Positions 1 through 64,000 of a DNA stretch of 64,000 nt are shown here, one piece after another. Location of the stretch: NCBI GenBank assembly GCA_945883545.1, contig CAMCXT010000001.1, forward strand, positions 78,864 through 142,863, in the 5' to 3' direction. The DNA comes from Chitinophaga pinensis (lineage in GTDB: Bacteria; Bacteroidota; Bacteroidia; M30B66). The notes under the pieces were generated by a model. It did not search any database. It worked only from the letters and a program-made list of their open reading frames with translations, and was not told the DNA's origin. Numbering within the stretch: position 1 is the stretch's first letter; each line of letters begins with the position of its first letter. The position numbers and the translations under genes were made by a program.

Positions 1-169
1 GAATTAAGGAGGCGTTTGAACTCATTTATAGATTGGATTTAATCTTGATTTTGGATCGACTAAAGTAGTAAACACATCGCAAGGTTATCTGTTTTTAACT
101 TGTAAAAAGTTTCAAAATAGTGGTTGAAAATCAACTGCCTAAATTCTACTTGATCTTTACCTTTGCCCT

Positions 170-1216
170 ATGAAGTTTCTGCAGAAATCGCTCCCATTGC
201 TTTCAAGGCTCACGTTGATTTTTACGTTTTTGGTAATTCTTGCAGGCAGTGTGGTGCGCGTTACACAGTCGGGAATGGGTTGTCCCGATTGGCCTAAGTG
301 TTTTGGTTATTATATTCCACCTACCGATCCTGACCAAGTGAATTTCCATCCCAATCAAGCCTACACAAAAGGAATGATGGTGATAGTGAACGACACACTT
401 TGGAGAGCTAAACAGGATTTTTCTTCAACGGCTGCATTCGACCGCACATCTTGGGAAAAATATCCGAAGCACGATTATGCCGATTTCATCGTGTATCAAA
501 CTTGGGTCGAATACATCAATCGTTTGTTGGGTGCTTTGTTGGGCTTGTTTGTTCTGGCTGTAATGGTTGCTTCGCTCTTCTATTGGAAAACCGATAAGCT
601 CATTCCATTTTACAGTTTTATTCTCCTTTTTTTAACCGGCTTTCAAGCATGGTTAGGCAAATTGGTGGTAGATGGAAACCTTATTCCGCAATCGATCAGT
701 ATTCACATGCTGGCTGCGTTGTTGTTGTTGCTTTTTGTTCAACTGCTCTCGCATCGTTTAAAGCCAAAACTTGAAGCCCCTTCACGCACAACTTCTTTGG
801 CTTGGATCGCATTGGGCGCGGTGTTTTTAACTGTTGTTCAGGTGTTAATTGGAACGCAAGTGCGCGAAGAGATTGATGTTGTGGCTGAACAGCTTGGGCA
901 TCAGAGCCGCGAATTGTGGATCGGAGGCTTATCGTCGATTCTCACTTTGCACAAAGCGTTTTCGATGGTACTTGTGACGATCAATGGGATTCTGATTTAC
1001 CAGCTTTTGCAACAAAAATCAGCCTACAGAAGCAAACAAGCGAAAGTTTTAGGTGCGTTTATCGCTACCGAAATCATATTAGGGATAGTGCTTAATTACT
1101 TCAATATTCCACAAGCAGGGCAGTCGCTGCATTTGCTGGTTTCGTGCTTGATTTTTTCAGTACAATTCGGGATTTTCATTTCACTTCGTCAAAAGCGAGG
1201 CGTTATTTCCAACTAA
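170..1216 (+). CDS. ctaA: Heme A synthase (COX15/CtaA family), polytopic membrane protein
   Basis: 348-aa ORF with multiple TM segments. The N-terminal 'GMGCPDWPKCFG' Cys pair motif is characteristic of CtaA/COX15. Confidence 0.75.
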   Translation: MKFLQKSLPLLSRLTLIFTFLVILAGSVVRVTQSGMGCPDWPKCFGYYIPPTDPDQVNFHPNQAYTKGMMVIVNDTLWRAKQDFSSTAAFDRTSWEKYPKHDYADFIVYQTWVEYINRLLGALLGLFVLAVMVASLFYWKTDKLIPFYSFILLFLTGFQAWLGKLVVDGNLIPQSISIHMLAALLLLLFVQLLSHRLKPKLEAPSRTTSLAWIALGAVFLTVVQVLIGTQVREEIDVVAEQLGHQSRELWIGGLSSILTLHKAFSMVLVTINGILIYQLLQQKSAYRSKQAKVLGAFIATEIILGIVLNYFNIPQAGQSLHLLVSCLIFSVQFGIFISLRQKRGVISN

Positions 1217-1772
1217 GCGAACCGATCAGGTGGTCGATGTCTTTTCTGAAAAAATTCACTACCGGGTTGAGCGAATCGGCATTCGGACTTGCATTGAAAT
1301 ACAGCGATCCGCGCAGAAAGTGCTTCGAACTGTCGGTTAAATGGAACTGGATTGCTGATGCAGCATTGCCGGTAACTTCATAAATGGTTCCATAAACGTT
1401 TGCTTCAGGTCTATTGACCAAGATTTCTGAAATATCGTTGGCTCGAACGGTGTGTTTGTAGGTAATTGTGCGAGAATCTTCCAAGAGTTTAGGAAGGTTG
1501 TTTTCAACGGGCAAATAACTGATGTAAATCGTTCCTTTAAATTTTGGAAAAACGATATTTGGCCAACAAGGTTGGTTGCGACGCGGGTTTAGTTCAAGAT
1601 TTCCATACACTGGATATTCGAATGTATAAGGGCAATCGCTTGTGTATGCTTGATATTTCTTTTCAGGGAAATCGATTCTGAAATATCCTCTCGGACGAGG
1701 AATGGCATTTTCTTCAGATCCGCAGGATGCGAATACGACCAACATCAATAAACCAAATATGAACCTCTGCAT
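1203..1772 (-). CDS. Hypothetical lipoprotein (signal peptide with lipobox 'FASC')
   Basis: ORF 1203..1823 trimmed to the internal Met 'MQRFIFGLLMLVVFASCGSEE', which gives a signal peptide followed by Cys. Its end overlaps ctaA convergently by 14 nt. Confidence 0.5.
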   Translation of the reverse strand: MQRFIFGLLMLVVFASCGSEENAIPRPRGYFRIDFPEKKYQAYTSDCPYTFEYPVYGNLELNPRRNQPCWPNIVFPKFKGTIYISYLPVENNLPKLLEDSRTITYKHTVRANDISEILVNRPEANVYGTIYEVTGNAASAIQFHLTDSSKHFLRGSLYFNASPNADSLNPVVNFFRKDIDHLIGSLSWK

Positions 1773-1797
1773 GCTCGCAAAGTAAGGAAATTGCAAT

Positions 1798-2181
1798 TTA
1801 GTAATCGACGTTGCCGAAGTCATCTTCTGATGAGTGGTGATGAAAGTCGTCTCTACGACCAGCCAAAAGTGTGAGCGTGTCGGCTACTACTTCAACAGAA
1901 TAGCGTTTCACTTTGTCTTTGTCTTCCCAGGTGCGCGATCGGAGTTTCCCTTCGATATAAACGGTTGCACCTTTTTTAACGATTTTCTCGGTTACTTCTG
2001 CAAGGCCTCTCCAAAGCACGATGTTGTGCCATTCAGTTTGCTCGAGGCGGTTACCGTCTTTCTTATAAATTTCGGTGGTTGCCAATGGGAAATTCGCTAC
2101 GCGCACCCCGTTTTCTAAAACTTTAACTTCCGGGTCTTTCCCAACATTACCGATCAGAATCACTTTATTAACTCCGGCCAT
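1798..2181 (-). CDS. ssb: Single-stranded DNA-binding protein
   Basis: 127-aa ORF with an OB-fold SSB N-terminus 'VNKVILIGNVGKDPEV...NG..VANF' and an acidic C-terminal tail ending 'DDF..VDY', typical of SSB. Confidence 0.85.
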   Translation of the reverse strand: MAGVNKVILIGNVGKDPEVKVLENGVRVANFPLATTEIYKKDGNRLEQTEWHNIVLWRGLAEVTEKIVKKGATVYIEGKLRSRTWEDKDKVKRYSVEVVADTLTLLAGRRDDFHHHSSEDDFGNVDY

Positions 2182-2282
2182 ACGCTAATCTTTTCTAAAT
2201 GAGTATGAACAAATATAAAGATTATCAATCGCAAATACAGGCAGTTAATAATTTCTTCAAGCGCTTTTCAGCAGCCGAAAAA

Positions 2283-2675
2283 TTATTCTGTGAGAAGGGC
2301 CAAGAGAAGGTCGGCGCTCAATGGTTTTTCTTGAAATCCGAGTACATCGGGAATAGATTCAGCTCTACTAATGTCGGCGGGATCGATCGAAGATGTGCAG
2401 ATTTGCAATTTCATTTTTGATCTCGTTTCTGGTGGTAGATTCATGTAACCTTGCAGAAAACTCCAGCCATCGTATAGTGGCATATTGAGATCAAGGATAA
2501 TGAGTACGGGCAAAGTTTGTTTGTTTTTTACCCTTTCGAGGAGTGAATTGAGCGAATCAAGGCCATCGTAGAAGAATTCGGTTGTGGTTTCAATACCTGT
2601 TTTCCGAAGATTATTCTTGGTGATCATGTAAAACAGGTTGTCATCATCGATGATCCAAACGAGCGGTAATTCCAT
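2283..2675 (-). CDS. Response regulator, receiver domain only (CheY-like)
   Basis: 130 aa with a 'LILDLNMP..DG' receiver signature and conserved Asp residues. It is co-oriented with the upstream histidine kinase and abuts it by 1 nt. Confidence 0.75.
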   Translation of the reverse strand: MELPLVWIIDDDNLFYMITKNNLRKTGIETTTEFFYDGLDSLNSLLERVKNKQTLPVLIILDLNMPLYDGWSFLQGYMNLPPETRSKMKLQICTSSIDPADISRAESIPDVLGFQEKPLSADLLLALLTE

Positions 2676-5536
2676 TATTTAGGTAGATAAACGGTAAAGG
2701 TTGATCCTACTCCAGGGGTGCTATTCACTTCAATTTTTCCCCCTTGAGCTTCGATTTGATTTCGGGTAATAAACAAGCCAATACCTCTGGCATCTCGATT
2801 TCCATGGAAGGTTTTAAACATACCAAAAATTCGGTCTCCATATTTATTTAGGTCTATTCCCAATCCATTGTCGCTGATTGAAAACCAGCTCTGCCTGTGT
2901 AGTTCCCCTGATTGAATTGTAATGATTGGATGCTGATCTGGTTTGCGGTATTTGATGGCATTTGAGATTAAATTCAGCACAATACTATCTAGATATGCGC
3001 GATCGGTATTCAAGGTATAATCTTTTGAAATGCGAAGATCGAAATGCACATTATTGGCTTTTACATCGAGCGCAATGGCTTGAATTGTTCGATCAACTAC
3101 TTCTTTTAACTGAACTGTCTCATTGTGAATATTTACCCTCGATTGAATATTCAATAGTTCGTTGAGGTGACGAAGCGTGGAGTCTAAATTCTTGCTTGAT
3201 GATACGAGTCCATCTACAAACTGATGTCTAACTTCTGGTTCAGGATCTTCGGCTAAAATTGAAGCTATACCACTGATATTGCTGGAATGTGACCGGATAT
3301 TGTGCGAAACGATGTAAGAGAAATTGAGTAGCCTTTTATTTTGTTCGCTTACAATATTTAAGGCTTCGGTTGTTGCTTTTTCTTGTTCCTTTCTTCCAGT
3401 GATATCGCTAAAGGTATAGGCAACGAGTGTTTCATTTTTAGTTGGTCCGGTAATGCAAACAGCATTGGTAAGCAAAACTGCTACGCTGCCATCTGGCATT
3501 GGATGCATCATTTCGAATGATTCTTTGGAACCAATTTTTATCATTTCGTCGTACCCAACTTCATTGTTTCCATTGAGAAAGGTTGGGAAAAGATTATTGA
3601 AACTAAGCTTCTGCAATTGCTGCAGCGAACAGTTCATCAGATTTGATGTGTACCTGTTTGCATAGATTATTTTATTTGCATGGTTCACGATAACTGCACC
3701 AAACGCAGCATTTTCAAAAACAATTCTAAATCTATCACGGTCGCTTTCCCACTGCAAGCGCGAAAACACATTGCAGATAATTTCTCCTGCAAGTTTGAGT
3801 AAAGCAGCCTCGTTTTCTGTCCATTGTTTATGTTTAACCACTGAGTCGAAGCCATAAAAACCTGCAATTTTTCGGTTAACAACCATCGGCAAAACGAAGA
3901 TCGATTTTATATCTTGCGATTGAAGCAAATCTTTTAAAAACTGCAACTCTGCTGGCAAACTATCTACATCTGAAATATGGATTTCTTTGTTGTCCAGAAT
4001 CTGGTCGGTCCACCATTGAAGATCGCTAAAATTTATCCCTTTTAAATTGTCGATTTGTGGTTCAATACCTTGAGCACACCAATCGAAGGTGTTGTCCATG
4101 GTTTTTTCCTCATTGTTGAACTCGAAAATATAGCTACGGTCAACCGCAAAGAACTGCCCGATTTCTTCCAGAAAGGCTTGCAAGAGCTGGTTGAGATGAA
4201 GGGAGTCTGCGAGGATAAATTTTGAGGTGAAATCAGAAAGCAATCTGTAATATCGAGTTTGATTGTCCCGCTCAAGTTCAGATTTTTTCGCTTGGGTAAT
4301 GTTTCGAATTACAGCCATAACACGGTCGTTGCCGAGGGAGGCATATCGAGCTTCGAAATACCGAATTTCATCGGCAACAGTTAAAGTGTATTGGTAAGGT
4401 TCAACGATGCCTCCTGATGCAGTTACTTTGATTAAGTGCATCACAGCATTGGCTTCATTTTCAGCTAAATAATCCCTGACGTTTGACCCAATTACTTGAT
4501 CTTCTGGCAAATAAAGTTCTTGTGGGTATGGTGAGTAAAACTCAAGTACCGAGCCGTCGGTTTTAAGAATATACAACTGATCGGGCAGGGTATTTACGAT
4601 TGCCTTAAATCGAGTTTGTTGATTGAGTATTTCATTGCTTCTTTTTACCGATTCAGAAACATCTCGCTGCAATGCAACAAAGTTGGTATGGTTTCCAGCT
4701 GAGTCGAATAGCGGGTAAATTTGGATATGCGCATCATACGCCTCTCCATTTTTTCGGTAATTGATTAATGTGGTCTCTCCTTTCTCTTTGTTTTCAATAG
4801 CACTTCGGAGAATCATTCTTCCACCGTCGTTGGTAGCAGGCCCTTGGAGTAAGCTTCCTGGTGTTTTGTTTTGGGCCTCTTCTAATTCGTAACCAGTAAT
4901 CTGAGTAAATGCATTGTTGACCCATTCGATTTTACCCGATTTATCGGTGATGATAACTGCATTGTCGGTATGGGTCGCTAAAAGTGAAAGGCGCTCAAAT
5001 TCATTATTTATTTCTTTGATTTCTAAAACTTGAAGAAGATTGAGTCGAGCTTTACCGAAAACTTTACAAACAAACTCAAAGAGTTTTTTTTGCAAATCAG
5101 TAAAGGCATCTGGCCTTCTGCTTACGACTCCGAAAACACCAATGCATTTTTCGTGTACATAAATCGGCTGATAAAGGCGGCTTCTAACGTTAAATGACCT
5201 TGGGCTATCGACCGTATTGTTGTTTGGGTCATTTTCGGTATCTGGTACATAAATCTGAAGGCCTGTTTTAAAAACCTTCCCAGGATGTCTGTCCATTGCT
5301 GTCTTTTCAGCAACCAATCGCTCCTCTTCAGAAAAACCGCGCGCAATTTTAAGATCTAAGCTTTGCGATTTAGAATTGTAAATGTATAGGCCAGAATAAT
5401 CGAATGGAATTAATTCCTCGAAAATCGAGTCAACTATGGTCAAAAGCTCTTTTTCAGATCCTGCAGAGAATAATTTTTTCTGAATCTCAATGCATTTGTC
5501 TAACAGCTCGATTTTATGTGCATCATTTTGATCCAT
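2675..5536 (-). CDS. Hybrid sensor histidine kinase with PAS/GAF sensory domains and HisKA/HATPase_c
   Basis: 953 aa with multiple PAS-like and GAF-like segments. The H-box 'VSHNIRSH' and the C-terminal ATPase motifs 'DNGLGID' and 'G.GLGL' are present. Confidence 0.8.
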   Translation of the reverse strand: MDQNDAHKIELLDKCIEIQKKLFSAGSEKELLTIVDSIFEELIPFDYSGLYIYNSKSQSLDLKIARGFSEEERLVAEKTAMDRHPGKVFKTGLQIYVPDTENDPNNNTVDSPRSFNVRSRLYQPIYVHEKCIGVFGVVSRRPDAFTDLQKKLFEFVCKVFGKARLNLLQVLEIKEINNEFERLSLLATHTDNAVIITDKSGKIEWVNNAFTQITGYELEEAQNKTPGSLLQGPATNDGGRMILRSAIENKEKGETTLINYRKNGEAYDAHIQIYPLFDSAGNHTNFVALQRDVSESVKRSNEILNQQTRFKAIVNTLPDQLYILKTDGSVLEFYSPYPQELYLPEDQVIGSNVRDYLAENEANAVMHLIKVTASGGIVEPYQYTLTVADEIRYFEARYASLGNDRVMAVIRNITQAKKSELERDNQTRYYRLLSDFTSKFILADSLHLNQLLQAFLEEIGQFFAVDRSYIFEFNNEEKTMDNTFDWCAQGIEPQIDNLKGINFSDLQWWTDQILDNKEIHISDVDSLPAELQFLKDLLQSQDIKSIFVLPMVVNRKIAGFYGFDSVVKHKQWTENEAALLKLAGEIICNVFSRLQWESDRDRFRIVFENAAFGAVIVNHANKIIYANRYTSNLMNCSLQQLQKLSFNNLFPTFLNGNNEVGYDEMIKIGSKESFEMMHPMPDGSVAVLLTNAVCITGPTKNETLVAYTFSDITGRKEQEKATTEALNIVSEQNKRLLNFSYIVSHNIRSHSSNISGIASILAEDPEPEVRHQFVDGLVSSSKNLDSTLRHLNELLNIQSRVNIHNETVQLKEVVDRTIQAIALDVKANNVHFDLRISKDYTLNTDRAYLDSIVLNLISNAIKYRKPDQHPIITIQSGELHRQSWFSISDNGLGIDLNKYGDRIFGMFKTFHGNRDARGIGLFITRNQIEAQGGKIEVNSTPGVGSTFTVYLPK

Positions 5537-5545
5537 GGTGAAAAA

Positions 5546-5968
5546 TTAAACAATAGCCTCAAGTGCTGCATTTGCGCATTGTTCATCCATTTTATAGTGC
5601 CCCCCGCTTACGCCAATTGCTCCTACCAACTGATCGTTAATATATATTGGCAACCCACCGCCTAGCAAGATAAAATTTGGCAAATCATGGACTCCATTTT
5701 CTAAAATTGGGTCTCCTTGGATAAATGACTGCCATGCTTCTCCGGTTGCCATTCCAAAGCCTACTGCGGTAATAGCTTTCTTTTTTGCAGTTTCGATTGA
5801 AATTAATGGTGCTCCATCCATTCGAAGAAATGTTTTGATCTGACCACTTTCATCAACTACACATACACTGATGGAAAATCCTAATTGTGTTGCCTTTTCT
5901 GTCGCCTTCTCAACTAGCTTCATTGCAGCTTGGCTAGAAACAGTTTCCTTTTTAAAAGTTTTATTCAT
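5546..5968 (-). CDS. DUF336/GlcG-like (heme-binding HbpS-like) protein
   Basis: 140 aa. The 'VCVVDESGQ...RMDGA' and 'GGGLPI..DQLVGAIGVSGG' motifs match the GlcG/DUF336 family. Confidence 0.6.
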   Translation of the reverse strand: MNKTFKKETVSSQAAMKLVEKATEKATQLGFSISVCVVDESGQIKTFLRMDGAPLISIETAKKKAITAVGFGMATGEAWQSFIQGDPILENGVHDLPNFILLGGGLPIYINDQLVGAIGVSGGHYKMDEQCANAALEAIV

Positions 5969-6163
5969 ACTCGGTGATTGTATTTGTCAGCGGTAATATA
6001 CTTACTTTATGTCACCAATGTTTCTTCAAATCAAAGAATAATCAATAAAATCTGCATAGCTTTAACAACTAGAAAAAAAGAAACATAAGGCGATTTTTGA
6101 GATATTTAATATAGCAATAGGTTTTTTGTTTTTAAGTTTTGTCTTCAATCATTAATAACAATA

Positions 6164-7822
6164 TTAGATGTTTAGAACGAAGCACCCGTTACAACTTTTG
6201 TCATCTACTTCAAATGAAGCTAGAACTGTCCAGTTTTGATCTTCTTTGCAGATTTCGTCACTTAAAAAGATGTTAATTTTATTCAACCCTGTTTTGAGAG
6301 AGGCTCCATATTCAAGTTGCACTTTTTTACCCATAACAGGTCTGGTCTTTGAAGTATAACCATGTTTATGCAAAGCTGCAACTAAGCACAAATTGCCAAT
6401 CACTCTAATGGCTGTGGGCATTGAAACGAAATCAACACTTGAAATAAAATCCACAGTCGCATTAAATTTATTTTCCCCGATTTGATTGAATTCAAGGATA
6501 GTATATCTGTCGTTTTCGATTTCGGTATGTAAATAGTCGCTTTTTAAGGCTTCAAATAATTCTCTTGAAATGGGTTGCTCAAATTCACGTTGAATCGTTT
6601 TTTTCCAGTAATGGTTTTGCATCATTAACCTTGAAAATGCTGATTCTGCTTCTGTTATTTTTATAGCACCTTCTTCCCAAAGTAACCAAGCCGGAGCGAT
6701 TCGACCGTTAAAACTATTTGACAAAGCAAATGTGTAGGCTCCAACATTGGTTATGAGAAGTCGATCATCTTTTTTTATATCCTTTAAGCAAGTGCTTTCA
6801 AGCAAGTTGTCTCCTGCAAAGCACAAAGGCCCTGCTAATGTGTCATTTCCATTAAATGGCAATGGGCTGCCTGAAGAGGATACTACCTTATGAGGCCAAT
6901 GTAAAAGGGTGATTTTCGCTAACTGGTCTGTTCCTACATCACAGATGCCCCAGGTTTTTCCTCTTGAATGCTTGATCGATTTTACTGTAGTTATTAGTCC
7001 AACAGCATCACCAACCAGCGCATGTCCAGGTTCGGTGTAGTATTCATAATTCTTTTGTTTTAACTGGTTTAATCTGCTAGTCCAGTCAAATATCGAAGGA
7101 AAATTATCTTGATCATTAAAGGGAATACCTAATCCTCCGCCTATGTCTAGATGTTTTATTGGGTGGCCAAGCTCTGTAGCGAGGTTGGCATTTTCATGCA
7201 AACTGTTTAGGGCGGAAACAAAGGAATCTAAATTGTCCATTTGAGTTCCCACATGCAAATGTAAGCCTGAAATTTTTAAGGTGATCTTGCTTAACAATTC
7301 AGGCAGGTCTTCTTCAGGAATTCCAAATTTTGAAGAAGATGAACCATGAGCCATTAGCTCCTGATTTTTCGAGGTTTTACTGTAGCTAACATTTTGTTTG
7401 GGATTGATTCTTATCCAAATTTGCCCTTTGCCTGAATCTTGACTGTTGTCTATTTCTTTTAGAAGATCAACATCGTCACAAACCCAAATTCCACCATTAT
7501 CAAGTACGATTTTAACAGTCTTGAAATCCTGTGAAGGAGAATTGTATGCAATGTTTTCCCATTTAAAACCTGATATTAAAGCTAGATTTATTTCAGATAA
7601 GCTTGAGCAGTCTGCACCGCATCCTTCTTCTGCTATACATTCTAATACCGCTGGAGCAGGATTGCACTTCACAGGATACAAAATCCTAAATGCAGAATTT
7701 GTGAAACTCAAGAATTGCCTAACATTTTCCTTGATTTGTTGCTTTCCGATAACCCATATCGGACTGCCAAATCGACTCGCCAACTCATTTATATCAAGTT
7801 CCTCATGCCATTGCCTTTTCAT
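6164..7822 (-). CDS. PLP-dependent Orn/DAP/Arg decarboxylase family protein (fold type III) with an extra ~150-aa C-terminal domain
   Basis: The N-terminal ~400 aa carries 'YPVKCNPAPAVLE..GCG.DC.S', 'DIGGGLGIPF' and 'EPGHALV', the hallmark motifs of DAP/ornithine decarboxylases. The C-terminal 150 aa are unrelated and possibly hotdog-like. Confidence 0.65.
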   Translation of the reverse strand: MKRQWHEELDINELASRFGSPIWVIGKQQIKENVRQFLSFTNSAFRILYPVKCNPAPAVLECIAEEGCGADCSSLSEINLALISGFKWENIAYNSPSQDFKTVKIVLDNGGIWVCDDVDLLKEIDNSQDSGKGQIWIRINPKQNVSYSKTSKNQELMAHGSSSSKFGIPEEDLPELLSKITLKISGLHLHVGTQMDNLDSFVSALNSLHENANLATELGHPIKHLDIGGGLGIPFNDQDNFPSIFDWTSRLNQLKQKNYEYYTEPGHALVGDAVGLITTVKSIKHSRGKTWGICDVGTDQLAKITLLHWPHKVVSSSGSPLPFNGNDTLAGPLCFAGDNLLESTCLKDIKKDDRLLITNVGAYTFALSNSFNGRIAPAWLLWEEGAIKITEAESAFSRLMMQNHYWKKTIQREFEQPISRELFEALKSDYLHTEIENDRYTILEFNQIGENKFNATVDFISSVDFVSMPTAIRVIGNLCLVAALHKHGYTSKTRPVMGKKVQLEYGASLKTGLNKINIFLSDEICKEDQNWTVLASFEVDDKSCNGCFVLNI

Positions 7823-7885
7823 GCCTGTTATTCATTTAGGCCAAAGAAAAACAAATAGAATAATGTAAAGACTAAGGATTAACTC

Positions 7886-8923
7886 TCATTGCGCTTCCAA
7901 ATATCTTGTTATTGCTCTCGGGAATGCCAACTTGTTAAGATCCGACAGATGAATTACTTCATAGTGTTCCCATTGTTTATTTGGCAGTTTTTCTCCTTCG
8001 AAATGGTAAAATCCAATGATCAATTCTCGGTGTGTGAGTAAGTGCCGAATATTGGTTTGAACCTTCTTAAGTGTCATACTTTCCGTTCCGGGGATGTTGA
8101 GAGCGTGAGGTTCCACTGGGCCATCAGTTTCGAGAAGTGGGAATTGATACAATCCCTTCCAGATGTCGTTTGTAGCTCTTCTTGAAACCAGCACACGATT
8201 ATCTAAATCTTTAAAAATGATGAAATGTAGGAAACGTGTTTTCACCTTTGTTTTTTCGCCCTTTACAGGAAAATCGTGCTGCTTCCCAGCTGAAAATGCT
8301 CCGCAATGTTGATTTAACACACATGTTTCACAACTCGGATTGCGTGGCTTGCATACGGTAGCGCCGAGTTCCATCATGGCTTGATTGAATGTTCCCGGAT
8401 CTTTCCGATCGAGCAGTAAGTTGCTGATTTCTTGGATTTTCTTTTTCCCCGGAGGGAGAAGAGGATTTTCTTGAACCTCGAAAAGTCGTGAAATAACGCG
8501 GTTTACGTTACCATCGACGGCCGCATGAGGCATACCGAAAGCAATGGAAGCTACTGCTGCCGCTGTGTAATCGCCAACGCCTTTCAAATTTCGGATGTCT
8601 TGATAGGTTTTCGGAAACTTCCCGTTGTGTTCTGCCACCACCGATTTTGCAGCCGCATGCAGGTTTCGAGCTCTTGAGTAATATCCCAATCCTTGCCAAC
8701 TTAGCATCACATCTTCTTCTGAAGCCATCGCTAAATCGGCAACCTCGGGATACTTTTCTGTGAACTTGTGGTAATAGGCTGTACCTTGATCGACCCTGGT
8801 TTGTTGCAGGATAACTTCCGACAGCCAAATGAAGTATGGATTTCGGGAATTTCTCCACGGCAGATTGCGTTTATTTTGGTTGTACCAGTCGATCAAAAGG
8901 ACCGAAATTGGGTGTTTTTCCAT
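7886..8923 (-). CDS. mutY: A/G-specific adenine DNA glycosylase MutY
   Basis: 345 aa with an HhH-GPD domain, a 4Fe-4S cluster loop 'C..C....HC.A' and a C-terminal NUDIX-like domain. Confidence 0.85.
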   Translation of the reverse strand: MEKHPISVLLIDWYNQNKRNLPWRNSRNPYFIWLSEVILQQTRVDQGTAYYHKFTEKYPEVADLAMASEEDVMLSWQGLGYYSRARNLHAAAKSVVAEHNGKFPKTYQDIRNLKGVGDYTAAAVASIAFGMPHAAVDGNVNRVISRLFEVQENPLLPPGKKKIQEISNLLLDRKDPGTFNQAMMELGATVCKPRNPSCETCVLNQHCGAFSAGKQHDFPVKGEKTKVKTRFLHFIIFKDLDNRVLVSRRATNDIWKGLYQFPLLETDGPVEPHALNIPGTESMTLKKVQTNIRHLLTHRELIIGFYHFEGEKLPNKQWEHYEVIHLSDLNKLAFPRAITRYLEAQ

Positions 8924-9063
8924 AGGCTAAGTCAACAACGACGGGCAAAATAATGTTTTCTAAAAAACTTTTTCTTAGAAAAGGAAAACGCATATCTTTG
9001 CAGCCCGTTTTTAGAAACGCTAACATCCACAGTTACAAATAAATCAAACATAATCAAACAGCC

Positions 9064-9351
9064 ATGACCAAAGCTGAAATCGTTGCAGAAATTGCTGAGA
9101 AGACCGGAATTGAAAAAGTAACCGTTCAGGCTACTGTTGAAGCATTCATGAAAAGTGTAAAAACGAACTTATCGCAAGGTAAAAATGTTTACCTACGTGG
9201 ATTCGGAAGCTTCATTGTAAAGAAACGTGCTGCTAAGAAAGGCCGTAACATCTCTAAAAACACTACAATCGTTATTCCTGAACATTTCATCCCATCTTTC
9301 AAACCAGCTAAAACGTTTGCTGAGAAAGTGAAGAAGTCTGTTAAGGCTTAA
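9064..9351 (+). CDS. hup: HU family DNA-binding protein
   Basis: 95 aa, with 'MTKAEIVAEIAEKTGI...GFGSF' typical of HU/IHF. Confidence 0.85.
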   Translation: MTKAEIVAEIAEKTGIEKVTVQATVEAFMKSVKTNLSQGKNVYLRGFGSFIVKKRAAKKGRNISKNTTIVIPEHFIPSFKPAKTFAEKVKKSVKA

Positions 9352-9366
9352 GTACTTCTAAATCTG

Positions 9367-10191
9367 ATGAATTCTCGTCAACTGATTGTTGTTTCTGCTT
9401 GTGTCTTGATTGGTGCTGCGGTGTATCTCTTACCGAGAAATGCAGAACACAATCATGAAGATCACGCGCAAGAATCAGTCGAAGGGAATGCATCGTTCGA
9501 GTCGCAACTCGTAGAAGTAAAAAAACAAACGCCAGCTGAAGTATTGGCGGGCATTGAGTTCTTTGAAGGGAAGTTAAAAACTGAAAGCGGAAAAGCTAAG
9601 GTGCAATTTCTAGATTCTTTGCGGTCTGTTTGGGACCGACAAATGCGTCCAGGAATTGCCGCTGAATATGTGCTTCAGAAAGCCGAAATACTTAACGATG
9701 CAGCATCATGGAAAGATGCAGGTATTCGTTTCTTAGGCATTTCAAGGTTTTTTGAAGGTGCCGACAAAGATGCACTTGCTAACCGTGCTGTTTCTTGTCT
9801 TGAAAAAGCACAGAAAATGGCTCCTGAAGATGTTGAAATCAAAACACAATTGGGCATCGCATATGTAGAAGGAAGTGCACAACCTATGCAAGGCATCACG
9901 CTTTTGCGGGAAGTTGTTGCTGCCGATTCAACAAACACCGATGCACAGCTTAGTCTTGGCTTTTTCTCTATGAAAAGCGGCCAGTACGACAAAGCTGTGA
10001 AACGTTTCAAAACAGTGATTAGACTTCGTCCGGATCTTCCAGAAATGTATCTCTATCTTGCAGATGCACTTTCGATGGAAGGCAACAAAGATGCAGCCCT
10101 AAAAGAGCTCGACAAATTGACCAAAATCTCCAAAGACACGATCCTCCTCAATGAGGCTAAATCGCGGAGAGCAAACATTTTACAGAACTAA
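9367..10191 (+). CDS. Tetratricopeptide-repeat protein with N-terminal membrane anchor
   Basis: 274 aa with an N-terminal hydrophobic segment and TPR-like helical repeats. Conserved neighbour of hup/rng in Bacteroidota. Confidence 0.6.
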   Translation: MNSRQLIVVSACVLIGAAVYLLPRNAEHNHEDHAQESVEGNASFESQLVEVKKQTPAEVLAGIEFFEGKLKTESGKAKVQFLDSLRSVWDRQMRPGIAAEYVLQKAEILNDAASWKDAGIRFLGISRFFEGADKDALANRAVSCLEKAQKMAPEDVEIKTQLGIAYVEGSAQPMQGITLLREVVAADSTNTDAQLSLGFFSMKSGQYDKAVKRFKTVIRLRPDLPEMYLYLADALSMEGNKDAALKELDKLTKISKDTILLNEAKSRRANILQN

Positions 10192-10212
10192 TTTTTAAAA
10201 AATTCATTCATC

Positions 10213-10302
10213 ATGCCAAGCGGAAAAAAGAGAAAACGTCATAAGATGGCCACTCACAAGCGCAAAAAGCGTCTGCGTAAAAACCGTCATAAGAAGAAGT
10301 AA
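10213..10302 (+). CDS. Small (29 aa) Lys/Arg/His-rich basic peptide ORF (MPSGKKRKRHKMATHKRKKRLRKNRHKKK)
   Basis: ATG..TAA ORF that I read from the sequence. It falls below the ORF-track size cutoff and sits in the intergenic space between the TPR gene and rng. Confidence 0.4.
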   Translation: MPSGKKRKRHKMATHKRKKRLRKNRHKKK

Positions 10303-10434
10303 TCCGTCTATCGGATTTCTTAGAGTTCGGATTACTGACTACTCAGTTCTGACATTTACCTTTGAAGGCTGGAGCCATTGGCTCGCGGCCTCATTGGTTT
10401 TGTGTTTATCCGGATTCCTTATACAAAGAAGTTT

Positions 10435-11985
10435 GTGAACAAGGAACTTGTCATCACTGCTACAGGCAGCGAAGTTGTTATTGCACAACTTGAAGACCGC
10501 AGACTTACCGACCTGAACCGCGAAAAAAGCAACAATAACTTTGCCGTAGGGGATATTTATTTAGGTCGTGTAAAGAAAGTTATGCCTGGTCTTAACGCTG
10601 CTTTCGTGGACGTTGGATATGAGAAAGATGCATTTCTGCATTACCTCGATCTAGGTCCGCAGGTCCAGTCATTGCTGAAATTCATTCAACAAGGACAGGC
10701 CAACAAGCTTGCTAACTCATCGCTGGCCGATTTTACCAACGAGGCGGATATTCGTAAAGACGGAAAAATTTCAAACGTCTTATCGAACAATACAAATATC
10801 CTCGTGCAAATTGCAAAAGAGCCGATTTCAACCAAAGGCCCTCGGATTAGTTCCGAACTTTCGTTGGCAGGTCGGTATCTTGTACTTGTTCCCTTTTCCG
10901 ATAAAGTCTCGGTCTCGCAAAAGATCAAGGATTCGGAAGAGAAAAATCGTCTTAAGCGCCTCATTCAAAGCATTCGTCCTAAAGGGTTCGGTGTAATTAT
11001 TCGCACTGTTGCAGCCAATAAAAAGGTTGCCGAGCTCGACCAAGATTTGAACGAACTCGTGCAACGTTGGCAGCAGTTGGTAGAGAATTTACCTACTGCT
11101 CAACCAAAATCAAAAGTGCTCGGAGAAATCCGCAGAACTTCTGCATTGTTGCGCGATGTGCTCAACGATTCATATCAAAGTATTACGGTTGATGACCAAT
11201 CGATCTACAACGAAGTGCGCAGCTATATTTCGCACATTGCTCCCGACAAAGAGAAGATCGTAAAACTCTACAAAGGCAAAGAATCTGTTTTTGAAGAATT
11301 TGGGATCGACCGTCAGATCAAAGCTGCTTTTGGGCAAAATGTTAGCCTAAAAAGTGGCGCTTATCTGATCGTTCAGCACACCGAAGCGATGCACGTGATC
11401 GACGTGAACAGTGGCCACCGAAATCGTTCCGATAACGACCAAGAAACCAATGCGCTCGATACAAACCTCGAGGCTGCGGTAGAAATCAGTCGACAACTGC
11501 GTCTTCGCGACATGGGTGGAATCATCGTGATCGACTTTATCGACATGCATTCTCCGATCAACCGGAAACTTCTGTTCGATAAATTGAGGGAAGCCATGTC
11601 GCAAGACCGGGCTAAACACACCATTTTGCCGCCAAGTAAATTTGGACTTATCCAGATTACTCGTCAAAGGGTTCGCCCTGAAATGGTGATCGAGACCCTA
11701 GAAAAGTGCCCATCTTGCAATGGTACTGGTGAAGTACAATCTTCGATGCTCATTACCGACGATATCGAAAACAACCTTCGTTACATCGTTACAGAGCAAA
11801 ACCAAAAAGGAGTGAAGCTTTGGGTGAATCCTTACCTAGAAGCTTTCATCAAGAAAGGGTTTCCTTCGATGCAAATGCGCTGGTTTTTGAAATACAAAAT
11901 TTGGGTGAACGTGAAAGCTGTGCCTTCTTACCACTTCCTTGAGTACCATTTTCTGAATAATCAGGAAGAAGAAATCAAATTGTAA
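10435..11985 (+). CDS. rng: Ribonuclease G/E family (Rng/CafA)
   Basis: S1 domain followed by an RNase E/G catalytic core. 'VNKELVI...GDIYLGRVKKVMPGLNAAFVDVG' aligns with the E. coli RNase G N-terminus. The start is probably GTG at 10435, whereas the ORF track begins at TTG 10378. Confidence 0.8.
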   Translation: MNKELVITATGSEVVIAQLEDRRLTDLNREKSNNNFAVGDIYLGRVKKVMPGLNAAFVDVGYEKDAFLHYLDLGPQVQSLLKFIQQGQANKLANSSLADFTNEADIRKDGKISNVLSNNTNILVQIAKEPISTKGPRISSELSLAGRYLVLVPFSDKVSVSQKIKDSEEKNRLKRLIQSIRPKGFGVIIRTVAANKKVAELDQDLNELVQRWQQLVENLPTAQPKSKVLGEIRRTSALLRDVLNDSYQSITVDDQSIYNEVRSYISHIAPDKEKIVKLYKGKESVFEEFGIDRQIKAAFGQNVSLKSGAYLIVQHTEAMHVIDVNSGHRNRSDNDQETNALDTNLEAAVEISRQLRLRDMGGIIVIDFIDMHSPINRKLLFDKLREAMSQDRAKHTILPPSKFGLIQITRQRVRPEMVIETLEKCPSCNGTGEVQSSMLITDDIENNLRYIVTEQNQKGVKLWVNPYLEAFIKKGFPSMQMRWFLKYKIWVNVKAVPSYHFLEYHFLNNQEEEIKL

Positions 11986-12011
11986 CGATGGGGAAATCTT
12001 TTCCTTATCTT

Positions 12012-12064
12012 AAACCGGTGAAACGTAAGGCAGTCAAGTGCTGCGATTCACCGGTTTTTATTAC
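12012..12064 (+). terminator. Rho-independent terminator downstream of rng
   Basis: An 11-bp stem 'aaaccggtgaa/ttcaccggttt' is followed by a T-rich run, 27 nt after the rng stop. Confidence 0.55.
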
Positions 12065-12103
12065 TCTATCAACACTTTCAATCCGCGGAATTCTTCAGAT
12101 ATT

Positions 12104-14509
12104 ATGATTTGGACTGCTCTTTCGAGGTGGATTCTGCGTTTTAGGTTACCCATTTTGTTGGTTATTGCTGCCATTACGGTGGTGATGGGTTATTATGCTT
12201 CGAAAGCAGAGATGACCTACACAATGGCTCAGATTCTTCCTACGGATGATCCGGAGTATATTGCTTATCAGGACTTTAACAAGCGTTTTGGGCAGGATGC
12301 CAACATCATGGTGATTGGTTTCGAAACCGATAGCCTTTTTGAGCTGCCTGTTTTTCGCGATTGGATGAATACAGGGCAAGAGCTTCGAAAGATTGAAGCG
12401 GTGAAGAACGTTCTTTCAGTTGCGGGCATTTACAACCTCACCCGAAACGATTCAACGCAAAAGTTCGATGTAGCTCCGTTGATCAGCCAAATTCCCGAAT
12501 CTCAGGCTGAGCTGGACAGTCTGAAAAACATCATTTTATCGCTTCCATTTTATCGTGAATTGCTCATAGCTCCTTCCGGTAATGGTCGATATGCGACCTT
12601 GATGCTCGTTACACTTGATCAAGAGAGCATCGACCGGAAAGACCGAAAAGAACTGATTGAACATATCGCTGAAATCGGCGACTCGTTTGGCAAAAAACAC
12701 GATTTGGTGATCCATTATTCGGGTTTACCACATATCCGAACGCTCAACTCTTTGAAACTTCGAGATGAATTGGTGATGTTCCTCTGGATGTCGCTTCTCA
12801 TTACCGCCATTGTGCTTTACATCTTCTTTAAGTCGGTGAAGGCCATTGTATTCCCGATGCTGGTTGTAGCGCTCAGTGTTGTTTGGTGCGTGGGAACCTT
12901 GTCGATGTTAGGATATAAAATCACCATCCTAACAGCTTTGATTCCTCCGCTGATCGTGATTATCGGGATACCTAATTGTATTTTCCTCACCAACAATTTC
13001 CACCGCGAGTACAAAGGCCATGGCAACAAAATCAAGGCGATTTCTCGGGTGTTACAACGAATTGGAAATGCGACATTCCTCACCAACTTCAACACTGCAC
13101 TGGGCTTTGTAACCTTCGCGTTTACCGACAGTGAATTGCTTCAAAGTTTTGGTGTTCTCTCTTCAATCAATGTGATGCAAGTGTTCTTCCTAAGCATCAC
13201 TGTATTGCCGATTTTCTATTCCTATATCCAGCCTCCAAAGCCTAAGCAAACCAAGCATCTCGACAACAAACGGATGCAAGTGGTGGTGGATTGGCTCATC
13301 AACATGGTCACACACCGCCGCAAACTAATTTACATCCTTACGGCTGTGATTGTTGGTGTGAGTATTTGGGGGATGACGAAAATCAGAACCACTGGGAATT
13401 TCACCGACGATATTCCAGATTCGGACAAGATGATTGTGGATCTTAAGTTTTTCGAGACGCATTTTCATGGTGTGATGCCTTTCGAAATTACGATCGACAC
13501 CAGGAAAAAGAACGGAGTGATGAAGCTTTCGACCTTGAAAAAAATCGAGCAGCTTCAGCAGGAACTTCGCAAATATCCCGAGTTTGCTCGTCCGCTTTCG
13601 ATCGTGGAAGTGATCAAGTTTTCGAAGCAGGCTTTTTATGGAGGCGATTCAACAGAGTACAAATTGCCAAACAGTGAAGAGATTGCGTTTTTGCTTCCAT
13701 ATGCGCAGAATACCAATCTGAAATCTTCCACTACAGCTTCCTTCCTCGATAGTAACAAGCAGGTAACCCGCATCAGTGTTCAGATGGCTGATATCGGTAC
13801 AACCGAGATGGAAAAGATTTCTAACGAGATTCGTCCCAAGGTGGATTCCTTATTCCCTGCCGATAAATTCGATGTGAATTTCACAGGAACGAGCATTATC
13901 TTTCTAAAGGGAACCGATTACTTGATCGAAAACCTGCTGTTGAGCTTATTGGCAGCAATTATTTTGATTTCGGGACTGATGTATTTCATGTTCTATTCGT
14001 TCAAGATGCTTTTGATTTCTGCAATTCCGAACGTGATCCCTTTGCTGTTTACTGCAGGTTTAATGGGATTCTATGGAATTTCATTGAAGTCATCCACTAT
14101 CTTGGTTTTCAATATTGCTTACGGAATCACAGTTGATAGTGCGATTCACTTCTTTTCGCGCTATGGTCTAGACCTGAAAGCTCATGGGAATAAAATCCGC
14201 CCAGCCGTTTTCGATGCTATGAAGGATACATCTATCAGCATCATCTATACCTCAATTATTTTGTTGCTGGGCTTCTGTATTTTCATCTTCTCCAGTTTTG
14301 GAGGAACGATTGCTTTGGGATTCCTGATTTCTGTTACTATTTTCGTCGGACTGTTTACCAATCTATTGTTGCTTCCAACATTGCTACTTTCTATGGATAG
14401 AGCGTTCACCATAAAGGCTTACAAAGAGCCACTGATCATGGTATTTGATGAGGAAGAAGACATTGAATTGGATCATCTGACTATCCGCAAGGATGAAAAC
14501 GAAAACTAA
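12104..14509 (+). CDS. MMPL/RND-superfamily exporter (COG1033-like, two 6-TM bundles)
   Basis: About 800 aa with two blocks of ~6 TM helices separated by large loops, typical of MMPL/HpnN-like exporters. Start placed at ATG 12104; the track ORF starts at 12038. Confidence 0.65.
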
Positions 14510-15377
14510 CGTGAAAGGAATCATTCTCGCCGGAGGATCCGGTACTCGATTGCATCCGCTAACTCTCGCAGTGAGCAAACAGCTGATGCCAGTATATGAT
14601 AAACCAATGATTTACTATCCGCTGTCGACGCTCATGTTGGCGGGGATTCGTGAAATACTTATTATTTCTACACCGCACGATTTACCGCACTTCAAGAAAT
14701 TGTTGGGCGATGGAAAATCGTTGGGGATGGATATCAGTTATGCTGAACAAGCTGTTCCAAACGGACTTGCACAAGCATTTGTGATTGGTGCTGATTTCAT
14801 CGGAAACGATAAATGTGCGCTCGTTCTGGGCGATAACATATTCTATGGTGCGGGCATGTCGCGCTTGTTGCAAAGCATCAACGATCCTGATGGCGGTGTG
14901 GTATTCGCTTATCATGTTTCAGATCCGGAACGCTATGGTGTTGTGGAGTTTAACGATCAACAGCAAGCCATTTCTATCGAAGAAAAACCTGCACAGCCGA
15001 AGTCGAATTTCGCAGTTCCTGGTTTGTATTTCTACGACAACTCGGTGGTTGAAATTGCCCGAAACTTGGAGCCTTCTGCCCGAGGAGAATACGAAATTAC
15101 CGATGTGAATAAGCATTATTTGAAAGCCGGTAAACTTAAGGTGGGCGTACTCGATCGCGGCACAGCTTGGCTTGATACAGGCACCTTCGATTCGTTGATG
15201 CAAGCTGGTCAGTTTGTTCAAGTAATTGAGCAACGTCAAGGCTTGAAAATTGGCTGTATCGAAGAAGTAGCTTGGAGAATGAAATTCATCAACGACGCCC
15301 AATTGGATGCGCTCGCTCAACCATTACGCAAAAGCGGATATGGCGATTACTTGATAAACCTCTTGAAAGGAAGATGA
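14493..15377 (+). CDS. rmlA: Glucose-1-phosphate thymidylyltransferase
   Basis: '[51 protein letters not shown]' is near-identical to the RmlA signature. The gene overlaps the upstream stop by 17 nt. Confidence 0.9.
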
Positions 15378-16309
15378 CACGTATACTCATTACCGGTGGA
15401 GCCGGATTTGTTGGAAGCTGTTTGGCTGATAAACTAGCGGAAAACCCAGAAAACATGATTGTGGTGGTGGATAATCTCCGCACTGGAGAAATTGTTAAAG
15501 TGCCAAACTCACGTCATAACAATGTTCATTTTATTAAATGCGATACCAACGATTACGCTGATATTTCGGCCGTTTTCTTCGCATGGAAATTCGACTTTGT
15601 TTTTCATTACGCCGCACTCGTTGGCGTTTTGAGAACCTTGCAAAATCCGGTCGCAGTACTCGACGATATTGCTGGAATAGAAAATGTGCTGAAGCTTTCT
15701 AAAAACACGGGTGTGAAACGCGTGTACTTCTCATCTTCATCGGAAGTTTACGGAGAGCCAGTAGAATTTCCTCAGAATGAGCACACTACGCCACTCAATT
15801 CGAGATTGCCTTATGCCATCGTGAAAAATGTTGGTGAAGCTTATCTGCGTTCATATCAAAAGGAATTTGGATTGGAATACACTATTTTCAGGTTCTTCAA
15901 CACTTTCGGACCAAAGCAAAGCCGCGATTTCGTGATTTCGAAATTCTTCCGCATGGCAACACAAAATGAGCCTATCACCATTTATGGAGATGGGTCTCAA
16001 ACGCGCACTTTCTGTTACATCGACGACAATGTGGAGGCTTGCACACAAGCATTTTACCGCAACGAATATGTGAATGATGTAGTGAACGTTGGTGGAACCA
16101 TCGAAATTCCAATCCTTCAGGTTGCAGAAACAATCATTCGTGTGGTTGGTTCCAAATCGGAAATCCGATTCCTCGATCCATTGGAAGAAGGCGATATGAC
16201 ACGTAGAAAACCAGACACCACCAAAATGATGAAACTGATGAATCGTCCTTTGGTGACATTTGAAGAAGGATTACAACGAATCGTTCAAAATACCAGCTAT
16301 ATTCTTTGA
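15374..16309 (+). CDS. NAD-dependent epimerase/dehydratase, UDP-glucuronate decarboxylase (UXS)-like
   Basis: '[12 protein letters not shown]' Rossmann motif, 'SSSEVYG', 'YxxxK' and 'FNTFGP' resemble UXS/ArnA-type decarboxylases. Start set to ATG 15374. Confidence 0.7.
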
Positions 16310-17283
16310 GCCAAGAAATAAAAGCGTTACAAGAGAAAATTGCCAATTCTGTTGCTGCACTTGAATTTCCTCAGCAGCCGGCAGATCTTTACGATCCTAT
16401 TCGATACACACTCGAACTAGGTGGCAAACGCATGCGTCCTGCACTTGTGCTGATGGGATGTTCGCTTTTCAGCCGTGACCTCGAAGCTGCAGTGAAACCC
16501 GCATTGGGCGTTGAAATGTTTCACAATTTCACCTTGCTGCACGACGACATCATGGACAATGCTCCCTTGCGGAGAAACAAGCCTACCGTGTTTTCGAAAT
16601 GGAATACCAATGTTGCCATCCTTTCGGGAGATGTAATGTTTGCTGAGTCGTTTCGATTGATTTCAGATGCTCCAGCCCCTGTATTGAAACCTGTTATCGA
16701 TGTGTTTCTGAAAGCTGCCATCGAAGTGTGCGAAGGACAACAATGGGATATGGATTTCGAATCGCGCAGCAATGTGAGCATTCCGGAGTATCTCAATATG
16801 ATTCGTTTCAAAACAGCCGTATTGTTAGGAGCTTCGTTGCAGATTGGCGCTTTGTGCGGAGGTGCTAACCCGAAAGACGCTCAATTGCTTTATGATTTTG
16901 GTTGCGCCTTGGGCGTGGCATTTCAAATTCAAGATGATGTTTTGGATGTTTATGGCGACCCTGATAAATTTGGTAAGCAGGTAGGTGGCGATATTATATC
17001 GAACAAGAAAACTTGGTTGAAACTTCGTGCTCTCGAAAAAGCGAACGAAGCACAACTTGCTGAATTAACCAACTATTACAGCGGCGAAGCTTTCGATCCA
17101 ATTGAAAAGGTAAATGCCGTTCGGGCAATTTTCGACGCGAATGATGTGAAAACTGAAGCAGAAACACTCATGCAGCAATATTTGCATGAAGCACTCGACT
17201 CGTTAGAAAATGTAAATGCATCAGCATCAGTGAAAGCGCTCTTAGAAGGATTCGCTCGTGAACTGATGCAACGTCAATTCTAA
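16306..17283 (+). CDS. Polyprenyl diphosphate synthase (trans-isoprenyl diphosphate synthase family)
   Basis: FARM 'LLHDDIMDN' and SARM 'FQIQDDVLD' aspartate-rich motifs are present. The ORF begins at TTG and overlaps the upstream stop. Confidence 0.8.
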   Translation: MSQEIKALQEKIANSVAALEFPQQPADLYDPIRYTLELGGKRMRPALVLMGCSLFSRDLEAAVKPALGVEMFHNFTLLHDDIMDNAPLRRNKPTVFSKWNTNVAILSGDVMFAESFRLISDAPAPVLKPVIDVFLKAAIEVCEGQQWDMDFESRSNVSIPEYLNMIRFKTAVLLGASLQIGALCGGANPKDAQLLYDFGCALGVAFQIQDDVLDVYGDPDKFGKQVGGDIISNKKTWLKLRALEKANEAQLAELTNYYSGEAFDPIEKVNAVRAIFDANDVKTEAETLMQQYLHEALDSLENVNASASVKALLEGFARELMQRQF

Positions 17284-17287
17284 AGCA

Positions 17288-18304
17288 TCAGGCCCAAACT
17301 TTGGTGCCTTCAGTACAATTTTTACAAATGTCGATTTCTTGTCGGTTGCTTAAAACTGAACGGCGGAAACGATCGTACTCGGCGCTTTTCCAAACAGCTT
17401 TAAAATCATCAATTCCAGCATTTCCCAAAGTATGAAGTGCGTCTTTGTCGAAACAGCAAGGAACCACTTTACCGTCCCAAGTAATCACGCAACCTTGCCA
17501 CATCCTCCAGCAATGGTTTTCCATTTTATTTTTCAGCCTCCACTTGCCATCTAAACCTTTTCTGTAACGCGAATATTTTTCGTTATCAGGAATCAATGGA
17601 TGACCATTTTCGAAATCGTACACTTGGGCTGTTTTGAAACGCACTTCATCCACCCCTAATTCTTTGGCCAATTGAAGTACTTCATCGGTTTGGTGTTCGT
17701 TAGGCTTAACCACCAGAAACTGAAAGATCACATGTGGTGTTCGACTTTTCAGACGTTTACGTGCTGCAAGGATTTCCTTAGTGCCTTGGATGACCTTGTC
17801 TAGTTTTCCACCTTTGCGGTACTGCTGATAGGTTTCTTGCGAGGTTCCATCGATCGAAATGATGAGGCGATGAAGCCCTGAGCGCACCGTTTTTTCGGCA
17901 TTTTCGGTGTTGAGGTAATGTGCATTGGTCGATGTAGCTGTATATATCCCGCGTTGAGCGGCGAAACCAATCATTTCATGAAGATCGGTATTGAGAAACG
18001 GCTCGCCTTGGAAGTAAAAGTTGATCGAAGCCAAACCTGGCCGAAGTTCGGTAACCAGCGATTTGAAAAAAGTGGGTTCCATCATACCGGTTGGCCGGCT
18101 AAAAGCGCGCAATCCGCTGGGGCATTCTGGGCATCGAAGATTACAAGAAGTCGTGGGCTCAACAGAAATATTGAGCGGCATTCCACGATGCATAACCTTT
18201 CCTCGCCATCTCGAAAGATAGAAAGAAGCAGATAGTCGCATCAGGTTTAACGCCAAAGGCCACCTGAAAAGACGCAACATTTTTAGCCTGTCGTGCAGCA
18301 ACAT
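17288..18304 (-). CDS. Radical SAM protein with C-terminal SPASM/twitch-like Cys-rich domain
   Basis: 'SCNLRCPECPSG' is a CxxxCxxC-type cluster. Additional C-terminal cysteines are 'CWRMWQGCVITWDGKVVPCCFD' and 'CKNC'. Confidence 0.7.
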   Translation of the reverse strand: MLLHDRLKMLRLFRWPLALNLMRLSASFYLSRWRGKVMHRGMPLNISVEPTTSCNLRCPECPSGLRAFSRPTGMMEPTFFKSLVTELRPGLASINFYFQGEPFLNTDLHEMIGFAAQRGIYTATSTNAHYLNTENAEKTVRSGLHRLIISIDGTSQETYQQYRKGGKLDKVIQGTKEILAARKRLKSRTPHVIFQFLVVKPNEHQTDEVLQLAKELGVDEVRFKTAQVYDFENGHPLIPDNEKYSRYRKGLDGKWRLKNKMENHCWRMWQGCVITWDGKVVPCCFDKDALHTLGNAGIDDFKAVWKSAEYDRFRRSVLSNRQEIDICKNCTEGTKVWA

Positions 18305-18392
18305 TTAAGTTTATGAATCTATTGTTCAAAATTCGATCAATCTGAACAACTTTTTACAAGCTTTCGTTCTATTTTTGGATCAATCTTAACTT

Positions 18393-19232
18393 ATGAAAAA
18401 ACTTATACCATTTTCAATTGCATGTTTAGTTATCGCTATAGCGGGAATTATGAATGCTCCAAACACTCACTCTCGTCCAGAAGGCGCACCAGCTTTGGCT
18501 TCTGGCGCACCAGCCGACAATAACCGCACTTGCGCTACTTCTGGTTGTCACAGCGGAACTGCATCAGACCGCGATGGTTTGATTACTTCCAATGTGCCTT
18601 CAACTGGTTACATCCCTGGCGAAACCTATACAATGACTGTTTCAATTACTGAAGCGGGCATTTCAAAATGGGGCTTTCAAGCGACAGCACAAAACAGCAA
18701 TGGTGATTTGCAAGGTACTTATACACTTACCAATGCTGCCCAAACCCGTTTAGCAGCTGGAACAAATGGAGCTAAGTATGTAACCCATACAACTGCTGGA
18801 AACAGTGGCTCAACTGGTAGCAAAACTTGGTCGTTCGATTGGACGGCTCCAGCGGCTGGAACTGGAACAGTGAATTTCTATACCGCAGCAATGGCATCCA
18901 ACAACAACGGTGGTACTGCTGGTGATTTGGTGTATAAAGATCAATTGGCATTGGAAGAAGATTTAACAACTTCGGCAGCTTCGACGAATGCAGCATTGTC
19001 TTTCAATGTATTTCCAAACCCAACAGCTGGTCAGGAAATTGTAATCACTACTTCAAAGTCATCTCAAGCTTCTCGTTTGGTGATTTACAACGCACTTGGT
19101 GGCATCGTGAAAAGCGAAAATTTTGCTGCAGGTCAGCACAAAGTGGATGTGTCGAAAATCCCTGCAGGCTTGTATTTCATATGGCTTGATCAAGCTGGTG
19201 AAAAATCAATGAAGCGTTTCATTAAGCAGTAA
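18393..19232 (+). CDS. Secreted Reeler-domain-like protein with T9SS type-A C-terminal sorting domain
   Basis: Signal peptide. 'SGAPA...TCATSGCHSG' and 'WGFQATAQ' resemble the Reeler domain. The C-terminal ~80 aa 'FNVFPNPTAGQ...IWLD' is a Por-secretion-tail-type CTD. Confidence 0.6.
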   Translation: MKKLIPFSIACLVIAIAGIMNAPNTHSRPEGAPALASGAPADNNRTCATSGCHSGTASDRDGLITSNVPSTGYIPGETYTMTVSITEAGISKWGFQATAQNSNGDLQGTYTLTNAAQTRLAAGTNGAKYVTHTTAGNSGSTGSKTWSFDWTAPAAGTGTVNFYTAAMASNNNGGTAGDLVYKDQLALEEDLTTSAASTNAALSFNVFPNPTAGQEIVITTSKSSQASRLVIYNALGGIVKSENFAAGQHKVDVSKIPAGLYFIWLDQAGEKSMKRFIKQ

Positions 19233-19253
19233 ACATTTCTTTTTACATATTTG

Positions 19254-19290
19254 AAGCCGTTCCTAAACAAAGGGGCGGCTTTTTCTTTTT
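19254..19290 (+). terminator. Putative rho-independent terminator
   Basis: Stem 'aagccg...cggctt' followed by a T-run just after the stop at 19232. Confidence 0.45.
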
Positions 19291-19351
19291 CATGGAAGCA
19301 ATATTTAATGTGATTCCGCATTTCTTTAATTTGCATTCAATCTGAAGCGTT

Positions 19352-19942
19352 ATGATTTCGCAAGTTTTTCAATACATCCGCAATCAGTTCAAACCTAAGC
19401 TGAAAAGCTCGGTTGGACTAGAAACGGAAATGCTTGTGCGAAATCACCAAGAGAAACAGCAATACCGCGATTGGATCCAAAAAGGGAACCACCAAGAATT
19501 GCTCAAAAATATTTACACGTCATTCACGCTGAGCAAGTTGTCGGTAAAGGGCGATTTGCCATTGACGTATTTTCAAGGCAAAGACCGATCTCAGATTTTA
19601 CTTCATTATATCGATCCGATGGGGAAAACCGTGTTCCCATTGTTGCAGGATTATTTTAGAGATCGGATTGTTCGCGTTGGATACCAAGTGTTTTTAAGTG
19701 AACGTCAAACTGTTGAAAGGATGGGTTATTTGAGTGGTGTTGAACGACATTTGCTTCGTCCACAAGTACCACCGTTTAGTATAAGCGACAAGCCTGAACA
19801 GCTATATGGAAACATTGAAATTGCTGTGCATTATGCCGATGATCGGCCACTATATTTAAGCATTGTTGCAGAAAAACTAAATGAACAAACCCACAATAAG
19901 CAATACCCTTTCGATGAATTGGCGGAGATCCTTTTTATCTGA
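19352..19942 (+). CDS. Hypothetical protein
   Basis: 196-aa ORF with no recognisable motifs. Confidence 0.4.
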   Translation: MISQVFQYIRNQFKPKLKSSVGLETEMLVRNHQEKQQYRDWIQKGNHQELLKNIYTSFTLSKLSVKGDLPLTYFQGKDRSQILLHYIDPMGKTVFPLLQDYFRDRIVRVGYQVFLSERQTVERMGYLSGVERHLLRPQVPPFSISDKPEQLYGNIEIAVHYADDRPLYLSIVAEKLNEQTHNKQYPFDELAEILFI

Positions 19943-21083
19943 TCGCCTGTTTTGGGTATTTCTGCTAATTGGAAGTTTTCAAGTTTCAGCACAGCCCTTT
20001 ATTCCAGGTTATATATTAAGTCTTGAGGGAAAAGCGGAGATTAAAATTCCAGATGGCGACTGTTATTCGCTCTTTCAAAACTGGAACACAGATGAAGTTG
20101 AATTGCCTGATTTGTCTGACGGAATTCCCGATGATTCGCTTTTAGCAACCAGTTGGGAATATGATCAGTTGCTGGGCATGGAAACCAACCAACCATTCAA
20201 CACATTTTTGCCTGGGTTTGGAAAATCAAGCGCCCTGTTTAATCCAAGTATTTTTGCAAATCTTCTTTGGTTCGACCCGTCATACAAACCTTCAGCCCGC
20301 TGGGATACAACATATTACACAACCACAAGCTATTCATGCAATGGAGGTATGTGGATGTACAACCATTGCAACGCCATTCATTACAACGATAAGAACGTTC
20401 CCGATTCGATGATCAATTTTCGAATGGTTAATATCGAAGATAAGCAGAAGTTTATCCCTGAAGCGGGATTCAGCATGAAGAGCAACAAGAAGGGTTTGGT
20501 TGAAAGAATCAGGGTTTCGGACTTTTTGCCTGACGACGATAAGTATGTTTCCTATTTCGCAGGCAGAATCGATTTCGAGTACAACCGAAAAGGGAAGCTT
20601 ATTCGAATAGTCTCCTCCAACACACCAGAACCTCCGAAAATTGAGCCCGATTGGATGTTAAGCCAGATGCGAAAAGTGCATCAAGATCCACTTCAAAATG
20701 TGGCTTTCGATTCGCTCAACCTTTCTTTAAAATCAGATAATCGGAGAGACGGAATTACGAGTTGGATGGAGTTTATTTACGAGGACGATCGCTTTGTCGA
20801 AGGCTGGAGTTTCACCGATATGTATTCTCAAGTTTATAGCGTGAAAGCCGAATACACCAACAATTTGCTTTCGAAGTTTACCACTTTCAGCACTCCAATC
20901 AATTTCACGAAAAGCCATTTCAGCTACAATAGCCAGAATAAGCTAAAAGGAATCACGGTGGAGTCGCAGTTTGGTGACGCCCATGACCTCACAAATTACA
21001 ACCCTGTGGATGCCCAGTTCGTGTACAACCAAAAGGGGGAGTTGTGTGGGTTTCAAAGTAAGGCCTCTGTAACCCTGGATTAA
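19914..21083 (+). CDS. Hypothetical secreted protein
   Basis: Start moved to the internal Met, giving the signal-peptide-like N-terminus 'MNWRRSF..FWVFLLIGSFQVSAQ'. No recognisable domain. Confidence 0.45.
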   Translation: MNWRRSFLSDRLFWVFLLIGSFQVSAQPFIPGYILSLEGKAEIKIPDGDCYSLFQNWNTDEVELPDLSDGIPDDSLLATSWEYDQLLGMETNQPFNTFLPGFGKSSALFNPSIFANLLWFDPSYKPSARWDTTYYTTTSYSCNGGMWMYNHCNAIHYNDKNVPDSMINFRMVNIEDKQKFIPEAGFSMKSNKKGLVERIRVSDFLPDDDKYVSYFAGRIDFEYNRKGKLIRIVSSNTPEPPKIEPDWMLSQMRKVHQDPLQNVAFDSLNLSLKSDNRRDGITSWMEFIYEDDRFVEGWSFTDMYSQVYSVKAEYTNNLLSKFTTFSTPINFTKSHFSYNSQNKLKGITVESQFGDAHDLTNYNPVDAQFVYNQKGELCGFQSKASVTLD

Positions 21084-21141
21084 AATCCAGGGATGCGGGG
21101 AATAACCTCGATTTCATGCCAACTCTTGCTCTTCCAAAGCT

Positions 21142-22008
21142 TTAGAGAGGCTTTACTGTGTAACCAGCTTTTCTCAACAAACTAATCACTCCTTCATTTC
21201 CACCCAAATGCCCAGCGCCAACAGCGAAAAGTGTAGCCTTTTCGGGCATGATGGTTTGCATTTGTTTCACCCAATTTTTATTGCGGTTGGTGAGGAGCAA
21301 TTCGAGGTATTTATCTAAACCATATTCTGGATCTGCCATCATTTTTTGCATTTCGACCAAATTAGCCGAACGGTAAACAGCCAACATTTCGTCGGTTTCT
21401 TTTTTGAATTTATCTGTTTCGGTGATGTAACTATACAGCATATCGGCTTGCACTTGATACGGGATCTTGTCGAATACTTCCATTTGATCGCTTACCTTTT
21501 CTAATCCAATCACTTCCTTTTTGGCTTCACCTGCAAGTGCAGATAAGGTGGTTTCTGGCGATCCTGGGTTACATCCCAAAACCGATGGATATAAAACACT
21601 GGAGGCAACCATCGGCTTGAGACCCGAAAGCAACTTTAACGAAATACCAGTTGTTGCCGTGAAAAGGCTATCGGCGAGCTTGAACTTGGTTGCGCCCAGC
21701 AAGTCTTCGAGCATTTTGCCATCCTTCATGCCTGCAAGCGTTTGCATTTCGATCATCATGTTTGGATCGTCGAAATCCAACTCAAGGGCTAACTGATCAC
21801 ACGATTTCAATTTTTCTGCTGCTGCATTGGCAATACCTAAATCGCTTTCGCACAGCAAGTGAAAGGTCCCGAAGAGATAACTTGGTTTTTTGAGATTTTT
21901 ACCTGTAACTTCCCACAACAGTGTGTTTTCAGGATTCGATTGAGCCGAAATGTTGAGCCATCCTCCGAAGGAGAAAACAAGCAACAGACTAATAAATTTC
22001 ATTTTCAT
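21142..22008 (-). CDS. TraB/GumN family protein (secreted)
   Basis: Signal peptide. The C-terminal 'GAGHLGG..GVISLLRKAGYTV' is the TraB/GumN signature. Confidence 0.7.
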   Translation of the reverse strand: MKMKFISLLLVFSFGGWLNISAQSNPENTLLWEVTGKNLKKPSYLFGTFHLLCESDLGIANAAAEKLKSCDQLALELDFDDPNMMIEMQTLAGMKDGKMLEDLLGATKFKLADSLFTATTGISLKLLSGLKPMVASSVLYPSVLGCNPGSPETTLSALAGEAKKEVIGLEKVSDQMEVFDKIPYQVQADMLYSYITETDKFKKETDEMLAVYRSANLVEMQKMMADPEYGLDKYLELLLTNRNKNWVKQMQTIMPEKATLFAVGAGHLGGNEGVISLLRKAGYTVKPL

Positions 22009-22154
22009 GATTTCTTTTGTTTTTGGGTGATCAGTATCGAGGAAATTAAAAACATTACAAGAAAGTTAATTTTTTGCGACAAGCTTCAGAATTTGTTGCC
22101 AATTCATGACCTAGATCACACATCAATGCACGCTGAATTGTTTAATTTCGCAAA

Positions 22155-22646
22155 TTGTACATGAAGAAAAACGCTCCTTCTTTCGATCAAATCTATATGA
22201 ATCTGGCTTCTAACCTAGCACTTCGGTCGCATTGTGTGAAGCAACAGGTTGGTGCAGTGCTCGCAAAAGATACCCGAATTGTTTCGTTGGGTTATAACGG
22301 ACCGCCAGCAGGAACGCACAATTGCGATGAAGAGTGGCCCGAAACAGGATGCGCCCGCGATCGAAAAGGCAGTTGTTATTTAGCATTGCATGCAGAAGCA
22401 AACGCTATTCTGTATGCCGCCAAAAATAAAGTCGACCTCGAAGGAAGTACCTTGTATGTGACTTTGTCGCCATGTTTGCCTTGTGCCCGAATTATCCTTT
22501 CTGCAGGAATTAAAAAGGTACATTTTCTCAATTCCTATGCTGCATACAAAGGAATTGATGTAGATGAAGGCGTTGAATTCTTGCGCAAATTTGGAGTACA
22601 GGTCGAAAGACTTGAAAATCTCCCTCAAGATGCTGTACATTCATAA
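22155..22646 (+). CDS. dCMP deaminase (cytidine/deoxycytidylate deaminase family)
   Basis: 'HAEANAI' and 'PCLPCARII' zinc-binding deaminase motifs, at a length typical of ComEB/dCMP deaminase. Confidence 0.8.
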   Translation: MYMKKNAPSFDQIYMNLASNLALRSHCVKQQVGAVLAKDTRIVSLGYNGPPAGTHNCDEEWPETGCARDRKGSCYLALHAEANAILYAAKNKVDLEGSTLYVTLSPCLPCARIILSAGIKKVHFLNSYAAYKGIDVDEGVEFLRKFGVQVERLENLPQDAVHS

Positions 22647-22687
22647 CAAAATAGTCAATTGATCGTTCTTAAGGATCAATTCAACAA

Positions 22688-24337
22688 ATGGAACCAAACC
22701 CTCTCCGTAAGCTGCTCTTCCCATTATTCTTAGGCTTAGCTACGGCTTTCGGTATCGCCATTGGTTATTTTTTGCCAGGAAATTCTACCGTGCAAGCCAA
22801 CCATCAGTCGGTTTCGAACAACAACAAAATGCAGGATGTGATGCAATACATCCTCAACGAGTATGTAGATACCTTAAATCAGAAGACGTTTCAGGACGAG
22901 GCAATTACCGCCATGTTGAGCAAGCTCGATCCGCACTCTTCCTACATTCCTGCCTCAGAATTAGACCAAGTAACAGAACAGTTAGAAGGCAATTTCGATG
23001 GAATAGGCGTGGAGTTTAACATCCAGCGCGATACGATCATGGTAGTAGCTGCCATAACCGGAGGTCCATCAGAAGCACTCGGCATTCAAAGTGGCGACCG
23101 CATCGTGAAGATTGAAGGGAAAACAGTTGCTGGAAAGAAAATCACCAACGAAGATGTAATCAAGCAGCTCCGCGGAAAGAGTGGCACCAAAGTAAAAGTG
23201 AGCATTTTCCGTCCCGGACAAAAAAGTTTGCGCGATTTCACCATCACCCGTGGTAAAATTCCGATATACTCCTTGGATGCTTCGGTGATGCTCGATCAGC
23301 AAACGGGATACATCAAGATTTCAAGATTTGCCGCCACAACCTACAACGAATACCTCAAGGCTTTCGAAGAATTGCGTGTGAAAGGCATGAAGAAACTCAT
23401 CCTTGATCTTCGCGATAACCCAGGTGGATACCTCAATGCAGCAGTTGATCTTTCAGACGAATTTCTCCCAAGGGGAAAGAAAATCGTGTACACACAAGGT
23501 CAAGCTCGCCCAAAAGAAGACTACACTGCAACAGCAAAAGGAGGCTTCGAAACTGGCGATTTGGTTGTATTGATCGATGAAGGTTCTGCTTCTGCATCAG
23601 AAATTGTTTCAGGTGCTATCCAAGACAACGACCGCGGTTGGGTAGTTGGAAGAAGATCGTTCGGAAAGGGCCTCGTTCAAGAAGAAGTTCGTTTCGACGA
23701 CGGATCGGCAATGCGTTTAACCATTGCTCGCTATTATACGCCTACCGGCAGATGCATTCAACGTCCTTACGACCAAGGCACTGATGAGTATTACCAAGAA
23801 ATTACCGAACGCATGTCGGGCACATCGAAGAACAAAGACGCTGCCGACAAGAAGGATTCGTTGGCATACAAGACTTCTGCAGGCAGAACGGTTTATGGCG
23901 GCGGCGGCGTTACGCCAGATGTAACTATCGAAGCCGACACATCAGGCTATTCGGAATATTTGGCTAAAGTTGTTTCGAACGGATTGATCAATCGCTTCTC
24001 CTTCGAATATGTGGATGCACGCCGTAAAGAACTGAAAAGCCGTTACCCAAGTGCAGAGAATTTTGCTTCGCAGTTTCCTGTGAACGGTTTGCTGCCTGAC
24101 TTCTATGCATTTGCCGCCAAAAACGGAGTGGCAAGCGATCCCAAAGGGCAAGCGGTGTCGTGGGGAATCATCAGCAATCAATTACAAGCCTTGATTGGCC
24201 GCGCACTTTACGGGAACAGTGGTTTTTATTTGTCACAAACCCGCAACGACGCTACAGTGAAAAAAGCCCTCGAACTGCTACGTTCAGGGAAACTCGTTTC
24301 GAGATCGCAACAAGCACCTATCAAACAAAAAAGCTAA
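22688..24337 (+). CDS. ctpA: Carboxy-terminal processing protease (S41 family) with PDZ domain
   Basis: PDZ segment 'GIQSGDRIVKIEGK' followed by an S41 catalytic region 'LILDLRDNPGG' and 'GSASASEI'. Confidence 0.8.
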   Translation: MEPNPLRKLLFPLFLGLATAFGIAIGYFLPGNSTVQANHQSVSNNNKMQDVMQYILNEYVDTLNQKTFQDEAITAMLSKLDPHSSYIPASELDQVTEQLEGNFDGIGVEFNIQRDTIMVVAAITGGPSEALGIQSGDRIVKIEGKTVAGKKITNEDVIKQLRGKSGTKVKVSIFRPGQKSLRDFTITRGKIPIYSLDASVMLDQQTGYIKISRFAATTYNEYLKAFEELRVKGMKKLILDLRDNPGGYLNAAVDLSDEFLPRGKKIVYTQGQARPKEDYTATAKGGFETGDLVVLIDEGSASASEIVSGAIQDNDRGWVVGRRSFGKGLVQEEVRFDDGSAMRLTIARYYTPTGRCIQRPYDQGTDEYYQEITERMSGTSKNKDAADKKDSLAYKTSAGRTVYGGGGVTPDVTIEADTSGYSEYLAKVVSNGLINRFSFEYVDARRKELKSRYPSAENFASQFPVNGLLPDFYAFAAKNGVASDPKGQAVSWGIISNQLQALIGRALYGNSGFYLSQTRNDATVKKALELLRSGKLVSRSQQAPIKQKS

Positions 24338-24353
24338 AACTTAAACCAGCACC

Positions 24354-26342
24354 ATGAGAAAGTTAACCTTACTCGTTCTTACGCTATTGATGGGCATTCT
24401 AACCAATGCACAAATTCAGAATCCAATCAAATGGCAGTATTCTCAAAAACAACTCGACGACTCAACTACTGAGCTCAAGTTTACTGCAGTGTTGGAAGAA
24501 AAATGGCATCTCTATTCTCAATTCACTCCTGATGGTGGACCAATGCCTACCGAATTTTCGTTCAATCTGCCTAAAACAGTCAAGCGGATCGGTAAAGTGG
24601 TAGAACCGAAATACGAGAAGAAATTTGAGGATGTTTTTGGTGTAGATGTTTACTCGTTTCCTCAATCGAAAGTCGTTTTCACCCACAAAGTGGTAAACAC
24701 ATCAAACAAAGAAGTTGAAATTTCTGGAGAAATCAACGGCATGACTTGCAAGGATGAAGCAGGCTGCATCCCGATGGATCCAACACCTTTCAAGTTTAAG
24801 CTCAAAGGCAAAACTAAATCAGGCGTAAAAACATCCGCCATCGATACCACCGAACAACAAGTTGTAGTAACCGACACCGCTCAAAACGCAGCTTCTGTTG
24901 CAGGAGATTGTAAAGATTTGGTGATCGAAGGTTTGGTGACTGAGGAAGAAAAAAAGGGCGAATCAGAATCTTATTGGTTTATCTTTTTGTTGGGCTTTGG
25001 TGGAGGTTTGGTAGCCTTGTTAACCCCTTGCGTGTTCCCAATGATTCCTTTAACAGTGAGTTTTTTCACCAAGAATTCTGGTACACGCAAAAAAGGGTTG
25101 TTCCTCGCGGTAACCTACGGATTGTCGATTGCAGCCATTTACACACTCATAGCCGTGCCGTTTATTGTGGCAAAAGTCCCACCAGATACACTCAATGAAA
25201 TTGCCACCAGCGCTACTTTGAACATTGTGTTCTTTGTGATCTTCGTAGCATTTGCCATCTCGTTTTTCGGTTACTACGAAATTGCACTTCCATCATCCTT
25301 GGCCAACAAAGCCGATTCTGCTTCCAACATGGGCGGTTTGCTTGGTGTGTTCTTCATGGCGATTACTTTGGCTTTGGTGTCGTTTAGCTGCACCGGTCCG
25401 ATATTAGGTTCTTTCCTCGCAGGTACACTTGCCACAAATCCAGATCCTTACAATATTCTATTTGTGATGCTTGGTTTCGGAACTGCTCTCGGACTTCCAT
25501 TTGCACTATTTGCAGCCTTCCCAGCATGGTTGAATTCGCTCCCTAAATCCGGAGGATGGCTCAATTCGGTAAAAGTGGTGCTTGGTTTCTTGGAATTGGG
25601 CATGGCCTTGAAATTCCTTTCCAATGCAGATCTTGTTGAGCAGTGGGGAATCTTAAAGCGTGAAACATTCTTAGTGATTTGGACTTTACTCGCCCTCGGA
25701 CTTGCTGCTTATTTGATGGGATTGATCAAATTTCCGCACGATAGCAAAATCAAGAAGTTTGGCCCAATTCGTATCGGCTTGGCCACTGTTTTTGCGGCAT
25801 CAGGAATCTATTTTGCAACTGGTTTATTCGGTGCTAATCTCGAGCTGATTTCAGGTTTCCCACCTCCAATGTTCTACAGTTATTCTGCAAAAGAAGAAAC
25901 CAAGGTAGAAGCAGAACACGACTTTTATGCTGCATTAGAACGTGCTAAAAAGGAAAACAAACCATTGTTGGTCGACTTTACGGGTTGGGCATGTGTGAAT
26001 TGCCGCCGAATGGAAGAAGGTGTTTGGGTTGATCCCGAAGTGAAGAAAATCATGAGCGAAAAATATGTTCTCGTTTCGTTGTATGTTGACGAGAAGAAGG
26101 AGCTTCCAGCAGCTGAGCAGTTTACCTCTTGCCTTTCAGGAAAACGTGTGAAAACGGTTGGGAACAAATGGAGCAACTTGCAAATCGTGAATTTCAAATC
26201 GAATTCACAGCCGCAGTATGTTGTGCTATCGCCCGAAGGGAAACAATTGGTTAAACCTGTGGGCTACACCGATAAATCTACATACCTCACATTCCTCAAA
26301 TCGGGGCTCGATGGTATGAAAGCTACGGTAGCATCCAATTAG
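24354..26342 (+). CDS. dsbD: Thiol:disulfide interchange protein DsbD family (membrane electron transporter with C-terminal thioredoxin domain)
   Basis: N-terminal periplasmic domain, a polytopic core with paired cysteines, and a C-terminal thioredoxin fold carrying 'WACVNCR'. Confidence 0.8.
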   Translation: MRKLTLLVLTLLMGILTNAQIQNPIKWQYSQKQLDDSTTELKFTAVLEEKWHLYSQFTPDGGPMPTEFSFNLPKTVKRIGKVVEPKYEKKFEDVFGVDVYSFPQSKVVFTHKVVNTSNKEVEISGEINGMTCKDEAGCIPMDPTPFKFKLKGKTKSGVKTSAIDTTEQQVVVTDTAQNAASVAGDCKDLVIEGLVTEEEKKGESESYWFIFLLGFGGGLVALLTPCVFPMIPLTVSFFTKNSGTRKKGLFLAVTYGLSIAAIYTLIAVPFIVAKVPPDTLNEIATSATLNIVFFVIFVAFAISFFGYYEIALPSSLANKADSASNMGGLLGVFFMAITLALVSFSCTGPILGSFLAGTLATNPDPYNILFVMLGFGTALGLPFALFAAFPAWLNSLPKSGGWLNSVKVVLGFLELGMALKFLSNADLVEQWGILKRETFLVIWTLLALGLAAYLMGLIKFPHDSKIKKFGPIRIGLATVFAASGIYFATGLFGANLELISGFPPPMFYSYSAKEETKVEAEHDFYAALERAKKENKPLLVDFTGWACVNCRRMEEGVWVDPEVKKIMSEKYVLVSLYVDEKKELPAAEQFTSCLSGKRVKTVGNKWSNLQIVNFKSNSQPQYVVLSPEGKQLVKPVGYTDKSTYLTFLKSGLDGMKATVASN

Positions 26343-26384
26343 AAATGACTTTTAATGAGGAACGATTTCTGTAAAGCGTTGAGC

Positions 26385-27509
26385 ATGCACTTGAAATCGT
26401 TCCTCTTTTTTATTGCTGTAGTTTCTTCCACTTTGACTGTTCAAGCTCAAAGTGCTGCAGTGCGTTATTTTATCCCAATACATTTTAACCTAGGCGCTAC
26501 GTTGGCCAATATTTCTTCCAGCGGAACGCCTAGAATAAATCAGAAAATCGGAACCGCCGTTTCACTGTCGTCTGGTTTGATGATCCGCGTAAAAGACCGA
26601 GCAGGTTTGGCGCTTGAAGGTGGTGTCAATTACCAAGATTATACATTTACATTGGTTTCGCCCATAGCTGCAACTGAGTATTCGCTGGGCAAGTACGATT
26701 TCAAAGCTGCGATCCGTCCATTCGTGATTTTCCCGTTGAAGAACAATCCACATTCGAAATTGGCGCTCAACTTTACGACTGGCTTACAGTTTCATCATGC
26801 TGCTTCGATGGCAGAACCGAAGAGTTTTTTCTTCGTCAATGCCAACGTTCCCAACACCACCACACCTTTTATAGCACCTGAAATTGGGTTGGTAAAAACA
26901 GGTCGTCGCATGCATATCGACATTGGTGTTACTTATATGTACAATTTCTCGAATGTCGATTTACTCACCATCAAATTGAACAGCGGTAAATCGGAGGCGA
27001 CAGCAACCACCAACTTAAACTATTTGGGTTTGGTGTTGAGGTTTAGTCCTGAAGTTTGGAGAAACCGAACCGTGAAACCTAAAATAATTAAGCCTGAACG
27101 GCGGAAGGAGAGCCGCAGCAAACCTGAAATCGTGCGTTCCGAAAATGAGCAGAACACCACCGTGGAAGCGAAGTTGAAGGCCGATCGACAACAGGTGAAG
27201 TTAGACTTGAAACAAGAAAAGTTAATTGTTGAAGTGTGGGACAATTCTAATATCGATGGAGATTCAATTTCTGTTTATTTCAATGGAGAGCCGATTTTGC
27301 TTTCGCATGGATTAACCGCACAAAAGGAACGCATCGAACTCACCTTAAAGCTAGGCGAGAACACTCTGCTGGTAGAAGCACTTAATGAAGGATCGATTAG
27401 TCCGAACACTGCTGCATTCATGTTGCGCAACGGACGGCAGAAATATCCAGTGAACACCATCACAAGTAAGCGCCAAAACGAGCGGATTATACTCAACTAC
27501 ACACCTTAG
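26385..27509 (+). CDS. Hypothetical secreted protein, possible outer-membrane beta-barrel with C-terminal soluble domain
   Basis: The signal peptide 'MHLKSFLFFIAVVSSTLTVQAQ' is followed by an alternating amphipathic pattern, then a Lys/Arg-rich linker and a C-terminal domain. Start trimmed from 26355. Confidence 0.4.
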   Translation: MHLKSFLFFIAVVSSTLTVQAQSAAVRYFIPIHFNLGATLANISSSGTPRINQKIGTAVSLSSGLMIRVKDRAGLALEGGVNYQDYTFTLVSPIAATEYSLGKYDFKAAIRPFVIFPLKNNPHSKLALNFTTGLQFHHAASMAEPKSFFFVNANVPNTTTPFIAPEIGLVKTGRRMHIDIGVTYMYNFSNVDLLTIKLNSGKSEATATTNLNYLGLVLRFSPEVWRNRTVKPKIIKPERRKESRSKPEIVRSENEQNTTVEAKLKADRQQVKLDLKQEKLIVEVWDNSNIDGDSISVYFNGEPILLSHGLTAQKERIELTLKLGENTLLVEALNEGSISPNTAAFMLRNGRQKYPVNTITSKRQNERIILNYTP

Positions 27510-27601
27510 CGTAGATTTTAGATTAGGGCTGAAGATTAAAAAGTCTGACAAATCGGGAATCGCATTCCCAATTTGTCAGACTTTTGATTTAAATTCGCAC
27601 C

Positions 27602-28753
27602 ATGATTGAAAGAACCTTAACGAGAATCATTGAGGAAAAATCGAGACTTTTTCCGATAGTCTCAATTACGGGTCCAAGGCAAAGTGGAAAAACGACCTTG
27701 AGTAAACTCACTTTTCCTGATTACGCGTATTACAATCTTGAGGCTCCGGATACCTTCGAAAAACTTACGAATGACCCACGCACATTTTTATTGGGTAAAA
27801 AGGGAATTATACTCGATGAAATTCAGAAAGCGCCGGAGCTATTCTCTTTTATTCAGGTAATAAGTGATGAACAGAACGTTCCTGGTCAATTCATTCTTTC
27901 AGGCCCTCAAAACTTTCTCCTGCAGAGTAAGATTAATCAAACACTCGCTGGAAGGGTTTACAATGCCTCTCTTCTTCCACCTGATTTATCGGAGAGTATT
28001 GCGTCGATGGCTGCATGTGAAGATCCCAACAAACAAATTTTTCAAGGCTTTTATCCAAGAGTTCTTTCACAAGGAATTCCACCAACTGATTATTATCCGA
28101 GCTATATTCAAACCTATGTTGAACGAGATGTTCGTGATGTATTACGCATTGGGAACCTTGCACAATTTCAGCGATTTATGAAAGTTTTAGCAGGAAGAGC
28201 AGGCAAATTGCTCAATCTTACTGCAATTGGTAACGAAGTGGGAATAGACCATAAAACGGTGAGTGCCTGGCTGTCTATTTTGGAAGCGAGCTACCTAGTA
28301 TTTTTCTTGCAACCGTATGAGCGGAATTACAATAAGAGAGTGGTAAAGACACCAAAACTTTATTTTTACGATACGGGATTGCTATGCAGCTTACTCGGCA
28401 TTGAAACTCCTGAGTCGGTTAGTCAACATTGGGCAAAGGGCGAACTGTTTGAGAACTTAATTATTGCAAATATTCAGAAGCGTTTTCTTCATTCAGGAAG
28501 GAAAGTGCAACTCTACTTTTGGCGCGATCAAGCTGGTCATGAAGTTGATTGCATTTATGAAACCAATGGGATTCCAACAGCTATTGAGATAAAATCTTCA
28601 GCCACATTTCGGCAAGATTTTCTCAAAGGATTGAAATACTTCCAAGCACTTCCAGATCAAAATTTAGAGCGCTTAAAGTTGATCTATGCTGGAAATGAAA
28701 ACTGGATTGATATGAAAACCGGGTGTGAAATTCAATCTTGGTTGAGTCATTAA
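27602..28753 (+). CDS. AAA+ ATPase with DUF4143-type C-terminal domain
   Basis: Walker A 'GPRQSGKTT' and Walker B 'ILDEIQ'. The overall ~380-aa architecture matches the ATPase/DUF4143 family. Confidence 0.7.
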   Translation: MIERTLTRIIEEKSRLFPIVSITGPRQSGKTTLSKLTFPDYAYYNLEAPDTFEKLTNDPRTFLLGKKGIILDEIQKAPELFSFIQVISDEQNVPGQFILSGPQNFLLQSKINQTLAGRVYNASLLPPDLSESIASMAACEDPNKQIFQGFYPRVLSQGIPPTDYYPSYIQTYVERDVRDVLRIGNLAQFQRFMKVLAGRAGKLLNLTAIGNEVGIDHKTVSAWLSILEASYLVFFLQPYERNYNKRVVKTPKLYFYDTGLLCSLLGIETPESVSQHWAKGELFENLIIANIQKRFLHSGRKVQLYFWRDQAGHEVDCIYETNGIPTAIEIKSSATFRQDFLKGLKYFQALPDQNLERLKLIYAGNENWIDMKTGCEIQSWLSH

Positions 28754-28929
28754 TTACACTATGAATTACTTATTACAATCGGTTAACGTTCCTGGATTAT
28801 TTTTGAAATTGTAATAGGAATTAAAAATCACATGTATAAAGGATTTTAGATTGCAAATTCAGCCTTTGCGCGTAAATAGTTCAGTAAGATTCGCCTATTT
28901 TTATTGTCTTAGAGATAATTGCAATTCAA

Positions 28930-29202
28930 TTGAAAAAGGACAAAGCAGGATGCTTCACATTTTACTTTATCATCTTTATGATAGTGGCAGTGTTCTTTGG
29001 CGTGAAGAACTGTTCAACACCAACTTCTAATTCTTCGGGTACTTACATCAAGCCCACCATCACACGCAGTGGAAAATTCCGAAAAGGGCATTTTCGGAAG
29101 TCACAAAGTACCGACCCAAATGCATTGCGAAATCGAATGCGATCGAAGCAGTATTATCAGCGAAAAGGAAAGTTTACGAGGCGAAAGAAGTCGAAGGAAT
29201 AG
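28930..29202 (+). CDS. Small membrane-anchored protein with a highly basic C-terminal tail
   Basis: 90 aa with one TM helix 'FTFYFIIFMIVAVFF' followed by a Lys/Arg-rich tail. It lies in a very AT-rich stretch. Confidence 0.35.
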   Translation: MKKDKAGCFTFYFIIFMIVAVFFGVKNCSTPTSNSSGTYIKPTITRSGKFRKGHFRKSQSTDPNALRNRMRSKQYYQRKGKFTRRKKSKE

Positions 29203-29465
29203 CAAATAATGCCGCCAAAATTTATTGACAACTTATTTTATTTACAGTAAATAATTTGCAAGTGATGATATGATTTTTTGAAAGCTATAATTTCATTTAG
29301 AATTAAGTATCAAGGTTAGAATAGAAAAATACTGTTTATAGATTATTTCATGATTAAAAATTACTGAGATAGAATTAGCATTTTATTACTCGATGCATTT
29401 TTTATTTTTATTCTTGTGATGAATTAAATCATTGAACCTTAATTGTTGAATTAATTATTATTGAA

Positions 29466-29849
29466 ATGCATTCAGGAATTCAGATATGGCAAGCATGGCT
29501 AGATAAACAAGACAAATCGATTTATCCAGATTTGCTTTTTATTGCTGATTTAATTTTGAATTCTGATGCCAAGCTTTATTGTAAAATGAGTTATGGCGCT
29601 CCATTTATTTACCGTTATGGACCGATTGGATATTTCACAGTAGATAAAAAATTAGGAATTTATTTCGCATTTTATTGGGGCAAACTGCTGGTTCCATTCG
29701 ATGAATCGGGGATTTTCCACCACGACGATCGTAAAATGGTAAAGCTGGTGATGCTGAAGAATCGAATGTCTGACGAAGATTTTCTTGGATCATTTCTTCA
29801 ACTCCTCGAAAAAGCTTTAGTGATTGATGGGGAGAAGTATGGGAAGTAG
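29466..29849 (+). CDS. Hypothetical protein (possibly DUF1801/YdhG-like)
   Basis: 127-aa ORF whose 'YGAPFIYRYGPIGYF' segment is reminiscent of DUF1801. Weak call. Confidence 0.35.
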   Translation: MHSGIQIWQAWLDKQDKSIYPDLLFIADLILNSDAKLYCKMSYGAPFIYRYGPIGYFTVDKKLGIYFAFYWGKLLVPFDESGIFHHDDRKMVKLVMLKNRMSDEDFLGSFLQLLEKALVIDGEKYGK

Positions 29850-30117
29850 TAATTATGATGTTGTTTGATTTAAACCTACATGAATAATTTACCTGAAAAC
29901 TCCCGGCAGCGATTGAAGCGGATAGCCCGCAGGTTGCTAAGTGAAACGAAGTGGAACAAAGCAACCGAGGACTAGTAGCGAAAAGCGCGGCGCCGCTCGC
30001 AAAGTAGGACTAGGATCGCAAAAGTATATGCGGCGGCCGGCACGACCAGATTTTTACAAGTTTTTATGAGGCTGAAGTGCCTTGTTAATCAGCTGTATAC
30101 GTGAACAATTTAAGCCA

Positions 30118-30173
30118 TTCATCGTTGATGGTTTATCTTTCATCGTTTATCTTTCATCGTTTATCGTAAATCG
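30118..30173 (+). repeat. Eight tandem heptamers (consensus tt[t/c]atc[g/t]) immediately upstream of lepA
   Basis: ATCGTT occurrences at 30121, 30142, 30156, 30163 and 30170 are spaced in multiples of 7 nt. The tract lies 54 nt upstream of the lepA ATG. Confidence 0.6.
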
Positions 30174-30226
30174 TTGAGGTCAAAACCTGCATCGCGAGAA
30201 ACATTTCAACTATCTTTGCCACCGCA

Positions 30227-32014
30227 ATGAAAAACATCCGCAATTTCTGCATTATCGCACACATCGACCACGGGAAATCAACCCTTGCCGATCGATTGCT
30301 CGAATATACAAACACCATTACCAAACGCGAATCTCAGGCGCAAGTGCTTGATGATATGGATCTTGAGCGTGAGCGTGGGATTACGATTAAAAGTAAGGCC
30401 ATCAAAATGGAGTACGAACTCAATGGGGAAAAATATATCCTCAATTTGATCGATACGCCAGGTCACGTGGATTTTTCGTACGAAGTTTCGCGTTCAATTG
30501 CGGCTTGTGAAGGTGCTCTTTTGATTGTAGATGCGGCACAAGGCATTCAAGCACAAACGATTTCTAATCTTTATCTTGCTTTAGAGCACGATTTGGAAAT
30601 CATTCCGATCCTCAATAAAATGGACCTTCCGGGCGCAATGCCTGAAGAAGTGAAGGATCAAATTGTGGATATGATTGGCTGCAAACGCGAAGAAATTATC
30701 CCTGCTTCTGGAAAAACTGGAATGGGCGTTTATGAAATTCTTCAAGCCATTATCGATAGAATTCCAGCGCCAAAAGGTGATCCTGAAGCGCCACTTCAAG
30801 CACTGATTTTCGATTCTGTTTTTAACTCTTTCAGAGGGATTTATGCCTATTTCAGAGTATTAAATGGTTCGATTAAAAAAGGTGATAAGGTAAAATTCAT
30901 GGCAACGGGAAGCACCTATTTTGCTGATGAAATTGGCTTGTTGCGCTTAAAACCTGAAGCCAGAGATGAAGTTAAAACCGGCGATGTTGGTTATTTAATT
31001 TCTGGTATTAAAGAAGCACGCGAGGTAAAAGTAGGGGATACGATTACCCATGTTGACCGTCCGTGTACCGAGCAAATTAAAGGGTTCGAAGATGTGAAAC
31101 CAATGGTATTTGCTGGGATTTTTCCGGTTGATACGGAAGATTATGAAGAGCTTCGCTATTCGATGGAGAAGCTTCAATTGAATGATGCTTCATTGACTTT
31201 CGAACCTGAATCATCTGCCGCGCTGGGCTTCGGTTTCAGATGTGGATTCTTGGGGATGTTGCACATGGAAATCATCCAAGAGCGCCTCGAACGTGAGTTC
31301 AACATGACGGTGCTCACAACGGTTCCCAACGTGTCGTATCATGCTTATTTAACCAACGGGGAAGATTTGGTGGTGAACAATCCTACCGATTTGCCCGATC
31401 CAAGCAAATTAGACCGCATCGAAGAACCGTTCATTCGTGCACAAGTAATTACGAAGGCTGAATACACAGGTTCGATCATGACTTTGTGCATCCAAAAACG
31501 TGGAATGTTGGTGAATCAAAATTACCTCACCACCGACCGTGTTGAGTTGATTTTTGAAATGCCAATGGGTGAAATTGTATTCGATTTCTACGACAAATTG
31601 AAGTCGCTTTCGCGCGGATATGCATCATTCGATTATCATCCAATTGATTACCGCGAATCGAAATTGATCAAGCTCGATTTGATGCTCAATGGCGAACCAG
31701 TGGATGCACTTTCATCTTTGATTCACCGCGACAATGCTTACGATTTCGGTAAGAAGATCTGCGAAAAATTAAAAGAATTATTGCCTCGTCAACAGTTCGA
31801 AATCGCGATCCAAGCTTCAATCGGCGCCAAAGTAATTGCCCGTGAAACGGTGAAGGCAATGCGAAAAGATGTAACCGCCAAGTGTTACGGTGGAGATATT
31901 TCTCGTAAACGTAAGCTCCTCGAAAAGCAAAAAGAAGGTAAGAAGCGTATGCGCCAAGTTGGATCTGTAGAGATTCCACAATCGGCGTTTATGGCGGTGT
32001 TGAAGCTTGACTAG
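30227..32014 (+). CDS. lepA: Elongation factor 4 (LepA)
   Basis: 595 aa. '[23 protein letters not shown]' G1 motif, 'DTPGHVDF', 'NKMD' and the LepA-specific C-terminal domain. Confidence 0.95.
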
Positions 32015-32296
32015 TCTTGAGTACTAAGTACTGAGTCTAAAGTCTTGAGTTCGCTTTTCGGAAAACTATAAAGTTTATTCATACTACCAGCATCCTCGGA
32101 CTTTAGTCCGGGGTTTTAGAGCCCTAAGATGCTGCATCAGATTACTTGTGTACCCACGGACTGAAGTCCGTGGGTGCGAGGTGCACCTTAGTCTTCAGTA
32201 CTTAGTCTTGAGTTCGTTTTTCGGAACACTATAAAGGTTGTTGAAGCTATCAGCATCCTCGGACTTAAGTCCGGGGTTAAATTCTCAAAGCGCTCT
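32015..32296. repeat. Intergenic direct repeats (~90 bp, two copies) flanking palindromic hairpins between convergent lepA and sucA
   Basis: Copy 1 at ~32026-32120 and copy 2 at ~32185-32280 are about 85% identical. Perfect palindromes 'ccggactttagtccgg' and 'cccacggactgaagtccgtggg' are present. Confidence 0.6.
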
Positions 32297-35029
32297 TTAC
32301 ATTCCCAAAGCTCTCGCCACCAAAGCTTTCTGCTCCACAGCATGACGCTTAGAACTTCCAGTTGCTGGTGAACCACTTTCAGCGCGAGCAACAACTTCAA
32401 GATTGGTTAAATGACGAAGCTTGCGCAACAAGTACATCCAAGCGCCCATGTTTTCTGGTTCTTCTTGTGCCCAAACAAACTGCTTTGCTTTGTTGTATTT
32501 CTTCAATACAGCTTCAAACTGCTGTATCGGGAATGGATACAATTGTTCGATTCTCACCAAGGCAACATGTTTTAAATTGCCAGCATCGCGTTGTTCCAAC
32601 AATTCATAATAGAGCTTTCCAGTGCAGAATACAACGCGTTTTACATCGGCTGCTTTTACGGTTGTATCGTCGATTAATTCCTCGAAAGTTCCACTTGTAA
32701 ATGCCTTTAATTCGCTCACACATTTCGGATGACGAAGTAGGCTTTTTGGCGACATCACTACCAATGGCTTCCTAAATGGAAGTGCCAATTGACGGCGAAT
32801 CAAATGGAAATAATTGGCAGGAGTCGTAACATTTACAACAAACATATTCAATTCAGCACAGAGGGTTAAGAAGCGCTCCAAGCGTGCCGAAGAGTGTTCT
32901 GCACCTTGTCCTTCGTAACCGTGAGGCAACAACATCACCAATCCACTTTGGCTTCTCCATTTGTCTTCGGCCGAAGAGATAAATTGGTCGATCATGATTT
33001 GCGCCCCATTGTTGAAGTCGCCAAATTGTGCTTCCCAAATAGTTAATGCTTCTGGCGTTGCAAGTGAATAACCGTAATCGAAGCCCAATACGGCATATTC
33101 ACTCAGAAGCGAATTGTAAATATTGAAACGAGCTTGGTTTTTACTGAGGTTGCTCAATGGAACGTATTCTTCCTCCGAATCTTCAATTTTCAAAACTGCA
33201 TGACGGTGCGAAAAAGTTCCACGTTCCACATCCTGCCCTGAAAATCTCACTGGATGCCCTTCTTGAAGCAATGAACCATAAGCAAGCATTTCGCCCATTC
33301 CCCAGTCGAGTAGGCCGGTTTTCTCGACCATGTCTTTTCTGTCTTGAAGCACTTTCTCCATTTTTTTGAAGAATTTCATGCCCTCTGGAACGGTGTAAAT
33401 CACTTTTGCAATTTCCTTTAATTGCTTTTCCGATACCCCAGTTTTAGGCGATTTAAGAAAATCTTCCTCGGTTGAAGGACGGTATTTTTTCCAAATAGCT
33501 TCTAGGAAATTGCTAATTACATTTTTCTCGGTTTTACGAGCCAATTCTAAAGCCAAATCAAGCTTTGCGCGTAATTCTGAATCAAATTGATTTGCTTCTT
33601 CTTGGGTGAGATTTCCTTCAGCAAGCAATCTTTCCAAATAAATCTGACGAGGATTCTGATGCTTTGCAATTGCCTTGTAAAGAATTGGTTGCGTGAAGCG
33701 TGGTTCATCGCCTTCGTTGTGACCATATTTGCGGTAACCGAGCAAGTCGATAAACACATCTCCGTGAAATTTCTGACGGAATTCCATCGCCATATCCACT
33801 GCGAAAACAACTGCTTCAACATCATCTGCATTTACGTGAAATACCGGACTTAAGGTAACTTTCGCTACATCGGTGCAATAAATGGATGAACGTGCATCGG
33901 TGTAATTCGTGGTGAATCCAACTTGGTTGTTTACGGCAATATGGATGCTTCCACCTGTTTTATACCCATCAAGCTTCGCCATCTGGACTGTCTCATAAAC
34001 AACACCTTGACCTGCAATTGCTGCATCACCATGGATAATGATCGGAGCAATCTTATCCAGGTTGTTGTCGTGTTCTTCCTCCGCGAAAGCGCGAGCAATC
34101 CCTTCCACAACAGGCCCAACAGCTTCAAGATGCGATGGGTTTGGAGCCAATGTCATGCGCACATCAGCACCTCCGCGGGTTTTAACATTGGTAGAATATC
34201 CAAGATGGTATTTTACATCACCAGAAAACTCCTCATCATCATAGTCTTTCCCTTCAAATTCGGTGAAAATGCTTTTGCAATCTTTTTTGAAGATGTTTGC
34301 CAAAACAGATAGGCGGCCTCTATGTGCCATTCCCATTACGAATTCACGGATACCTAAGTCGGCACCACGTTCGATTACATGGTCAAGAGCAGCAATTAAA
34401 GCCTCGCAACCTTCGAGTGAGAAACGTTTTTGACCAACGAACTTTTTGTCTAAGAAACTCTCAAACCCTACAGCATCGTTCAGTCTTTGGAAGATGGCCT
34501 TTTTTTCTTCTTTCGAATATTCGGTTCTTCCGCGGCTGCCTTCCATCTTCTTCTGCATCCATTCTACCACTTCGGTGTTACGGATGTACATGTATTCGAC
34601 ACCAATGCTCTGGCAATAAGTGTCTTCGAGATGTTTGATTATGGCACTCAGCTTGGCTGGACCAATGCCGATCAATGCGCCAGCTTGATACACTGTTTCA
34701 AGGTCGGCAGAAGCAAGACCGAAATTTTGAATTTCAAGCGTTGGCGTATATTTCCTTCTTTCGCGAACTGGATTTGTTCTTGTAAACAAGTGTCCACGTG
34801 AACGATAACCGTTGATCAAGTTAATGACCTTGAATTCGCGTGATACATTTTCAGGAATCTCACCATTCCCCGACAGAGGCTTTTGCGGATAGTTTTTGGT
34901 GGCGAAATCTACACCTTCGAAAAACGAGGCCCAGCTGCTGTCTACAGAGGCTGGATTTTCCTGAAATTGTTGGTATAGATTGTCTAAAGTGGCAGGGTCG
35001 GAGGCGGCGAGGTAGCTGAATGTGTCCAT
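32297..35029 (-). CDS. sucA: 2-oxoglutarate dehydrogenase E1 component
   Basis: 910 aa, with the N-terminal 'MDTFSYLAASDPATLDNLYQQF' and the ThDP-binding transketolase-like fold typical of SucA. Confidence 0.9.
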   Translation of the reverse strand: MDTFSYLAASDPATLDNLYQQFQENPASVDSSWASFFEGVDFATKNYPQKPLSGNGEIPENVSREFKVINLINGYRSRGHLFTRTNPVRERRKYTPTLEIQNFGLASADLETVYQAGALIGIGPAKLSAIIKHLEDTYCQSIGVEYMYIRNTEVVEWMQKKMEGSRGRTEYSKEEKKAIFQRLNDAVGFESFLDKKFVGQKRFSLEGCEALIAALDHVIERGADLGIREFVMGMAHRGRLSVLANIFKKDCKSIFTEFEGKDYDDEEFSGDVKYHLGYSTNVKTRGGADVRMTLAPNPSHLEAVGPVVEGIARAFAEEEHDNNLDKIAPIIIHGDAAIAGQGVVYETVQMAKLDGYKTGGSIHIAVNNQVGFTTNYTDARSSIYCTDVAKVTLSPVFHVNADDVEAVVFAVDMAMEFRQKFHGDVFIDLLGYRKYGHNEGDEPRFTQPILYKAIAKHQNPRQIYLERLLAEGNLTQEEANQFDSELRAKLDLALELARKTEKNVISNFLEAIWKKYRPSTEEDFLKSPKTGVSEKQLKEIAKVIYTVPEGMKFFKKMEKVLQDRKDMVEKTGLLDWGMGEMLAYGSLLQEGHPVRFSGQDVERGTFSHRHAVLKIEDSEEEYVPLSNLSKNQARFNIYNSLLSEYAVLGFDYGYSLATPEALTIWEAQFGDFNNGAQIMIDQFISSAEDKWRSQSGLVMLLPHGYEGQGAEHSSARLERFLTLCAELNMFVVNVTTPANYFHLIRRQLALPFRKPLVVMSPKSLLRHPKCVSELKAFTSGTFEELIDDTTVKAADVKRVVFCTGKLYYELLEQRDAGNLKHVALVRIEQLYPFPIQQFEAVLKKYNKAKQFVWAQEEPENMGAWMYLLRKLRHLTNLEVVARAESGSPATGSSKRHAVEQKALVARALGM

Positions 35030-35128
35030 TCTAAGATTAAAAATGAAGGCAAAAGTAAGGTAAAACAGATTGCTGTCAGTGCCGAATCTGCTGATTTGCG
35101 ACAGTTAATTGTGAATTATTTTATCTGC

Positions 35129-35512
35129 TCAACCTTGAGCAAATTGTTTCCTAAGAACAACCTTTTGTAGTTCTCTTTTGATCACGAGTTCAGCAACTAA
35201 AATAGGGTCAATTCCAGGAGTCGGCATTCCATCCTTTAGCTGTTTTTCTGAAACATCTACACGGTAAAGTAGATTAAACATGGCTGTTGCACCGGCTCGC
35301 ATGAATGCGTCGGAGATGATTTGAGCCAATTCAGCAAACAAATAACGCTTATTAAGTAAGAGTTTTATTGGAATGCCAGCAGATTCGAAGTCTTTTCTGA
35401 TTTGCAGAATCAGATTTCGAAGTAAATCTTTTTGACTAAGAAATTCGGTATCTACCAGATTGATTGGTTCATTCAAGGCTGGAAGCCTCAACGGAGAATC
35501 CGAATCATGCAT
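35129..35512 (-). CDS. Hypothetical protein
   Basis: 127-aa ORF immediately downstream of the coiled-coil gene on the same strand. No motif recognised. Confidence 0.4.
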   Translation of the reverse strand: MHDSDSPLRLPALNEPINLVDTEFLSQKDLLRNLILQIRKDFESAGIPIKLLLNKRYLFAELAQIISDAFMRAGATAMFNLLYRVDVSEKQLKDGMPTPGIDPILVAELVIKRELQKVVLRKQFAQG

Positions 35513-35520
35513 AAAATGAC

Positions 35521-36450
35521 TTACTTCAGATTGAATTTGTAGGTTCCCATGATTTTACCGTCAAGGTAAACCTCAGAAATGTAAAGACCTGCTTTCAGTT
35601 CATCCGTTTGGTCCCAATCGAAAACGATTTCAGCACGATCGTTAGTGTATTCTAAAGTTTTGCGTGCAGTAAATTCGGTGTTTCTACCGTCTTCTTTGGT
35701 AAAGTTTCCAGAACCATTATTTGCATCGGTAAGCACGTAACCATCTGGTTTGATGATGCGCATCACAACATCTCTGTTGCCTGGTTTTGCCACTTTGTTT
35801 TCTGCAACAACGAATACAGTGCTGATTCTACTTACCCTTTTCGCTTTTTCGGTCTCCTCCATTTTCCCTTTTCCTTTTTCGCGGAGGGTTTTCACCGTTA
35901 AATTCTCTGCTTTTAAAACAGATGCCAATTCAACCTTTTCGCTCAATTGTTTGGTGGTTTGATTGAGTTCTGAAACGGTTTGGGTTAGATTAACATTTTC
36001 GAATCTTAGTTCCTTATTTTCTTTAATGAGTTGCTCAATTTGAACGCGGTATTGATCACGAATGGCTTTTAACTCTTCCATTTGACGGCGAATCAAAGGA
36101 ATGTCTTTGTTCTCCTTAATAAGCTGATCAATTTTGCGTTTTTGCTTTTCGATATCTGTGTTTGCCTTCTCTAGAAGACTATCGAGTTGAATATTTTTTC
36201 CTTTGAACTGATCCAATTCGAAGGTCATGGCTTGGTAATCGTCTTCAATGCTCTTTTTTACATCCGACAAAGAATCTACTTCTGCATCTCGTTGAGCTAC
36301 AGTTCCTTCAGCGTCGGTTGTACGGGTAAAAAGGTAAATATTTGTGGCTACAGATAAAAACAAAAGCAGACCAAGTAAATAAATGATCTTCTTGTTATTC
36401 CCTGATTGTTGGTTGTTGGTTTCCATAGAATAGGGTAGATTTTCTAACAT
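35521..36450 (-). CDS. Membrane-anchored coiled-coil protein
   Basis: N-terminal TM 'IIYLLGLLLFLSVATNIYLF' is followed by a ~150-aa heptad-rich coiled-coil and a C-terminal beta-rich domain. The start may be the internal Met at 36426. Confidence 0.45.
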   Translation of the reverse strand: MLENLPYSMETNNQQSGNNKKIIYLLGLLLFLSVATNIYLFTRTTDAEGTVAQRDAEVDSLSDVKKSIEDDYQAMTFELDQFKGKNIQLDSLLEKANTDIEKQKRKIDQLIKENKDIPLIRRQMEELKAIRDQYRVQIEQLIKENKELRFENVNLTQTVSELNQTTKQLSEKVELASVLKAENLTVKTLREKGKGKMEETEKAKRVSRISTVFVVAENKVAKPGNRDVVMRIIKPDGYVLTDANNGSGNFTKEDGRNTEFTARKTLEYTNDRAEIVFDWDQTDELKAGLYISEVYLDGKIMGTYKFNLK

Positions 36451-36667
36451 TGCGAAATTAGAAAAATTTGCAAGTAGTTAATCCCCTTAATTTTCAAATT
36501 TACAAAACAATAATTTCCGAATCATTACATCATTCCGAACAAATAATACAACATTGATAGGGAGTGAATTTCAATCGAGAATGAAAGGGAATCGATCAAT
36601 TGTATTCAAAACCAACTTTTTATACCAATAAATACAATAGGGCCAAAAGCAATAATTTATGGAAGCC

Positions 36668-37936
36668 TTATTTTAAATTGTATTTATTTTGATATTTATT
36701 GTATAGTTGTTTCTGATGGTTATCTAGGTCCAGTTTAACACCTCCGATGTATGCTGATGTAACAGCTGCTGTGCGCATATCAAGTGCATCTCCACGGGAA
36801 ACGAAAAAATCGGCAGATTTCGAAAGTTCAAGACTCCCTGTTGATTGATCGATGCCGAGAGCCTGAGCCGGATTTAAAGTGATCATTTTAAGTGCATCTT
36901 CCTTTTGAACCCCATATGCAGCAGCTGTTCCTGCAACAAATCCTAGATTTCGGGTTCCCATCGCTTCCATATCGCCATCGTAGCTTAAAATTACTTTGAT
37001 GCCTGAATCTGCGAGCACTGCTGGAAGTCGAAATGGCCAGTCGGTTGCCTGATCTTGGTAATCTGGAAGGCGATGAATTCTCGGAAGAACTACTGGAATG
37101 TTCGATTTTCTTAGCAACCCAGCTACTTTATAACTTTCGATTCCTCCAATCAGCACTCTTTTTTGAACGCCTGTTTTTTCTGTCATTTGAACGGCATCAA
37201 CGATGTCTTTCGTTTGATTGCAATGCAAATACAACACCTTGCCACCATTGAAAAGGCCGCGCATAGCTTCGAACCGAAGATTTTTTTCTGTAGGATTGGG
37301 ATTGTTGTTGTAGGCTTTGGCTTCCTCAAAAAACGCAATAATTTCTTGCTGTTTTTGAATTGTTTTCGTCGATTTTACTGTGTCAGCATCTGGTCTTTTC
37401 TGAGGATATTCTGGCCAATGGAGATGAATTCCATCATCCACCTTTACAATTGCATCTTCCCAATTCCAGCCATCGAGATGAAATACTGATGAAGCACCAG
37501 AAATGGTTCCTTTTTGTGGTGTGGCTTGCACAGTAAGAACTCCATTCGATCGAACAGTAGGAATGATTTTCGAGTCGGTATTAAAGGCTGGCATTGCTCG
37601 AACATGAGGATTTAAATCGCCTGTTTCTGCATAATCTAAAGTTGCTCGAACGGCATCAATTTCCCTTAATCCAATAGATGAATTCATGGCAATAAATCCC
37701 GGATAAACATGCTGATTTTGCAAATCAATGATTTCAGCGTATGCCGATTTATCAATTTTAATCAAACTTCCATCGGCAACTAAATCAATCTTACCAGATC
37801 GAATGCCTAAAACACCATTTTGATAAACCTTACCATTTCCACAATGAATGATTGCATTTGTAAACAATGTGCTTGTTGACTGAGCATTGCCAAGCAATTG
37901 AATGCAAAAAACAATGATAAAGGAAAGTAATTTCAT
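36668..37936 (-). CDS. Amidohydrolase family protein (secreted)
   Basis: The signal peptide 'MKLLSFIIVFCIQLLGNAQ' is followed by a metal-dependent hydrolase fold. Start trimmed from 37999 to leave a 4-nt gap to the upstream gene. Confidence 0.6.
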   Translation of the reverse strand: MKLLSFIIVFCIQLLGNAQSTSTLFTNAIIHCGNGKVYQNGVLGIRSGKIDLVADGSLIKIDKSAYAEIIDLQNQHVYPGFIAMNSSIGLREIDAVRATLDYAETGDLNPHVRAMPAFNTDSKIIPTVRSNGVLTVQATPQKGTISGASSVFHLDGWNWEDAIVKVDDGIHLHWPEYPQKRPDADTVKSTKTIQKQQEIIAFFEEAKAYNNNPNPTEKNLRFEAMRGLFNGGKVLYLHCNQTKDIVDAVQMTEKTGVQKRVLIGGIESYKVAGLLRKSNIPVVLPRIHRLPDYQDQATDWPFRLPAVLADSGIKVILSYDGDMEAMGTRNLGFVAGTAAAYGVQKEDALKMITLNPAQALGIDQSTGSLELSKSADFFVSRGDALDMRTAAVTSAYIGGVKLDLDNHQKQLYNKYQNKYNLK

Positions 37937-37940
37937 CAGA

Positions 37941-40900
37941 TTATTCTGTTTCAAATTCATGGTAAAGATCGTCGCAGGTGTAATAATGTTTATTGCCAAT
38001 TTTAGGCTTTCTCAGCGGTTTTCCACTAAGTTTTTCTTTCTGCATTTTTTGAATAATTCGAAGTCTATCGGTTCGATTTAATTCTTGCAATTTTTTATCT
38101 TCTTCTATGTCAAAGTAGCGTTTGCCCTCAACAAATGTTTGTTCCACTTTGGCATAAACCGACAATGGATTGTCGCTCCAAATAACCACATCGGCATCTT
38201 TACCCGGCTTCAAACTTCCTGTTCTATGGTCTATCTTCAGCATTTTAGCAGGATTTAAAGTCACAAACTTCAGCGCCTCCTCTTCTGTAACACCTCCATA
38301 TAATATTGCTTTTGCGGCTTCTTGATTTAATCTTCGACCCATTTCTGCATCATCCGAATTGAAACCTGTAACAACTCCTATTTTATTTAAAAGTGCACCG
38401 TTGTATGGAATGGCATCATTTACCTCCCATTTGTAAGCCCACCAATCGGAGAATGTAGAAGCATTTGCTCCGTGCGCCTTCAGTTTATCAGCAACTTTAT
38501 ATCCCTCCAAAATATGTGTAAATGTATTAACCTTGAAATTCATACTATCTGCAACATGCATCAACATATTTATTTCCGATTGAACATAGCTATGGCAGGT
38601 GATATTTCTTTGTCCATCAAGAATTTCAGAAATAGCTTCAAGTTCTAAATCGCGGACTGGTTCGGCTTTATTTTTCTTTTCTTTTTCACTATAACTCTTC
38701 CACAATTCTCTTGCTGTTTTATATTCTTTAGCACGCTGAAATGCATCATAAAATACCTGCTCTACACCCATTCTGGTTTGCGGAAATCGAACGGTTTTCT
38801 GACTTCCCCAATTGCTTTGTTTAACATTTTCCCCCAAAGCAAATTTGATATGTTTCGGAGCATTAGAAATCAATAAATTATTTCCAAACTCACCCCACTT
38901 GAATTTAATTATAGCCGATTGTCCACCTATTGGATTCGATGATCCGTGCAATAATTGGGCTGTGGTAACGCCGCCTGAAAGCTGTCGATACATATCAACG
39001 TCTGTTGCGTCTAAAGCATCTCCCATGCGCACTTCAGCAGTATTGTTTTGTGTACCTTCATTTACACCTCTGCTTAAAGCAATGTGAGAATGTTCGTCTA
39101 TAATACCTGGTGTAACATGTTTTCCAGTCCCATCAATAATTTTCAGCTTATTAGGATCGGCAATTCTTGTTCTTAACTCACTTTCATTTCCCAACGCAAC
39201 AATTTTCCCGTTCTCAATCAGTAAGGATCCAGAACGAATTCCATCGGTTTCATTGGTCCAGATTGTAGCATTGGAGATGATTAATGTTTCTTCTTTTGGT
39301 TTTTGGTTATAACCGAAGCCGGTAAATGGGTAGCGTAAATTAAGTGAATCGGCATGCAAAACGAGCAATTGTTCATCTTTGATTGTGTCTATTGGAAGGT
39401 CACCGATGCGCTTAATTTCCCAATTTATGATATTTCCATTTTCTCTGACTCCTGACCCGCTCATTGATTTATCTCTATTCAATATTCCTCGCAATTGCAT
39501 GGTTTCAGGCTCACTTTTGTTTACCTTGATTTGAACATTAAATCCTGAAATTGAAACTTTCCCTTTAAATTTAATATCCCCCATTTTTCCTTCCAATTCG
39601 GGTGCTGAAGATTTTCCTTTGATGGTTATTTTCAAACTATCTTGCGCAATTATCCCCTCATAAACTCCAGATATATCTTGGTTTAAAGCAGCATCAAATT
39701 GAAGTCTTTGCCCATTCGCCCAATTTTCAAGTATGCGATTTTGTGGATGCAACAAAGTGTCGGAACAAACAATAAATGAGGCATCATAATTAACATTGAT
39801 GGTTCCAGTGCGGTTTGAAACGCCGAGTATTTCAGCAGGAACCGATGTTAGAGCTTTTAAAATTTCAGATGATGGCAAGCCTGCCGCATGGGCCTTCCTT
39901 AATTGCGTAAACAGATTTTCTTCATCTGTAATACCAGATGCCGAAATAGCAAATGGAATTCCTTTTTTGAATAAATAGGCCGGATTAGCTGGGGCCGCCT
40001 CCCAATGCAACAAGGTGGAAAGTGAAACCTTTTCTTCTACTTCTGCATCACTTAAATCTAATGCATTAGGGAAATTAATTGGAATACAGAGTTTTGCTCC
40101 AGATTTTTTAATTTCATCGGCAATTAAATATTCATCACCATTTCCTTCTATGAGTAAATTCAATTTAAACTCATCAGCGATCTCTATAGATTTTAAGACA
40201 TCTTGCCAGTGTTGTGTTTCGAACAATGCTGGCAGATCTCTGCTTTTATTCCACGATTCATAAGATTCATTATAATAATTTTCGCTTTTATTTTTTTTGT
40301 ACCAATCTGCATCAATAATTGATTGCCGTAAAAGTGCAACACCGCCCGCAAAAGAATTTGGATATTCTTGCGATGAATTTCCCTTTTGAAAAGACAGTCC
40401 AGTGATTCCATCATTTTTAAGAATTAGCTCAGCTTCAGGTTTATCAGCCAAGCTTACAACGCAGCCACTTCCACGTATAATGCCATCCTTGTTAATGCTG
40501 CATACAGTCGAAAACCCCATTTTTCGAAATGCCAATGCATCTGAAGCTTTGTGCCTAAATTGATCAATTGCACGATACTCAGGGTGGATAGCCATATTCC
40601 AAGAAATTGCTCCCGGATCAGGCCTTTCCATCAATTGTAAACCGCGGTTGCTCTCTTTGCTTGATGAAAGTCCATAATTAGTAGAAACATCAATAAAGGC
40701 TGGATAAATATGTTTTGATGGATAATGAACAACAACGGCATCTTTTGGGATTTTGAGGTCCTTGCCAACACCGATGACTTTCCCATTTTTAACCAATAAA
40801 ATGGCATCGGAGATAACTTCTGTTGCACTTTTGTGCACTGTGGTTCCGGTAATGGCATAGATTGTTTGCCGATTATCGGGAACCCCGTTTACAGGAGATT

Positions 40901-40961
40901 TAATTTGTGAGTAAGCCGAAAGATTCGAAAGAATAATGAAACAAAGTGCGATGTACTTCAT
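37941..40961 (-). CDS. Large amidohydrolase family protein (secreted, ~1000 aa, duplicated amidohydrolase-like regions)
   Basis: Signal peptide 'MKYIALCFIILSNLSAYSQ'. His-rich metal-ligand motifs such as 'GIIDEHSHIA' appear in the C-terminal half. Paired with the downstream amidohydrolase. Confidence 0.6.
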   Translation of the reverse strand: MKYIALCFIILSNLSAYSQIKSPVNGVPDNRQTIYAITGTTVHKSATEVISDAILLVKNGKVIGVGKDLKIPKDAVVVHYPSKHIYPAFIDVSTNYGLSSSKESNRGLQLMERPDPGAISWNMAIHPEYRAIDQFRHKASDALAFRKMGFSTVCSINKDGIIRGSGCVVSLADKPEAELILKNDGITGLSFQKGNSSQEYPNSFAGGVALLRQSIIDADWYKKNKSENYYNESYESWNKSRDLPALFETQHWQDVLKSIEIADEFKLNLLIEGNGDEYLIADEIKKSGAKLCIPINFPNALDLSDAEVEEKVSLSTLLHWEAAPANPAYLFKKGIPFAISASGITDEENLFTQLRKAHAAGLPSSEILKALTSVPAEILGVSNRTGTINVNYDASFIVCSDTLLHPQNRILENWANGQRLQFDAALNQDISGVYEGIIAQDSLKITIKGKSSAPELEGKMGDIKFKGKVSISGFNVQIKVNKSEPETMQLRGILNRDKSMSGSGVRENGNIINWEIKRIGDLPIDTIKDEQLLVLHADSLNLRYPFTGFGYNQKPKEETLIISNATIWTNETDGIRSGSLLIENGKIVALGNESELRTRIADPNKLKIIDGTGKHVTPGIIDEHSHIALSRGVNEGTQNNTAEVRMGDALDATDVDMYRQLSGGVTTAQLLHGSSNPIGGQSAIIKFKWGEFGNNLLISNAPKHIKFALGENVKQSNWGSQKTVRFPQTRMGVEQVFYDAFQRAKEYKTARELWKSYSEKEKKNKAEPVRDLELEAISEILDGQRNITCHSYVQSEINMLMHVADSMNFKVNTFTHILEGYKVADKLKAHGANASTFSDWWAYKWEVNDAIPYNGALLNKIGVVTGFNSDDAEMGRRLNQEAAKAILYGGVTEEEALKFVTLNPAKMLKIDHRTGSLKPGKDADVVIWSDNPLSVYAKVEQTFVEGKRYFDIEEDKKLQELNRTDRLRIIQKMQKEKLSGKPLRKPKIGNKHYYTCDDLYHEFETE

Positions 40962-41198
40962 GCGCTAAAAATAGACATTCGCAAGTATTGAACAACTCGT
41001 TATCGCTTGAATTTTCAACTTCGCTTTAGTAACAAAAAACTTAGTGTTGTTTGAAAATCGTTAGAGAATTGATTGAATCATTAATCGTTCGGTTTGCCAA
41101 TTTAAACTATCAGGTTATTATTCATAATGTATACTTTAGAATATTGATTCGATTGCTTGCTTTGGTGAAATAAGGTTCTATTTTTACGCCTTCTTATT

Positions 41199-42611
41199 AT
41201 GAAAAAATATTTCACTCATTTCACTGTTTTTTGCAGTCTTCTTTTTGGCTCTTTCTTAAGTGTTGAGGCCCAGCAACTATCAGATGATCAGCTCAAGGTT
41301 TTTCAAACTTCAGATCTTTCGAAGTACAATTTCGATATAGAGAAAAAGTCGAAATCCTTGGTTAAGAGCCAAGACCTCCTCGAAAAAGATGTTGCTTTCA
41401 AAGTTTATGCGGATGCCCTTTTGCGCATTTCTAGCATGATCAATGCTGGCGATTTCTATATCAACGATGAAATTACTTCTTATCTCGAGGGGATGATTCA
41501 GAAAATTGATCCTGATAACAATCCCGAGTCTGGAATCTACCGTGTGCTGCTCAGTAGATCATCTATTCCCAATGCTTTTTGTACGGTCGATGGTACAGTT
41601 ATCGTAAATATCGGACTGATCGGCTTGATGGAGAATGAATCACAACTTGCAGGCGTTCTCGCTCACGAAATCAGCCACTTCAAGAAAAGCCATTCTCTCA
41701 AACAGGTTAAAGCATCAATCGAAGACAGCAAATCGGGAAGAAGATCATATTCATCCTTGTATTTGAGTATGAAGTATTCGAGAGATTCTGAATATGAGGC
41801 CGATGCTGCCGGATTGAATTTAATCGCTGCGTCTCCATTCGATGCCTACGAATACAGTAAAGCATTAGAATTGGTAACTGGTAAAAATTCGGATTCAACT
41901 GAGATAGATTTATTGCAGTTTTTCAAGTCGGATGTTTTCAAACTCGACACCTCAATCATCTCTGCAAAAGAGGTGAAGCGCTTGCTTAAAAAATCAGCGA
42001 AGAAAGAAGAACGCACCCTTTTGAGTGGAAACGATGAAATGTTTGAAAGCCATCCTGAAGGTCAAAAACGACAGTTGGCAGCAGGAGAAATCCTCTCTTC
42101 TATCAGCTATGTGAAACCTACAATCGCAGCGAATGATGCTGATTTTAAAAGGTTTCAACGTTTAGCGCGCTTTGAAATGGTGAAGAACGATTATTACCGA
42201 GCGGATTATTTACAAGGCCTTCACAATGCACTTCGACTTTCTGATTTATATCCTACAAATGCATTTGCCAAAAATATGATTGTCTCAAATCTGTATTGGT
42301 TGTGTAATTTGAAAAGCGCTGGAGTTATTGACGATTTGCTAGATGAAACCGAAATCAGAAACATAAAATCAATGGCTCAATTGAAATTGATTTTTCAAGA
42401 AACTCCGAATGATGAATTGGGGAAATTCCTTTTTACTTATTTAAAGAAACTTTGGGAAGCCGACAATAGCAACGAAACTGTGCTTTATTATTTGGCATCT
42501 GCTGCAGATATTCATTTGGGAAAAGAAACAGCTAAAATTCATTACAAGAACTATTCTTCAAAATTTCCTAGCGGAATTTACATCACCAGCGTAAATGAGA
42601 AACTTCAGTAA
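41199..42611 (+). CDS. Secreted M48-like zinc metallopeptidase (HExxH)
   Basis: Signal peptide. The 'VLAHEISHFKKSH' HExxH motif has M48/HtpX-like context. Confidence 0.5.
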   Translation: MKKYFTHFTVFCSLLFGSFLSVEAQQLSDDQLKVFQTSDLSKYNFDIEKKSKSLVKSQDLLEKDVAFKVYADALLRISSMINAGDFYINDEITSYLEGMIQKIDPDNNPESGIYRVLLSRSSIPNAFCTVDGTVIVNIGLIGLMENESQLAGVLAHEISHFKKSHSLKQVKASIEDSKSGRRSYSSLYLSMKYSRDSEYEADAAGLNLIAASPFDAYEYSKALELVTGKNSDSTEIDLLQFFKSDVFKLDTSIISAKEVKRLLKKSAKKEERTLLSGNDEMFESHPEGQKRQLAAGEILSSISYVKPTIAANDADFKRFQRLARFEMVKNDYYRADYLQGLHNALRLSDLYPTNAFAKNMIVSNLYWLCNLKSAGVIDDLLDETEIRNIKSMAQLKLIFQETPNDELGKFLFTYLKKLWEADNSNETVLYYLASAADIHLGKETAKIHYKNYSSKFPSGIYITSVNEKLQ

Positions 42612-43275
42612 ATATATCCTAGGATTAGCATCATTGCTGCTATTTCTTATTTCCTGTTCAAGTTCTAAAGGATTTATTTTTGCATTGCACACCGATTCGT
42701 TTCAGAATAAAAAATCTGAACTTCAAAAAGTGATATGCATTAATCCAACCTTCAGAAAGTTCGAGGACACAGATTTCGATGACGAAGATTATGAATTCGC
42801 TAGTAAATTCAAGCAGTTGTACAACTCTTCTATTGAAAAGTATTCCAAGAAAAACAAGTTGAATTATGAAGTTTATTCTCCTTACAGCGAAGGAGAGAAG
42901 CTAACAAGCTACTATAAAGATCTGCTTCCATTGAAGTCGGCAATATTGAAATCACTCAATGTGCAAGACAACCCAATGAATGAGGTTGAATCAAACACCT
43001 ACAAAAAGGAAATCATTCAGAAATTTGTTGTTCCAACTATGCTTCCTGCTGAGTTAGCCGAATTGGTTGGGAAATACGATACACCTTATTTCTCTTTGGT
43101 AGATATCTATACTTCAAATGGGAAGTCCTACCTTTTTCATGTGATCGTAGATTTAAACCTTGGTCGAATCGAATATCAGGAAATTAAAGGCTATTCAGGT
43201 CTTGTTAAAAAATCGGAAATGAAAATGTTTGTTTACGACAGCTTTTATTTACTGGATAAATTTTTCAAAAAATGA
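42595..43275 (+). CDS. Hypothetical lipoprotein
   Basis: 'LLFLISCSS' lipobox. The start overlaps the upstream stop by 17 nt. Confidence 0.5.
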   Translation: MRNFSKYILGLASLLLFLISCSSSKGFIFALHTDSFQNKKSELQKVICINPTFRKFEDTDFDDEDYEFASKFKQLYNSSIEKYSKKNKLNYEVYSPYSEGEKLTSYYKDLLPLKSAILKSLNVQDNPMNEVESNTYKKEIIQKFVVPTMLPAELAELVGKYDTPYFSLVDIYTSNGKSYLFHVIVDLNLGRIEYQEIKGYSGLVKKSEMKMFVYDSFYLLDKFFKK

Positions 43276-44147
43276 GAAAACTAATTCTCTTCACATTAAT
43301 AGCTTTTTCAGTTACTTTCCAGGCTTTTTCTCAAGGTGTTTTGGGAAAAAAAGCTGTCGTTAAAGTAAATCTTTTTAATGGCTTTAGAATGCCACTCAAT
43401 GATGTTCAATTTGAATATGCATTGGGCAAGAAATTTTCGATTACAGCTGGATACTCGCTATTAGCTTCAAATATTCGCCCAGAATATAGATTAGATTACG
43501 CGTATAATTTTTTGCAGACCTCTAGCCAAGCAACTCTAAAGAAATACGAGTACACTGATTATGAGATCGGGTATTTAGCTAGTCAATTTCTCGATAATCG
43601 GGCATACAATTATGATGACGCTGAAGTATTTTCATTTCCAGAAAAATTAAATGTACAGTCATCTGTTTGGTCAATTGGTTTGAGAAGTTACAAAAGCTCA
43701 ATCTTCTCAGCACCTTATGGAAGGTATTTTTCACTCGAATATCTTCGCGGCAAACAAAAGGTAACTGGAAATATTCAAATACCTATCCCTCGTGTAGATG
43801 ATTTTGTTGTTGGAAGCTACAATTCTTATTATGTAAAAAGCCAACGAAAATTTAAAGTCACCGACAGAGAAATAAATACATCCTCTTTTCAAATGAATTT
43901 CGGGAAACAATGGGTGAAATTTGATGTCTTAACGATCGACTTTTCTTGGGGCTTAGTGTATTCATTTACTTCAGCAACGAACAAAGCACAGGATGGTTAT
44001 ATTGCTAGTATTCTTGCAAGAAACAATGGTGCTAATTTTGGGTCATTTCCTCACACAAAATGGAATACAATTTCTTCTACAATCGATTACCGCAAATCAG
44101 CATTGGGAATGAATATCTTCCTTAGAGTTGGTTACCTTTTATTTTAA
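43272..44147 (+). CDS. Hypothetical outer-membrane beta-barrel-like protein
   Basis: Signal peptide with alternating hydrophobic beta-strand patterning and a C-terminal '..YLLF'. Overlaps the upstream stop by 4 nt. Confidence 0.4.
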   Translation: MRKLILFTLIAFSVTFQAFSQGVLGKKAVVKVNLFNGFRMPLNDVQFEYALGKKFSITAGYSLLASNIRPEYRLDYAYNFLQTSSQATLKKYEYTDYEIGYLASQFLDNRAYNYDDAEVFSFPEKLNVQSSVWSIGLRSYKSSIFSAPYGRYFSLEYLRGKQKVTGNIQIPIPRVDDFVVGSYNSYYVKSQRKFKVTDREINTSSFQMNFGKQWVKFDVLTIDFSWGLVYSFTSATNKAQDGYIASILARNNGANFGSFPHTKWNTISSTIDYRKSALGMNIFLRVGYLLF

Positions 44148-44232
44148 ATTCAGCTCCTTTTCACATTCTTTCTAATTGATTGTTTTTAGCAATAGAAAGT
44201 TTGAAATTAAAATCCTAAAAAATCAGGGCAGT

Positions 44233-46041
44233 CTAATACCCCAATGTTTTCAATATTAAGAAGGAACCAGGTTCTACTGTTGTTACCATGTTCCCACCCG
44301 GAGATTGAATTTTCATATTCCCTGGAACAGTAAACATTGCTTCAATTTTAGGAAGTTTATATTCAAACCTAAATGGCTTTTCGCCCGAATTGAATAGTGC
44401 AATAACAATGTCTTCATTGTTGCTTCTTTCGAAACCGAAAACACCTGAAGCATCGTCAGAAATTATTGTTTTGTAATTGCCCGTATGCAGCACTGTTTGC
44501 TCTTTTCTAAATTGCAACAACGATCGGCAAAACGCATAAAATTTAACATCAAAATTAGGGTCGTCTATTTGATTACTCAATTTTCCTTCGGAATTGATTT
44601 TCTCAAGATCATATTTTAATTCCTGCCAAACCATCGGCTTTCTGCAATCTGGATCGTTGGCCCCCCACATTCCTGCTTCGGTGCCATAGTACATCATTGG
44701 TGCACCCGGATAGCAAGCCATAAATGCCAAAATCATTTTCTGTATCGCACGTTCCTTTTCATCCGGCTTTCGGGTTAAATAGTCTTTGTTTTCTGCTTTC
44801 GACCAACCAAAGTATTCGCCCCAATTGTGGTATTTCTTTTTTTGCTGATTTACAACGTGTGATGCCATTCTGTTGGTGTCGTGGCTATCAAATAAATTCA
44901 TCATAATTAACGGATCAACACCAAACGCTTCCCGCAGATTCTTTAACGATTTGTCTAGCGATGACGGGCTCATTCGATTTTCTCCAATAAAATAATCCGC
45001 CAGAATAAATCCGAAATTGTAATTCATTACAGCGTCAAATTCATCTCCTTCAACGTAAGGCTTCACTTTGCTTACGCTATCAATTACTTCAGCCGTTAAA
45101 TAAGCTTCTGGATTTATTCCCTTCACCAATTTTCTCCAATCTTTCCAAAATTCGTGACGCACACAAAAAGCGACATCTAGCCTCCATCCATCAATTCCAT
45201 CTCTAGGATTTCCATCACCATTCGGATCCATCCACCTGCGTGTACTTTGATAAATGTATTGTTTCGGTCCATCCACAATGCCATTTTCATCCTCCCTGAT
45301 CTCTGGCAAATCTTTCACGCCAAACCAACCTTCATATTCTAATGTTTTTCCAGTGGATGAATCAGCAAACTGCTTCACAATAAACCAATTTGCATATTTC
45401 GAGTTCTTTCCATTTTTCACCAAGTCTTTAAAGGCAAAGCTGTTAACACCCATGTGATTGAACACCCCATCAAAAATTACCCTAATGCCCGATTTGTGTA
45501 GCGAATCGATCATCTTCAAAGCCAATTTATCGGCAGAGGTCCATGCCCAAGTTTCTGGTTTCAAGGGATCTTCTTGCTCCATTAATTTGATATCGCCGGC
45601 TGGATCAGGTCCAAATGTCGGATCAACATGATGGTACATTGCGCCATCATACTTATGATTTGACGGTGCCATAAATATGGGATTCAAATACAAAGTATTG
45701 ACTCCTAAATCTTTCAAATACCCAATTTTGTTGATGATGCCCTGAATATCTCCTCCATATCTCCTTCTGGTGATGTTGAACGAATATCCTTTTCCATTGG
45801 ACTTTTCCCAAGGTTGAAGTTCATACCAGTCGGATGTCCATGGATGAATTTGCCAAGGTCCTGTAGTGTCATGTGGCCAAGAACCAATTTGATCTCCAAT
45901 TTTCGGATCATTCGAAGGGTCGCCATTGCAAAAACGATCAGGGAAAATCTGGTACCAAACAGCACTACTGGCCCATTTAGGCGACTGTGCAATCGCCAAA
46001 CTGCTCCACACAAGGAGAATTGGAAGGATTCGTTTCTTCAT
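44233..46041 (-). CDS. Glycoside hydrolase family 13 (alpha-amylase family) enzyme, secreted
   Basis: Signal peptide. The conserved GH13 regions 'GIRVIFDGVFNHMG', 'GWRLDVA' and 'FDSHDT' are present. Confidence 0.8.
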   Translation of the reverse strand: MKKRILPILLVWSSLAIAQSPKWASSAVWYQIFPDRFCNGDPSNDPKIGDQIGSWPHDTTGPWQIHPWTSDWYELQPWEKSNGKGYSFNITRRRYGGDIQGIINKIGYLKDLGVNTLYLNPIFMAPSNHKYDGAMYHHVDPTFGPDPAGDIKLMEQEDPLKPETWAWTSADKLALKMIDSLHKSGIRVIFDGVFNHMGVNSFAFKDLVKNGKNSKYANWFIVKQFADSSTGKTLEYEGWFGVKDLPEIREDENGIVDGPKQYIYQSTRRWMDPNGDGNPRDGIDGWRLDVAFCVRHEFWKDWRKLVKGINPEAYLTAEVIDSVSKVKPYVEGDEFDAVMNYNFGFILADYFIGENRMSPSSLDKSLKNLREAFGVDPLIMMNLFDSHDTNRMASHVVNQQKKKYHNWGEYFGWSKAENKDYLTRKPDEKERAIQKMILAFMACYPGAPMMYYGTEAGMWGANDPDCRKPMVWQELKYDLEKINSEGKLSNQIDDPNFDVKFYAFCRSLLQFRKEQTVLHTGNYKTIISDDASGVFGFERSNNEDIVIALFNSGEKPFRFEYKLPKIEAMFTVPGNMKIQSPGGNMVTTVEPGSFLILKTLGY

Positions 46042-46084
46042 GCTTCCAAAGTACCGAAATCAGTCTTAATTTCGAACCTCTAAA

Positions 46085-47497
46085 ATGAACCCAATCAAAC
46101 TCACCGATTTTGCCAGAATGCTCGAAGCTGGTATTCGAGATCAATTCGGACAATCATCTTATTGGGTTACAGGCGAGCTTTCTAATCTGAAGATTTATGA
46201 AAACAAAGGCCATCTGTATTTTCATTTGGTCGAAAAGGATGCTTCAACAGGAATTGTTTCGGCCGAGCTGTCTTGTGTAGGCTTCAATGCAGCATATGTT
46301 TCCGTAAGAGCTTTCGAAGAGGCAACTGGTCAGCCGTTTAGCAACGGAATCGAGATTTTAGTGCAAGTGATTGTTGCTTTCCACCCAGTGAAAGGACTCA
46401 AATTGCAGCTTCAGCATGTGGATGTCAACTACAGCGCTGGAAAAATCCAACAACAACGGAAATTATCGATCAAGAAATTGGTAGATGAAAACCCCGATGC
46501 TGCACAAATCATCGATGGACAACTTTTCACCCGAAATCAATCGCATCAATTACCACTCGCATTTCGAAAGCTTGCCGTAATCTCATCCGAACAAAGTGCT
46601 GGTTTTCAAGATTTCATGCACACCCTTGAGCAAAATACTTTTGGATACAAAATCGATGTCGATCTTTACCCTACTGTCGTTCAAGGTGAGGCAAATGTGA
46701 GCCAATTGGTGAATCGGATGGTCGAAATATTTACCTCCAATATTGCCTATGATGCCTTGATTTTGGTGCGTGGTGGAGGTTCTCAAACCGATTTTCTATT
46801 GTATGATGCCTATCCACTCATCAAGGCAGTTTCAAGATTTCCAATCCCTGTAATTACCGGTTTGGGGCACCTAAAGGATATTTCTCTCACCGACATGGTC
46901 GCCCACACAAGCCTGAAAACGCCAACAATGGTCGCCGAATTTATTATTGCAAGAAATAGGGCATTTGAGGATCACCTATTTTCGGTTCGGCAACAAATTG
47001 TAATCAATGGACAAAAACTTTTGCATGCGGCACAAGGTCAATTGATCGCTACGCGGGATGAGATTCGAAACTCAAGCCGCGAACTATGTGCATCTAACCG
47101 CGACGACTTGGCTCAACTGAAAAATGAGATTTACAATGATGCACTTCGGTTGATTCGTCAAGCAGACAATGTCCAACTCGACTTGAAACGAAGAGTCACC
47201 ACTTTACCCGCATTCCAATTACAGCGTTCGCACACCGAATTGAACAATCATATGCGTGGAATTCAAACAGCATCGGTGCAATTTCAAAAAGCCAAACTCA
47301 CCGAATTGCATGCATTTGAAAACATCATTCGTATTTTAGGCCCTGAATCAACCATGAAACGAGGATACGCCTTGGTGCTTAAAAAGGGCAAAGTCGTTCG
47401 TGACATTGAACAAATCTCGATCAACGATACTGTCGAAATCCAGCTCATTGGCGGACAAGCATCAGCGACCATCAACACAACAAATAAAAATGGCTAA
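46085..47497 (+). CDS. xseA: Exodeoxyribonuclease VII large subunit
   Basis: 470 aa with an OB-fold N-terminus and a 'LVRGGGS..DL' catalytic region. Followed by xseB. Confidence 0.85.
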   Translation: MNPIKLTDFARMLEAGIRDQFGQSSYWVTGELSNLKIYENKGHLYFHLVEKDASTGIVSAELSCVGFNAAYVSVRAFEEATGQPFSNGIEILVQVIVAFHPVKGLKLQLQHVDVNYSAGKIQQQRKLSIKKLVDENPDAAQIIDGQLFTRNQSHQLPLAFRKLAVISSEQSAGFQDFMHTLEQNTFGYKIDVDLYPTVVQGEANVSQLVNRMVEIFTSNIAYDALILVRGGGSQTDFLLYDAYPLIKAVSRFPIPVITGLGHLKDISLTDMVAHTSLKTPTMVAEFIIARNRAFEDHLFSVRQQIVINGQKLLHAAQGQLIATRDEIRNSSRELCASNRDDLAQLKNEIYNDALRLIRQADNVQLDLKRRVTTLPAFQLQRSHTELNNHMRGIQTASVQFQKAKLTELHAFENIIRILGPESTMKRGYALVLKKGKVVRDIEQISINDTVEIQLIGGQASATINTTNKNG

Positions 47498-47702
47498 GAC
47501 AAAAGAAGCTGCGCAGCTCAGCTACGAACAAGCGCTCTCAGAATTAAAAAAAATTGCCGAAGCCATAGAAAATGAATCGGTTTCAATCGACGAGTTGGCC
47601 GACAAAGTAAAACGAGCCTCTGAATTGGTTGAATATTGCAAAGAAAAACTCAGAAATACCGAGGCAGAGCTTGATAAAGTGATCGGTAAAATGGGAAAAT
47701 AA
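47490..47702 (+). CDS. xseB: Exodeoxyribonuclease VII small subunit
   Basis: 70 aa, 'MAKTKEAAQLSYEQALSELKKIAEAIENE'. ATG at 47490 overlaps the xseA stop. The ORF track's 47400 start is an upstream in-frame extension. Confidence 0.8.
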   Translation: MAKTKEAAQLSYEQALSELKKIAEAIENESVSIDELADKVKRASELVEYCKEKLRNTEAELDKVIGKMGK

Positions 47703-47804
47703 TCTCAATGCAACGTATTGAAATTTTGCATCATCTTTCAGTAAGATGTTAACTGAATGTAAAAAACACTTGCATCACAAAATAGGATTGGCTACTTTTG
47801 GACT

Positions 47805-50800
47805 ATGAGGAAACTCTACAAGGCTAGTATTATCAGAGTTTTATGGGTTTTTGCGCTGTTGCTGGCATTTTCAAATGTAGCACAGTCGCAATACTGCGCA
47901 CCGTCGTACAACAATCCATGCTTCAATCCAGGCGTTACCGACGATAACATCAACAGTTTCTCCACAGCTGGAGGAATAACCAATATTTCCAACCTCAATA
48001 CTGGTTGCAACGGAACCCAACCTGCAAATTATATCTACAATTCTGGGATGACCGTTACGGTTATGCGCGGAAGTTCCTTTACAGTTCAAGTTCAATGTTC
48101 TCCAGGAACCGGATTCGCAGCATTTGCTCAAGGGTTTAAGATTTGGGTCGATTGGGATCAAAATGGTGTGTTCGAAAACAACACTTCCAACTCTTGCGAA
48201 ACATCCTTTAACAGCGGTAGCGCAGGTTTTCAAGCTTTCAATGGAACCATCAATGTGCCAACCACCGCAACTCTTGGCATGACCAGAATGCGGGTTCGTT
48301 CAGCATTCAGTACCGTTCCAGCAACTCCTTGTAGCAACGAAAACTATGGAGAAACGGAAGACTATAATGTAATGGTAGTTGCCAATCCGACCAATCCTGG
48401 CTTAACTGTTCTTCCAGTTACTATTTGCGCTGGTCAAACAGCAGCTCTATCAGCAACTGGTGGAGGACTCATCAAATGGTATATCTCTCAAACAGCGGCA
48501 TCTTTCGTAGGCATCGGACCAAACTTCACCACACCGGTCCTCAACACTACCACAACTTATTGGGTGCAAACAGTTATCAATGGCTGCCCATCACCTAGAA
48601 TTCCAGTTACGGTTACTGTGAATCCTCCTTTCAGTGTAGCACCAACAGCCTCAGTTTCCACTGTTTGTGCTGGTGAAGATGTTACCCTAACAGGTCCTGC
48701 AGGCTATGCAAGTTACACTTGGACACCTGCAGCAGTTTTTGCTAGCAACACCGTAAATCCAGCAACTGCAACTATCGGTGCAGCAACAACTTTCACACTT
48801 ACTGTTACCGATGCTGCTGGATGCAGTGGTTCAGGAACAGTGGACGTAGGTCTTGAAGCAGCTCCTCCGCTCACAATTGTCGCAAATACGCAATCTATTT
48901 GTCCAGGAGAATCAGTTACGCTTACTGCATCTGGATCTGGCAATGGTTACAATTGGCTCGCCGCCGATGGTTTAGCAGCATCAACAACTGCTTCTGTAAC
49001 GGCTACTCCTTCAGCAACCACTACATATTCAGTTACGGCAAATTCTACTTCAGGCGCCTGTCCAGCTTCAGCCTCTATAGCTGTTACTGTAAACCCACTG
49101 CCCATCGCCGATGCTGGTTTAAACACCTCAGTTTGTATTGGTTCTAGCGTTCAACTAGTAGCTACCGGCGGAGGCACATATTCTTGGTCACCTTCAAATG
49201 GACTTTCAAACACATCCATTGCTAACCCATTAGCATCACCAAATATCTCAGGAAGCTATGTTGTTACAGTAACTTCTGCAGCTGGATGCGTTGCAACTGA
49301 TGATGTTCTTGTAACTGTAAATTCACTTCCAACCGCAAATCCAGGATCTGGTGCTGCAAATTGTTCAGGAACTGGAGCGCAACTTTCAGGATCCGGAGGA
49401 ACCACTTATTTGTGGACTCCAAATACAGGACTCAACAGCCCTAATATTTCAAACCCACTCGCCACTCCTGCTGCAACAGCCGATTACACACTAACTGTTA
49501 CCGACGCCAATGGCTGTGTTTCTCCTCCATCAGCACCAATAACGGTAACTGTTTTTAGCCAACCAGCCGCGCCAACCATCACTGCATCTGGCCCACTAAC
49601 TTTCTGCCAAGGTGGTTCAGTAGATTTATCTGTTTCTGGAGGCGTTTCTTATTTATGGTCGAATGGAGCAACTGGCGCTACAACCACAATTACTGCTTCT
49701 GGAACTTATACTGTTACACTTACCGATGCCAATGGATGTACCTCTCCAGCTTCTGCAGCTGTTGTGGTGAATGTTACGCCAGGCCCCACAGCTCCAACCA
49801 TTACACCAAACGGCCCACTTGTTTTTTGTCAAGGCGGCTCTGTACAATTGTCTTCTTCAGCATCTGCTTCATACGAATGGTCTAATGGCACTTTAACGCA
49901 AACGGCCAATATTGCCGCTTCAGGATCATATACTGTTACAATCGCCGATGCTTTGGGCTGCGAAAGCACTTCGGCGCCAATAACTGTTACAGTAAATCCA
50001 TTACCAGCTTCGCCTGTTATCACAGCACAATCACCAGCAGCATTTTGTCCTGGAGGAAGCACTACACTTCAAGCTCCATCTGCTGCATCTTGGCTTTGGA
50101 ATACTGGTGCTGTAACACAAACGATTCCTGTAAATACTACTGGCGTTTTTTCGGTAACGGTTACAGATGCAAACGGATGTACTTCGCCAGTTTCTGCAAA
50201 TTTTTCAACCACGCTTTATCCATCACCTGCAGCGCCAGTAATCACAGCAAATGGCAACACCACTTTCTGCCAAGGTGAATCTGTAACGCTATCGGTTCCT
50301 GCAGCGCAATCCTATCTTTGGAATACTGGCCAAGTCTCGCAAAGTATAACGGTAAATTCTTCAGGAACATTCTCTGTTAATACCATAGATTTCAATGGCT
50401 GTCCTGCTCCATTGTCGGCCCCAGTTGTAGTGACCATGAATCCACGTCCTGTGGCTCCAACCATTACGGCAGCTTCAACCCTTAGCTTTTGCGATGGAGA
50501 AACGGTATTCCTCAATGCAAATCCAACCACAGGCATTACTTGGAGTACAGGAGCCACAGCTGCAAATATCGAAGTAGGAGCAACTGGTGCTTACACCGCA
50601 ACTTACACCGATGCAAATGGATGTGTTTCGTATGCTTCAAATTCATTGGTAGTTAATGTAATTCCTTTGGCTAATACGCCTGTAATTACCGCAAATGGCC
50701 CAACCGATTTTTGTCAAGGAGACAGTGTTATTCTTTCGTGCAGCAATGCTCCTAGTTATCTTTGGAGCAATGGCTCAACTTCCAATTCGATCACTGCTGC

Positions 50801-51653
50801 GGCCTCTGGTATCTATTCGGTAACTACAAGTTCACAATGTCCTGCTGCAGACATGACTTCCGATATTACTGTCCAGGCTCGTCCTATTCCTGTGCCTAGT
50901 ATCGATGCCAATTTGACAAAAGATTGCCTTCCATCAACAATCAATTTTTCAGCAAGTACTTCCGGTATTGGTCCATTCTTGTTCGATTGGTCTTTTGGAG
51001 ATGGCAATTCTGCTACTTCAGCTCAACCTTCACACGAATATATTGAGGCTGGCGATTATTCAATTACACTCACCCTCACCGATGTAATTGGTTGCACAGG
51101 TTCCCAAACAATCCCGAATTTTATTGAGATTTTACCAAGGGCAAATCTTCAATTTACAATCGATCCACCTGTTACAACGCTAAGTGATCCATTGGTTACG
51201 TTTACAGGATTAACCAACAATGCATCTGCCGAATCGTGGGAAATAGAAGGCTTTGGAATTTTCAATGAAGATCAAGTTGAAATCCTTTTCGAAGATACAG
51301 GCGCCTATGTGGTTACATATTCAGCCATAACTGCCGAAGGTTGTGAGGCTTCTAAACGCGATACTGTGCTCATTTTCGATGAATTCGCGCTGTATATCCC
51401 TGGAGCTTTCTCGCCAAACGAAGACGGTTTGAATGATGTTTTCATTCCTGTAGCCTCAGGGTTTGAAGCAGAAGACTACGAATTTCAGGTTTTCAATCGC
51501 TGGGGACAAAGAATCTTCTTCACCAATCAACTCGGTGAAGGTTGGACAGGAAACGATGTTAAGCAAGATGTTTACATCTGGACGATCACCGGCAAAAGCC
51601 GCATCAACAAAGAAACTGTTGAGTACAAAGGAAGTGTGACGCTGATTAACTAA
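47805..51653 (+). CDS. Large secreted adhesin-like protein: GEVED domain, ~10 Ig-like repeats, PKD domain and gliding-motility-type (T9SS type B) C-terminal domain
   Basis: Signal peptide. 'GETEDYNVMV' GEVED. Repeated ~78-aa units with 'C.G.SV.L.A.GG..Y.W'. 'FDWSFGDGNS' PKD. C-terminal 'YIPGAFSPNEDGLNDVF'. Confidence 0.75.
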   Translation: MRKLYKASIIRVLWVFALLLAFSNVAQSQYCAPSYNNPCFNPGVTDDNINSFSTAGGITNISNLNTGCNGTQPANYIYNSGMTVTVMRGSSFTVQVQCSPGTGFAAFAQGFKIWVDWDQNGVFENNTSNSCETSFNSGSAGFQAFNGTINVPTTATLGMTRMRVRSAFSTVPATPCSNENYGETEDYNVMVVANPTNPGLTVLPVTICAGQTAALSATGGGLIKWYISQTAASFVGIGPNFTTPVLNTTTTYWVQTVINGCPSPRIPVTVTVNPPFSVAPTASVSTVCAGEDVTLTGPAGYASYTWTPAAVFASNTVNPATATIGAATTFTLTVTDAAGCSGSGTVDVGLEAAPPLTIVANTQSICPGESVTLTASGSGNGYNWLAADGLAASTTASVTATPSATTTYSVTANSTSGACPASASIAVTVNPLPIADAGLNTSVCIGSSVQLVATGGGTYSWSPSNGLSNTSIANPLASPNISGSYVVTVTSAAGCVATDDVLVTVNSLPTANPGSGAANCSGTGAQLSGSGGTTYLWTPNTGLNSPNISNPLATPAATADYTLTVTDANGCVSPPSAPITVTVFSQPAAPTITASGPLTFCQGGSVDLSVSGGVSYLWSNGATGATTTITASGTYTVTLTDANGCTSPASAAVVVNVTPGPTAPTITPNGPLVFCQGGSVQLSSSASASYEWSNGTLTQTANIAASGSYTVTIADALGCESTSAPITVTVNPLPASPVITAQSPAAFCPGGSTTLQAPSAASWLWNTGAVTQTIPVNTTGVFSVTVTDANGCTSPVSANFSTTLYPSPAAPVITANGNTTFCQGESVTLSVPAAQSYLWNTGQVSQSITVNSSGTFSVNTIDFNGCPAPLSAPVVVTMNPRPVAPTITAASTLSFCDGETVFLNANPTTGITWSTGATAANIEVGATGAYTATYTDANGCVSYASNSLVVNVIPLANTPVITANGPTDFCQGDSVILSCSNAPSYLWSNGSTSNSITAAASGIYSVTTSSQCPAADMTSDITVQARPIPVPSIDANLTKDCLPSTINFSASTSGIGPFLFDWSFGDGNSATSAQPSHEYIEAGDYSITLTLTDVIGCTGSQTIPNFIEILPRANLQFTIDPPVTTLSDPLVTFTGLTNNASAESWEIEGFGIFNEDQVEILFEDTGAYVVTYSAITAEGCEASKRDTVLIFDEFALYIPGAFSPNEDGLNDVFIPVASGFEAEDYEFQVFNRWGQRIFFTNQLGEGWTGNDVKQDVYIWTITGKSRINKETVEYKGSVTLIN

Positions 51654-51659
51654 GAAATC

Positions 51660-52058
51660 ACTCCACCACACTTAACCCAAAACTCCCATTCATCACAAAT
51701 GAATCGTCTCTCTCCCGCGGAGAGAGATAAGAGAGAGAGGTAACAGAAAGCGCGTTCAATCTCCAAAGCCACAAGCAATTCGAAAGTTCTAAACTACCTC
51801 AAATGTATCGTCTCTCTCCCTTGGAGAGAAATAAGAGAGTGAGGTAACAGAAAGCGCATTCAATCTCCAAAGCCACAATCAAATCGAAAGCTCTAAACTA
51901 CCTCCAATGTACCGTCTCTCTCCCGCGGAGAGAGATAAGAGAGAGAGGTAAATGAGAGTCCACGAGAATCAATCAGCCACACTTAACCCAAAACTCCCAT
52001 TCATCACAAATGAATCGTCTCTCTCCCGCGGAGAGAGATAAGAGAGAGAGAGGTAAAA
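51660..52058. repeat. Tandem array of four hairpin-bearing elements at 104-bp period (non-coding)
   Basis: The hairpin core 'cgtctctctccc[gcgg/ttgg]agagag ataagagag(a/t)gagg taa' recurs at 51705, 51809, 51913 and 52016. Units 1-2 are ~95% identical over 104 bp. Unit 3 diverges into a copy of the 5'-flank segment. Confidence 0.8.
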
Positions 52059-52093
52059 AAACAAAAAATCCGGCCCCTTTTCAGGAACCGGAT
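52055..52093 (-). terminator. Rho-independent terminator for the minus-strand T9SS cargo gene (possibly bidirectional)
   Basis: On the minus strand, the hairpin atccgg(N14)ccggat is followed by a U-run, 24 nt downstream of the stop at 52117. Confidence 0.55.
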
Positions 52094-52116
52094 TTTCATT
52101 GGTTGTTGTTGAAGAA

Positions 52117-54027
52117 TTAGAGTTTAACCGCTCTTAAAGTTTGATTGCTGTTTGAAGAGCGTACGCTGATCAAGTAAGTTCCAGCTTTAAGATCGCTACC
52201 GTTAATCATGTAACGGCTAGAGTTATTTGCATTTACTGTTACTGTTTCGATGCTCACGGTTTGGCCTACTGTGTTTACTACAGTAATTTCAAACTTCTCA
52301 TCTGTGCTGCTAGTAGTAAGGTTTACCGAAAGCTCGCTGTTGAAAGGGTTCGGAGCGATGGTGATTTCAGTAACTTCATCAGGAGTTGAAGTGTTGTCTG
52401 CAAAACGTGCTGCTGGAGCTGAACAACCAGGCTGATCTACAATCACAGCATCAACATCGAATCCATCTGCACTTCCTGGGAATCTTGTGCTGCTTGTTGC
52501 AGATGCATCAGTGATACGAAGGTAAGAGAAGTAAGCAAGACCTGCAGATGAAACATCGATCGATTCGTCAAGACAAGCTTCGTCTTCAATTGCGAACCAG
52601 TTGATATTGTCTAATGAAATCTCAAGACGAGCAGTTTCAGGATAGTTGTTGCAAGTTGGGTTACCGTAAGATGTTTCAACAATCGTGACATCAGTTCCAG
52701 TTTTGTCGAATACTAGGTAATCGAAGCTTAAGATAATCTGACCACCAAAACCAAGGCTTACAAAGTTTACTTCATCTGTTCCTTGTGGAGCACCAAGTGC
52801 ATTGTCTGCATTGCTACGTGATGTTGGTACTGCATTGCCATTCTTCATGTCCCCTTGTGTGAAATCTTCAACAGCTGTAGCAAATTGGTTGCTCAAAGCT
52901 GCTGGTACTGGGTTCAATTCTTCACCATGCAAACAAACAACACCATCTAAATCATAACCGTCAGCCAATCCACCACCGAAAGGGTGAGAAATATCAGAGA
53001 TATCTTGAAGCTTCACATATTGAATCCAACCAAGTGTCTTGAAATCGAAGAAGGTGTTCTGACATCCATCGCCCAACCAAATCCAGTTGCAACCATCTTG
53101 CGAACCAAATGCACGAATCTTTTCAGGGTAACGGTTGCAGTTTCCTGAGTAGTTTCCAAATGTTGTTTCAACTACATAAAGATCATCTCCGTCTCCATTG
53201 TGAATAGGGTAAGCAAATTTCAAGGTAACAGCACCACCAAATCCTAGCGACAAGAAATTGTAGTTCGAAGTAGCTACATCACTGTTTTCTGGCATACCCA
53301 AAGCATTTGCAGTGTTTAAACGTGCTGGGTCAATTGGTGTGAGTAAATCGTTCGTAGTTCCAGGAGTAAAGTTGATCACTTCAGTTGCAACACAAGCTGC
53401 AGGTGTTACAGGCAAGGAATCTACTGGAGTTGTAGTTGTGTCGTTGTCAGTTACATCGTCATTGTCATCATCATCGCTATCGTCGTTGTCATCATTGTCG
53501 TCATCGTTATCGTCATTGTCATCATCATCGCTATCGTCGTTGTCATCATTGTCGTCATCGTTATCGCTGTCATCATTGTCATCATCATTATCGCTGTCAT
53601 CATTGTCATCATCATCGCTATCGTCGTTGTCATCATTGTCGTCATCGTTTTCGCTGTCGTCATTGTCATCATCATCGCTATCGTCATTGTCGTCATCGTT
53701 ATCGCTGTCATCATTGTCATCATCATCACTATCGTCGTTGTCATCATCGTCACTTTCCTCGTCATCATCGTTGCTTTGAGTGCAAGCGCCAAGAACATCA
53801 CCGTGTCCTAAATGTGCATTCACTGCTGCAGGTGCTACATAAATCGTAATGTAGCTTCCGTTTCCTGTTTGGTGACAAATTGCAACTGTATTGTTGCCAT
53901 TTCCTTGCCCTGGAGTTCTCTGTGATGATTCTTCAGTACGAACATTCACGCGGTTGTGCTGAGCGCCCAAGTTATTTACCAATGATAGGATCATCAGAAT
54001 CAAAAGTGTTGCGACTTTTTTTAGCAT
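52117..54027 (-). CDS. Secreted protein with ~130-aa poly-Asp/Asn/Ser acidic tract, two tandem ~95-aa beta domains and T9SS type-A C-terminal sorting domain
   Basis: Signal peptide, 'DDDNDDSDDDD...' low-complexity tract, and duplicated segments 'LGMPENSD..SLGFGGAV...' and 'LGAPQGTDE..SLGFGGQI...'. The C-terminus 'ITIAPNPF...' is a Por-type tail. Confidence 0.65.
   Translation of the reverse strand: MLKKVATLLILMILSLVNNLGAQHNRVNVRTEESSQRTPGQGNGNNTVAICHQTGNGSYITIYVAPAAVNAHLGHGDVLGACTQSNDDDEESDDDDNDDSDDDDNDDSDNDDDNDDSDDDDNDDSENDDDNDDNDDSDDDDNDDSDNDDDNDDSDNDDDNDDNDDSDDDDNDDNDDDNDDNDDSDDDDNDDVTDNDTTTTPVDSLPVTPAACVATEVINFTPGTTNDLLTPIDPARLNTANALGMPENSDVATSNYNFLSLGFGGAVTLKFAYPIHNGDGDDLYVVETTFGNYSGNCNRYPEKIRAFGSQDGCNWIWLGDGCQNTFFDFKTLGWIQYVKLQDISDISHPFGGGLADGYDLDGVVCLHGEELNPVPAALSNQFATAVEDFTQGDMKNGNAVPTSRSNADNALGAPQGTDEVNFVSLGFGGQIILSFDYLVFDKTGTDVTIVETSYGNPTCNNYPETARLEISLDNINWFAIEDEACLDESIDVSSAGLAYFSYLRITDASATSSTRFPGSADGFDVDAVIVDQPGCSAPAARFADNTSTPDEVTEITIAPNPFNSELSVNLTTSSTDEKFEITVVNTVGQTVSIETVTVNANNSSRYMINGSDLKAGTYLISVRSSNSNQTLRAVKL
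53441..53775. repeat. Coding-sequence microsatellite-like tandem repeat (GAT/GAC-rich, period ~18/60 nt) encoding the poly-D/N/S tract
   Basis: Iterated 'gtcatcatcatcgctatcgtcgttgtcatcattgtcgtcatcgttatcg'-type units are visible in the raw sequence. All three other-frame ORFs here are artefacts of this repeat. Confidence 0.8.
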
Positions 54028-54223
54028 AGTGTTTTTGGTTAGGTTAGTTGTCTCCCTTTACCCAAATCATGTAAATAGAGTTTCATTCTTACATCATTTT
54101 TTTCCCCTATCCAAGTAACCTTAAATCGTATGTTGCATAAAATCAGGCAAATAAAAAAATAAGATTCTCGCAATAATGTCCTTCGCCTTACAAATGCAAG
54201 GTTACCTTCGTTGAATAAACCAA

Positions 54224-54712
54224 TTGCCGCCAGCCTTCAAGACCATGAACCGAACCTTAAAACTACTCATCAGCATTCTCGCTCCACTTGTTGTTGGCGC
54301 CGTGGCCGGATTCTACACAGTAAGCGAAACTGGAACATGGTACAGCTACTTGAACAAGCCTTTCTTCAATCCGCCCAATTGGTTGTTTGGCCCCGTTTGG
54401 ACCATACTATATATACTGATGGGGATTTCCTGTTTCCTCATTTGGAGCAAACCCTCAACAGCCCAAAGAAGTCGAGCCCTTACCATCTATGCCATTCAGC
54501 TGTTCCTCAATTTCTGGTGGAGCATCATTTTCTTCGCTCTCCATCAGCCAGCATACGCACTTATCGAAATCGCCTTCATGTGGATTGCCATTTTCCTCAC
54601 CATTCGCGCATTTCTCCCAATCAACAAAGTAGCAGCTTGGCTTCTCATCCCATACCTAATGTGGGTAAGTTTCGCCTCTATCCTCAACGCTGCCATCGTG
54701 TGGCTCAACTAA
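54224..54712 (+). CDS. tspO: TspO/MBR family tryptophan-rich sensory protein
   Basis: 162 aa with five TM helices. 'PPNWLFGPVWTILY' and 'FFALH' are typical TspO motifs. Confidence 0.8.
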   Translation: MPPAFKTMNRTLKLLISILAPLVVGAVAGFYTVSETGTWYSYLNKPFFNPPNWLFGPVWTILYILMGISCFLIWSKPSTAQRSRALTIYAIQLFLNFWWSIIFFALHQPAYALIEIAFMWIAIFLTIRAFLPINKVAAWLLIPYLMWVSFASILNAAIVWLN

Positions 54713-54732
54713 TCATTTCCCTCTAAATCTAT

Positions 54733-54822
54733 TTGGGCGCGCCCCTCTGGGTCACGTGCTTGGCTGCAGTCCACTCCGCAAGCTTCGTGGAGCTGACTTG
54801 CCGCGCCCGTTCGCGCGGGCAC
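54733..54822 (-). ncRNA. ffs: Candidate small SRP RNA (ffs)
   Basis: GC-rich ~90-nt island. On the minus strand 'GUCAGCUCC...GCAGCCAAGCACGUGAC' resembles E. coli 4.5S 'GUCAGGUCC...GCAGCCAAGGCAGAUGAC'. The terminal G/C-rich arms 'gggcgcg/cgcgccc' are complementary. Confidence 0.4.
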
Positions 54823-54854
54823 TACCAATAATATGTATTGCAAGTAAGGATTGA

Positions 54855-54884
54855 TGATCGCTTTCCAAAACGATCATCAATGTT
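54855..54884. other. Perfect 10-bp inverted repeat (ttgatgatcg N10 cgatcatcaa) between the SRP RNA candidate and tRNA-Leu
   Basis: Seen directly in the sequence. It could be a processing or termination hairpin. Confidence 0.5.
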
Positions 54885-54953
54885 AAATCCAAACAACAAC
54901 CAGCAAAACGATTAAATAAGAAAGGCCGCCAATTTCTTGACAGCCTTTTCTTG

Positions 54954-55033
54954 TACCCGGAGCCGGAGTCGAACCGGCACGGTTTCCCACAGGTGTTTGA
55001 GACCAGCGCGTCTACCAATTCCGCCATCCGGGC
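54954..55033 (-). tRNA. tRNA-Leu (anticodon CAA), type II with long variable arm
   Basis: The minus-strand sequence 'gcccggatggcggaattggtagacgcgctggtCTCAAACacctg...gccggttcgactccggctccgggta' has an acceptor stem that pairs, a D-loop 'AATTGGTAGA', a T-loop 'GGTTCGACTCC', and an anticodon loop 'cuCAAac'. There is one U-U mismatch in the anticodon stem. Confidence 0.75.
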
Positions 55034-55274
55034 GGTTTAAGTAGTAGTAAAACGAGGGCGCAAGATAGATATTTATTCAATTTCCACATCCAAAAGTTTC
55101 ATTTTCTTCATGCCAACACCCCGTAAATATTAAGAAATTTGCTCATCGATCTAATATTCAGAAGATTAAACTCAATAACCTAAGCAGCATTTTCGCATTA
55201 ATTTTCATAAAAGGGTGTCCAAAAAATCAATAAGAATGATTACTTTTGCGCCCTCGAATTCTAAAAGGCACTAC

Positions 55275-56207
55275 ATGGACAATCCAGTAAAAATTTTCTC
55301 AGGTTCTGCATCGCGCTATCTAGCTGAAAAAATTGCTGAAGGATACGGCAAAGAACTTGGCAAAGTGAGCTTCGTTCGTTTTAGCGATGGAGAATTCCAA
55401 ACTGCCTACGAAGAAAGTGTCCGTGGAAGCGACTTGTTTATTGTACAAAGCACTTTCCCGCCCACAGAAAATCTATTCGAGCTACTCCTTATGATCGATG
55501 CTGCGAAGCGCGCTTCAGCACGACAAATCATCGCGGTTATTCCTTACATGGGCTTCGCACGCCAAGACCGAAAAGACAAACCACGTGTTGCAATCGGAGC
55601 AAAATTGGTAGCCAATCTTTTGCAAGCAGCTGGCGTTACGCGAATCATGACCATGGATCTTCATGCCGATCAAATCCAAGGTTTCTTCGATGTTCCAGTT
55701 GATCACTTGTATTCGTCTTCGATTTTTATTCCTTACATACAAAGTCTCAATCTTGCCAATTTAACCATCGCAGCTCCAGATATGGGCGGCTCCAAAAGAG
55801 CAAATGCCTATTCCAAATACCTCGGAGTGAACATGGCAATCTGCCACAAAGAGAGAAAAATGCACAATCAAGTTGACCGTATGGCACTTATTGGAGATGT
55901 TAAAGGAAAAGACGTTGTTTTGATCGACGATATCATCGACACTGCCGGCACAATTACCATGGCCGCCGATATGATGATGGAAAAAGGAGCAAATTCTGTA
56001 CGCGCATTCTGTACTCACCCAGTATTGTCAGGAAACGCCTTCGAAAAAGTCGAGAATTCAAAACTCACCGAACTGGTTGTTACCAACACCATTCCGCTGA
56101 AACACGAATCGTCGAAAATCAAAGTGCTTTCTATTGCTGAACTTTTTGCCGATGTAGTAAGCAAAGTGCACAACTACGAAAGTATCAGTTCCACTTTTAT
56201 CTGTTAA
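55275..56207 (+). CDS. prs: Ribose-phosphate pyrophosphokinase (PRPP synthetase)
   Basis: 'MDNPVKIFSGSASRYLAEKIA...' and the PRPP-binding loop 'VLIDDIIDTAGTI'. Start set to ATG 55275. Confidence 0.85.
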   Translation: MDNPVKIFSGSASRYLAEKIAEGYGKELGKVSFVRFSDGEFQTAYEESVRGSDLFIVQSTFPPTENLFELLLMIDAAKRASARQIIAVIPYMGFARQDRKDKPRVAIGAKLVANLLQAAGVTRIMTMDLHADQIQGFFDVPVDHLYSSSIFIPYIQSLNLANLTIAAPDMGGSKRANAYSKYLGVNMAICHKERKMHNQVDRMALIGDVKGKDVVLIDDIIDTAGTITMAADMMMEKGANSVRAFCTHPVLSGNAFEKVENSKLTELVVTNTIPLKHESSKIKVLSIAELFADVVSKVHNYESISSTFIC

Positions 56208-56234
56208 AATCAATTTTAATCAATCTATACAAAC

Positions 56235-56819
56235 ATGAAATCAATCTTTGTGAGCGGTTCTCCAAGAGAGAGCGTAGGGAAAAAAGATGCTAAAGCACTC
56301 CGTGTAAAAGGTCTAGTACCTTGTGTACTTTACGGTGGTGACGAGCAAATCCACTTTTTTGCAAATGAAAAAGACTTCAAACCATTGCTTTTCACTCCAG
56401 AAACGCATACTGTTGAACTCGAAATTTCTGGCAAAAAATACAACGCCATCCTTCAAGATGTGCAGTACCATGCGATCAACGATCGTCTTCTCCACGTGGA
56501 TTTTCTCCATGTAGATGAATCCAAGCCTTTAGTTATTGCTATCCCTGTTACTGTTAGTGGTATCGCTCCAGGGGTTCGCGAAGGGGGTAAATTGATAATC
56601 AAAGTGCGTAAAATGAAAATCCGTGCTTTGTTAAGTCAACTGCCAGACAATATCAATGTTGATATTTCTAAACTCGAAATCGGACAATCAGTAAAAGTTG
56701 AACAACTTCAGGCACTTCATCCTGATCTAGCTTTACTTGATGCACCAAACGTAGCTGTTGTTTCGGTTACTGCAACACGTGCTTCTCGTCAAGCAGCTCA
56801 AGACGAAGGAAAGAAGTAA
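56235..56819 (+). CDS. rplY: 50S ribosomal protein L25 / general stress protein Ctc
   Basis: 194 aa, with 'REGGKLIIKVRKMKI' typical of L25/Ctc. Conserved prs-ctc-pth order. Confidence 0.8.
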   Translation: MKSIFVSGSPRESVGKKDAKALRVKGLVPCVLYGGDEQIHFFANEKDFKPLLFTPETHTVELEISGKKYNAILQDVQYHAINDRLLHVDFLHVDESKPLVIAIPVTVSGIAPGVREGGKLIIKVRKMKIRALLSQLPDNINVDISKLEIGQSVKVEQLQALHPDLALLDAPNVAVVSVTATRASRQAAQDEGKK

Positions 56820-56841
56820 TTCCTCCTTTTCAATTTTTTTC

Positions 56842-56881
56842 AAGGGTCGAAACACATACTGTTTCGGCCCTTTGTTTTTTT
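56842..56881 (+). terminator. Rho-independent terminator after rplY/ctc
   Basis: 10-bp stem 'gggtcgaaac/gtttcggccc' with one G-U, loop 'acatact', then 'tttgttttttt'. Confidence 0.6.
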
Positions 56882-56919
56882 GTCTACTCCCTAAAACGCA
56901 ATCCTGTTAAATTTGTCGC

Positions 56920-57483
56920 ATGAAATACCTCATCACAGGCCTCGGAAACCCCGGCGCTGAATATGAAAACACACGCCACAACATCGGGTTTTCTGCGCTC
57001 GATAAAATTGCAGCCGACGAAAATCTCCAATTCGAAGCAGTTCGTCACGGTTGGTCTGCTACACTTAAACACAAAGGAAGAACAATCATTCTGCTCAAAC
57101 CCAATACATATATGAATCTGAGTGGGAAGGCGATTCAATACTGGCTGCAAGCAGAAAAAATCCCCATCGAAAACCTACTTGTCATTACCGACGATCTAGC
57201 CCTCCCTTTCGGAACAATCCGAATCCGCGGCAAAGGAAGCGATGGCGGTCACAACGGACTAAAAAGCATTCAAGAAACGCTCGGCCGAAACGATTATGCT
57301 CGCCTCCGATTTGGCATCGGAAGCGAATTCAACAAAGGACACCAAATAAACTATGTGCTTTCACCATGGAGTAACGATGAAAATGCAGCACTTCCCGAAC
57401 GACTGCAAAAATGCGCCGATTCAGTAAAGTGTTTCGCAACAATCGGAATTGCTTTTACAATGAGTAATTTCAATAATAAATAA
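56920..57483 (+). CDS. pth: Peptidyl-tRNA hydrolase
   Basis: 'MKYLITGLGNPGAEYENTRHNIGF' is the canonical Pth N-terminus. Confidence 0.9.
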   Translation: MKYLITGLGNPGAEYENTRHNIGFSALDKIAADENLQFEAVRHGWSATLKHKGRTIILLKPNTYMNLSGKAIQYWLQAEKIPIENLLVITDDLALPFGTIRIRGKGSDGGHNGLKSIQETLGRNDYARLRFGIGSEFNKGHQINYVLSPWSNDENAALPERLQKCADSVKCFATIGIAFTMSNFNNK

Positions 57484-57545
57484 TCACCAAAGTTTGCGAA
57501 CCTCCAAGGGTTTGGCTTAATTCGGGTAAAATTCCAAAATCTATC

Positions 57546-58700
57546 ATGTTGAAATCAATTCTTACTGGCGCTGCTCTCGTGCTCTTCATTTTTAACACGA
57601 GCGCCCAAACAAAAACAAACAAAAAAGATTCTGAATACCAATTCACAATCCTCAAAGAAATCGGTAATACCGAAGTGAAAAACCAAGGATCCACTGGAAC
57701 TTGTTGGAGTTTTTCTACTTTGTCTTTCTTAGAATCGGAGCTTGAAAGAATGGGCAAAGGAAAAATGAACCTTTCCGAAATGTACATCGCCCGCAGAGCA
57801 TACACCTTGAAAGCCGATCGATTTGTTAGAATGATGGGCAAAACCAATTTCGGTCAAGGTGGAGCTTTTCATGATGTTATGAATGTAATCCGCGAGTATG
57901 GCCTAGCTCCAGATGCCGATTATAGTGGTTTCGCTTACGGTCAAAATCGACACAACCACTCCGAACTTGAAGAAGTTCTAATTGGAATGCTCAATACGCT
58001 AGTAAAATTACCCGAAGGAAAATTGAATCCAGCGTGGAAATCAGCATTCGAAGGAATTCTCGATGGTTACCTCGGTAAACTTCCCGAAAAAGTCAACCAC
58101 AACGGCAAACAAATTTCTCCAGTAGAAATGAGAAATCAACTCGGTATCAATCCCGACGATTACATCGAAATTTCTTCCTTCACACACCATCCTTTTTACA
58201 GCCAATTCGTTCTCGAAGTTCCCGACAACTGGGCTTGGAACATGGTTTATAATGTACCACTCGACGAATTGGAGAAAATCGCAGAAAATGCAATCATGAA
58301 CAATTACTCCATCGCCTGGGCAAGCGATGTAAGCGAACCTTTCTTCTCACACAAAAATGGCTTAGCCATCGTGCCTGAAAAAGACGAACTTTCAAAAGAC
58401 GACAAGGAAACCCTCTTCACCAAGATCAGTCCTCAAAAAAATGTATCCCAAGAAATTCGTCAAAAGGGCTTCGATAACCTAAGTACACAAGACGATCATG
58501 GTATGCACATCACTGGAATGGCAAAAGACCAAAACGGGCAAAAGTATTATATCGTGAAAAATTCATGGGGAACCGAAAACAACGAGTGTGGTGGATACTT
58601 CTATTGCTCTGCTCAATATTTGAGATACAAAACAACTTGTATCATGGTTCACAAATCTGCAATCCCACAGAACATCGCGGCCAAGCTGAAAATCAAATAG
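57546..58700 (+). CDS. pepC: C1-family cysteine peptidase (aminopeptidase C / bleomycin hydrolase-like), secreted
   Basis: Signal peptide. Active-site 'QGSTGTCWSFS' Cys context. The C-terminal His/Asn region is consistent with C1B peptidases. Confidence 0.7.
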   Translation: MLKSILTGAALVLFIFNTSAQTKTNKKDSEYQFTILKEIGNTEVKNQGSTGTCWSFSTLSFLESELERMGKGKMNLSEMYIARRAYTLKADRFVRMMGKTNFGQGGAFHDVMNVIREYGLAPDADYSGFAYGQNRHNHSELEEVLIGMLNTLVKLPEGKLNPAWKSAFEGILDGYLGKLPEKVNHNGKQISPVEMRNQLGINPDDYIEISSFTHHPFYSQFVLEVPDNWAWNMVYNVPLDELEKIAENAIMNNYSIAWASDVSEPFFSHKNGLAIVPEKDELSKDDKETLFTKISPQKNVSQEIRQKGFDNLSTQDDHGMHITGMAKDQNGQKYYIVKNSWGTENNECGGYFYCSAQYLRYKTTCIMVHKSAIPQNIAAKLKIK

Positions 58701-58722
58701 AGACTGAATTGTTATGAATACG

Positions 58723-58755
58723 AACTCCCGGTTAACTCCCGGGAGTTTTTTTTAT
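58723..58755 (+). terminator. Rho-independent terminator after pepC
   Basis: 9-bp stem 'aactcccgg/ccgggagtt', 7-nt loop, then 'tttttttt'. Confidence 0.65.
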
Positions 58756-58853
58756 CTGGTTGGTTTCTATACACACAATCTTGAAGCCCATACAATAGAA
58801 CGCGACGAAATAATAGCCTACTCGGCCCGATTCAAAAGATTCAATATATAAGC

Positions 58854-59065
58854 ATGCTCACCGAGCGGAGAAAGGAATTTCTCAAACGTTTGCTCCACGA
58901 AGAAGAATAACCTACGTGAAAATTGCCCACATGATGGACTTACACCGCCGCACTGTAGATAGATATCGAGCATCCACCTTCGACAAATTCGGAATCAAAT
59001 CTAAAATGGGCTTAGTGCTTTATATGGTACGAAACGGATTGCTCAAAGAACTTCAAAAAAACTAA
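58854..59065 (+). pseudogene. Frameshifted remnant of a stand-alone LuxR/FixJ-type HTH domain
   Basis: Frame A (58854..58910) encodes 'MLTERRKEFLKRLLHEEE*'. Frame C (58916..59065) encodes 'VKIAHMMDLHRRTVDRYRASTFDKFGIKSKMGLVLYMVRNGLL...'. Together they match the LuxR HTH consensus LTxRExEVL...EIA..L.IS..TV..H...I..KLGV, with the frame switch near 58900-58915. Confidence 0.45.
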
Positions 59066-59132
59066 CAAGATTGCGCGCTGAAGGTTTGTAGCTTTCATTT
59101 ACATTTGCTGTCCATAAAACTGGTAAAAATCC

Positions 59133-60365
59133 ATGTTGTTAGAAATTAAAGTACCATCTCCAGGAGAATCCATTACTGAGGTTGAAATTGCCAACTGGCT
59201 TAAAAAAGAAGGCGATATCGTTGCTAAAGACGACGAACTTTGCGAAATCGATTCTGATAAAGCAACCTTAACAGTGAATGCCGACGAAGGTGGAAAAATC
59301 AGCATCAAGGTTGAAGCTGGTCAAAAAGTAAATGTCGGTGATGTCATCGCCACAATCGATACAAGTGTTGCTCCTGTTGCAGTGTCAACGCCTGCACCTG
59401 CAGCTCCAATTGCAGAGAAAGCGGCATTACCAGAAAAAGCAAAGTCAGAAACGCCAGCTCAAGCAGCTACATATGCAACCGGAACGCCATCTCCAGCTGC
59501 AGCAAAAATGATGGCAGAAAATGGCGTGAAAGCTTCTGATGTAAAAGGATCTGGTCCAGCCGGTCGAATTACAAAAGGAGATGTAGCTTCATTGCTTGCA
59601 AGTGGCTTCGGCGGTAAGCAAGCAGAATCACCTTCCCGCGAGCAAAAGCGTGAAAAAATGACTTCACTTCGTAAGAAGTTAAGCCAGCGATTGGTGAGTG
59701 TGAAAAACGAAACGGCAATGCTCACTACTTTCAACGAAGTAGACATGAGCAATGTGATGCAATTGCGCAAAGATTATAAAGACAAATTCAAGGAAGTTCA
59801 TGGAATCGGACTTGGCTTCATGTCATTTTTTACTAAAGCAGTAACCATTGCCTTGCAGAAATTTCCTGCAGTTAATGCAATGATTGATGGCGAAGAAATT
59901 GTTTATCACAACTATAGTGATGTAGGAATCGCTGTAAGTACACCGAAAGGTTTGATGGTTCCTGTAATTCGTGGTGCAGAAAACCTTAGCCTTGCGGAAA
60001 TCGAAAAAGGAATCGCTTCAATGGCTGCTAAAGCGCGCGATGGAAAAATCACTGTCGATGATATGTCGGGTGGAACTTTTACTATCACCAACGGCGGCGT
60101 TTTTGGTTCAATGCTTTCAACTCCAATTCTCAATCCTCCTCAAAGCGCCATTCTTGGGATGCACAATATCGTGGAACGCCCAATGGCAGTAAATGGTAAA
60201 GTTGAAATCCGCCCAATCATGTATGTGGCACTTAGTTACGATCACCGAATCATCGATGGTCGTGAATCTGTAGGATTCCTCTACACAGTGAAGGAACTCA
60301 TCGAAAATCCTAAGAGAATGCTATTCAGTGGAAAAAAAGGAGAAGAAGTCCTTTTGAACCTGTAA
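59133..60365 (+). CDS. sucB: 2-oxo acid dehydrogenase E2 component (dihydrolipoamide acyltransferase, probably succinyltransferase SucB)
   Basis: Single lipoyl domain '[11 protein letters not shown]', an Ala/Pro-rich linker, an E3-binding segment, and a catalytic domain with 'DHRIIDGRE'. Confidence 0.75.
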
Positions 60366-60392
60366 ATCATTTTTGCCTATTTGGGCGATAGA

Positions 60393-62870
60393 TCAATTAT
60401 AAGGATCTACATCAATTACCAGCCGGTATCCTTTCAGTGGAAACTCTGAAAAGAACCGGCTGATTTGTTTATTCAACTCATCCTTCACTTTTTTTAGTGA
60501 AGCTTTCGGCTCAATCTTCAGCATGATATTCTTCTGAAATTGATTTCGGATTCTACTCACAGGTGGATATTCAGGCCCCAAAATTCTGGCCCCAAAAGTT
60601 TTTCTTAAAAAGGCGCCCAATCTATCGGCTGCTTCGTCCAATTCTAAATTCGATTCGTGTCGTAAACTTAAATTGATCAATCTGGTGAATGGAGGATACC
60701 CAAATTTTTCACGTTCATCAATTTCATTTGCGTAAAAACCATCATAATCGTGGTTTCTCACCCATTCCAAAACTTGATGGTCGGGTTTCCACGTTTGAAT
60801 GATCGCCAATCCGGGTTCTTTTCGCCTTCCAGCTCGCCCCGAAACCTGCGACAACAATTGGAAACTTCTTTCAAACGCCCTGAAATCTGGATAGTTCAGC
60901 ATCGAATCGGCGCTCAACACTGCGACCAATTGAACGTGGTCAAAATCCAGCCCTTTGGAAATCATTTGCGTGCCAATCAACACATCAATTCTCTGCTCTT
61001 GAAAATCCTCGATCAATTTGTGATGCCCATTTTTCGACCTGGTTGTATCCAAATCCATGCGTGCAATTCTCAATTCAGGAATCAAACTACCCAATTCCTC
61101 TTCAATCTTTTCCGTTCCAAAACCCTTCATCCGCATATCGGTCGACTCACACTCTCCACATTTCGAAGGTACATTCATCGAATATCCGCAGTAATGACAT
61201 TTCAATTGATGCACCGATTTATGATACGTCAAACTAATATCGCATTGCACACAATGTGGAATCCAGCGACATTTATTGCATTCCAACATAGGAGCAAACC
61301 CTCGGCGGTTTCGAAACAAGATAGTTTGCTTCTGTTTGGCAGTAGTTTCAGTTATGTTTTTGATTAAAGTCGGGCTAAATATTCCCTGCATCTTTTGTTT
61401 TCGGGTGTCCTCCTTCAAATCCGCAATCTGAATTTCTGGAAGAATCGCGCCTCCAAATCTTTCCGACAGCTTCACATAATGATATTTGCCCGCCATCGCG
61501 TGATAGTAACTTTCTACCGAAGGTGTAGCTGTGCCCAATAAAATTTTGGTTTCATATAGTCCAGACATATAAATGGCTGCATCCCTACCTTGATACCTTG
61601 GTGCTGGATCGTTTTGCTTGTAGGAAGAATCATGTTCTTCATCTACCAGAATAAGTCCTAAGTTTCGAAATGGTAAGAACAAAGATGAGCGCGCACCAAC
61701 AATGAGTGCGCCTTCGTTCGACTGTCCCGCAACTGCCTGCCAAACTTCCATTCTTTCGTTTTCGCTAAAACGCGAATGATAAACTTGAACTCTTCGCCCG
61801 AATTGAACTCTTAATCGATTGATGATTTGAGTAGTCAATGCAATTTCAGGCAACATATATAATACTTGTTCCCCGCGCTCCAACGCATCACGAATCAGTT
61901 GAATGTAGATTTCAGTTTTTCCACTGCCCGTTAATCCGTGCAACAAAACCACTTTATTCTGATCGAAGCCTGAACGGATATCATTTAATGCGATCTCTTG
62001 GGCTTCGCTTAAGGAAACAGTTTCTTGGCTAGCTGAATTTCCACCAAGACGACTAACAACTCGTGCTTCAATATTGAATATCCCTTTTTTGATCATCTGT
62101 TGAAGCACTGGCGCTTTGGCTCCCGACCGTTTCAACAGTTCCTTTCTTGAAACAGATTCCATCTTTTCATTGAAACCATTCATCGAACTCATAAAGGCAA
62201 GTAACAATTCCTCTTGCTTTGGAGCTTTCGACAGTTGATTAAGTAGATGATTCAATGCACTTTCTTCGCGATACTCTTCAGTAAGATGTACGAAGATTTC
62301 AGTTTTGCGTTTAAAAACATCCTTGATATCCTCATCGGAAACAACTAGACGTTTTTCCATCATGCCTCGTAAAATCGGGAATACAGTTTTGATTCCTGTG
62401 ATTTCCGTAACGTCCTTTAAACTCAATTCCCCTGCAACGCTGAGTGCATCAAGAATCAATTGTTCACGATCAGTTAACTCAGGTTCTTCATCATTTTCGT
62501 TAAAAGCAATTGCCCGAATCACGGTTTCGCTCGAAAGCTTCATCCCAGAGGGAAGCGTGGCATTCATCACCTCACCCAAACTACACATATAATATGTAGC
62601 TAACCACTCCCAAAATTCAAGTTGTTTCGAATCAATGGTCGGTTCATGGTCGAGGATATCTTCAATATATCTGGCTTCTCGGTCGGTTGGAGCTACTTGA
62701 TGAAGCTTATGAATAATTCCTGAGTAGCGTTTTTTCTTTCCAAATGGAACGATCACGCGTTGCAATTCTGCTACCTGGTTCTCAAGATGCCTTGGAATTC
62801 GATATGTAAACAAACGGGGAAGCGCAAGAGGTAGGATAATGTCCGCGAAAAGCGTTGAGTTTTCTAACAT
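60393..62870 (-). CDS. priA: Primosomal protein N' (replication restart helicase PriA)
   Basis: 825 aa with a DEAD-like helicase core 'LLHGLTGSGKTE' and 'LILVDEEHD', and a Cys-rich zinc-binding region 'C..C....HC..C'. Confidence 0.85.
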   Translation of the reverse strand: MLENSTLFADIILPLALPRLFTYRIPRHLENQVAELQRVIVPFGKKKRYSGIIHKLHQVAPTDREARYIEDILDHEPTIDSKQLEFWEWLATYYMCSLGEVMNATLPSGMKLSSETVIRAIAFNENDEEPELTDREQLILDALSVAGELSLKDVTEITGIKTVFPILRGMMEKRLVVSDEDIKDVFKRKTEIFVHLTEEYREESALNHLLNQLSKAPKQEELLLAFMSSMNGFNEKMESVSRKELLKRSGAKAPVLQQMIKKGIFNIEARVVSRLGGNSASQETVSLSEAQEIALNDIRSGFDQNKVVLLHGLTGSGKTEIYIQLIRDALERGEQVLYMLPEIALTTQIINRLRVQFGRRVQVYHSRFSENERMEVWQAVAGQSNEGALIVGARSSLFLPFRNLGLILVDEEHDSSYKQNDPAPRYQGRDAAIYMSGLYETKILLGTATPSVESYYHAMAGKYHYVKLSERFGGAILPEIQIADLKEDTRKQKMQGIFSPTLIKNITETTAKQKQTILFRNRRGFAPMLECNKCRWIPHCVQCDISLTYHKSVHQLKCHYCGYSMNVPSKCGECESTDMRMKGFGTEKIEEELGSLIPELRIARMDLDTTRSKNGHHKLIEDFQEQRIDVLIGTQMISKGLDFDHVQLVAVLSADSMLNYPDFRAFERSFQLLSQVSGRAGRRKEPGLAIIQTWKPDHQVLEWVRNHDYDGFYANEIDEREKFGYPPFTRLINLSLRHESNLELDEAADRLGAFLRKTFGARILGPEYPPVSRIRNQFQKNIMLKIEPKASLKKVKDELNKQISRFFSEFPLKGYRLVIDVDPYN

Positions 62871-62893
62871 GCTGCGATTCCGGAAATGCGAGC

Positions 62894-63466
62894 TTAATTA
62901 AACCAAAAGATAAATCCTACTCTATAAAGAAGTGGACCACCATAAATACTACTTGCTTGGGTGCCATCGTCTAATAGATTCCACAAAATAGTGATCGAAA
63001 AGAAAGAGTTTTCTCCAGCCATTTGCTTGAATCCTGCACCTACAGGAACAGCAGGAGTCCAAGCACGTTTAAATTCGAATGCTCCGAATTCATTCTCAAC
63101 CCAGCGCTCATTGTTTATGCTTTCAATTTCACCGTGAAGAAAGATGTTAGGCAGCATATCAGGCAATGGAACGATGCGGCCGAAGATTCTTCCACCGTAA
63201 AAAGAAGCCCTTTCAGACTGGCCTGTATAATTCCGATAAGAGTAATACATATATGTAGCACCCACACCTCCCGAAAAATGACGATTGATATTGTACCCGA
63301 TCATCGGAGATACATCGATACTAGTAAGCGTTCCAAACCCAAGTCCGAAATTCCCACCTGCATATAGTCTGCTAACAAGGGTTTCTCCGTATTCGGTTTG
63401 TGCTTGAGTACCCAATGGCATCAAAAGGAGTAGTGCAAAAATGCTTGTAAGGAAAGAGATTTTCAT
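62894..63466 (-). CDS. Hypothetical outer-membrane beta-barrel protein (OmpA-like/porin-family fold)
   Basis: Signal peptide 'MKISFLTSIFALLLLMPLGTQAQ', alternating beta-strand pattern and an aromatic C-terminus '..FWFN'. Start trimmed from 63493. Confidence 0.45.
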   Translation of the reverse strand: MKISFLTSIFALLLLMPLGTQAQTEYGETLVSRLYAGGNFGLGFGTLTSIDVSPMIGYNINRHFSGGVGATYMYYSYRNYTGQSERASFYGGRIFGRIVPLPDMLPNIFLHGEIESINNERWVENEFGAFEFKRAWTPAVPVGAGFKQMAGENSFFSITILWNLLDDGTQASSIYGGPLLYRVGFIFWFN

Positions 63467-64000
63467 AGCCGTAAATTTAAGGCAGTTTGACAATAAAAAA
63501 TGGCAATCAAAACTATAGAATCCACCAATGCAATCTTTAGTGCGCTTCTTCTTCTGTTAAAGTTAGTTTTTGGCAGGCTTGCCGATATGAATAAACGCAA
63601 ATTAAATTCCATTAGGGGAAGAATTGATCATACACATACTATTTTTTAGGTCATGATGTGCAAATGGAGCAACTGGGTTTAAGCCTAGTCAAGCTATCAA
63701 CGGAAGATTTTTGTATTACATATATATTTATGAGGCAGAAGTACAAATTTAGATTAGGTGCATTCAACAATGTGCTGCAGTTCCTAAGTCGATCCTCAAA
63801 GAGTACTTCTTGCTTAGGAACATTCTGCTTTTTAAGATTCTTGGGTATTAATTGCCTTGAAATCCATGCTGATTCCGCTGGTTTTATTGTTCTGTCATTT
63901 TAAATGGCCCAATGACCGACCTTGCCAAGGTAAGTTGCAGATGATTTAAGGCAAAATGAAGATGACTTCAAGGTCATTCGGGAAATAATGCTACCCAATC

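Follow-up and report, generated by a model that had tools for sequence, protein, structure and literature searches.

The window analysed here, a 64-kb stretch of DNA, encodes a protein in which a pyridoxal phosphate (PLP)-dependent decarboxylase of the diaminopimelate decarboxylase (DAPDC) clade is followed by a hotdog-fold domain; the fusion is one polypeptide with two folded modules, and its architecture is genuine and conserved (Table 1). Very probably, judging from its substrate pocket and profile scores, it is not LysA. We propose, with a probability of about 0.45, that the fusion decarboxylates a hydrophobic or an acyl- or thioester-linked amino acid, the acyl part of which would be bound or hydrolysed by the hotdog domain, and that this activity may be wired to signalling.

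Table 1. Features of the fusion gene and its surroundings (positions are those of the window)
Feature	Positions	Strand	Evidence or remark
Whole gene, decarboxylase-hotdog fusion, 552 aa	6164..7822	-	Single ORF; stop codon 6164-6166 included
Fold-type III (alanine-racemase-fold) PLP decarboxylase core, barrel and beta domain, residues 1-395	6638..7822	-	PF02784 and PF00278
Specificity positions	6818..7024	-	H267 7022-7024; K303 6914-6916; L307 6902-6904; F335 6818-6820
Linker, residues 396-414	6581..6637	-	Reduced pLDDT, no regular secondary structure
Hotdog-fold domain, residues ~415-552	6167..6580	-	AF2 model, pLDDT 87.9
DUF336/HbpS-like protein, 140 aa, first gene of the three-gene sensor module	5546..5968	-	PF03928, E 5.6e-35
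Soluble histidine kinase GAF-PAS-GAF-PAS, 953 aa	2675..5536	-	Pfam GAF, PAS, HATPase_c
Single-domain response regulator, 130-aa receiver without output domain	2283..2675	-	PF00072
mutY, flanking backbone gene outside the system	7886..8923	-	HhH-GPD and NUDIX_4 (Pfam)

Extent of the fusion gene

The first-pass annotation had described positions 5546-7822 as a PLP decarboxylase with an unrelated extra C-terminal domain. That span holds two genes, the DUF336 gene and the fusion gene; the description of the protein stands, since the motifs named for its core are present as K52 in YPVKCNP, GGGLG at residues 228-232 and EPG at residues 264-266, and since DAPDC structures align only with residues 7-397, the remainder being the hotdog fold. 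E. coli SpeC has a different fold and is a poor comparator for the length of the protein. No solved structure covers both domains, the longest aligned stretch being 381 of the 552 residues, and limited full-text literature searching for decarboxylase-hotdog fusions and for DAPDC paralogues in Bacteroidetes retrieved no description of the fusion.

More than 800 homologues retain the full-length fusion, those of 552-628 aa matching 99% of its length, and because they span the query in this way, neither a missed stop codon nor a shift of frame can explain the C-terminal extension. The chance that two separate genes have been joined in this ORF by misassembly or a frameshift is negligible: in one MAG (L021) the gene is indeed broken, into one ORF of 468 aa and another of 96 aa, but the intact protein recurs in hundreds of independent assemblies, and the AF2 model of the entire chain is confident (pLDDT 86.6, pTM 0.88), which together with the full-length homologues rules such errors out. 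Codons of the C-terminal part that differ from those of a 97%-identical relative do so synonymously in 10 cases and non-synonymously in 8; the numbers are small, but synonymous change exceeds what would be expected of unconstrained sequence. Positions 2000-9500 contain no Rfam elements. No convincing terminator emerged, nor did a sigma-70 promoter in a promoter scan that does not cover those of Bacteroidota.

Decarboxylase core and substrate pocket

The N-terminal module is a PLP decarboxylase that belongs to the DAPDC clade and has kept its catalytic machinery intact. It matches Orn_Arg_deC_N (PF02784) over residues 29-270 (E 1.8e-39; 136.1 bits against a gathering cutoff of 23.4) and Orn_DAP_Arg_deC (PF00278) as far as residue 361 (32.9 bits against a gathering cutoff of 23), and its PLP-binding and catalytic set is complete, comprising the Schiff-base Lys, the stacking His, the Gly-rich phosphate loop, the Glu that contacts the pyridine N, and the active-site Cys and Tyr. 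K52, H190, G228-230, E264, C334, D338 and Y363 are each conserved in 146 or 147 of the 147 family members.

The pocket that confers specificity differs from that of LysA. Alignments with DAPDC structures place H267, K303, L307 and F335 of the fusion at the DAP-binding Arg, Arg, Tyr and Glu of DAPDC, the corresponding motifs being EPGH rather than EPGR, QLAKI..L rather than DLIRP..Y and CFAGD rather than CE(S/T)GD. F335 is found in all 147 sequences, K303 in 143, H267 in 135 and L307 in 133. Experiments on the T. maritima enzyme (TmDAPDC) have shown that the distal carboxylate of DAP is held by R249 and R285 and the distal amine by E315; substitution E315F lowers the activity on DAP from 675 to 36 mU/mg, leaving ~5%, and activity on D-Phe and D-norleucine requires a hydrophobic residue at position 315 (PMC8277567).

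The fusion is annotated throughout as 'diaminopimelate decarboxylase', and DAPDCs, such as those of Aquifex (2p3e) and T. maritima (2yxx), are indeed its closest matches in both sequence and structure. That it is still the cell's LysA, equipped with an accessory C-terminal domain, is nevertheless improbable. The residual DAP activity of E315F would allow for it, as would the 64-kb window, which holds no second homologue. Against it, the equivalents of R249, R285 and E315 (H267, K303 and F335) and of the Tyr (L307) are all changed, with the replacements fixed family-wide; the protein scores 226.4 bits against the lysA equivalog TIGR01048, under the cutoff of 297.9, and has ~155 extra C-terminal residues; and the family is restricted to scattered uncultured lineages, a spread unlike the distribution of an essential gene. 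The genomes that match are all MAGs, mostly of freshwater Bacteroidota with a few Planctomycetota; the fusion is known only from uncultured aquatic bacteria, with no cultured host among the matches, and its hotdog-domain family accounts for only 63 clusters among 1.84 billion representatives. The scores and the near-invariant replacements bear out the initial view of the protein as something other than a plain lysine-biosynthesis enzyme; the substrate classes then put forward (a modified amino acid, a lipid precursor or a polyamine precursor) found no confirmation.

A substrate that is hydrophobic or acyl- or thioester-linked is probable because the pocket for the distal end of DAP has turned largely non-polar. 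With F335 and L307 lining it, and only His and Lys kept as polar residues, meso-diaminopimelate would no longer be used; the likely substrate would be an amino acid that has a hydrophobic side chain or is linked to a larger acyl or thioester group. The DAPDC clade includes BtrK, MccE, SbnH and FigC, the substrates of which are amino acids carried on larger scaffolds (PMC7857480). BtrK ranks third among the structural matches of the fusion and, as a related enzyme that decarboxylates L-glutamyl attached to the carrier protein BtrI, may serve as a precedent. The likeness has its limits: BtrK and the other scaffold-linked enzymes are less similar to the fusion in sequence than LysA is, and none of BtrK, MccE, SbnH, FigC/FslC and AcsE bears a fused hotdog domain. 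Nor does the fusion have a carrier protein, a ligase or a siderophore or antibiotic cluster nearby. BtrK-like enzymes are expected to be encoded together with a carrier protein of their own and an ATP-grasp or ligase enzyme; clustering of neighbours in 39 dereplicated groups brought out no such family and no conserved metabolic partner of any other kind, and in 83 loci a crude regular-expression scan for phosphopantetheine-site motifs picked up none of the small ORFs lying within 4 kb.

The hotdog domain

The AF2 model of the C-terminal domain has a five- or six-stranded antiparallel sheet around a long central helix, and the hotdog fold is confidently assigned. The domain is preceded by the linker, in which W406 is conserved in 126 of 147 sequences. 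The motif F465-x-S467-M-P469-x-A-x-R473 opens the central helix, and further conserved residues are K492, S428 and D438; S428, P469 and K492 occur in all 147 sequences, and S467 and R473 each in 146.

By sequence, the domain appears to constitute a family that nobody has described, none of the known hotdog families, 4HBT, FabZ/FabA, MaoC, FcoT and Acyl-ACP TE among them, having been matched. Residues ~396-552 gave no Pfam match, either in the fusion or in 31 homologues, and nothing relevant appeared in the latter even at E<=10; the C-terminal region likewise gave no match in a search of NCBIfam or in a profile search of PDB sequences. Among the hotdog proteins compared (SAV606/CmiS1, Rv0098 (FcoT), 4HBT class II/PaaI, THEM4/5, FabZ and FapR), identity to the fusion domain is 3-15%, and, unlike the fusion, none of the hotdog thioesterases and their relatives is joined to a PLP enzyme. 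Searches for homologues from a stand-alone relative (P0167) and from a protein in which the same hotdog family is joined to a UbiA prenyltransferase (P0166) each recovered the query alone. The latter fusion recalls the way in which a thioesterase is known to be paired with a prenyltransferase.

The most likely role of the domain would be to bind, and it may also hydrolyse, the acyl- or CoA-linked portion of the substrate or product, so that both modules would perform consecutive steps on one molecule. Conservation peaks where the central helix begins, the place at which hotdog folds canonically hold their ligand, although the conserved residues could also form a contact face for the decarboxylase instead. 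Hydrolysis is another matter. The catalytic His that precedes the central helix in FabZ/FabA-type enzymes, where it is accompanied by an Asp or Glu, is absent from the fusion domain, its place being taken by F465 (Phe in 141/147 sequences; His in weak stand-alone relatives). Thioesterases of the class II 4HBT/PaaI type carry a catalytic acid some 8 residues into the central helix; in the fusion domain, position 477, a putative helix acid for which the structural register is not fixed, is Asp in 135/147 sequences and Asn in the clade to which the window belongs. Hydrolytic activity is doubtful in that clade because the sole helix acid, D477, is Asn there.

A different division of labour, in which a free amino acid, perhaps a hydrophobic one of the L or D series, is decarboxylated to a simple amine and the hotdog domain is non-catalytic, acting as an allosteric sensor, an oligomerization module or a dock for a phosphorylated receiver, is possible and the less likely of the two. 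FapR, a hotdog protein that binds malonyl-CoA, is a precedent for allosteric sensing and is among the structural matches of the domain, which has no recognized catalytic residue set and has lost D477 in the clade of the window. A decarboxylase for free amino acids would also suit a gene that mostly stands alone, and DAPDC engineered to have a hydrophobic side chain at position 315 does take D-Phe and D-norleucine (PMC8277567). A non-catalytic role is harder to reconcile with the placement of the strongest conservation at the canonical ligand and active site and with the UbiA fusion, which points to substrate handling; for a regulatory role in particular, ~80% of lineages have no regulator nearby. 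Where regulators do adjoin the fusion they are all receiver-only and therefore must act through protein contacts, which would be in keeping with docking.

Signalling genes beside the fusion

The DUF336, kinase and receiver genes are co-directional and tightly spaced: the kinase gene begins 9 nt past the DUF336 gene and shares 1 nt with the receiver gene. This agrees with the gene order noted at first, except that the kinase, which has no receiver domain, is no hybrid; a gene of its own encodes the receiver. Reading of the sequences by eye, with no prediction tool, revealed no signal peptide in the DUF336 protein and no obvious membrane segment in the kinase. DUF336 proteins include small-molecule sensors such as HbpS and the formaldehyde sensor EfgA (PMC4991794, PMC8153426). 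The HbpS-SenS-SenR system of Streptomyces, which responds to redox state and haem, likewise has a DUF336 gene adjoining those of a sensor kinase and a response regulator; there HbpS is secreted, the kinase is in the membrane and the regulator binds DNA, whereas here all the components are, as read from sequence, cytoplasmic, with a soluble GAF/PAS kinase and a receiver-only regulator. The 'winged' decarboxylases LdcI, AdiA and SpeC, of the AAT fold, also combine a PLP decarboxylase with a receiver-type domain (PMC8503589). They differ in that the PLP fold is another one and the receiver-like domain, a part of the same chain, cannot be phosphorylated, whereas the receiver considered here is encoded, in some lineages only, by a separate and apparently functional gene.

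No universal operon surrounds the fusion in the 39 dereplicated groups, synteny being limited to close relatives. The adjacency of mutY and the fusion is retained in three related lineages, and one close relative has the order mutY-fusion-ssb-gldD with the sensor module missing; adjacency to a fatty-acid desaturase gene occurs in one Pirellula lineage only. Nevertheless, in L082 an orthologous DUF336-GAF/PAS kinase-receiver module, with a 53%-identical DUF336 protein, adjoins a distant, 43%-identical fusion in the opposite gene order, and the module is also present in L013 and L091. In three further lineages, modules with an H-NOX, a FIST or a PAS kinase lie directly upstream of the fusion, each with a single-domain receiver; the receivers beside the fusion in other lineages are all single-domain proteins of 131-147 aa.

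A regulatory link between the fusion and signalling is plausible, not proven, because the orthologous module recurs and because three lineages have another kinase and receiver upstream. The original argument from gene neighbourhood thus holds in part: the module does recur by the 43%-identical fusion, but in ~80% of the 39 groups neither a kinase nor a DUF336 gene is a neighbour. It may well be, at a likelihood approaching that of our main proposal, that these neighbours are coincidental and that the fusion has no functional tie to signalling, for they are missing in most lineages (a kinase is adjacent in only about 6-8 of the 39 groups), and the module, where the clade of the window has it at all, may lie to one side of ssb or to the other. 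When receiver enrichment was compared by Fisher test with more distant positions of the same loci, a background contaminated by receivers of the same modules, the result was non-significant (p = 0.2). Coincidence would less readily account for an orthologous three-gene module beside so divergent a fusion in a different gene order, for the co-directional single-domain receiver at position -1 in four groups, or for sensors that vary (H-NOX, FIST, PAS, DUF336) while the type of receiver is constant.

For the proposed acyl- or thioester-directed decarboxylase, adjacency to a sensor kinase and a receiver-only regulator suggests that its activity or expression may be an output of signal sensing. A stronger version, which we consider a long shot, would dedicate the fusion to the output of two-component sensors of the haem, NO or redox type in Bacteroidota: the phosphorylated receiver would bind the enzyme directly and switch on the synthesis of a small amine or amino-ketone, for which an amino acid and a hotdog-bound acyl-CoA would be the starting materials. 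CqsA, a PLP enzyme that is encoded next to a sensor kinase and makes CAI-1, provides an analogy. To our knowledge, Bacteroidota largely lack c-di-GMP signalling, and the outputs of their H-NOX- and DUF336-type sensors are poorly known.

Significance

Decarboxylases of the DAPDC fold have been recruited repeatedly to new chemistry, in polyamine, siderophore, antibiotic and microcin pathways. The fusion represents an unstudied branch of the DAPDCs, distinguished by its hotdog domain and by a specificity pocket in which the change has become fixed, that is widespread in uncultured freshwater Bacteroidota. Reconstructions of the lysine pathway in fusion-bearing MAGs may count a gene that does not make lysine. 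If both domains share one thioester-linked substrate, the pairing of a PLP decarboxylase with a hotdog domain would be undescribed enzymology, and should the connection with receiver-only two-component systems prove real, the fusion would offer a testable output for sensors of the H-NOX and DUF336 types.

The decarboxylase-hotdog fusion protein

The 552-aa protein is a genuine, conserved fusion. It has 839 matches among 5.8 billion proteins searched; the best 120 are 552-600 aa in length and share 41-97% identity with the query, of which they cover 91-100% (mostly 99%). Conservation extends to the C-terminus in a 36-sequence alignment, and scans keyed on the C-terminal motif found the full-length protein at almost every metagenome locus and at 33 of the 34 in genomes. 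Codon changes relative to a 97%-identical relative number 10 synonymous and 8 non-synonymous in the C-terminal part, and 21 and 7, respectively, in the decarboxylase core. The probability that the long ORF is an artefact is negligible. All 34 genome matches are MAGs, mostly of freshwater or sediment Bacteroidota with a few Planctomycetota; no cultured isolate is among them. Several species labels look implausible for environmental bins (Chryseobacterium gleum for L029, L030 and L043; Spirosoma fluviale for L039) or, at L040, actinobacterial (Candidatus Planktophila lacus) despite a Bacteroidota-type gene on the contig, which suggests mislabelling or mis-binning. In one MAG of the Chitinophagaceae the fusion is divided between two ORFs, of 468 and 96 aa (L021, 6604-8393), as the result of a frameshift, pseudogene formation or faulty assembly; another locus of this MAG (L041, 8079-8336) carries just an 85-aa hotdog fragment.

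Residues 29-361 correspond to both Pfam domains of fold-type III PLP decarboxylases, and solved structures of diaminopimelate decarboxylase (DAPDC, LysA) align with residues 7-397 and not beyond. The PLP-binding and catalytic residues are all invariant in the family, and those that recognize diaminopimelate (DAP) have been lost: in a residue-level alignment to the structures, EPGR of DAPDC is replaced by EPGH, DLIRP...Y by QLAKI...L, and CE(S/T)GD by CFAGD, and these replacements are fixed in the family (H in 135, K in 143, L in 133 and F in 147 of 147 members). The DAPDC of T. maritima holds the distal carboxylate of DAP with two Arg residues and the distal amine with Glu; its E315F variant is approximately 19-fold less active on DAP, and activity on D-Phe and D-norleucine requires a hydrophobic residue at this position (PMC8277567). 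The DAPDC clade also includes BtrK, MccE, SbnH, FigC and AcsE, the substrates of which are amino acids attached to larger groups (PMC7857480). Judged from its residues, the core looks active but not like LysA; that the fusion is a genuine LysA to which an accessory domain has been added is improbable, and the public annotation 'diaminopimelate decarboxylase' (otherwise 'hypothetical') is very probably wrong. The distal end of the substrate may be non-polar or acyl/thioester-linked, the proposed reaction being decarboxylation of an amino acid that is hydrophobic or joined to an acyl/thioester group.

The last ~155 residues have no match in Pfam or NCBIfam; the C-terminal domain has no Pfam match in any of 31 members and no sequence match in the PDB, and is an orphan at the sequence level. 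An AlphaFold2 model of this region, built from a 31-sequence alignment, is confident (pLDDT 87.9, pTM 0.84) and consists of two strands, a long helix and four further strands; Foldseek supports a hotdog fold, with matches that include Arthrobacter 4-hydroxybenzoyl-CoA thioesterase, SAV606 and FapR, and we assign this predicted fold with confidence. In a profile search, only 63 clusters among 1.84 billion representative proteins matched the domain, and nearly all are parts of this fusion, either its C-terminus or a fragment; there are two kinds of exception. By profile-profile comparison a few stand-alone relatives, all weak, are homologous to the domain (98% probability) and have His at the position of F465. 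The other exception, P0166 (L049, 179-1540), has the same orphan hotdog family fused N-terminal to a UbiA-family prenyltransferase; it is a singleton for which no homologues were retrieved, encoded on a 1.9-kb JGI contig with untranslated ends that has the appearance of a eukaryotic transcript.

Across 147 members of the fusion family, S428, P469 and K492 never vary, S467 and R473 are each present in 146, and position 438 is Asp or Glu in 146. These residues form a patch where the central helix begins, and it is there that hotdog enzymes usually have their ligand or active site. The domain may bind, and perhaps hydrolyse, the acyl or CoA part of the substrate. Position 477 on the helix is Asp in 135 of the 147 members and Asn in the window's clade; hydrolysis by the window's protein is therefore uncertain, and a non-catalytic domain with a regulatory or scaffolding role is a less likely alternative. 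No solved structure spans both domains, and limited full-text searching for this fusion turned up no account of it. Since each of the two folds is well known, the protein is not a new category.

Gene neighbourhood and a possible signalling link

The first-pass annotation, a PLP decarboxylase with an extra domain beside a DUF336 gene and a hybrid kinase with response regulator, was correct overall; the kinase is not hybrid, and the span assigned to the decarboxylase takes in two genes. The three-gene module of DUF336 protein, kinase and regulator (2283-5968, minus strand) is tightly packed: the first two genes are 9 nt apart and the last two overlap by 1 nt. GC content drops to 35-38% across 5-8 kb, from 42-44% in the flanks. 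A cluster at 12038-18304 encodes an MMPL/sterol-sensing-domain transporter, a nucleotidyl-transferase, an epimerase, a polyprenyl synthase and a radical-SAM/SPASM protein (Pfam assignments borrowed from the 97%-identical locus L001).

Features of the window in minus-strand order, and desaturase genes adjoining the fusion in a Pirellula lineage
Feature	Location	Strand	Remarks
mutY	7886-8923	-	first in order
Decarboxylase-hotdog fusion, 552 aa	6164-7822	-	after mutY
DUF336/HbpS-like gene, 140 aa	5546-5968	-	after fusion
GAF-PAS-GAF-PAS histidine kinase, apparently soluble, 953 aa	2675-5536	-	after DUF336 gene
Receiver-only response regulator, 130 aa	2283-2675	-	after kinase
ssb, then gldD		-	next after receiver gene
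Desaturase, Pirellula	L042 5659-6693		adjacent to fusion
Desaturase, Pirellula	L044 2635-3636		adjacent to fusion
Desaturase, Pirellula	L084, L087		adjacent to fusion

Sensing is a known role of DUF336 proteins: HbpS works with the SenS/SenR kinase pair (PMC4991794), and EfgA senses formaldehyde (PMC8153426). Compared with HbpS-SenS-SenR of Streptomyces, the window's module looks like a fully cytoplasmic analogue.

When 83 loci were dereplicated at 80% identity of the fusion to 39 groups, no gene family was found to accompany it throughout; synteny is confined to close relatives, and the usual neighbours are unrelated genes of housekeeping or niche function. A crude regex scan of the 83 loci found no carrier-protein-like ORF within 4 kb. 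In one Pirellula lineage, and in no other, a co-directional gene for a DesA-type fatty-acid desaturase lies upstream and stops 24-34 bp short of the fusion.

The order mutY-ssb-gldD is a conserved backbone (window 1203-8923; L006, L013, L091), and in the window's clade the fusion always follows mutY. In the window the module lies directly after the fusion and before ssb; L013 and L091 have it after ssb, and L006 lacks it. Because of this, fusion gene and module look like separate insertions into the backbone. That the kinase/receiver and DUF336 neighbours are coincidental is a real possibility, somewhat short of even odds: the variable position, taken alone, counts against a link, a receiver occupies position -1 in 4 of 37 groups, and a Fisher test of receivers near the fusion versus farther positions gives p = 0.2, against a background contaminated by receivers of the same modules. 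Two observations speak for a link. A distant fusion (L081/L082), which is 43% identical and belongs to another branch of the tree, is preceded by an orthologous module (DUF336 protein 53%, GAF/PAS kinase 37-50% and receiver 46% identical), in the order module then fusion; and in three other groups a different sensor kinase (H-NOX-kinase, FIST-associated kinase or PAS-kinase) and then a single-domain receiver lie directly upstream and co-directional. Orthologous modules also occur at L013/L050 and L091. Receivers directly beside the fusion or in an adjoining kinase module in other lineages are all receiver-only (131-147 aa); in two further groups, by contrast, the second gene upstream encodes a 243-aa regulator (L033) or a 1203-aa hybrid kinase (L039). 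Upstream of one fusion (L008, 4634-7869) is a dense signalling cluster: a PAS kinase and a receiver come first, followed by genes for a haem-oxygenase-like (PF11251) protein, a FIST-domain protein, a kinase and a second receiver.

With such weak statistics, the signalling link is a good lead rather than a result, and the apparent connection with sensors of haem, NO or redox type is intriguing but unproven. In some lineages, a two-component system whose regulator is receiver-only may have the fusion as its output or partner. The architecture itself is widespread in uncultured aquatic Bacteroidota.

Follow-up and report, generated by a model that had tools for sequence, protein, structure and literature searches.

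Copy-number-variable array of predicted intrastrand triplex modules between two T9SS cargo genes of Chitinophaga pinensis

Repeats of the BoxC/PIT/TMECO class are G/C-rich class II triplex repeats of Escherichia coli, other Proteobacteria, and Cyanobacteria. Work on BoxC and PIT reportedly goes back to Bachellier in the 1990s and to Hoyne and Maher (2000, 2002), and since those papers it has been a question whether intrastrand triplex DNA forms in bacteria in vivo and whether it is relevant there. In vitro the E. coli motif does fold, yet neither a function nor a structure in living cells has been found for it. The ITxF definition places a 5' pyrimidine stem, a loop, a purine stem, a second loop, and a 3' reverse-Hoogsteen stem on one strand, with stems of 6 to 15 nt, loops of 1 to 6 nt, at most one mismatched triad, and C-G·G, T-A·A, and T-A·T as the allowed triads (Holder 2015, PMC4666352). 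The TMECO consensus reads CCCTCNCCC-N3-6-GGGNGAGGG-N3-GGGNGAGGG (Holder 2015, PMC4666352). CD and NMR show that the isolated TMECO single strand adopts a stable triplex in vitro, whereas in vivo DMS footprinting and CD/NMR of the duplex showed no stable triplex for the E. coli element (PMC4666352). Between E. coli strains, TMECO loci vary more than control loci do (PMC4666352). When we checked the E. coli locus after hrpB directly, the expected inverted TMECO pair was present. Our search of the intrastrand triplex literature found nothing newer than this class, and searches for Bacteroidetes REP-like repeats and for the raw sequence strings found nothing specific.

The Bacteroidota module described here is analogous, and perhaps related, to BoxC/PIT/TMECO. 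It shares with TMECO a 9-nt pyrimidine arm, a loop of 3 to 6 nt, a 9-nt purine arm, a loop of about 3 nt, and a 9-nt mirror purine tract; in both, the center triad is often T-A·T, and the loops vary while the stems are conserved. Like BoxC and TMECO, it is multicopy, follows no strand rule, and occupies loci that vary between strains. Unlike the G-rich TMECO stems, its stems alternate A and G, and the host phylum differs; the family adds a second phylum in which the stem sequences differ and the geometry is the same. The TMECO consensus had no match in the window or in the first 20 loci collected, and the Chitinophagaceae variants are shifted by one position. Little beyond this 1-nt shift separates the G-rich Chitinophagaceae variants (CCCCTCTCC/GGAGAGGGG/GGGGTGAGG) from TMECO (CCCTCTCCC/GGGAGAGGG/GGGTGAGGG). 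E. coli copies occur singly or as inverted pairs, lie more often upstream of ORFs, and are reported to be always intergenic, whereas the Bacteroidota modules form direct tandem arrays with related spacers of about 70 nt, lie mostly at gene 3' ends when intergenic, and in relatives are also found within coding sequence, in frame, in trpB and a GH3 gene. A preliminary description of the locus, made from the sequence alone, could name no matching repeat family, which holds for Bacteroidota and not, given the BoxC/PIT/TMECO class, for bacteria in general.

Array layout and module architecture

The window (the whole stretch of DNA analyzed, 64 kb) contains a 463-bp convergent spacer, at positions 51654 to 52116, with four direct tandem modules. 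The spacer is bordered by a 1,282-aa gene on the plus strand (47805 to 51653), a T9SS type-B cargo with GEVED, Ig_7, PKD, and CHU_C domains, and by a 636-aa gene on the minus strand (52117 to 54027), which encodes a T9SS type-A cargo protein that has a Por_Secre_tail domain as well as an internal Asp/Asn/Ser repeat. Module starts are 104, 104, and 103 bp apart in a repeat search of the window, and TRF gives a period of 104 bp across 51696 to 52050 (3.4 copies). The hairpin core was found at 51708, 51812, 51916, and 52019 and at no other site in the window (0 expected by chance). A covariance model run with filters off returned the same four copies alone, and nothing resembling the modules turned up elsewhere in the 64 kb.

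All features of the array proper are on the plus strand. A leader spacer (type A, 51654 to 51706) begins directly after the upstream gene, whose stop codon is 53 nt 5' of module 1, and its 3' end is the conserved 5' flank AATGAATCG. Module 1 (51707 to 51740) consists of a pyrimidine tract Y (TCTCTCTCC, 51707 to 51715), the loop cgc, a purine tract R1 (GGAGAGAGA, 51719 to 51727), the loop taag, and a second purine tract R2 (AGAGAGAGG, 51732 to 51740). A 70-nt spacer, assigned to type B by sequence comparison (51741 to 51810), leads to module 2 (51811 to 51844), which is slightly degraded and has the loop ctt. The next type-B spacer (70 nt, 51845 to 51914) shares 96 to 97% identity with its type-B counterparts in MAG EUL_048, where the orthologous array is locus L001. 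Module 3 (51915 to 51948) is followed by a 69-nt spacer of type C+A (51949 to 52017), and module 4 (52018 to 52053) has an R2 that is one GA longer. A G+C-rich inverted repeat flanked by an A-run and a T-run (52064 to 52097), resembling a bidirectional intrinsic terminator, closes the spacer 20 nt from the downstream-gene stop.

These results bear out much of the preliminary description, namely the four copies and their spacing, the T9SS cargo nature of both flanking genes (from the CHU_C and Por_Secre_tail domains), the near identity of units 1 and 2 (91% over 104 nt), the SacII site (CCGCGG), present in units 1, 3, and 4, and the tail of unit 3 as a copy of the 5' flank. For the last, the segment ahead of and through hairpin 4 (51967 to 52050) matches the 5' flank plus hairpin 1 (51656 to 51739) at 96% identity, the type-A leader being repeated in front of module 4. 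Other details needed correction. The stem, given as 8 bp, is 9 bp long (TCTCTCTCC/GGAGAGAGA), and unit 4, described as a hairpin alone, has kept its purine tract. The changes in unit 2 had been called compensatory. One of them (cgc to ctt) falls in the loop, and the other, a G-to-A change in the 3' arm (R1 GGAGAGAAA), produces a C·A mismatch. For unit 2, the DNA hairpin is predicted to have 7 bp and -5.2 kcal/mol, where the unchanged stem has 9 bp and -8.0 kcal/mol.

Regularly spaced, partly palindromic direct repeats recall CRISPR, an identification that the preliminary description had already dismissed. We also rejected it: the spacers of about 70 nt are repeated rather than unique, being copies of one another (units 1 and 2; the leader and the unit 3 spacer), and the repeat includes a purine tail.

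In general form, the module is Y(TCTCTCTCC)-N3-R1(GGAGAGAGA)-TAAG-R2(AGAGAGAGG), with R2 the mirror image of R1. In layout it corresponds to the class II (purine-motif) intrastrand triplexes described for E. coli BoxC/PIT/TMECO, from which a three-stranded fold is predicted. Against the ITxF class II definition, modules 1, 3, and 4 each have 9/9 canonical triads and module 2 has 8/9, with loops of 3 and 4 to 6 nt; the module 2 substitutions lower triad compatibility by one, and its R2 (AGAGTGAGG) places a T·A-T triad at the center. An ITxF-style scan of both strands (9-nt stems, loop 1 of 3 to 6 nt, loop 2 of 1 to 6 nt) found sites with at least 8/9 triads only at the four modules. In 30 first-order Markov simulations, the mean was 0.03 such sites per window, and the triplex motif is enriched over chance within these 64 kb. 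As a single DNA strand, the module is d(TCTCTCTCCCGCGGAGAGAGATAAGAGAGAGAGG), 34 to 36 nt long. The 3' stem arm and the purine tract together make a perfect 22-nt homopurine mirror repeat, which the preliminary description had overlooked.

Covariation of the three tracts in divergent copies

A (GA)n tract is almost its own mirror image, so the canonical copies, all four window modules among them, say little about the register of the third tract, and we turn to divergent copies at related loci. In the copy at L008:80-113, Y, R1, and R2 read CCCCTCTCC, GGAGAGGGG, and GGGGTGAGG. In the L013 copy in trpB they are CCCTTCTCC, GGAGAAGGG, and GGGATGAGG, and at L013:884-917 they are TCCTTCTCC, GGAGAAGGA, and AGGATGAGG; the corresponding tracts are TCCCTCTGC, GGAGAGGGA, and AGGGTGAGG at L014 and TCCCTCTCC, AGAGAGGGA, and AGGGAGAGG at L019. 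In these copies the three tracts switch jointly and in mirror register, T-A·A becoming C-G·G or C-G·G becoming T-A·A, and all five keep 8 to 9 of the 9 triads through such coordinated changes. The sample of independent lineages is small: the divergent stem types number roughly four or five, and a single trpB site supplies several.

The 14 distinct rows together contain 126 triads, of which 110 are canonical. When the third-tract columns were shuffled, the count averaged 100.4 and never exceeded 109, and none of 5,000 shuffles attained the observed value, although related sequences can beat column shuffles without real constraint. Sliding the third strand by one position in either direction reduced compatibility from 0.87 to 0.21 to 0.22, and parallel polarity of the third strand left 79/126 triads; the alignment registers had been picked as the best scoring. 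The hairpin itself also covaries: three stem pairs are altered on both sides, in distant copies only, and its covariation score is 0.203 compared with 0.126 in shuffles (0/500 as high). A T occupies the R2 center in 5 of the 14 distinct rows, giving a T·A-T triad that belongs to the purine motif only.

Since template copying yields direct or inverted repeats and not mirror repeats, covariation in mirror register argues for selection on the fold. The concerted substitutions amount to a natural mutagenesis experiment that favors the fold, and they suggest that in distant copies the fold itself is under selection. The preliminary description had likewise proposed selection on structure; the proposal gains support from these distant copies, whereas the unit 2 compensation offered as its evidence was wrong. 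Mirror repeats are also known from H-DNA, and R1-TAAG-R2 could in principle form H-DNA in supercoiled duplex. H-DNA, however, needs no upstream complementary arm, and here the Y arm covaries with R1 on the same strand, as a fold confined to one strand would predict.

The same register comparison bears on a further reading, a two-state Watson-Crick switch or a protein-binding GA-rich array. Here Y would alternate between R1 and R2 as partners, within its own unit or with the adjacent one, and so expose GGAG/GAGG to a regulator or for the translation of a small ORF (MNRLSPAERDKRERG). Canonical GA-type copies do allow Y:R2 pairing at 8/9 positions, almost equal to Y:R1; at L011, GCC...GGC lengthens the alternative helix to 11 bp; and the window units contain ATG...TAA mini-ORFs. 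In the divergent copies, however, the mirror register retains 8 to 9 triads, compared with 6 to 7 for the parallel register and 5 to 6 of 9 for a Watson-Crick Y:R2 helix, and an outer ATC/GGT helix is not conserved from copy to copy. We rejected both helices, as neither is retained in divergent copies. The mini-ORF MNRLSPAERDKRERG* was rejected as well: R2 varies in 2-nt steps, the valS-locus copies have no ATG or stop, and the reading frame is not conserved. A search of 5.8 billion predicted proteins for ORFs reading through the module gave no matches. We regard this reading as very improbable.

Array copy number, dispersal, and insertion

Array length differs among three relatives, with 3 modules in contig L018, 4 in the window, and at least 7 in L001. 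L018 encodes the same 1,282-aa protein without change, and over 7,143 nt it matches the window at 100% identity, yet it has only three modules; it lacks one 103-nt unit made of the type C+A spacer and one module copy, and the junction falls inside a module. The flanks of the L001 array are 87% identical to the window. These differences, together with filled and empty alleles of trpB and GH3 and the break in identity, or recombination, at the array, provide concrete polymorphisms for further work, and such arrays are likely sites of strain-level assembly breaks.

Beyond this locus, exact-pattern scans found the module in three Bacteroidota MAGs (seven contigs) and five metagenome contigs, and the covariance model identified 31 strong copies across loci L001 to L012. 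Hosts belong to Flavobacteriales and Chitinophagaceae, and several loci hold arrays with periods of about 100 to 150 bp. The module is scattered over several loci and genomes rather than being locus specific. No module matched among IMG/VR viral contigs, and a viral origin was rejected on this basis. An expanded variant at L008:8060-8170 overlaps the start of a NusG-like gene and has about 5 to 6 of 9 triads by eye; its membership is uncertain.

Some copies lie within genes, in frame in trpB and in a GH3 gene whose close homologs have no such segment. Alleles of trpB with 76 to 83% protein identity exist with and without the module, and the 11-aa GH3 segment that it encodes is missing from 11/11 closest homologs. 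Comparison of filled (L016) and empty (L015) trpB alleles, and of the GH3 site, revealed no evident target-site duplication or terminal inverted repeats, with alleles about 75 to 80% identical and boundaries imprecise. In adding a peptide to a tolerant loop by an in-frame palindrome, the trpB and GH3 copies resemble Rickettsia palindromic elements; those, in contrast, are 100 to 150 bp long, unrelated in sequence, without triplex architecture, and from a different phylum.

Taken on sequence comparison, the module appears to be a low-copy, dispersed, insertion-prone repeat family of Bacteroidota. A dispersed REP-like family under structural selection, one of the options in the preliminary description, is supported by the genome and metagenome scans and by the covariation. 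Like REP/BIME elements, the modules are short, palindromic, dispersed, often clustered in mosaic arrays, and conserved in structure; they favor post-gene and convergent spaces, and they act as hot spots of rearrangement and IS insertion. Unlike REP/REPIN, every array has a single orientation, with no alternation and no REPIN doublets. Further differences from REP are the conserved third tract in mirror register, a much lower copy number, and the lack of any RAYT known for the module.

Could the module be a nonautonomous mobile element of the REP/RAYT, IS200/IS605, or MITE type, with the hairpin and purine tract as the recognition and cleavage signals of a transposase and the triplex-like symmetry either a by-product or a component of that recognition? 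Stems are near identical where the flanking genes are only 80 to 87% identical, and even across two orders, and the trpB/GH3 insertion polymorphism would be expected of such an element. Genome-specific subtypes point the same way (in L013, both copies have the same uncommon triad, T-A·A at position 6), as do the conserved short 5' flanks (TCG, CCG, or GCC) and, in D1_MAG_00037, an IS-like repeat that adjoins half modules at two loci. Yet neither terminal inverted repeats past the hairpin nor a target-site duplication between L015 and L016 are evident, the array copies are all direct without REPIN-like inverted pairs, and copy number per genome looks low. Sequence-specific protein contacts would not predict covariation in mirror register, and no mobile-element association was found for TMECO (PMC4666352). 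This reading, which overlaps with the one we prefer, is on balance improbable.

A predicted DNA fold compared with a role in the transcript

We consider the array a structure-selected, unstable DNA repeat with a predicted intrastrand triplex core rather than an array of small RNAs, and we put the probability of this reading at about 60%. When the plus strand becomes single stranded during replication, repair, or transcription, Y would pair with R1 in a 9-bp hairpin, and R2 would fold back antiparallel to R1, occupying the major groove and forming G·G-C, A·A-T, and T·A-T triads. The conserved property would then be the three-stranded fold and not a transcript or peptide. Identical modules could serve as substrates for slippage or unequal recombination, by which units of about 104 nt would be gained or lost; the regular period would follow from this gain and loss, and the 104-bp spacing would have no meaning of its own. 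Any folding in vivo would probably take place in DNA and not in RNA, given the inconsistent orientation to genes, the recurrent T in R2, and the reported absence of the purine motif from RNA; purine-motif triplexes are reported to form in DNA and not in RNA (PMC4666352). A triplex of the pyrimidine motif, a type that RNA can adopt, could arise on the complementary strand. The module probably serves no host function of its own and would simply be tolerated at the 3' ends of genes. GC skew in the window was uninformative on the direction of replication.

More tentatively, and with more doubt than confidence, intrastrand triplex modules of Proteobacteria, Cyanobacteria, and Bacteroidota might be one cross-phylum class of self-propagating DNA elements. 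Such elements would spread and be retained through the three-stranded fold of single-stranded DNA, insert in a structure-dependent manner, including into genes, and drive local recombination and copy-number change. If so, the triad covariation, which persists in translated trpB and GH3 modules, would be the first evolutionary evidence of such triplexes both forming and mattering in living cells.

The main competing view places the module at the RNA level, as a 3'-untranslated region (3'-UTR) element of the upstream T9SS gene. Either the single hairpin or the entire unit of about 104 nt would act as a REP-like barrier to 3'-5' exonucleases, a processing or termination signal, a protein-binding site, or a tandem small RNA. 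The array does follow the stop codon of the upstream gene in sense orientation and precede a terminator-like hairpin, and this arrangement recurs at the valS and tag-like loci. Most intergenic copies lie at gene 3' ends, many of them sense to the upstream gene, a location equally compatible with a function in the 3' UTR. Folding of the complete spacer is more stable than that of shuffled sequences (z = -5.2 on the plus strand and -4.0 on the minus strand), and the hairpin shows compensatory changes. Across loci, however, the module lies on either strand relative to neighboring genes: both genes that flank it at the cytochrome c locus (L005/L010) run in the opposite direction, the copies after and within trpB are likewise antisense, and the GH3 copy is sense. 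This orientation, together with the in-frame copies within coding sequence, speaks against the array of small RNA genes suggested earlier. At gathering score, the only Rfam match in the window is a tRNA, and a permissive scan of the spacer region gave only chance-level hits (E above 0.6), so no family matched. A model with the hairpin alone leaves the mirror-register covariation of the third tract and the recurrent T unexplained, and E. coli PIT elements had no promoter or terminator activity in work cited in PMC4666352. A sigma-70 scan found no promoter; a candidate minus-strand promoter in units 2 and 3 (TACATTTG, similar to the Bacteroidetes -7 box) was rejected, being missing at other loci. 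We hold an RNA-level role to be unlikely, and in annotation such intergenic arrays of Bacteroidota should not be called small RNAs or CRISPR-like loci.

The spacers hint at some additional conservation, which counts in favor of the RNA-level role, although they are unrelated between loci. They may be somewhat conserved too, a feature that lies outside the triplex model and would fit a function of the whole unit. At the window locus, same-type spacers are 84 to 97% identical, compared with 87% for the coding flank. The arrays at the valS locus are 90% identical (about 86% without the modules), compared with 80% for the valS coding sequence.

The array and its module

The spacer at 51654-52116 runs exactly from stop to stop between a plus-strand gene (47805-51653) and a minus-strand gene (52117-54027), both encoding T9SS cargo by Pfam (CHU_C upstream and Por_Secre_tail downstream). 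The array in it is real. A repeat search of the window recovered the four regularly spaced copies of the preliminary description, at 104, 104, and 103 bp, and TRF placed the 104-bp period over 51696-52050. The search also bore out the mosaic layout, leader A - H - B - H - B - H - (C+A) - H, where H is the hairpin module and A, B, and C+A are the spacer types. Units 1 and 2, described as nearly identical, share 91% identity, and 51967-52050, with the copy of the 5' flank reported farther down the array, matches 51656-51739 at 96% identity. All four occurrences of the hairpin core in the 64 kb fall within the array (chance expectation, 0), and a covariance model with filters off gave the same four copies. 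A G+C-rich, terminator-like hairpin closes the spacer (52064-52097). The sole match in the window at the Rfam gathering score is tRNA-Leu(CAA) on the minus strand (54953-55033).

Some details of the hairpin had to be corrected. The stem is 9 bp rather than 8 bp, unit 4 has the purine tract and is not a bare hairpin, and the supposedly compensatory changes in unit 2 are one loop change and one C·A mismatch, which weaken the predicted hairpin from -8.0 to -5.2 kcal/mol. The module layout is TCTCTCTCC (pyrimidine arm, Y), N3, GGAGAGAGA (purine arm, R1), TAAG, and AGAGAGAGG (purine tract, R2); R1, linker, and R2 form a perfect homopurine mirror repeat of 22 nt. Folded back, R2 would lie antiparallel to R1, with G facing G and A facing A. 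The predicted geometry is that of a purine-motif triple helix with the triads C-G·G, T-A·A, and T-A·T (Y-R1 pair plus R2 base). With a purpose-written scanner in the style of the ITxF triplex-motif definition, modules 1, 3, and 4 scored 9/9 canonical triads and module 2 scored 8/9. These four were the only sites scoring at least 8/9 on either strand of the window, compared with a mean of 0.03 in 30 first-order Markov simulations of it.

Copies at other loci and inside genes

The preliminary description had asked whether the repeat is dispersed or local. The module is not locus-specific and is present in other Bacteroidota genomes and loci: a single exact-pattern scan over species-representative genomes located it on seven contigs of three Bacteroidota MAGs, and a metagenome scan added five contigs, while an IMG/VR scan for the module gave no matches. 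The covariance model counts 31 strong copies in the collected loci. Arrays follow valS (loci L002, L009, and L006, with two, two, and five modules and a period of ~105-108 nt), a cytochrome c gene (L005 and L010, several modules partly masked by N, 139-148 nt), and a tag-like gene (L007, three modules plus a truncated copy, 100-113 nt). The 104-bp period is therefore not conserved among these arrays, which differ in spacers and periods; all that the loci have in common is the ~34-nt module plus a few bases beside it. Loops vary freely across copies (cgc, cgt, tgt, agt, ttt, ctt, ttc, ttg, gcac, and others), with the stems kept. The spacers may also be somewhat constrained, so that more than the triplex core would be maintained. 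Between species, the valS-locus arrays including spacers are 90% identical (L002:5234-5442 versus L006), or ~86% without modules, versus 80% for the valS coding sequence; same-type spacers at the window locus are 84 to 97% identical versus 87% for the coding flank. In the valS-locus spacers, the 3' half follows a common pattern, TACGAnAATTGG…GAGCTGAATCG.

Copies also occur within genes. In L011, the module lies in frame and antisense within trpB and encodes SLSLLSLSEGERG. Three kinds of Chitinophagaceae TrpB homolog occur at 76 to 83% identity: some have no such segment (P0007, P0011, P0052, P0014, and P0019), others have it (P0001-P0006 and P0010), and P0020 and P0120 are intermediate; DNA was retrieved for six trpB alleles. 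In L008, a module in frame and sense within a GH3 β-glucosidase gene encodes IPPSPHGEGQGVRPE, and all 11 of the closest GH3 homologs (55 to 75% identity) lack exactly 11 residues at this site. Modules can thus enter, or be lost from, conserved genes, a likeness to Rickettsia palindromic elements. A second L013 module (884-917, minus strand) lies right after the trpB stop, 190 nt from the intragenic copy. At position 6, both carry the same unusual T-A·A triad, and at position 9 a full triad switch separates them; stem subtypes are thus genome-specific.

In D1_MAG_00037, the same ~117-nt sequence abuts a half module at two loci (L003:1-117, plus strand, and L004:4322-4438, minus strand). Both half modules lack the Y arm and retain the R1 end, loop 2, and R2, and one of the two contigs begins at the ~117-nt repeat. 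Its appearance is that of an IS-like repeat that either inserted into triplex modules or ends at them, which suggests that modules can be insertion targets, like REPs. A possible expanded relative at L008:8060-8170 (plus strand) has a Y-like CTTCTCCG, a ~60-nt structured insert, an R1-like CGGAGGGG, and then GATAAGAGGATGAGG, within which an ATG starts a NusG/UpxY-like gene; its homology to the module is uncertain (~5-6/9 triads, judged by eye).

Three-way covariation and the probable folding species

Since (GA)n is nearly its own mirror image, it is the divergent copies that carry information. On their purine strand, Y, R1, and R2 are CCCCTCTCC, GGAGAGGGG, and GGGGTGAGG in L008:80-113 and L016; CCCTTCTCC, GGAGAAGGG, and GGGATGAGG in the L013 copy within trpB; TCCTTCTCC, GGAGAAGGA, and AGGATGAGG in L013:884-917; TCCCTCTGC, GGAGAGGGA, and AGGGTGAGG in L014; and TCCCTCTCC, AGAGAGGGA, and AGGGAGAGG in L019. 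Relative to the GA type, complete switches between T-A·A and C-G·G triads occur at positions 6, 7, and 9. At position 7, L011 and L019 differ by three substitutions, two of them synonymous and the third replacing Arg with Gly. Across the 14 distinct rows, hairpin pairing is 92.9%, three pairs are changed on both sides, and the hairpin covariation score is 0.203 versus 0.126 shuffled (0 of 500 shuffles as high). The same rows have 110/126 canonical triads. Column shuffles of the third tract, which ignore relatedness between sequences, averaged 100.4 (maximum, 109; 0 of 5000 reached 110). Shifting the third strand by ±1 gave a triad compatibility of 0.21 to 0.22 versus 0.87 in register, and parallel polarity gave 79/126 canonical triads. 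In the divergent copies, scores were 8-9 for the mirror register, 6-7 for the parallel register, and 5-6 for a Watson-Crick Y:R2 helix. All these figures come from few independent lineages and from registers that we picked for the best score. Repeats made by templated copying are direct or inverted rather than mirrored, so covariation in mirror register speaks for selection on a fold in which R2 would read R1 via its Hoogsteen face.

T occupies the R2 center in 5 of 14 stem types, including window unit 2, giving the T·A-T triad state also present at the center of the E. coli BoxC/PIT/TMECO repeat. Of the two motifs, only the purine (antiparallel) one has this triad among its canonical ones; in a pyrimidine-motif fold, the complementary strand would present A·A-T, a mismatch. 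Purine-motif triplexes are formed by DNA, not RNA (literature cited in PMC4666352). Every intergenic copy adjoins at least one gene 3' end, and divergent promoter regions contain none of them, a preference that could reflect a role in 3' UTRs or mere tolerance there. At the window locus, valS, tag, L008:7995, and L012, the purine strand has the sense of the upstream gene; it is antisense to both neighbors at the cytochrome c locus, and antisense directly after trpB in L013. With both orientations present, there is no strand rule. A small RNA or 3'-UTR element seems unlikely to us. The T·A-T triad, the mixed orientation, and the intragenic copies together favor single-stranded DNA as the probable folding species.

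Known class and array instability

Exactly this repeat class was described by Holder et al. (2015, NAR 43:10126, PMC4666352), in which BoxC, the PIT element, and TMECO are the same repeat, with the consensus CCCTCNCCC-N3-6-GGGNGAGGG-N3-GGGNGAGGG. There, TMECO is a class II purine-motif intrastrand triplex, found 23 times in E. coli MG1655 and 3610 times across 262 proteobacterial genomes, with conserved stems, variable loops, and neither strand bias nor an association with known mobile elements. By CD and NMR, the single strand on its own folds into a stable triplex in vitro, and DMS footprinting in vivo saw no stable triplex; promoter or terminator activity was not found (Hoyne and Maher 2002, in PMC4666352), and between-strain variability is significantly higher at TMECO loci. 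We confirmed TMECO directly in sequence at one E. coli locus, after hrpB. TMECO and the window element share a 9/3/9/3-4/9 architecture and the center-triad behavior, but the window element fails the TMECO consensus, and we assign it to the known class and not to TMECO itself. PMC4666352 makes no mention of Bacteroidetes, direct tandem arrays, or intragenic copies, and our later literature search found nothing newer on such triplex repeats. The best explanation of the array, to which we give about a 60% probability, is an intrastrand-triplex DNA repeat of the BoxC/PIT kind, hosted by Bacteroidota, under selection for its structure and amplified in tandem. A transposase signal, although compatible with this triplex explanation, also seems unlikely.

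Identical modules would allow slippage or unequal recombination, with gain and loss of units. Such events would explain the regular period, and the 104-bp spacing needs no meaning of its own. A comparison of copy number, as proposed in the preliminary description, found differences between relatives: three modules in L018, four in the window, and at least seven at the orthologous site of MAG EUL_048, where the flanks are 87% identical and the B and C+A units are ordered differently. L018 (ENA metagenome contig k141_273172, obtained by exact-sequence lookup of the upstream protein) is 100% identical to the window over 7143 nt, up to 51947 and including module 3. After 51947, it lacks one 103-nt unit, with the junction inside a module; assembly collapse at k=141 is unlikely because the repeat shared at the junction is only ~36 nt. 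Beyond the array, identity is ~97.5%, and the break (51947/51948; L018 7143) coincides with the array; it could be a breakpoint of recombination or the point at which the assembler switched between strains at the repeat. The kind of repeat is already known; new are the covariation of triads, the copies within genes, and the polymorphism of the array between strains, which make the long-open in vivo relevance of triplexes testable.

Most window/L018 differences in the 97.5%-identity part lie in gene 52117-54027. Inside it, on the minus strand, a long imperfect tandem repeat (53455-53773; periods of 6, 24, 51, and 87 nt) codes for an Asp/Asn/Ser-rich acidic low-complexity tract (…DDDDNDDSDNDDDNDDSDDDD…) of the Por_Secre_tail cargo protein. 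The minus strand beside modules 2 and 3 (51800-51812 and 51904-51916) reads TACATTTG and TACATTGG. The Bacteroidetes -7 promoter consensus is TAnnTTTG, which TACATTTG fits; the motif is not conserved at the other module loci. Elsewhere in the window, a perfect 14-nt tandem repeat, GTTTATCTTTCATC, is present in 2.5 copies at 30131-30165, within a 21-nt-period repeat at 30122-30175.

Follow-up and report, generated by a model that had tools for sequence, protein, structure and literature searches.

A gene on the reverse strand of the analysed 64,000-nucleotide stretch of DNA (hereafter the window) encodes a protein in which a long, nearly pure run of Asp, Asn and Ser separates a small Cys/His module from a pair of larger domains. 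What does such a run do in a protein that appears to be exported, and how far can its recorded length be trusted?

Gene organization and predicted export

The gene, its export signals and its 3′ end were located as follows.

52117..54027, minus strand: complete coding sequence (ATG to stop, from the list of open reading frames), 636 aa plus the stop codon, for a T9SS cargo protein
53962..54027, minus strand: putative signal peptide (aa 1-22), MLKKVATLLILMILSLVNNLGA followed by Q at the cleavage point, read from a basic N-terminus, a hydrophobic core and an A-x-A-like cleavage site
52120..52359, minus strand: T9SS type A C-terminal sorting domain (CTD; aa ~557-636; PF18962, TIGR04183)
52064..52097, minus strand: intrinsic-terminator-like hairpin (15 pairs) with a T-run behind it, located 20 nt past the stop codon

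The domain order given in a preliminary description of the sequence, namely signal peptide, Cys/His module, D/N/S/E tract, two paralogous domains and a Por-type CTD, proved correct. A Sec signal peptide is predicted at the N-terminus (MLKKVATLLILMILSLVNNLGAQ) by reading of the sequence, and the assignment to T9SS cargo was upheld by Por_Secre_tail (PF18962; 41.2 bits, cut-off 27) and TIGR04183 (30.6 bits, cut-off 23). The family profile also matched two solved T9SS CTDs, 8glk_D and 8glj_D. The combination of a signal peptide with Por_Secre_tail/TIGR04183 scores above the curated cut-offs is likewise found in T9SS type A CTD cargo such as the gingipains of Porphyromonas gingivalis and secreted enzymes of Flavobacterium, whereas the passenger domains of the present protein are uncharacterised. 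Type A CTD cargo of P. gingivalis is reported to be cleaved and linked to anionic LPS (PMC9143113, PMC8545088). Judging from its sequence, the present protein is probably exported by the T9SS of an uncultured Flavobacteriales bacterium of freshwater type, to be secreted or displayed on the cell surface, and it may be anchored there.

The terminator-like hairpin suggests that the gene is the last or the sole one in its transcript. The convergent neighbour (47805..51653) encodes a CHU_C (type B CTD) cargo protein, which indirectly supports the presence of T9SS machinery in this genome. No conserved neighbour partner was seen across six loci of the family, and no regulatory RNA was found within the window, where the only Rfam match was a tRNA. 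Comparison of cluster members showed that NCBI record P0281, on a 149-kb contig, is identical in sequence to the window's protein.

The protein has 541 homologues, and Por_Secre_tail was present in nearly all of the best 120. At the N-terminus, some members have the module with the tract, and others a third copy of the core, an Ig-like region or a fasciclin domain; still others have no appendage. More than 500 predicted proteins have a common core behind such exchangeable N-terminal parts. Literature searches with motif strings returned nothing, and no T9SS cargo with a poly-Asp linker was found described in the literature searched. Among PDB sequence matches of the whole protein, CHRAC-16, TIC100 and nucleophosmin were discarded as acidic low-complexity matches.

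Tandem core domains

The core is formed by two domains.

52912..53403, minus strand: core domain 1 (aa ~209-372), galactose-binding-like jelly roll resembling BtuH and CBM32
52408..52896, minus strand: core domain 2 (aa ~378-540), paralogue of domain 1 with 36% identity (BLASTP, structural model and Foldseek)

These had been described as two paralogous domains of ~95 aa. Their paralogy held (BLASTP, 36% identity, E 1e-27) and their size did not, each being ~165 aa long. An AlphaFold2 model of the core (pLDDT 90.6, pTM 0.88) retrieved tandem discoidin and jelly-roll proteins in Foldseek, and its predicted β-sandwich jelly roll could be superimposed on solved members of the F5/8 type C/CBM32 group. 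The modelled galactose-binding-like fold is similar to that of CBM32/F5-8 type C domains, including the tandem b1b2 domains of neuropilin and allantoicase, although sequence identity is just 8-14%. Unlike in CBM32 systems, no glycoside hydrolase or PUL context was found at the loci examined. The idea that the duplicated domains belong to a well-characterised family was also checked, and no family was matched above threshold. Specifically, the gathering threshold of F5/8 type C (PF00754; 28.2 bits) was not reached by the window protein (16.1) or by the best family member (27.7), and sub-threshold PF00754 matches occurred in 47 of 69 family members. DUF4465 (PF14717), the BtuJ-type B12-binding jelly roll, was rejected as an identity since none of the 69 matched it at E <= 1.

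The core domains showed weak but significant profile similarity to BtuH-type domains, represented by BtuH2 of Bacteroides thetaiotaomicron (PDB 7BIZ) and the H-domain of BtuG1 (PDB 8BLW chain B). The family profile matched the latter (8blw_B) at E 1.3e-4 in hmmsearch, and hhalign of the family against BtuH-like sequences gave 90.2% probability and E 1.5e-6 over ~90 columns, with a thin profile of five BtuH-like sequences from fragments. Both groups have a motif block of the form V.xY.P ... SLG(G)FGG.I.L.F...I.N..G.D, both occur in Bacteroidota, and both are surface-exposed, a location that is predicted for the protein here. BtuH binds B12 through this type of domain, and in BtuH2 the contact residues are Gln333, Asn399, His476, Tyr510, Trp511 and Trp577 (PMC8941943). 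These similarities raise the possibility that the core pair, like BtuH, recognises cobamides (vitamin B12) or a related tetrapyrrole, in which case the protein would be a micronutrient scavenger displayed by the T9SS. We consider this very improbable. The similarity to BtuH is restricted to ~90 columns in the N-terminal half, and the domains are ~165 aa long against the ~250-residue BtuH-homologous extension in BtuG1 (PMC10404256). Two BtuH-like motifs, PAPGQF (in five of five sequences) and GNA after the FGG block (in four of five), are absent from 138 aligned family domain sequences. There is no cobalamin riboswitch within the window, and no btuB or btuG was found near any family member examined, the six loci carrying housekeeping genes or other T9SS cargo. 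The family leans to F5/8 type C, with no match to DUF4465. BtuH also differs in being lipid-anchored, whereas the domains here are in tandem and apparently exported by the T9SS. The authors of the BtuH study themselves regarded the similarity to CBM32 (AlyQ) as unrelated to B12 binding (PMC8941943). The core domains appear to be remote relatives of both BtuH-type and CBM32/discoidin domains. In the structural model, the conserved working part of the protein would be the paired β-jelly-roll domains, with a predicted ligand-binding fold and the type A sorting domain behind them.

Cys/His module

53776..53895, minus strand: Cys/His ββα mini-domain (aa 45-84)

The Cys/His segment is present as previously noted. 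It follows the pattern ICH...TI.V...A..AHL.HGD..G.C of a ~38-residue repeat, with C, H, GNG, TI, AHLxHGD, G and C unchanged throughout the subfamily. The conserved C, H, H-x2-HGD and C of the profile built here all occur in the window's segment, which was also the seed of that profile. A full HMM scan with the module profile recovered 7,549 cluster representatives, many of them with multiple copies, and profile and library searches found no Pfam, NCBIfam or PDB model for the repeat. The module is a single copy of this ββα repeat, which is widespread yet missing from the curated libraries. In other proteins the linkers between module copies are acidic, Pro/Thr-rich or of other kinds, and only ~5% of them are acidic.

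Poly-aspartate tract

Between the module and the core lie the tract and a short hinge.

53455..53775, minus strand: poly-Asp tract (aa 85-191), 107 residues (73 D, 20 N, 11 S, 3 E) with a net charge of about -76
53404..53454, minus strand: Thr/Pro-rich hinge (aa 192-208; VTDNDTTTTPVDSLPVT), conserved among close orthologues and supported by low pLDDT at the start of the core model

A D/N/S/E tract follows the Cys/His segment as first described, and several of its details required correction. Its length had been put at ~130 residues; the pure D/N/S/E run has 107, or 116 when the VTDNDTTTT tail is included. In place of about 20 copies of DDDNDDSDDDD, we found about 12 imperfect 8-residue units (TRF period 24 bp, 11.8 copies, 71% matches). 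Longer periods of 51, 54 and 87 bp are superimposed on these, with 74-82% matches and indels of 7-13%. The DNA, which had been called a near-perfect tandem repeat, is degenerate (71-82% matches), since the longest exact repeat is 58 bp. Opposite-strand and out-of-frame ORFs cross the tract at 53312..53779, 53436..53849 and 53451..53801; these are by-products of the codon-periodic repeat.

An acidic tract was found in 18 of 20 module-bearing relatives, and the other two, P0018 and P0021, have no tract at all. The D+E content of the tracts is 53-79% among module-bearing relatives and 56-74% among near-identical cluster members, and the repeat units are lineage-specific (DDDNDDS, DDDNDDEG, NDDGDD). 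In the sequences compared, the composition of the tract is conserved, while its sequence and length are not.

Variation of linker length

Linkers were measured from the end of the module to the TTTTP hinge and compared in four groups of closely related proteins (clusters of at least 90% identity plus close relatives), all from short-read metagenome assemblies. The earlier suggestion of length-variable alleles was strongly borne out: linkers ranged from 36 to 144 residues on cores that are 96-100% identical, always in frame. For example, on cores that are 100% identical, the linker has 109 residues in the window's protein and 72 in P0001; on the identical cores of P0291 and P0294 it has 144 and 123 residues. 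The reading frame was kept in 20 of the 20 alleles compared, and the repeat periods are multiples of three. A phase-variable contingency locus, which would work through shifts of frame or promoter spacing, was rejected because every allele is in frame.

One length difference could be placed exactly by pairwise alignment.

53617..53727, minus strand: segment of 111 bp (37 codons) within the tract, which the window has and the otherwise identical syntenic contig L001 lacks

Offset analysis placed the two copies of an exact 29-bp direct repeat (53588-53616 = 53699-53727) at the borders of this segment. Over 2.5 kb, the window and L001 have no mismatches, and their sole differences are two repeat-unit indels. 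An adjacent non-coding 104-bp repeat differs in copy number between the two. Slippage or unequal recombination between short direct repeats may add or remove blocks in frame, because the tract is encoded by imperfect codon-periodic repeats, so that the length of the tether would drift, or be tuned, between strains.

An artefact of assembly had been named as a possible objection to the tract. In general form, as a tract collapsed or expanded during assembly, this is scarcely credible, and for the existence of the tract it is ruled out because more than 18 independent assemblies carry an acidic tract in frame, at the same position and with lineage-specific repeat units. The reading frame is also continuous with conserved domains on both flanks. 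Simple de Bruijn collapse is an unlikely source of the 111-bp difference, since the exact repeats are at most 58 bp long, far under the k = 141 implied by the name of contig L001. Exact lengths may nevertheless be artefactual: contig L003 ends inside the tract and contig L004 spans the core only, from residue 216 onward, so assembly error may account for part of the length variation, and the fact that two repeat-unit indels are all that separates the window from L001 points in the same direction. As a practical warning, tract lengths in short-read MAGs are unreliable.

Possible roles of the tract

On balance, the best reading of the tract, and a somewhat probable one, is that of a hypervariable polyanionic spacer in a surface protein. 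A single ββα Cys/His module would be tethered to the core by an Asp-rich, strongly anionic linker, which we infer to be intrinsically disordered. Such a linker may serve as an electrostatically stiffened spacer, or "entropic bristle", that keeps the N-terminal module off the core and off the anionic cell surface, and its function would be set by composition and length and not by exact sequence. Low-affinity binding of Ca2+/Mg2+ counter-ions, physically unavoidable for a polyanion, would then be a side property and not the selected function. Because its length differs greatly between near-identical strains, the linker resembles a charged spacer that can be tuned more than it does a domain dedicated to binding mineral. 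A spacer fits better than a specific binding site because composition is conserved without conservation of sequence or length, and because P0018 and P0021 lack the tract; the many kinds of linker that accompany the same module elsewhere are also in its support. Against a spacer, the tract sits between the core and a 40-residue module and not at the classical stalk site between the anchor and the main domains. The extreme bias to Asp (not Glu, not Pro/Thr) is also retained near-universally across lineages, which hints at selection for an Asp-specific property, e.g. Ca2+ coordination.

Staphylococcal Ser-Asp (SD) repeat regions are described as flexible stalks through which a binding domain is exposed (PMC5717387; cf. 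PMC10367597, title). The linker here and the SD "R" stalk of Clf/Sdr proteins are both long acidic low-complexity segments of bacterial surface proteins, both are encoded by imperfect tandem DNA repeats, and both vary in length between strains. However, the SD stalk is a strict SD dipeptide, whereas the composition here is D 68%, N 19% and S 10%. The stalk lies between the ligand-binding domain and the wall anchor, while the present tract is N-terminal and distal to the main domains, with the anchor signal at the C-terminus. The host here is Gram-negative and uses the T9SS, whereas SD adhesins use sortase and an LPXTG signal. The tract was not assigned to the SD-repeat stalks, on account of its composition (with only 11 S and 3 E beside 73 D and 20 N) and its position. 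SD regions are glycosylated by SdgA/B, and we know of no counterpart of this modification here.

The tract could instead be functional in itself, as a high-capacity, low-affinity store of Ca2+ or other metals, or as a surface binding mineral (e.g. calcite) or cationic polymers, and the His-rich module might then add a transition-metal site. By analogy, a precedent would be offered by the Asp-rich proteins of eukaryotes that bind Ca2+ or mineral, among them calsequestrin tails, aspein and phosphophoryn. The Asp-specific composition (73 of 107 residues) with its extreme charge, the retention of that composition in 18 of 20 module-bearing relatives, and the compatibility of the module's invariant C, H, H-x2-H, D and C positions with a metal site are all in line with this view. 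We nevertheless consider it unlikely, given that neither sequence nor length is constrained (linkers of 36-144 residues occur in near-identical proteins), that two orthologues have no tract, that no metal-related neighbouring genes were found at the loci examined, and that the linkers of the module elsewhere are mostly non-acidic. Another view attributes adaptive value to the length variation itself, by which a contingency-type locus would vary a surface-exposed protein from clone to clone. The large length differences on 99-100% identical cores, the direct-repeat junctions at the indel and the predicted surface exposure agree with it, but neutral instability of the repeat would account for the same observations. 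Since every variant keeps the frame, no on/off switching results, and the variable part is a featureless polyanion, an unlikely recognition epitope. The copy-number change in the non-coding 104-bp repeat between the window and L001 likewise points to generic repeat instability or assembly effects. Adaptive diversification, for example to alter reach or to escape phage or grazers using the protein as a receptor, is distinctly improbable.

Implications

A more far-reaching picture, which we regard as highly doubtful, would join all parts of the protein in a T9SS-anchored "fishing line" for scarce freshwater micronutrients. A ligand of the cobamide or tetrapyrrole type would be caught by the BtuH-like pair and a transition metal by the ββα Cys/His module, while the radius of capture would depend on a Ca2+-loaded poly-Asp tether whose length is adjusted by slippage of the repeat in frame. 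If true, the protein would represent a class of secreted scavenger not described before and would give a first function to the widespread uncurated Cys/His repeat.

None of these results overturns current understanding. They define an uncharacterised T9SS cargo family with more than 500 members, built on tandem BtuH/CBM32-like domains and common in uncultured freshwater Flavobacteriales, and reveal a very widespread ~38-residue Cys/His ββα repeat that is outside Pfam and NCBIfam and has no solved structure. They also provide a clear natural example of a surface-protein linker whose composition is conserved while its length changes up to fourfold between near-identical strains. The linker may therefore be a helpful system for work on the evolution of disordered polyanionic tethers and on the factors that determine their length.

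Gene and protein organization

The ORF list of the window includes a 636-aa ATG-to-stop ORF at exactly 52117..54027 (-). The NCBI record P0281, from a contig of 149 kb and recovered among the members of its 90%-identity cluster, has the same sequence as its product. The preliminary description had the parts in the right order: first what reads from the sequence as a signal peptide, then the Cys/His segment and the acidic tract, followed by the pair of paralogous domains and, at the C-terminus, the Por-type tail. ORFs called on the opposite strand and in other frames over the tract are by-products of its codon-periodic repeat. The features of the gene and its surroundings are as follows.

53776..53895, minus strand: Cys/His ββα module, a 40-residue segment of the protein
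53455..53775 (aa 85-191): D/N/S/E tract of 107 residues (73 D, 20 N, 11 S, 3 E)
51696..52050: intergenic tandem repeat between two convergent T9SS cargo genes, 104 bp x 3.4 copies, 81-90% matches
47805..51653, plus strand: convergent gene for a 1,282-aa T9SS type B cargo with GEVED, several Ig_7, PKD and a CHU_C tail (type B CTD)
54224..54712, plus strand: TspO/MBR gene, divergent, ~200 bp upstream
54954..55033, minus strand: tRNA gene (Rfam, 51.5 bits), overlapping a spurious 91-aa ORF (54752..55027)

Two sorting-tail models scored above their cut-offs at the C-terminus, Por_Secre_tail with 41.2 bits against 27 and TIGR04183 with 30.6 bits against 23, confirming the T9SS sorting tail read from the sequence. 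In a PDB search, the family profile also matched solved T9SS CTDs. Type A CTD cargo of P. gingivalis is described in two papers as being cleaved and then attached to anionic LPS (PMC9143113, PMC8545088). Because such cargo ends on anionic LPS, we infer by analogy that the window protein may be anchored at the surface in this organism.

3′ of the stop codon lies a terminator-like hairpin of 15 pairs, with a T-run. One flank carries TspO, ribose-phosphate pyrophosphokinase, ribosomal protein L25 and peptidyl-tRNA hydrolase genes, the other the convergent cargo gene; there is no operon. Rfam revealed no regulatory RNA in the 64-kb window, the tRNA being its sole match. TspO/MBR proteins bind tetrapyrroles. 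The TspO arrangement recurs in the syntenic metagenome contig L001, which also keeps the convergent arrangement, and L002, carrying an 86% identical orthologue, has a same-sized ORF at the same position. TspO was not found next to distant family members in the neighbourhoods examined, and its adjacency is most likely plain synteny. Distant members adjoin runs of other Por_Secre_tail proteins (contig L012, 10113..15207), and at two loci (contig L007, 2661..3683; L012, 4374..5396) a small LTD protein with a T9SS tail and a TonB-dependent receptor are near them. Each 104-bp intergenic unit contains a hairpin with a 9-bp stem, TCTCTCTCC-GCG-GGAGAGAGA, and the 40-nt core of the unit did not occur elsewhere in the 64-kb window.

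Core jelly-roll domains

Each paralogous domain covers ~165 aa, not the ~95 aa originally estimated, and the two align at 36% identity (E 1e-27). A search with aa ~201-552 returned 541 homologues. Among the best 120 of these, nearly all carried a T9SS tail, and the names given by the source, where any, were ‘hypothetical protein’, ‘T9SS type A sorting domain-containing protein’ and ‘fasciclin domain-containing protein’ (n = 1). Relatives in named genomes came only from Flavobacteriales or Bacteroidia MAGs. The confident AlphaFold2 model, built from a 69-sequence alignment, has two β-sandwich domains (pLDDT 90.6, pTM 0.88), for which Foldseek matched PAPP-A, allantoicase and neuropilin b1b2 (tandem discoidin and jelly-roll; E 1e-8 to 1e-5). 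The only non-CTD PDB match of the family profile was 8blw_B (E 1.3e-4), aligned over the block V.xY.P ... SLG(G)FGG.I.L.F...I.N..G.D. A local profile-profile comparison with five BtuH-like sequences gave 90.2% probability (E 1.5e-6, 90 columns). On this evidence, we place the core domains inside the galactose-binding-like superfold, as distant relatives of the BtuH type.

This is the domain by which BtuH binds vitamin B12, and the authors of that work describe only modest similarity to the CBM32 of AlyQ (PMC8941943); the domain is also fused within BtuG1 (PMC10404256). B12 binding is, however, not transferred to the core family, because its domains have ~165 aa against ~250 aa in the BtuH type, and lack PAPGQF and GNA, present in five and four of the five BtuH-like sequences, respectively. 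A comparison with Pfam families, proposed in the preliminary description, points the same way: 47 of 69 family members gave sub-threshold matches to F5_F8_type_C, and DUF4465 was matched by none of the 69. Finally, no B12 locus, riboswitch or PUL was found near any of six loci examined.

Cys/His module

Within the subfamily, C, H, GNG, TI, AHLxHGD, G and C are invariant in the 40-residue module, which is predicted to form a β-hairpin plus helix (pLDDT 86.8). Since Pfam-A, NCBIfam and PDB sequences gave no counterpart to it, even when multi-copy proteins were scanned, the module is a candidate new domain family. A disulfide between the two Cys is probable, and the His/Asp set may provide a metal site. 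A search of 1.84 billion proteins with a 43-position profile (E <= 0.001) retrieved 7,549 cluster representatives, and a single protein can have up to 21 matched stretches. In some of these proteins the module occurs alongside SprB repeats, Big_7 domains or a T9SS tail. The ~38-residue repeat ‘ICH...TI.V...A..AHL.HGD..G.C’, seen at 53776..53895 (-) and in the proteins P0121-P0269, is very widespread.

Composition and length variation of the acidic tract

The pure D/N/S/E run carries about -76 net charge and is shorter than the ~130 residues first reported. Its DNA had been called a near-perfect tandem repeat. Tandem Repeats Finder gave a 24-bp period (11.8 copies, 71% matches) and longer periods of 51, 54 and 87 bp (74-82% matches, 7-13% indels); the repeat is thus degenerate, as its longest exact repeat is 58 bp.

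L001 differed from window positions 51601..54100 by two indels and no mismatches. One, of 111 bp (37 codons; 53617..53727), lies within the tract and has an exact direct repeat of 29 bp at its boundaries; the other, of 103 bp (51948..52050), lies in the downstream 104-bp intergenic repeat, bounded by a 35-bp exact repeat. The L001 intergenic array is one 104-bp unit shorter than that of the window. Linkers were then compared among cluster members.

Linker lengths (module end to TTTTP hinge) among members of 90%-identity clusters
Group A (window protein, P0001): core identity 100%; 109, 72 residues
Group B: core identity 95.7-100%; 44, 46, 47, 64, 118, 123, 141, 144 residues
Group C: core identity 96.8-100%; 36, 56, 56, 107, 107 residues
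Group D: core identity 96.6-99.5%; 54, 59, 61, 61 residues

Length-variable alleles, predicted earlier from the repeat, were indeed found when strains were compared: linkers span 36-144 residues on 95.7-100% identical cores, although individual lengths may be wrong because all the assemblies are short-read, the MAG contig L003 begins inside the tract (1..180, near-perfect ~48-bp units) and L004 covers the core alone (match from query residue 216 onward), which suggests that such assemblies break at the repeat. P0291 and P0294, both of group B, differ in linker length (144 and 123 residues) although their cores are 100% identical. An assembly artefact as the source of the tract itself was rejected, since more than 18 independent assemblies have the tract with the reading frame intact. 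On/off phase variation was ruled out because every allele compared is in frame. The in-frame length changes fit slippage or unequal recombination between codon-periodic repeats.

Role of the acidic tract

The N-termini of family members vary: some have module plus tract, others a third core copy, an Ig-like region or a fasciclin domain, and some have no appendage; therefore, the N-terminal appendage is freely exchanged. In the P0025-P0038 sub-branch, a third jelly-roll copy replaces module plus tract. The module is present in 20 of the best 120 of the 541 relatives, and 18 of these 20 have an acidic tract of 36-87 residues. The D+E share is 53-79% in these 18 and 56-74% in near-identical cluster members, and the repeat unit differs by lineage (DDDNDDS, DDDNDDEG, NDDGDD). 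In P0018 and P0021 the module is joined straight to the hinge without a tract. Since acidic sequences make up only ~5% of the linkers between modules in 149 unrelated proteins with the module, the others being Pro/Thr/Ser-rich or mixed, the poly-Asp linker is a speciality of this Flavobacteriales subfamily and not of the module.

The best-supported reading is that the tract is a composition-dependent, length-tolerant polyanionic spacer. It would tie the small Cys/His module to the BtuH/CBM32-like binding core of a T9SS-exported protein, with a span of roughly 35-40 nm if the 107 residues were fully extended (estimated at ~0.36 nm per residue). Its main rival, binding of Ca2+, metal or mineral by the tract as first proposed, is possible and draws its best argument from the strict Asp preference, but its sequence and length are unconstrained, which speaks against a structured binding site. 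The nearest functional analogue is the Ser-Asp repeat region of staphylococcal Clf/Sdr adhesins, described as a flexible stalk exposing the binding region (PMC5717387); the tract lacks the features that define that family, since neither its composition nor its position agrees. Each ingredient belongs to a known kind: T9SS cargo, jelly-roll binding domains, acidic low-complexity linkers. No description of the combination was found in the literature searched: an extreme, hypervariable poly-Asp linker in a large (>500-member) uncharacterised T9SS cargo family, along with a very widespread, uncurated Cys/His repeat.
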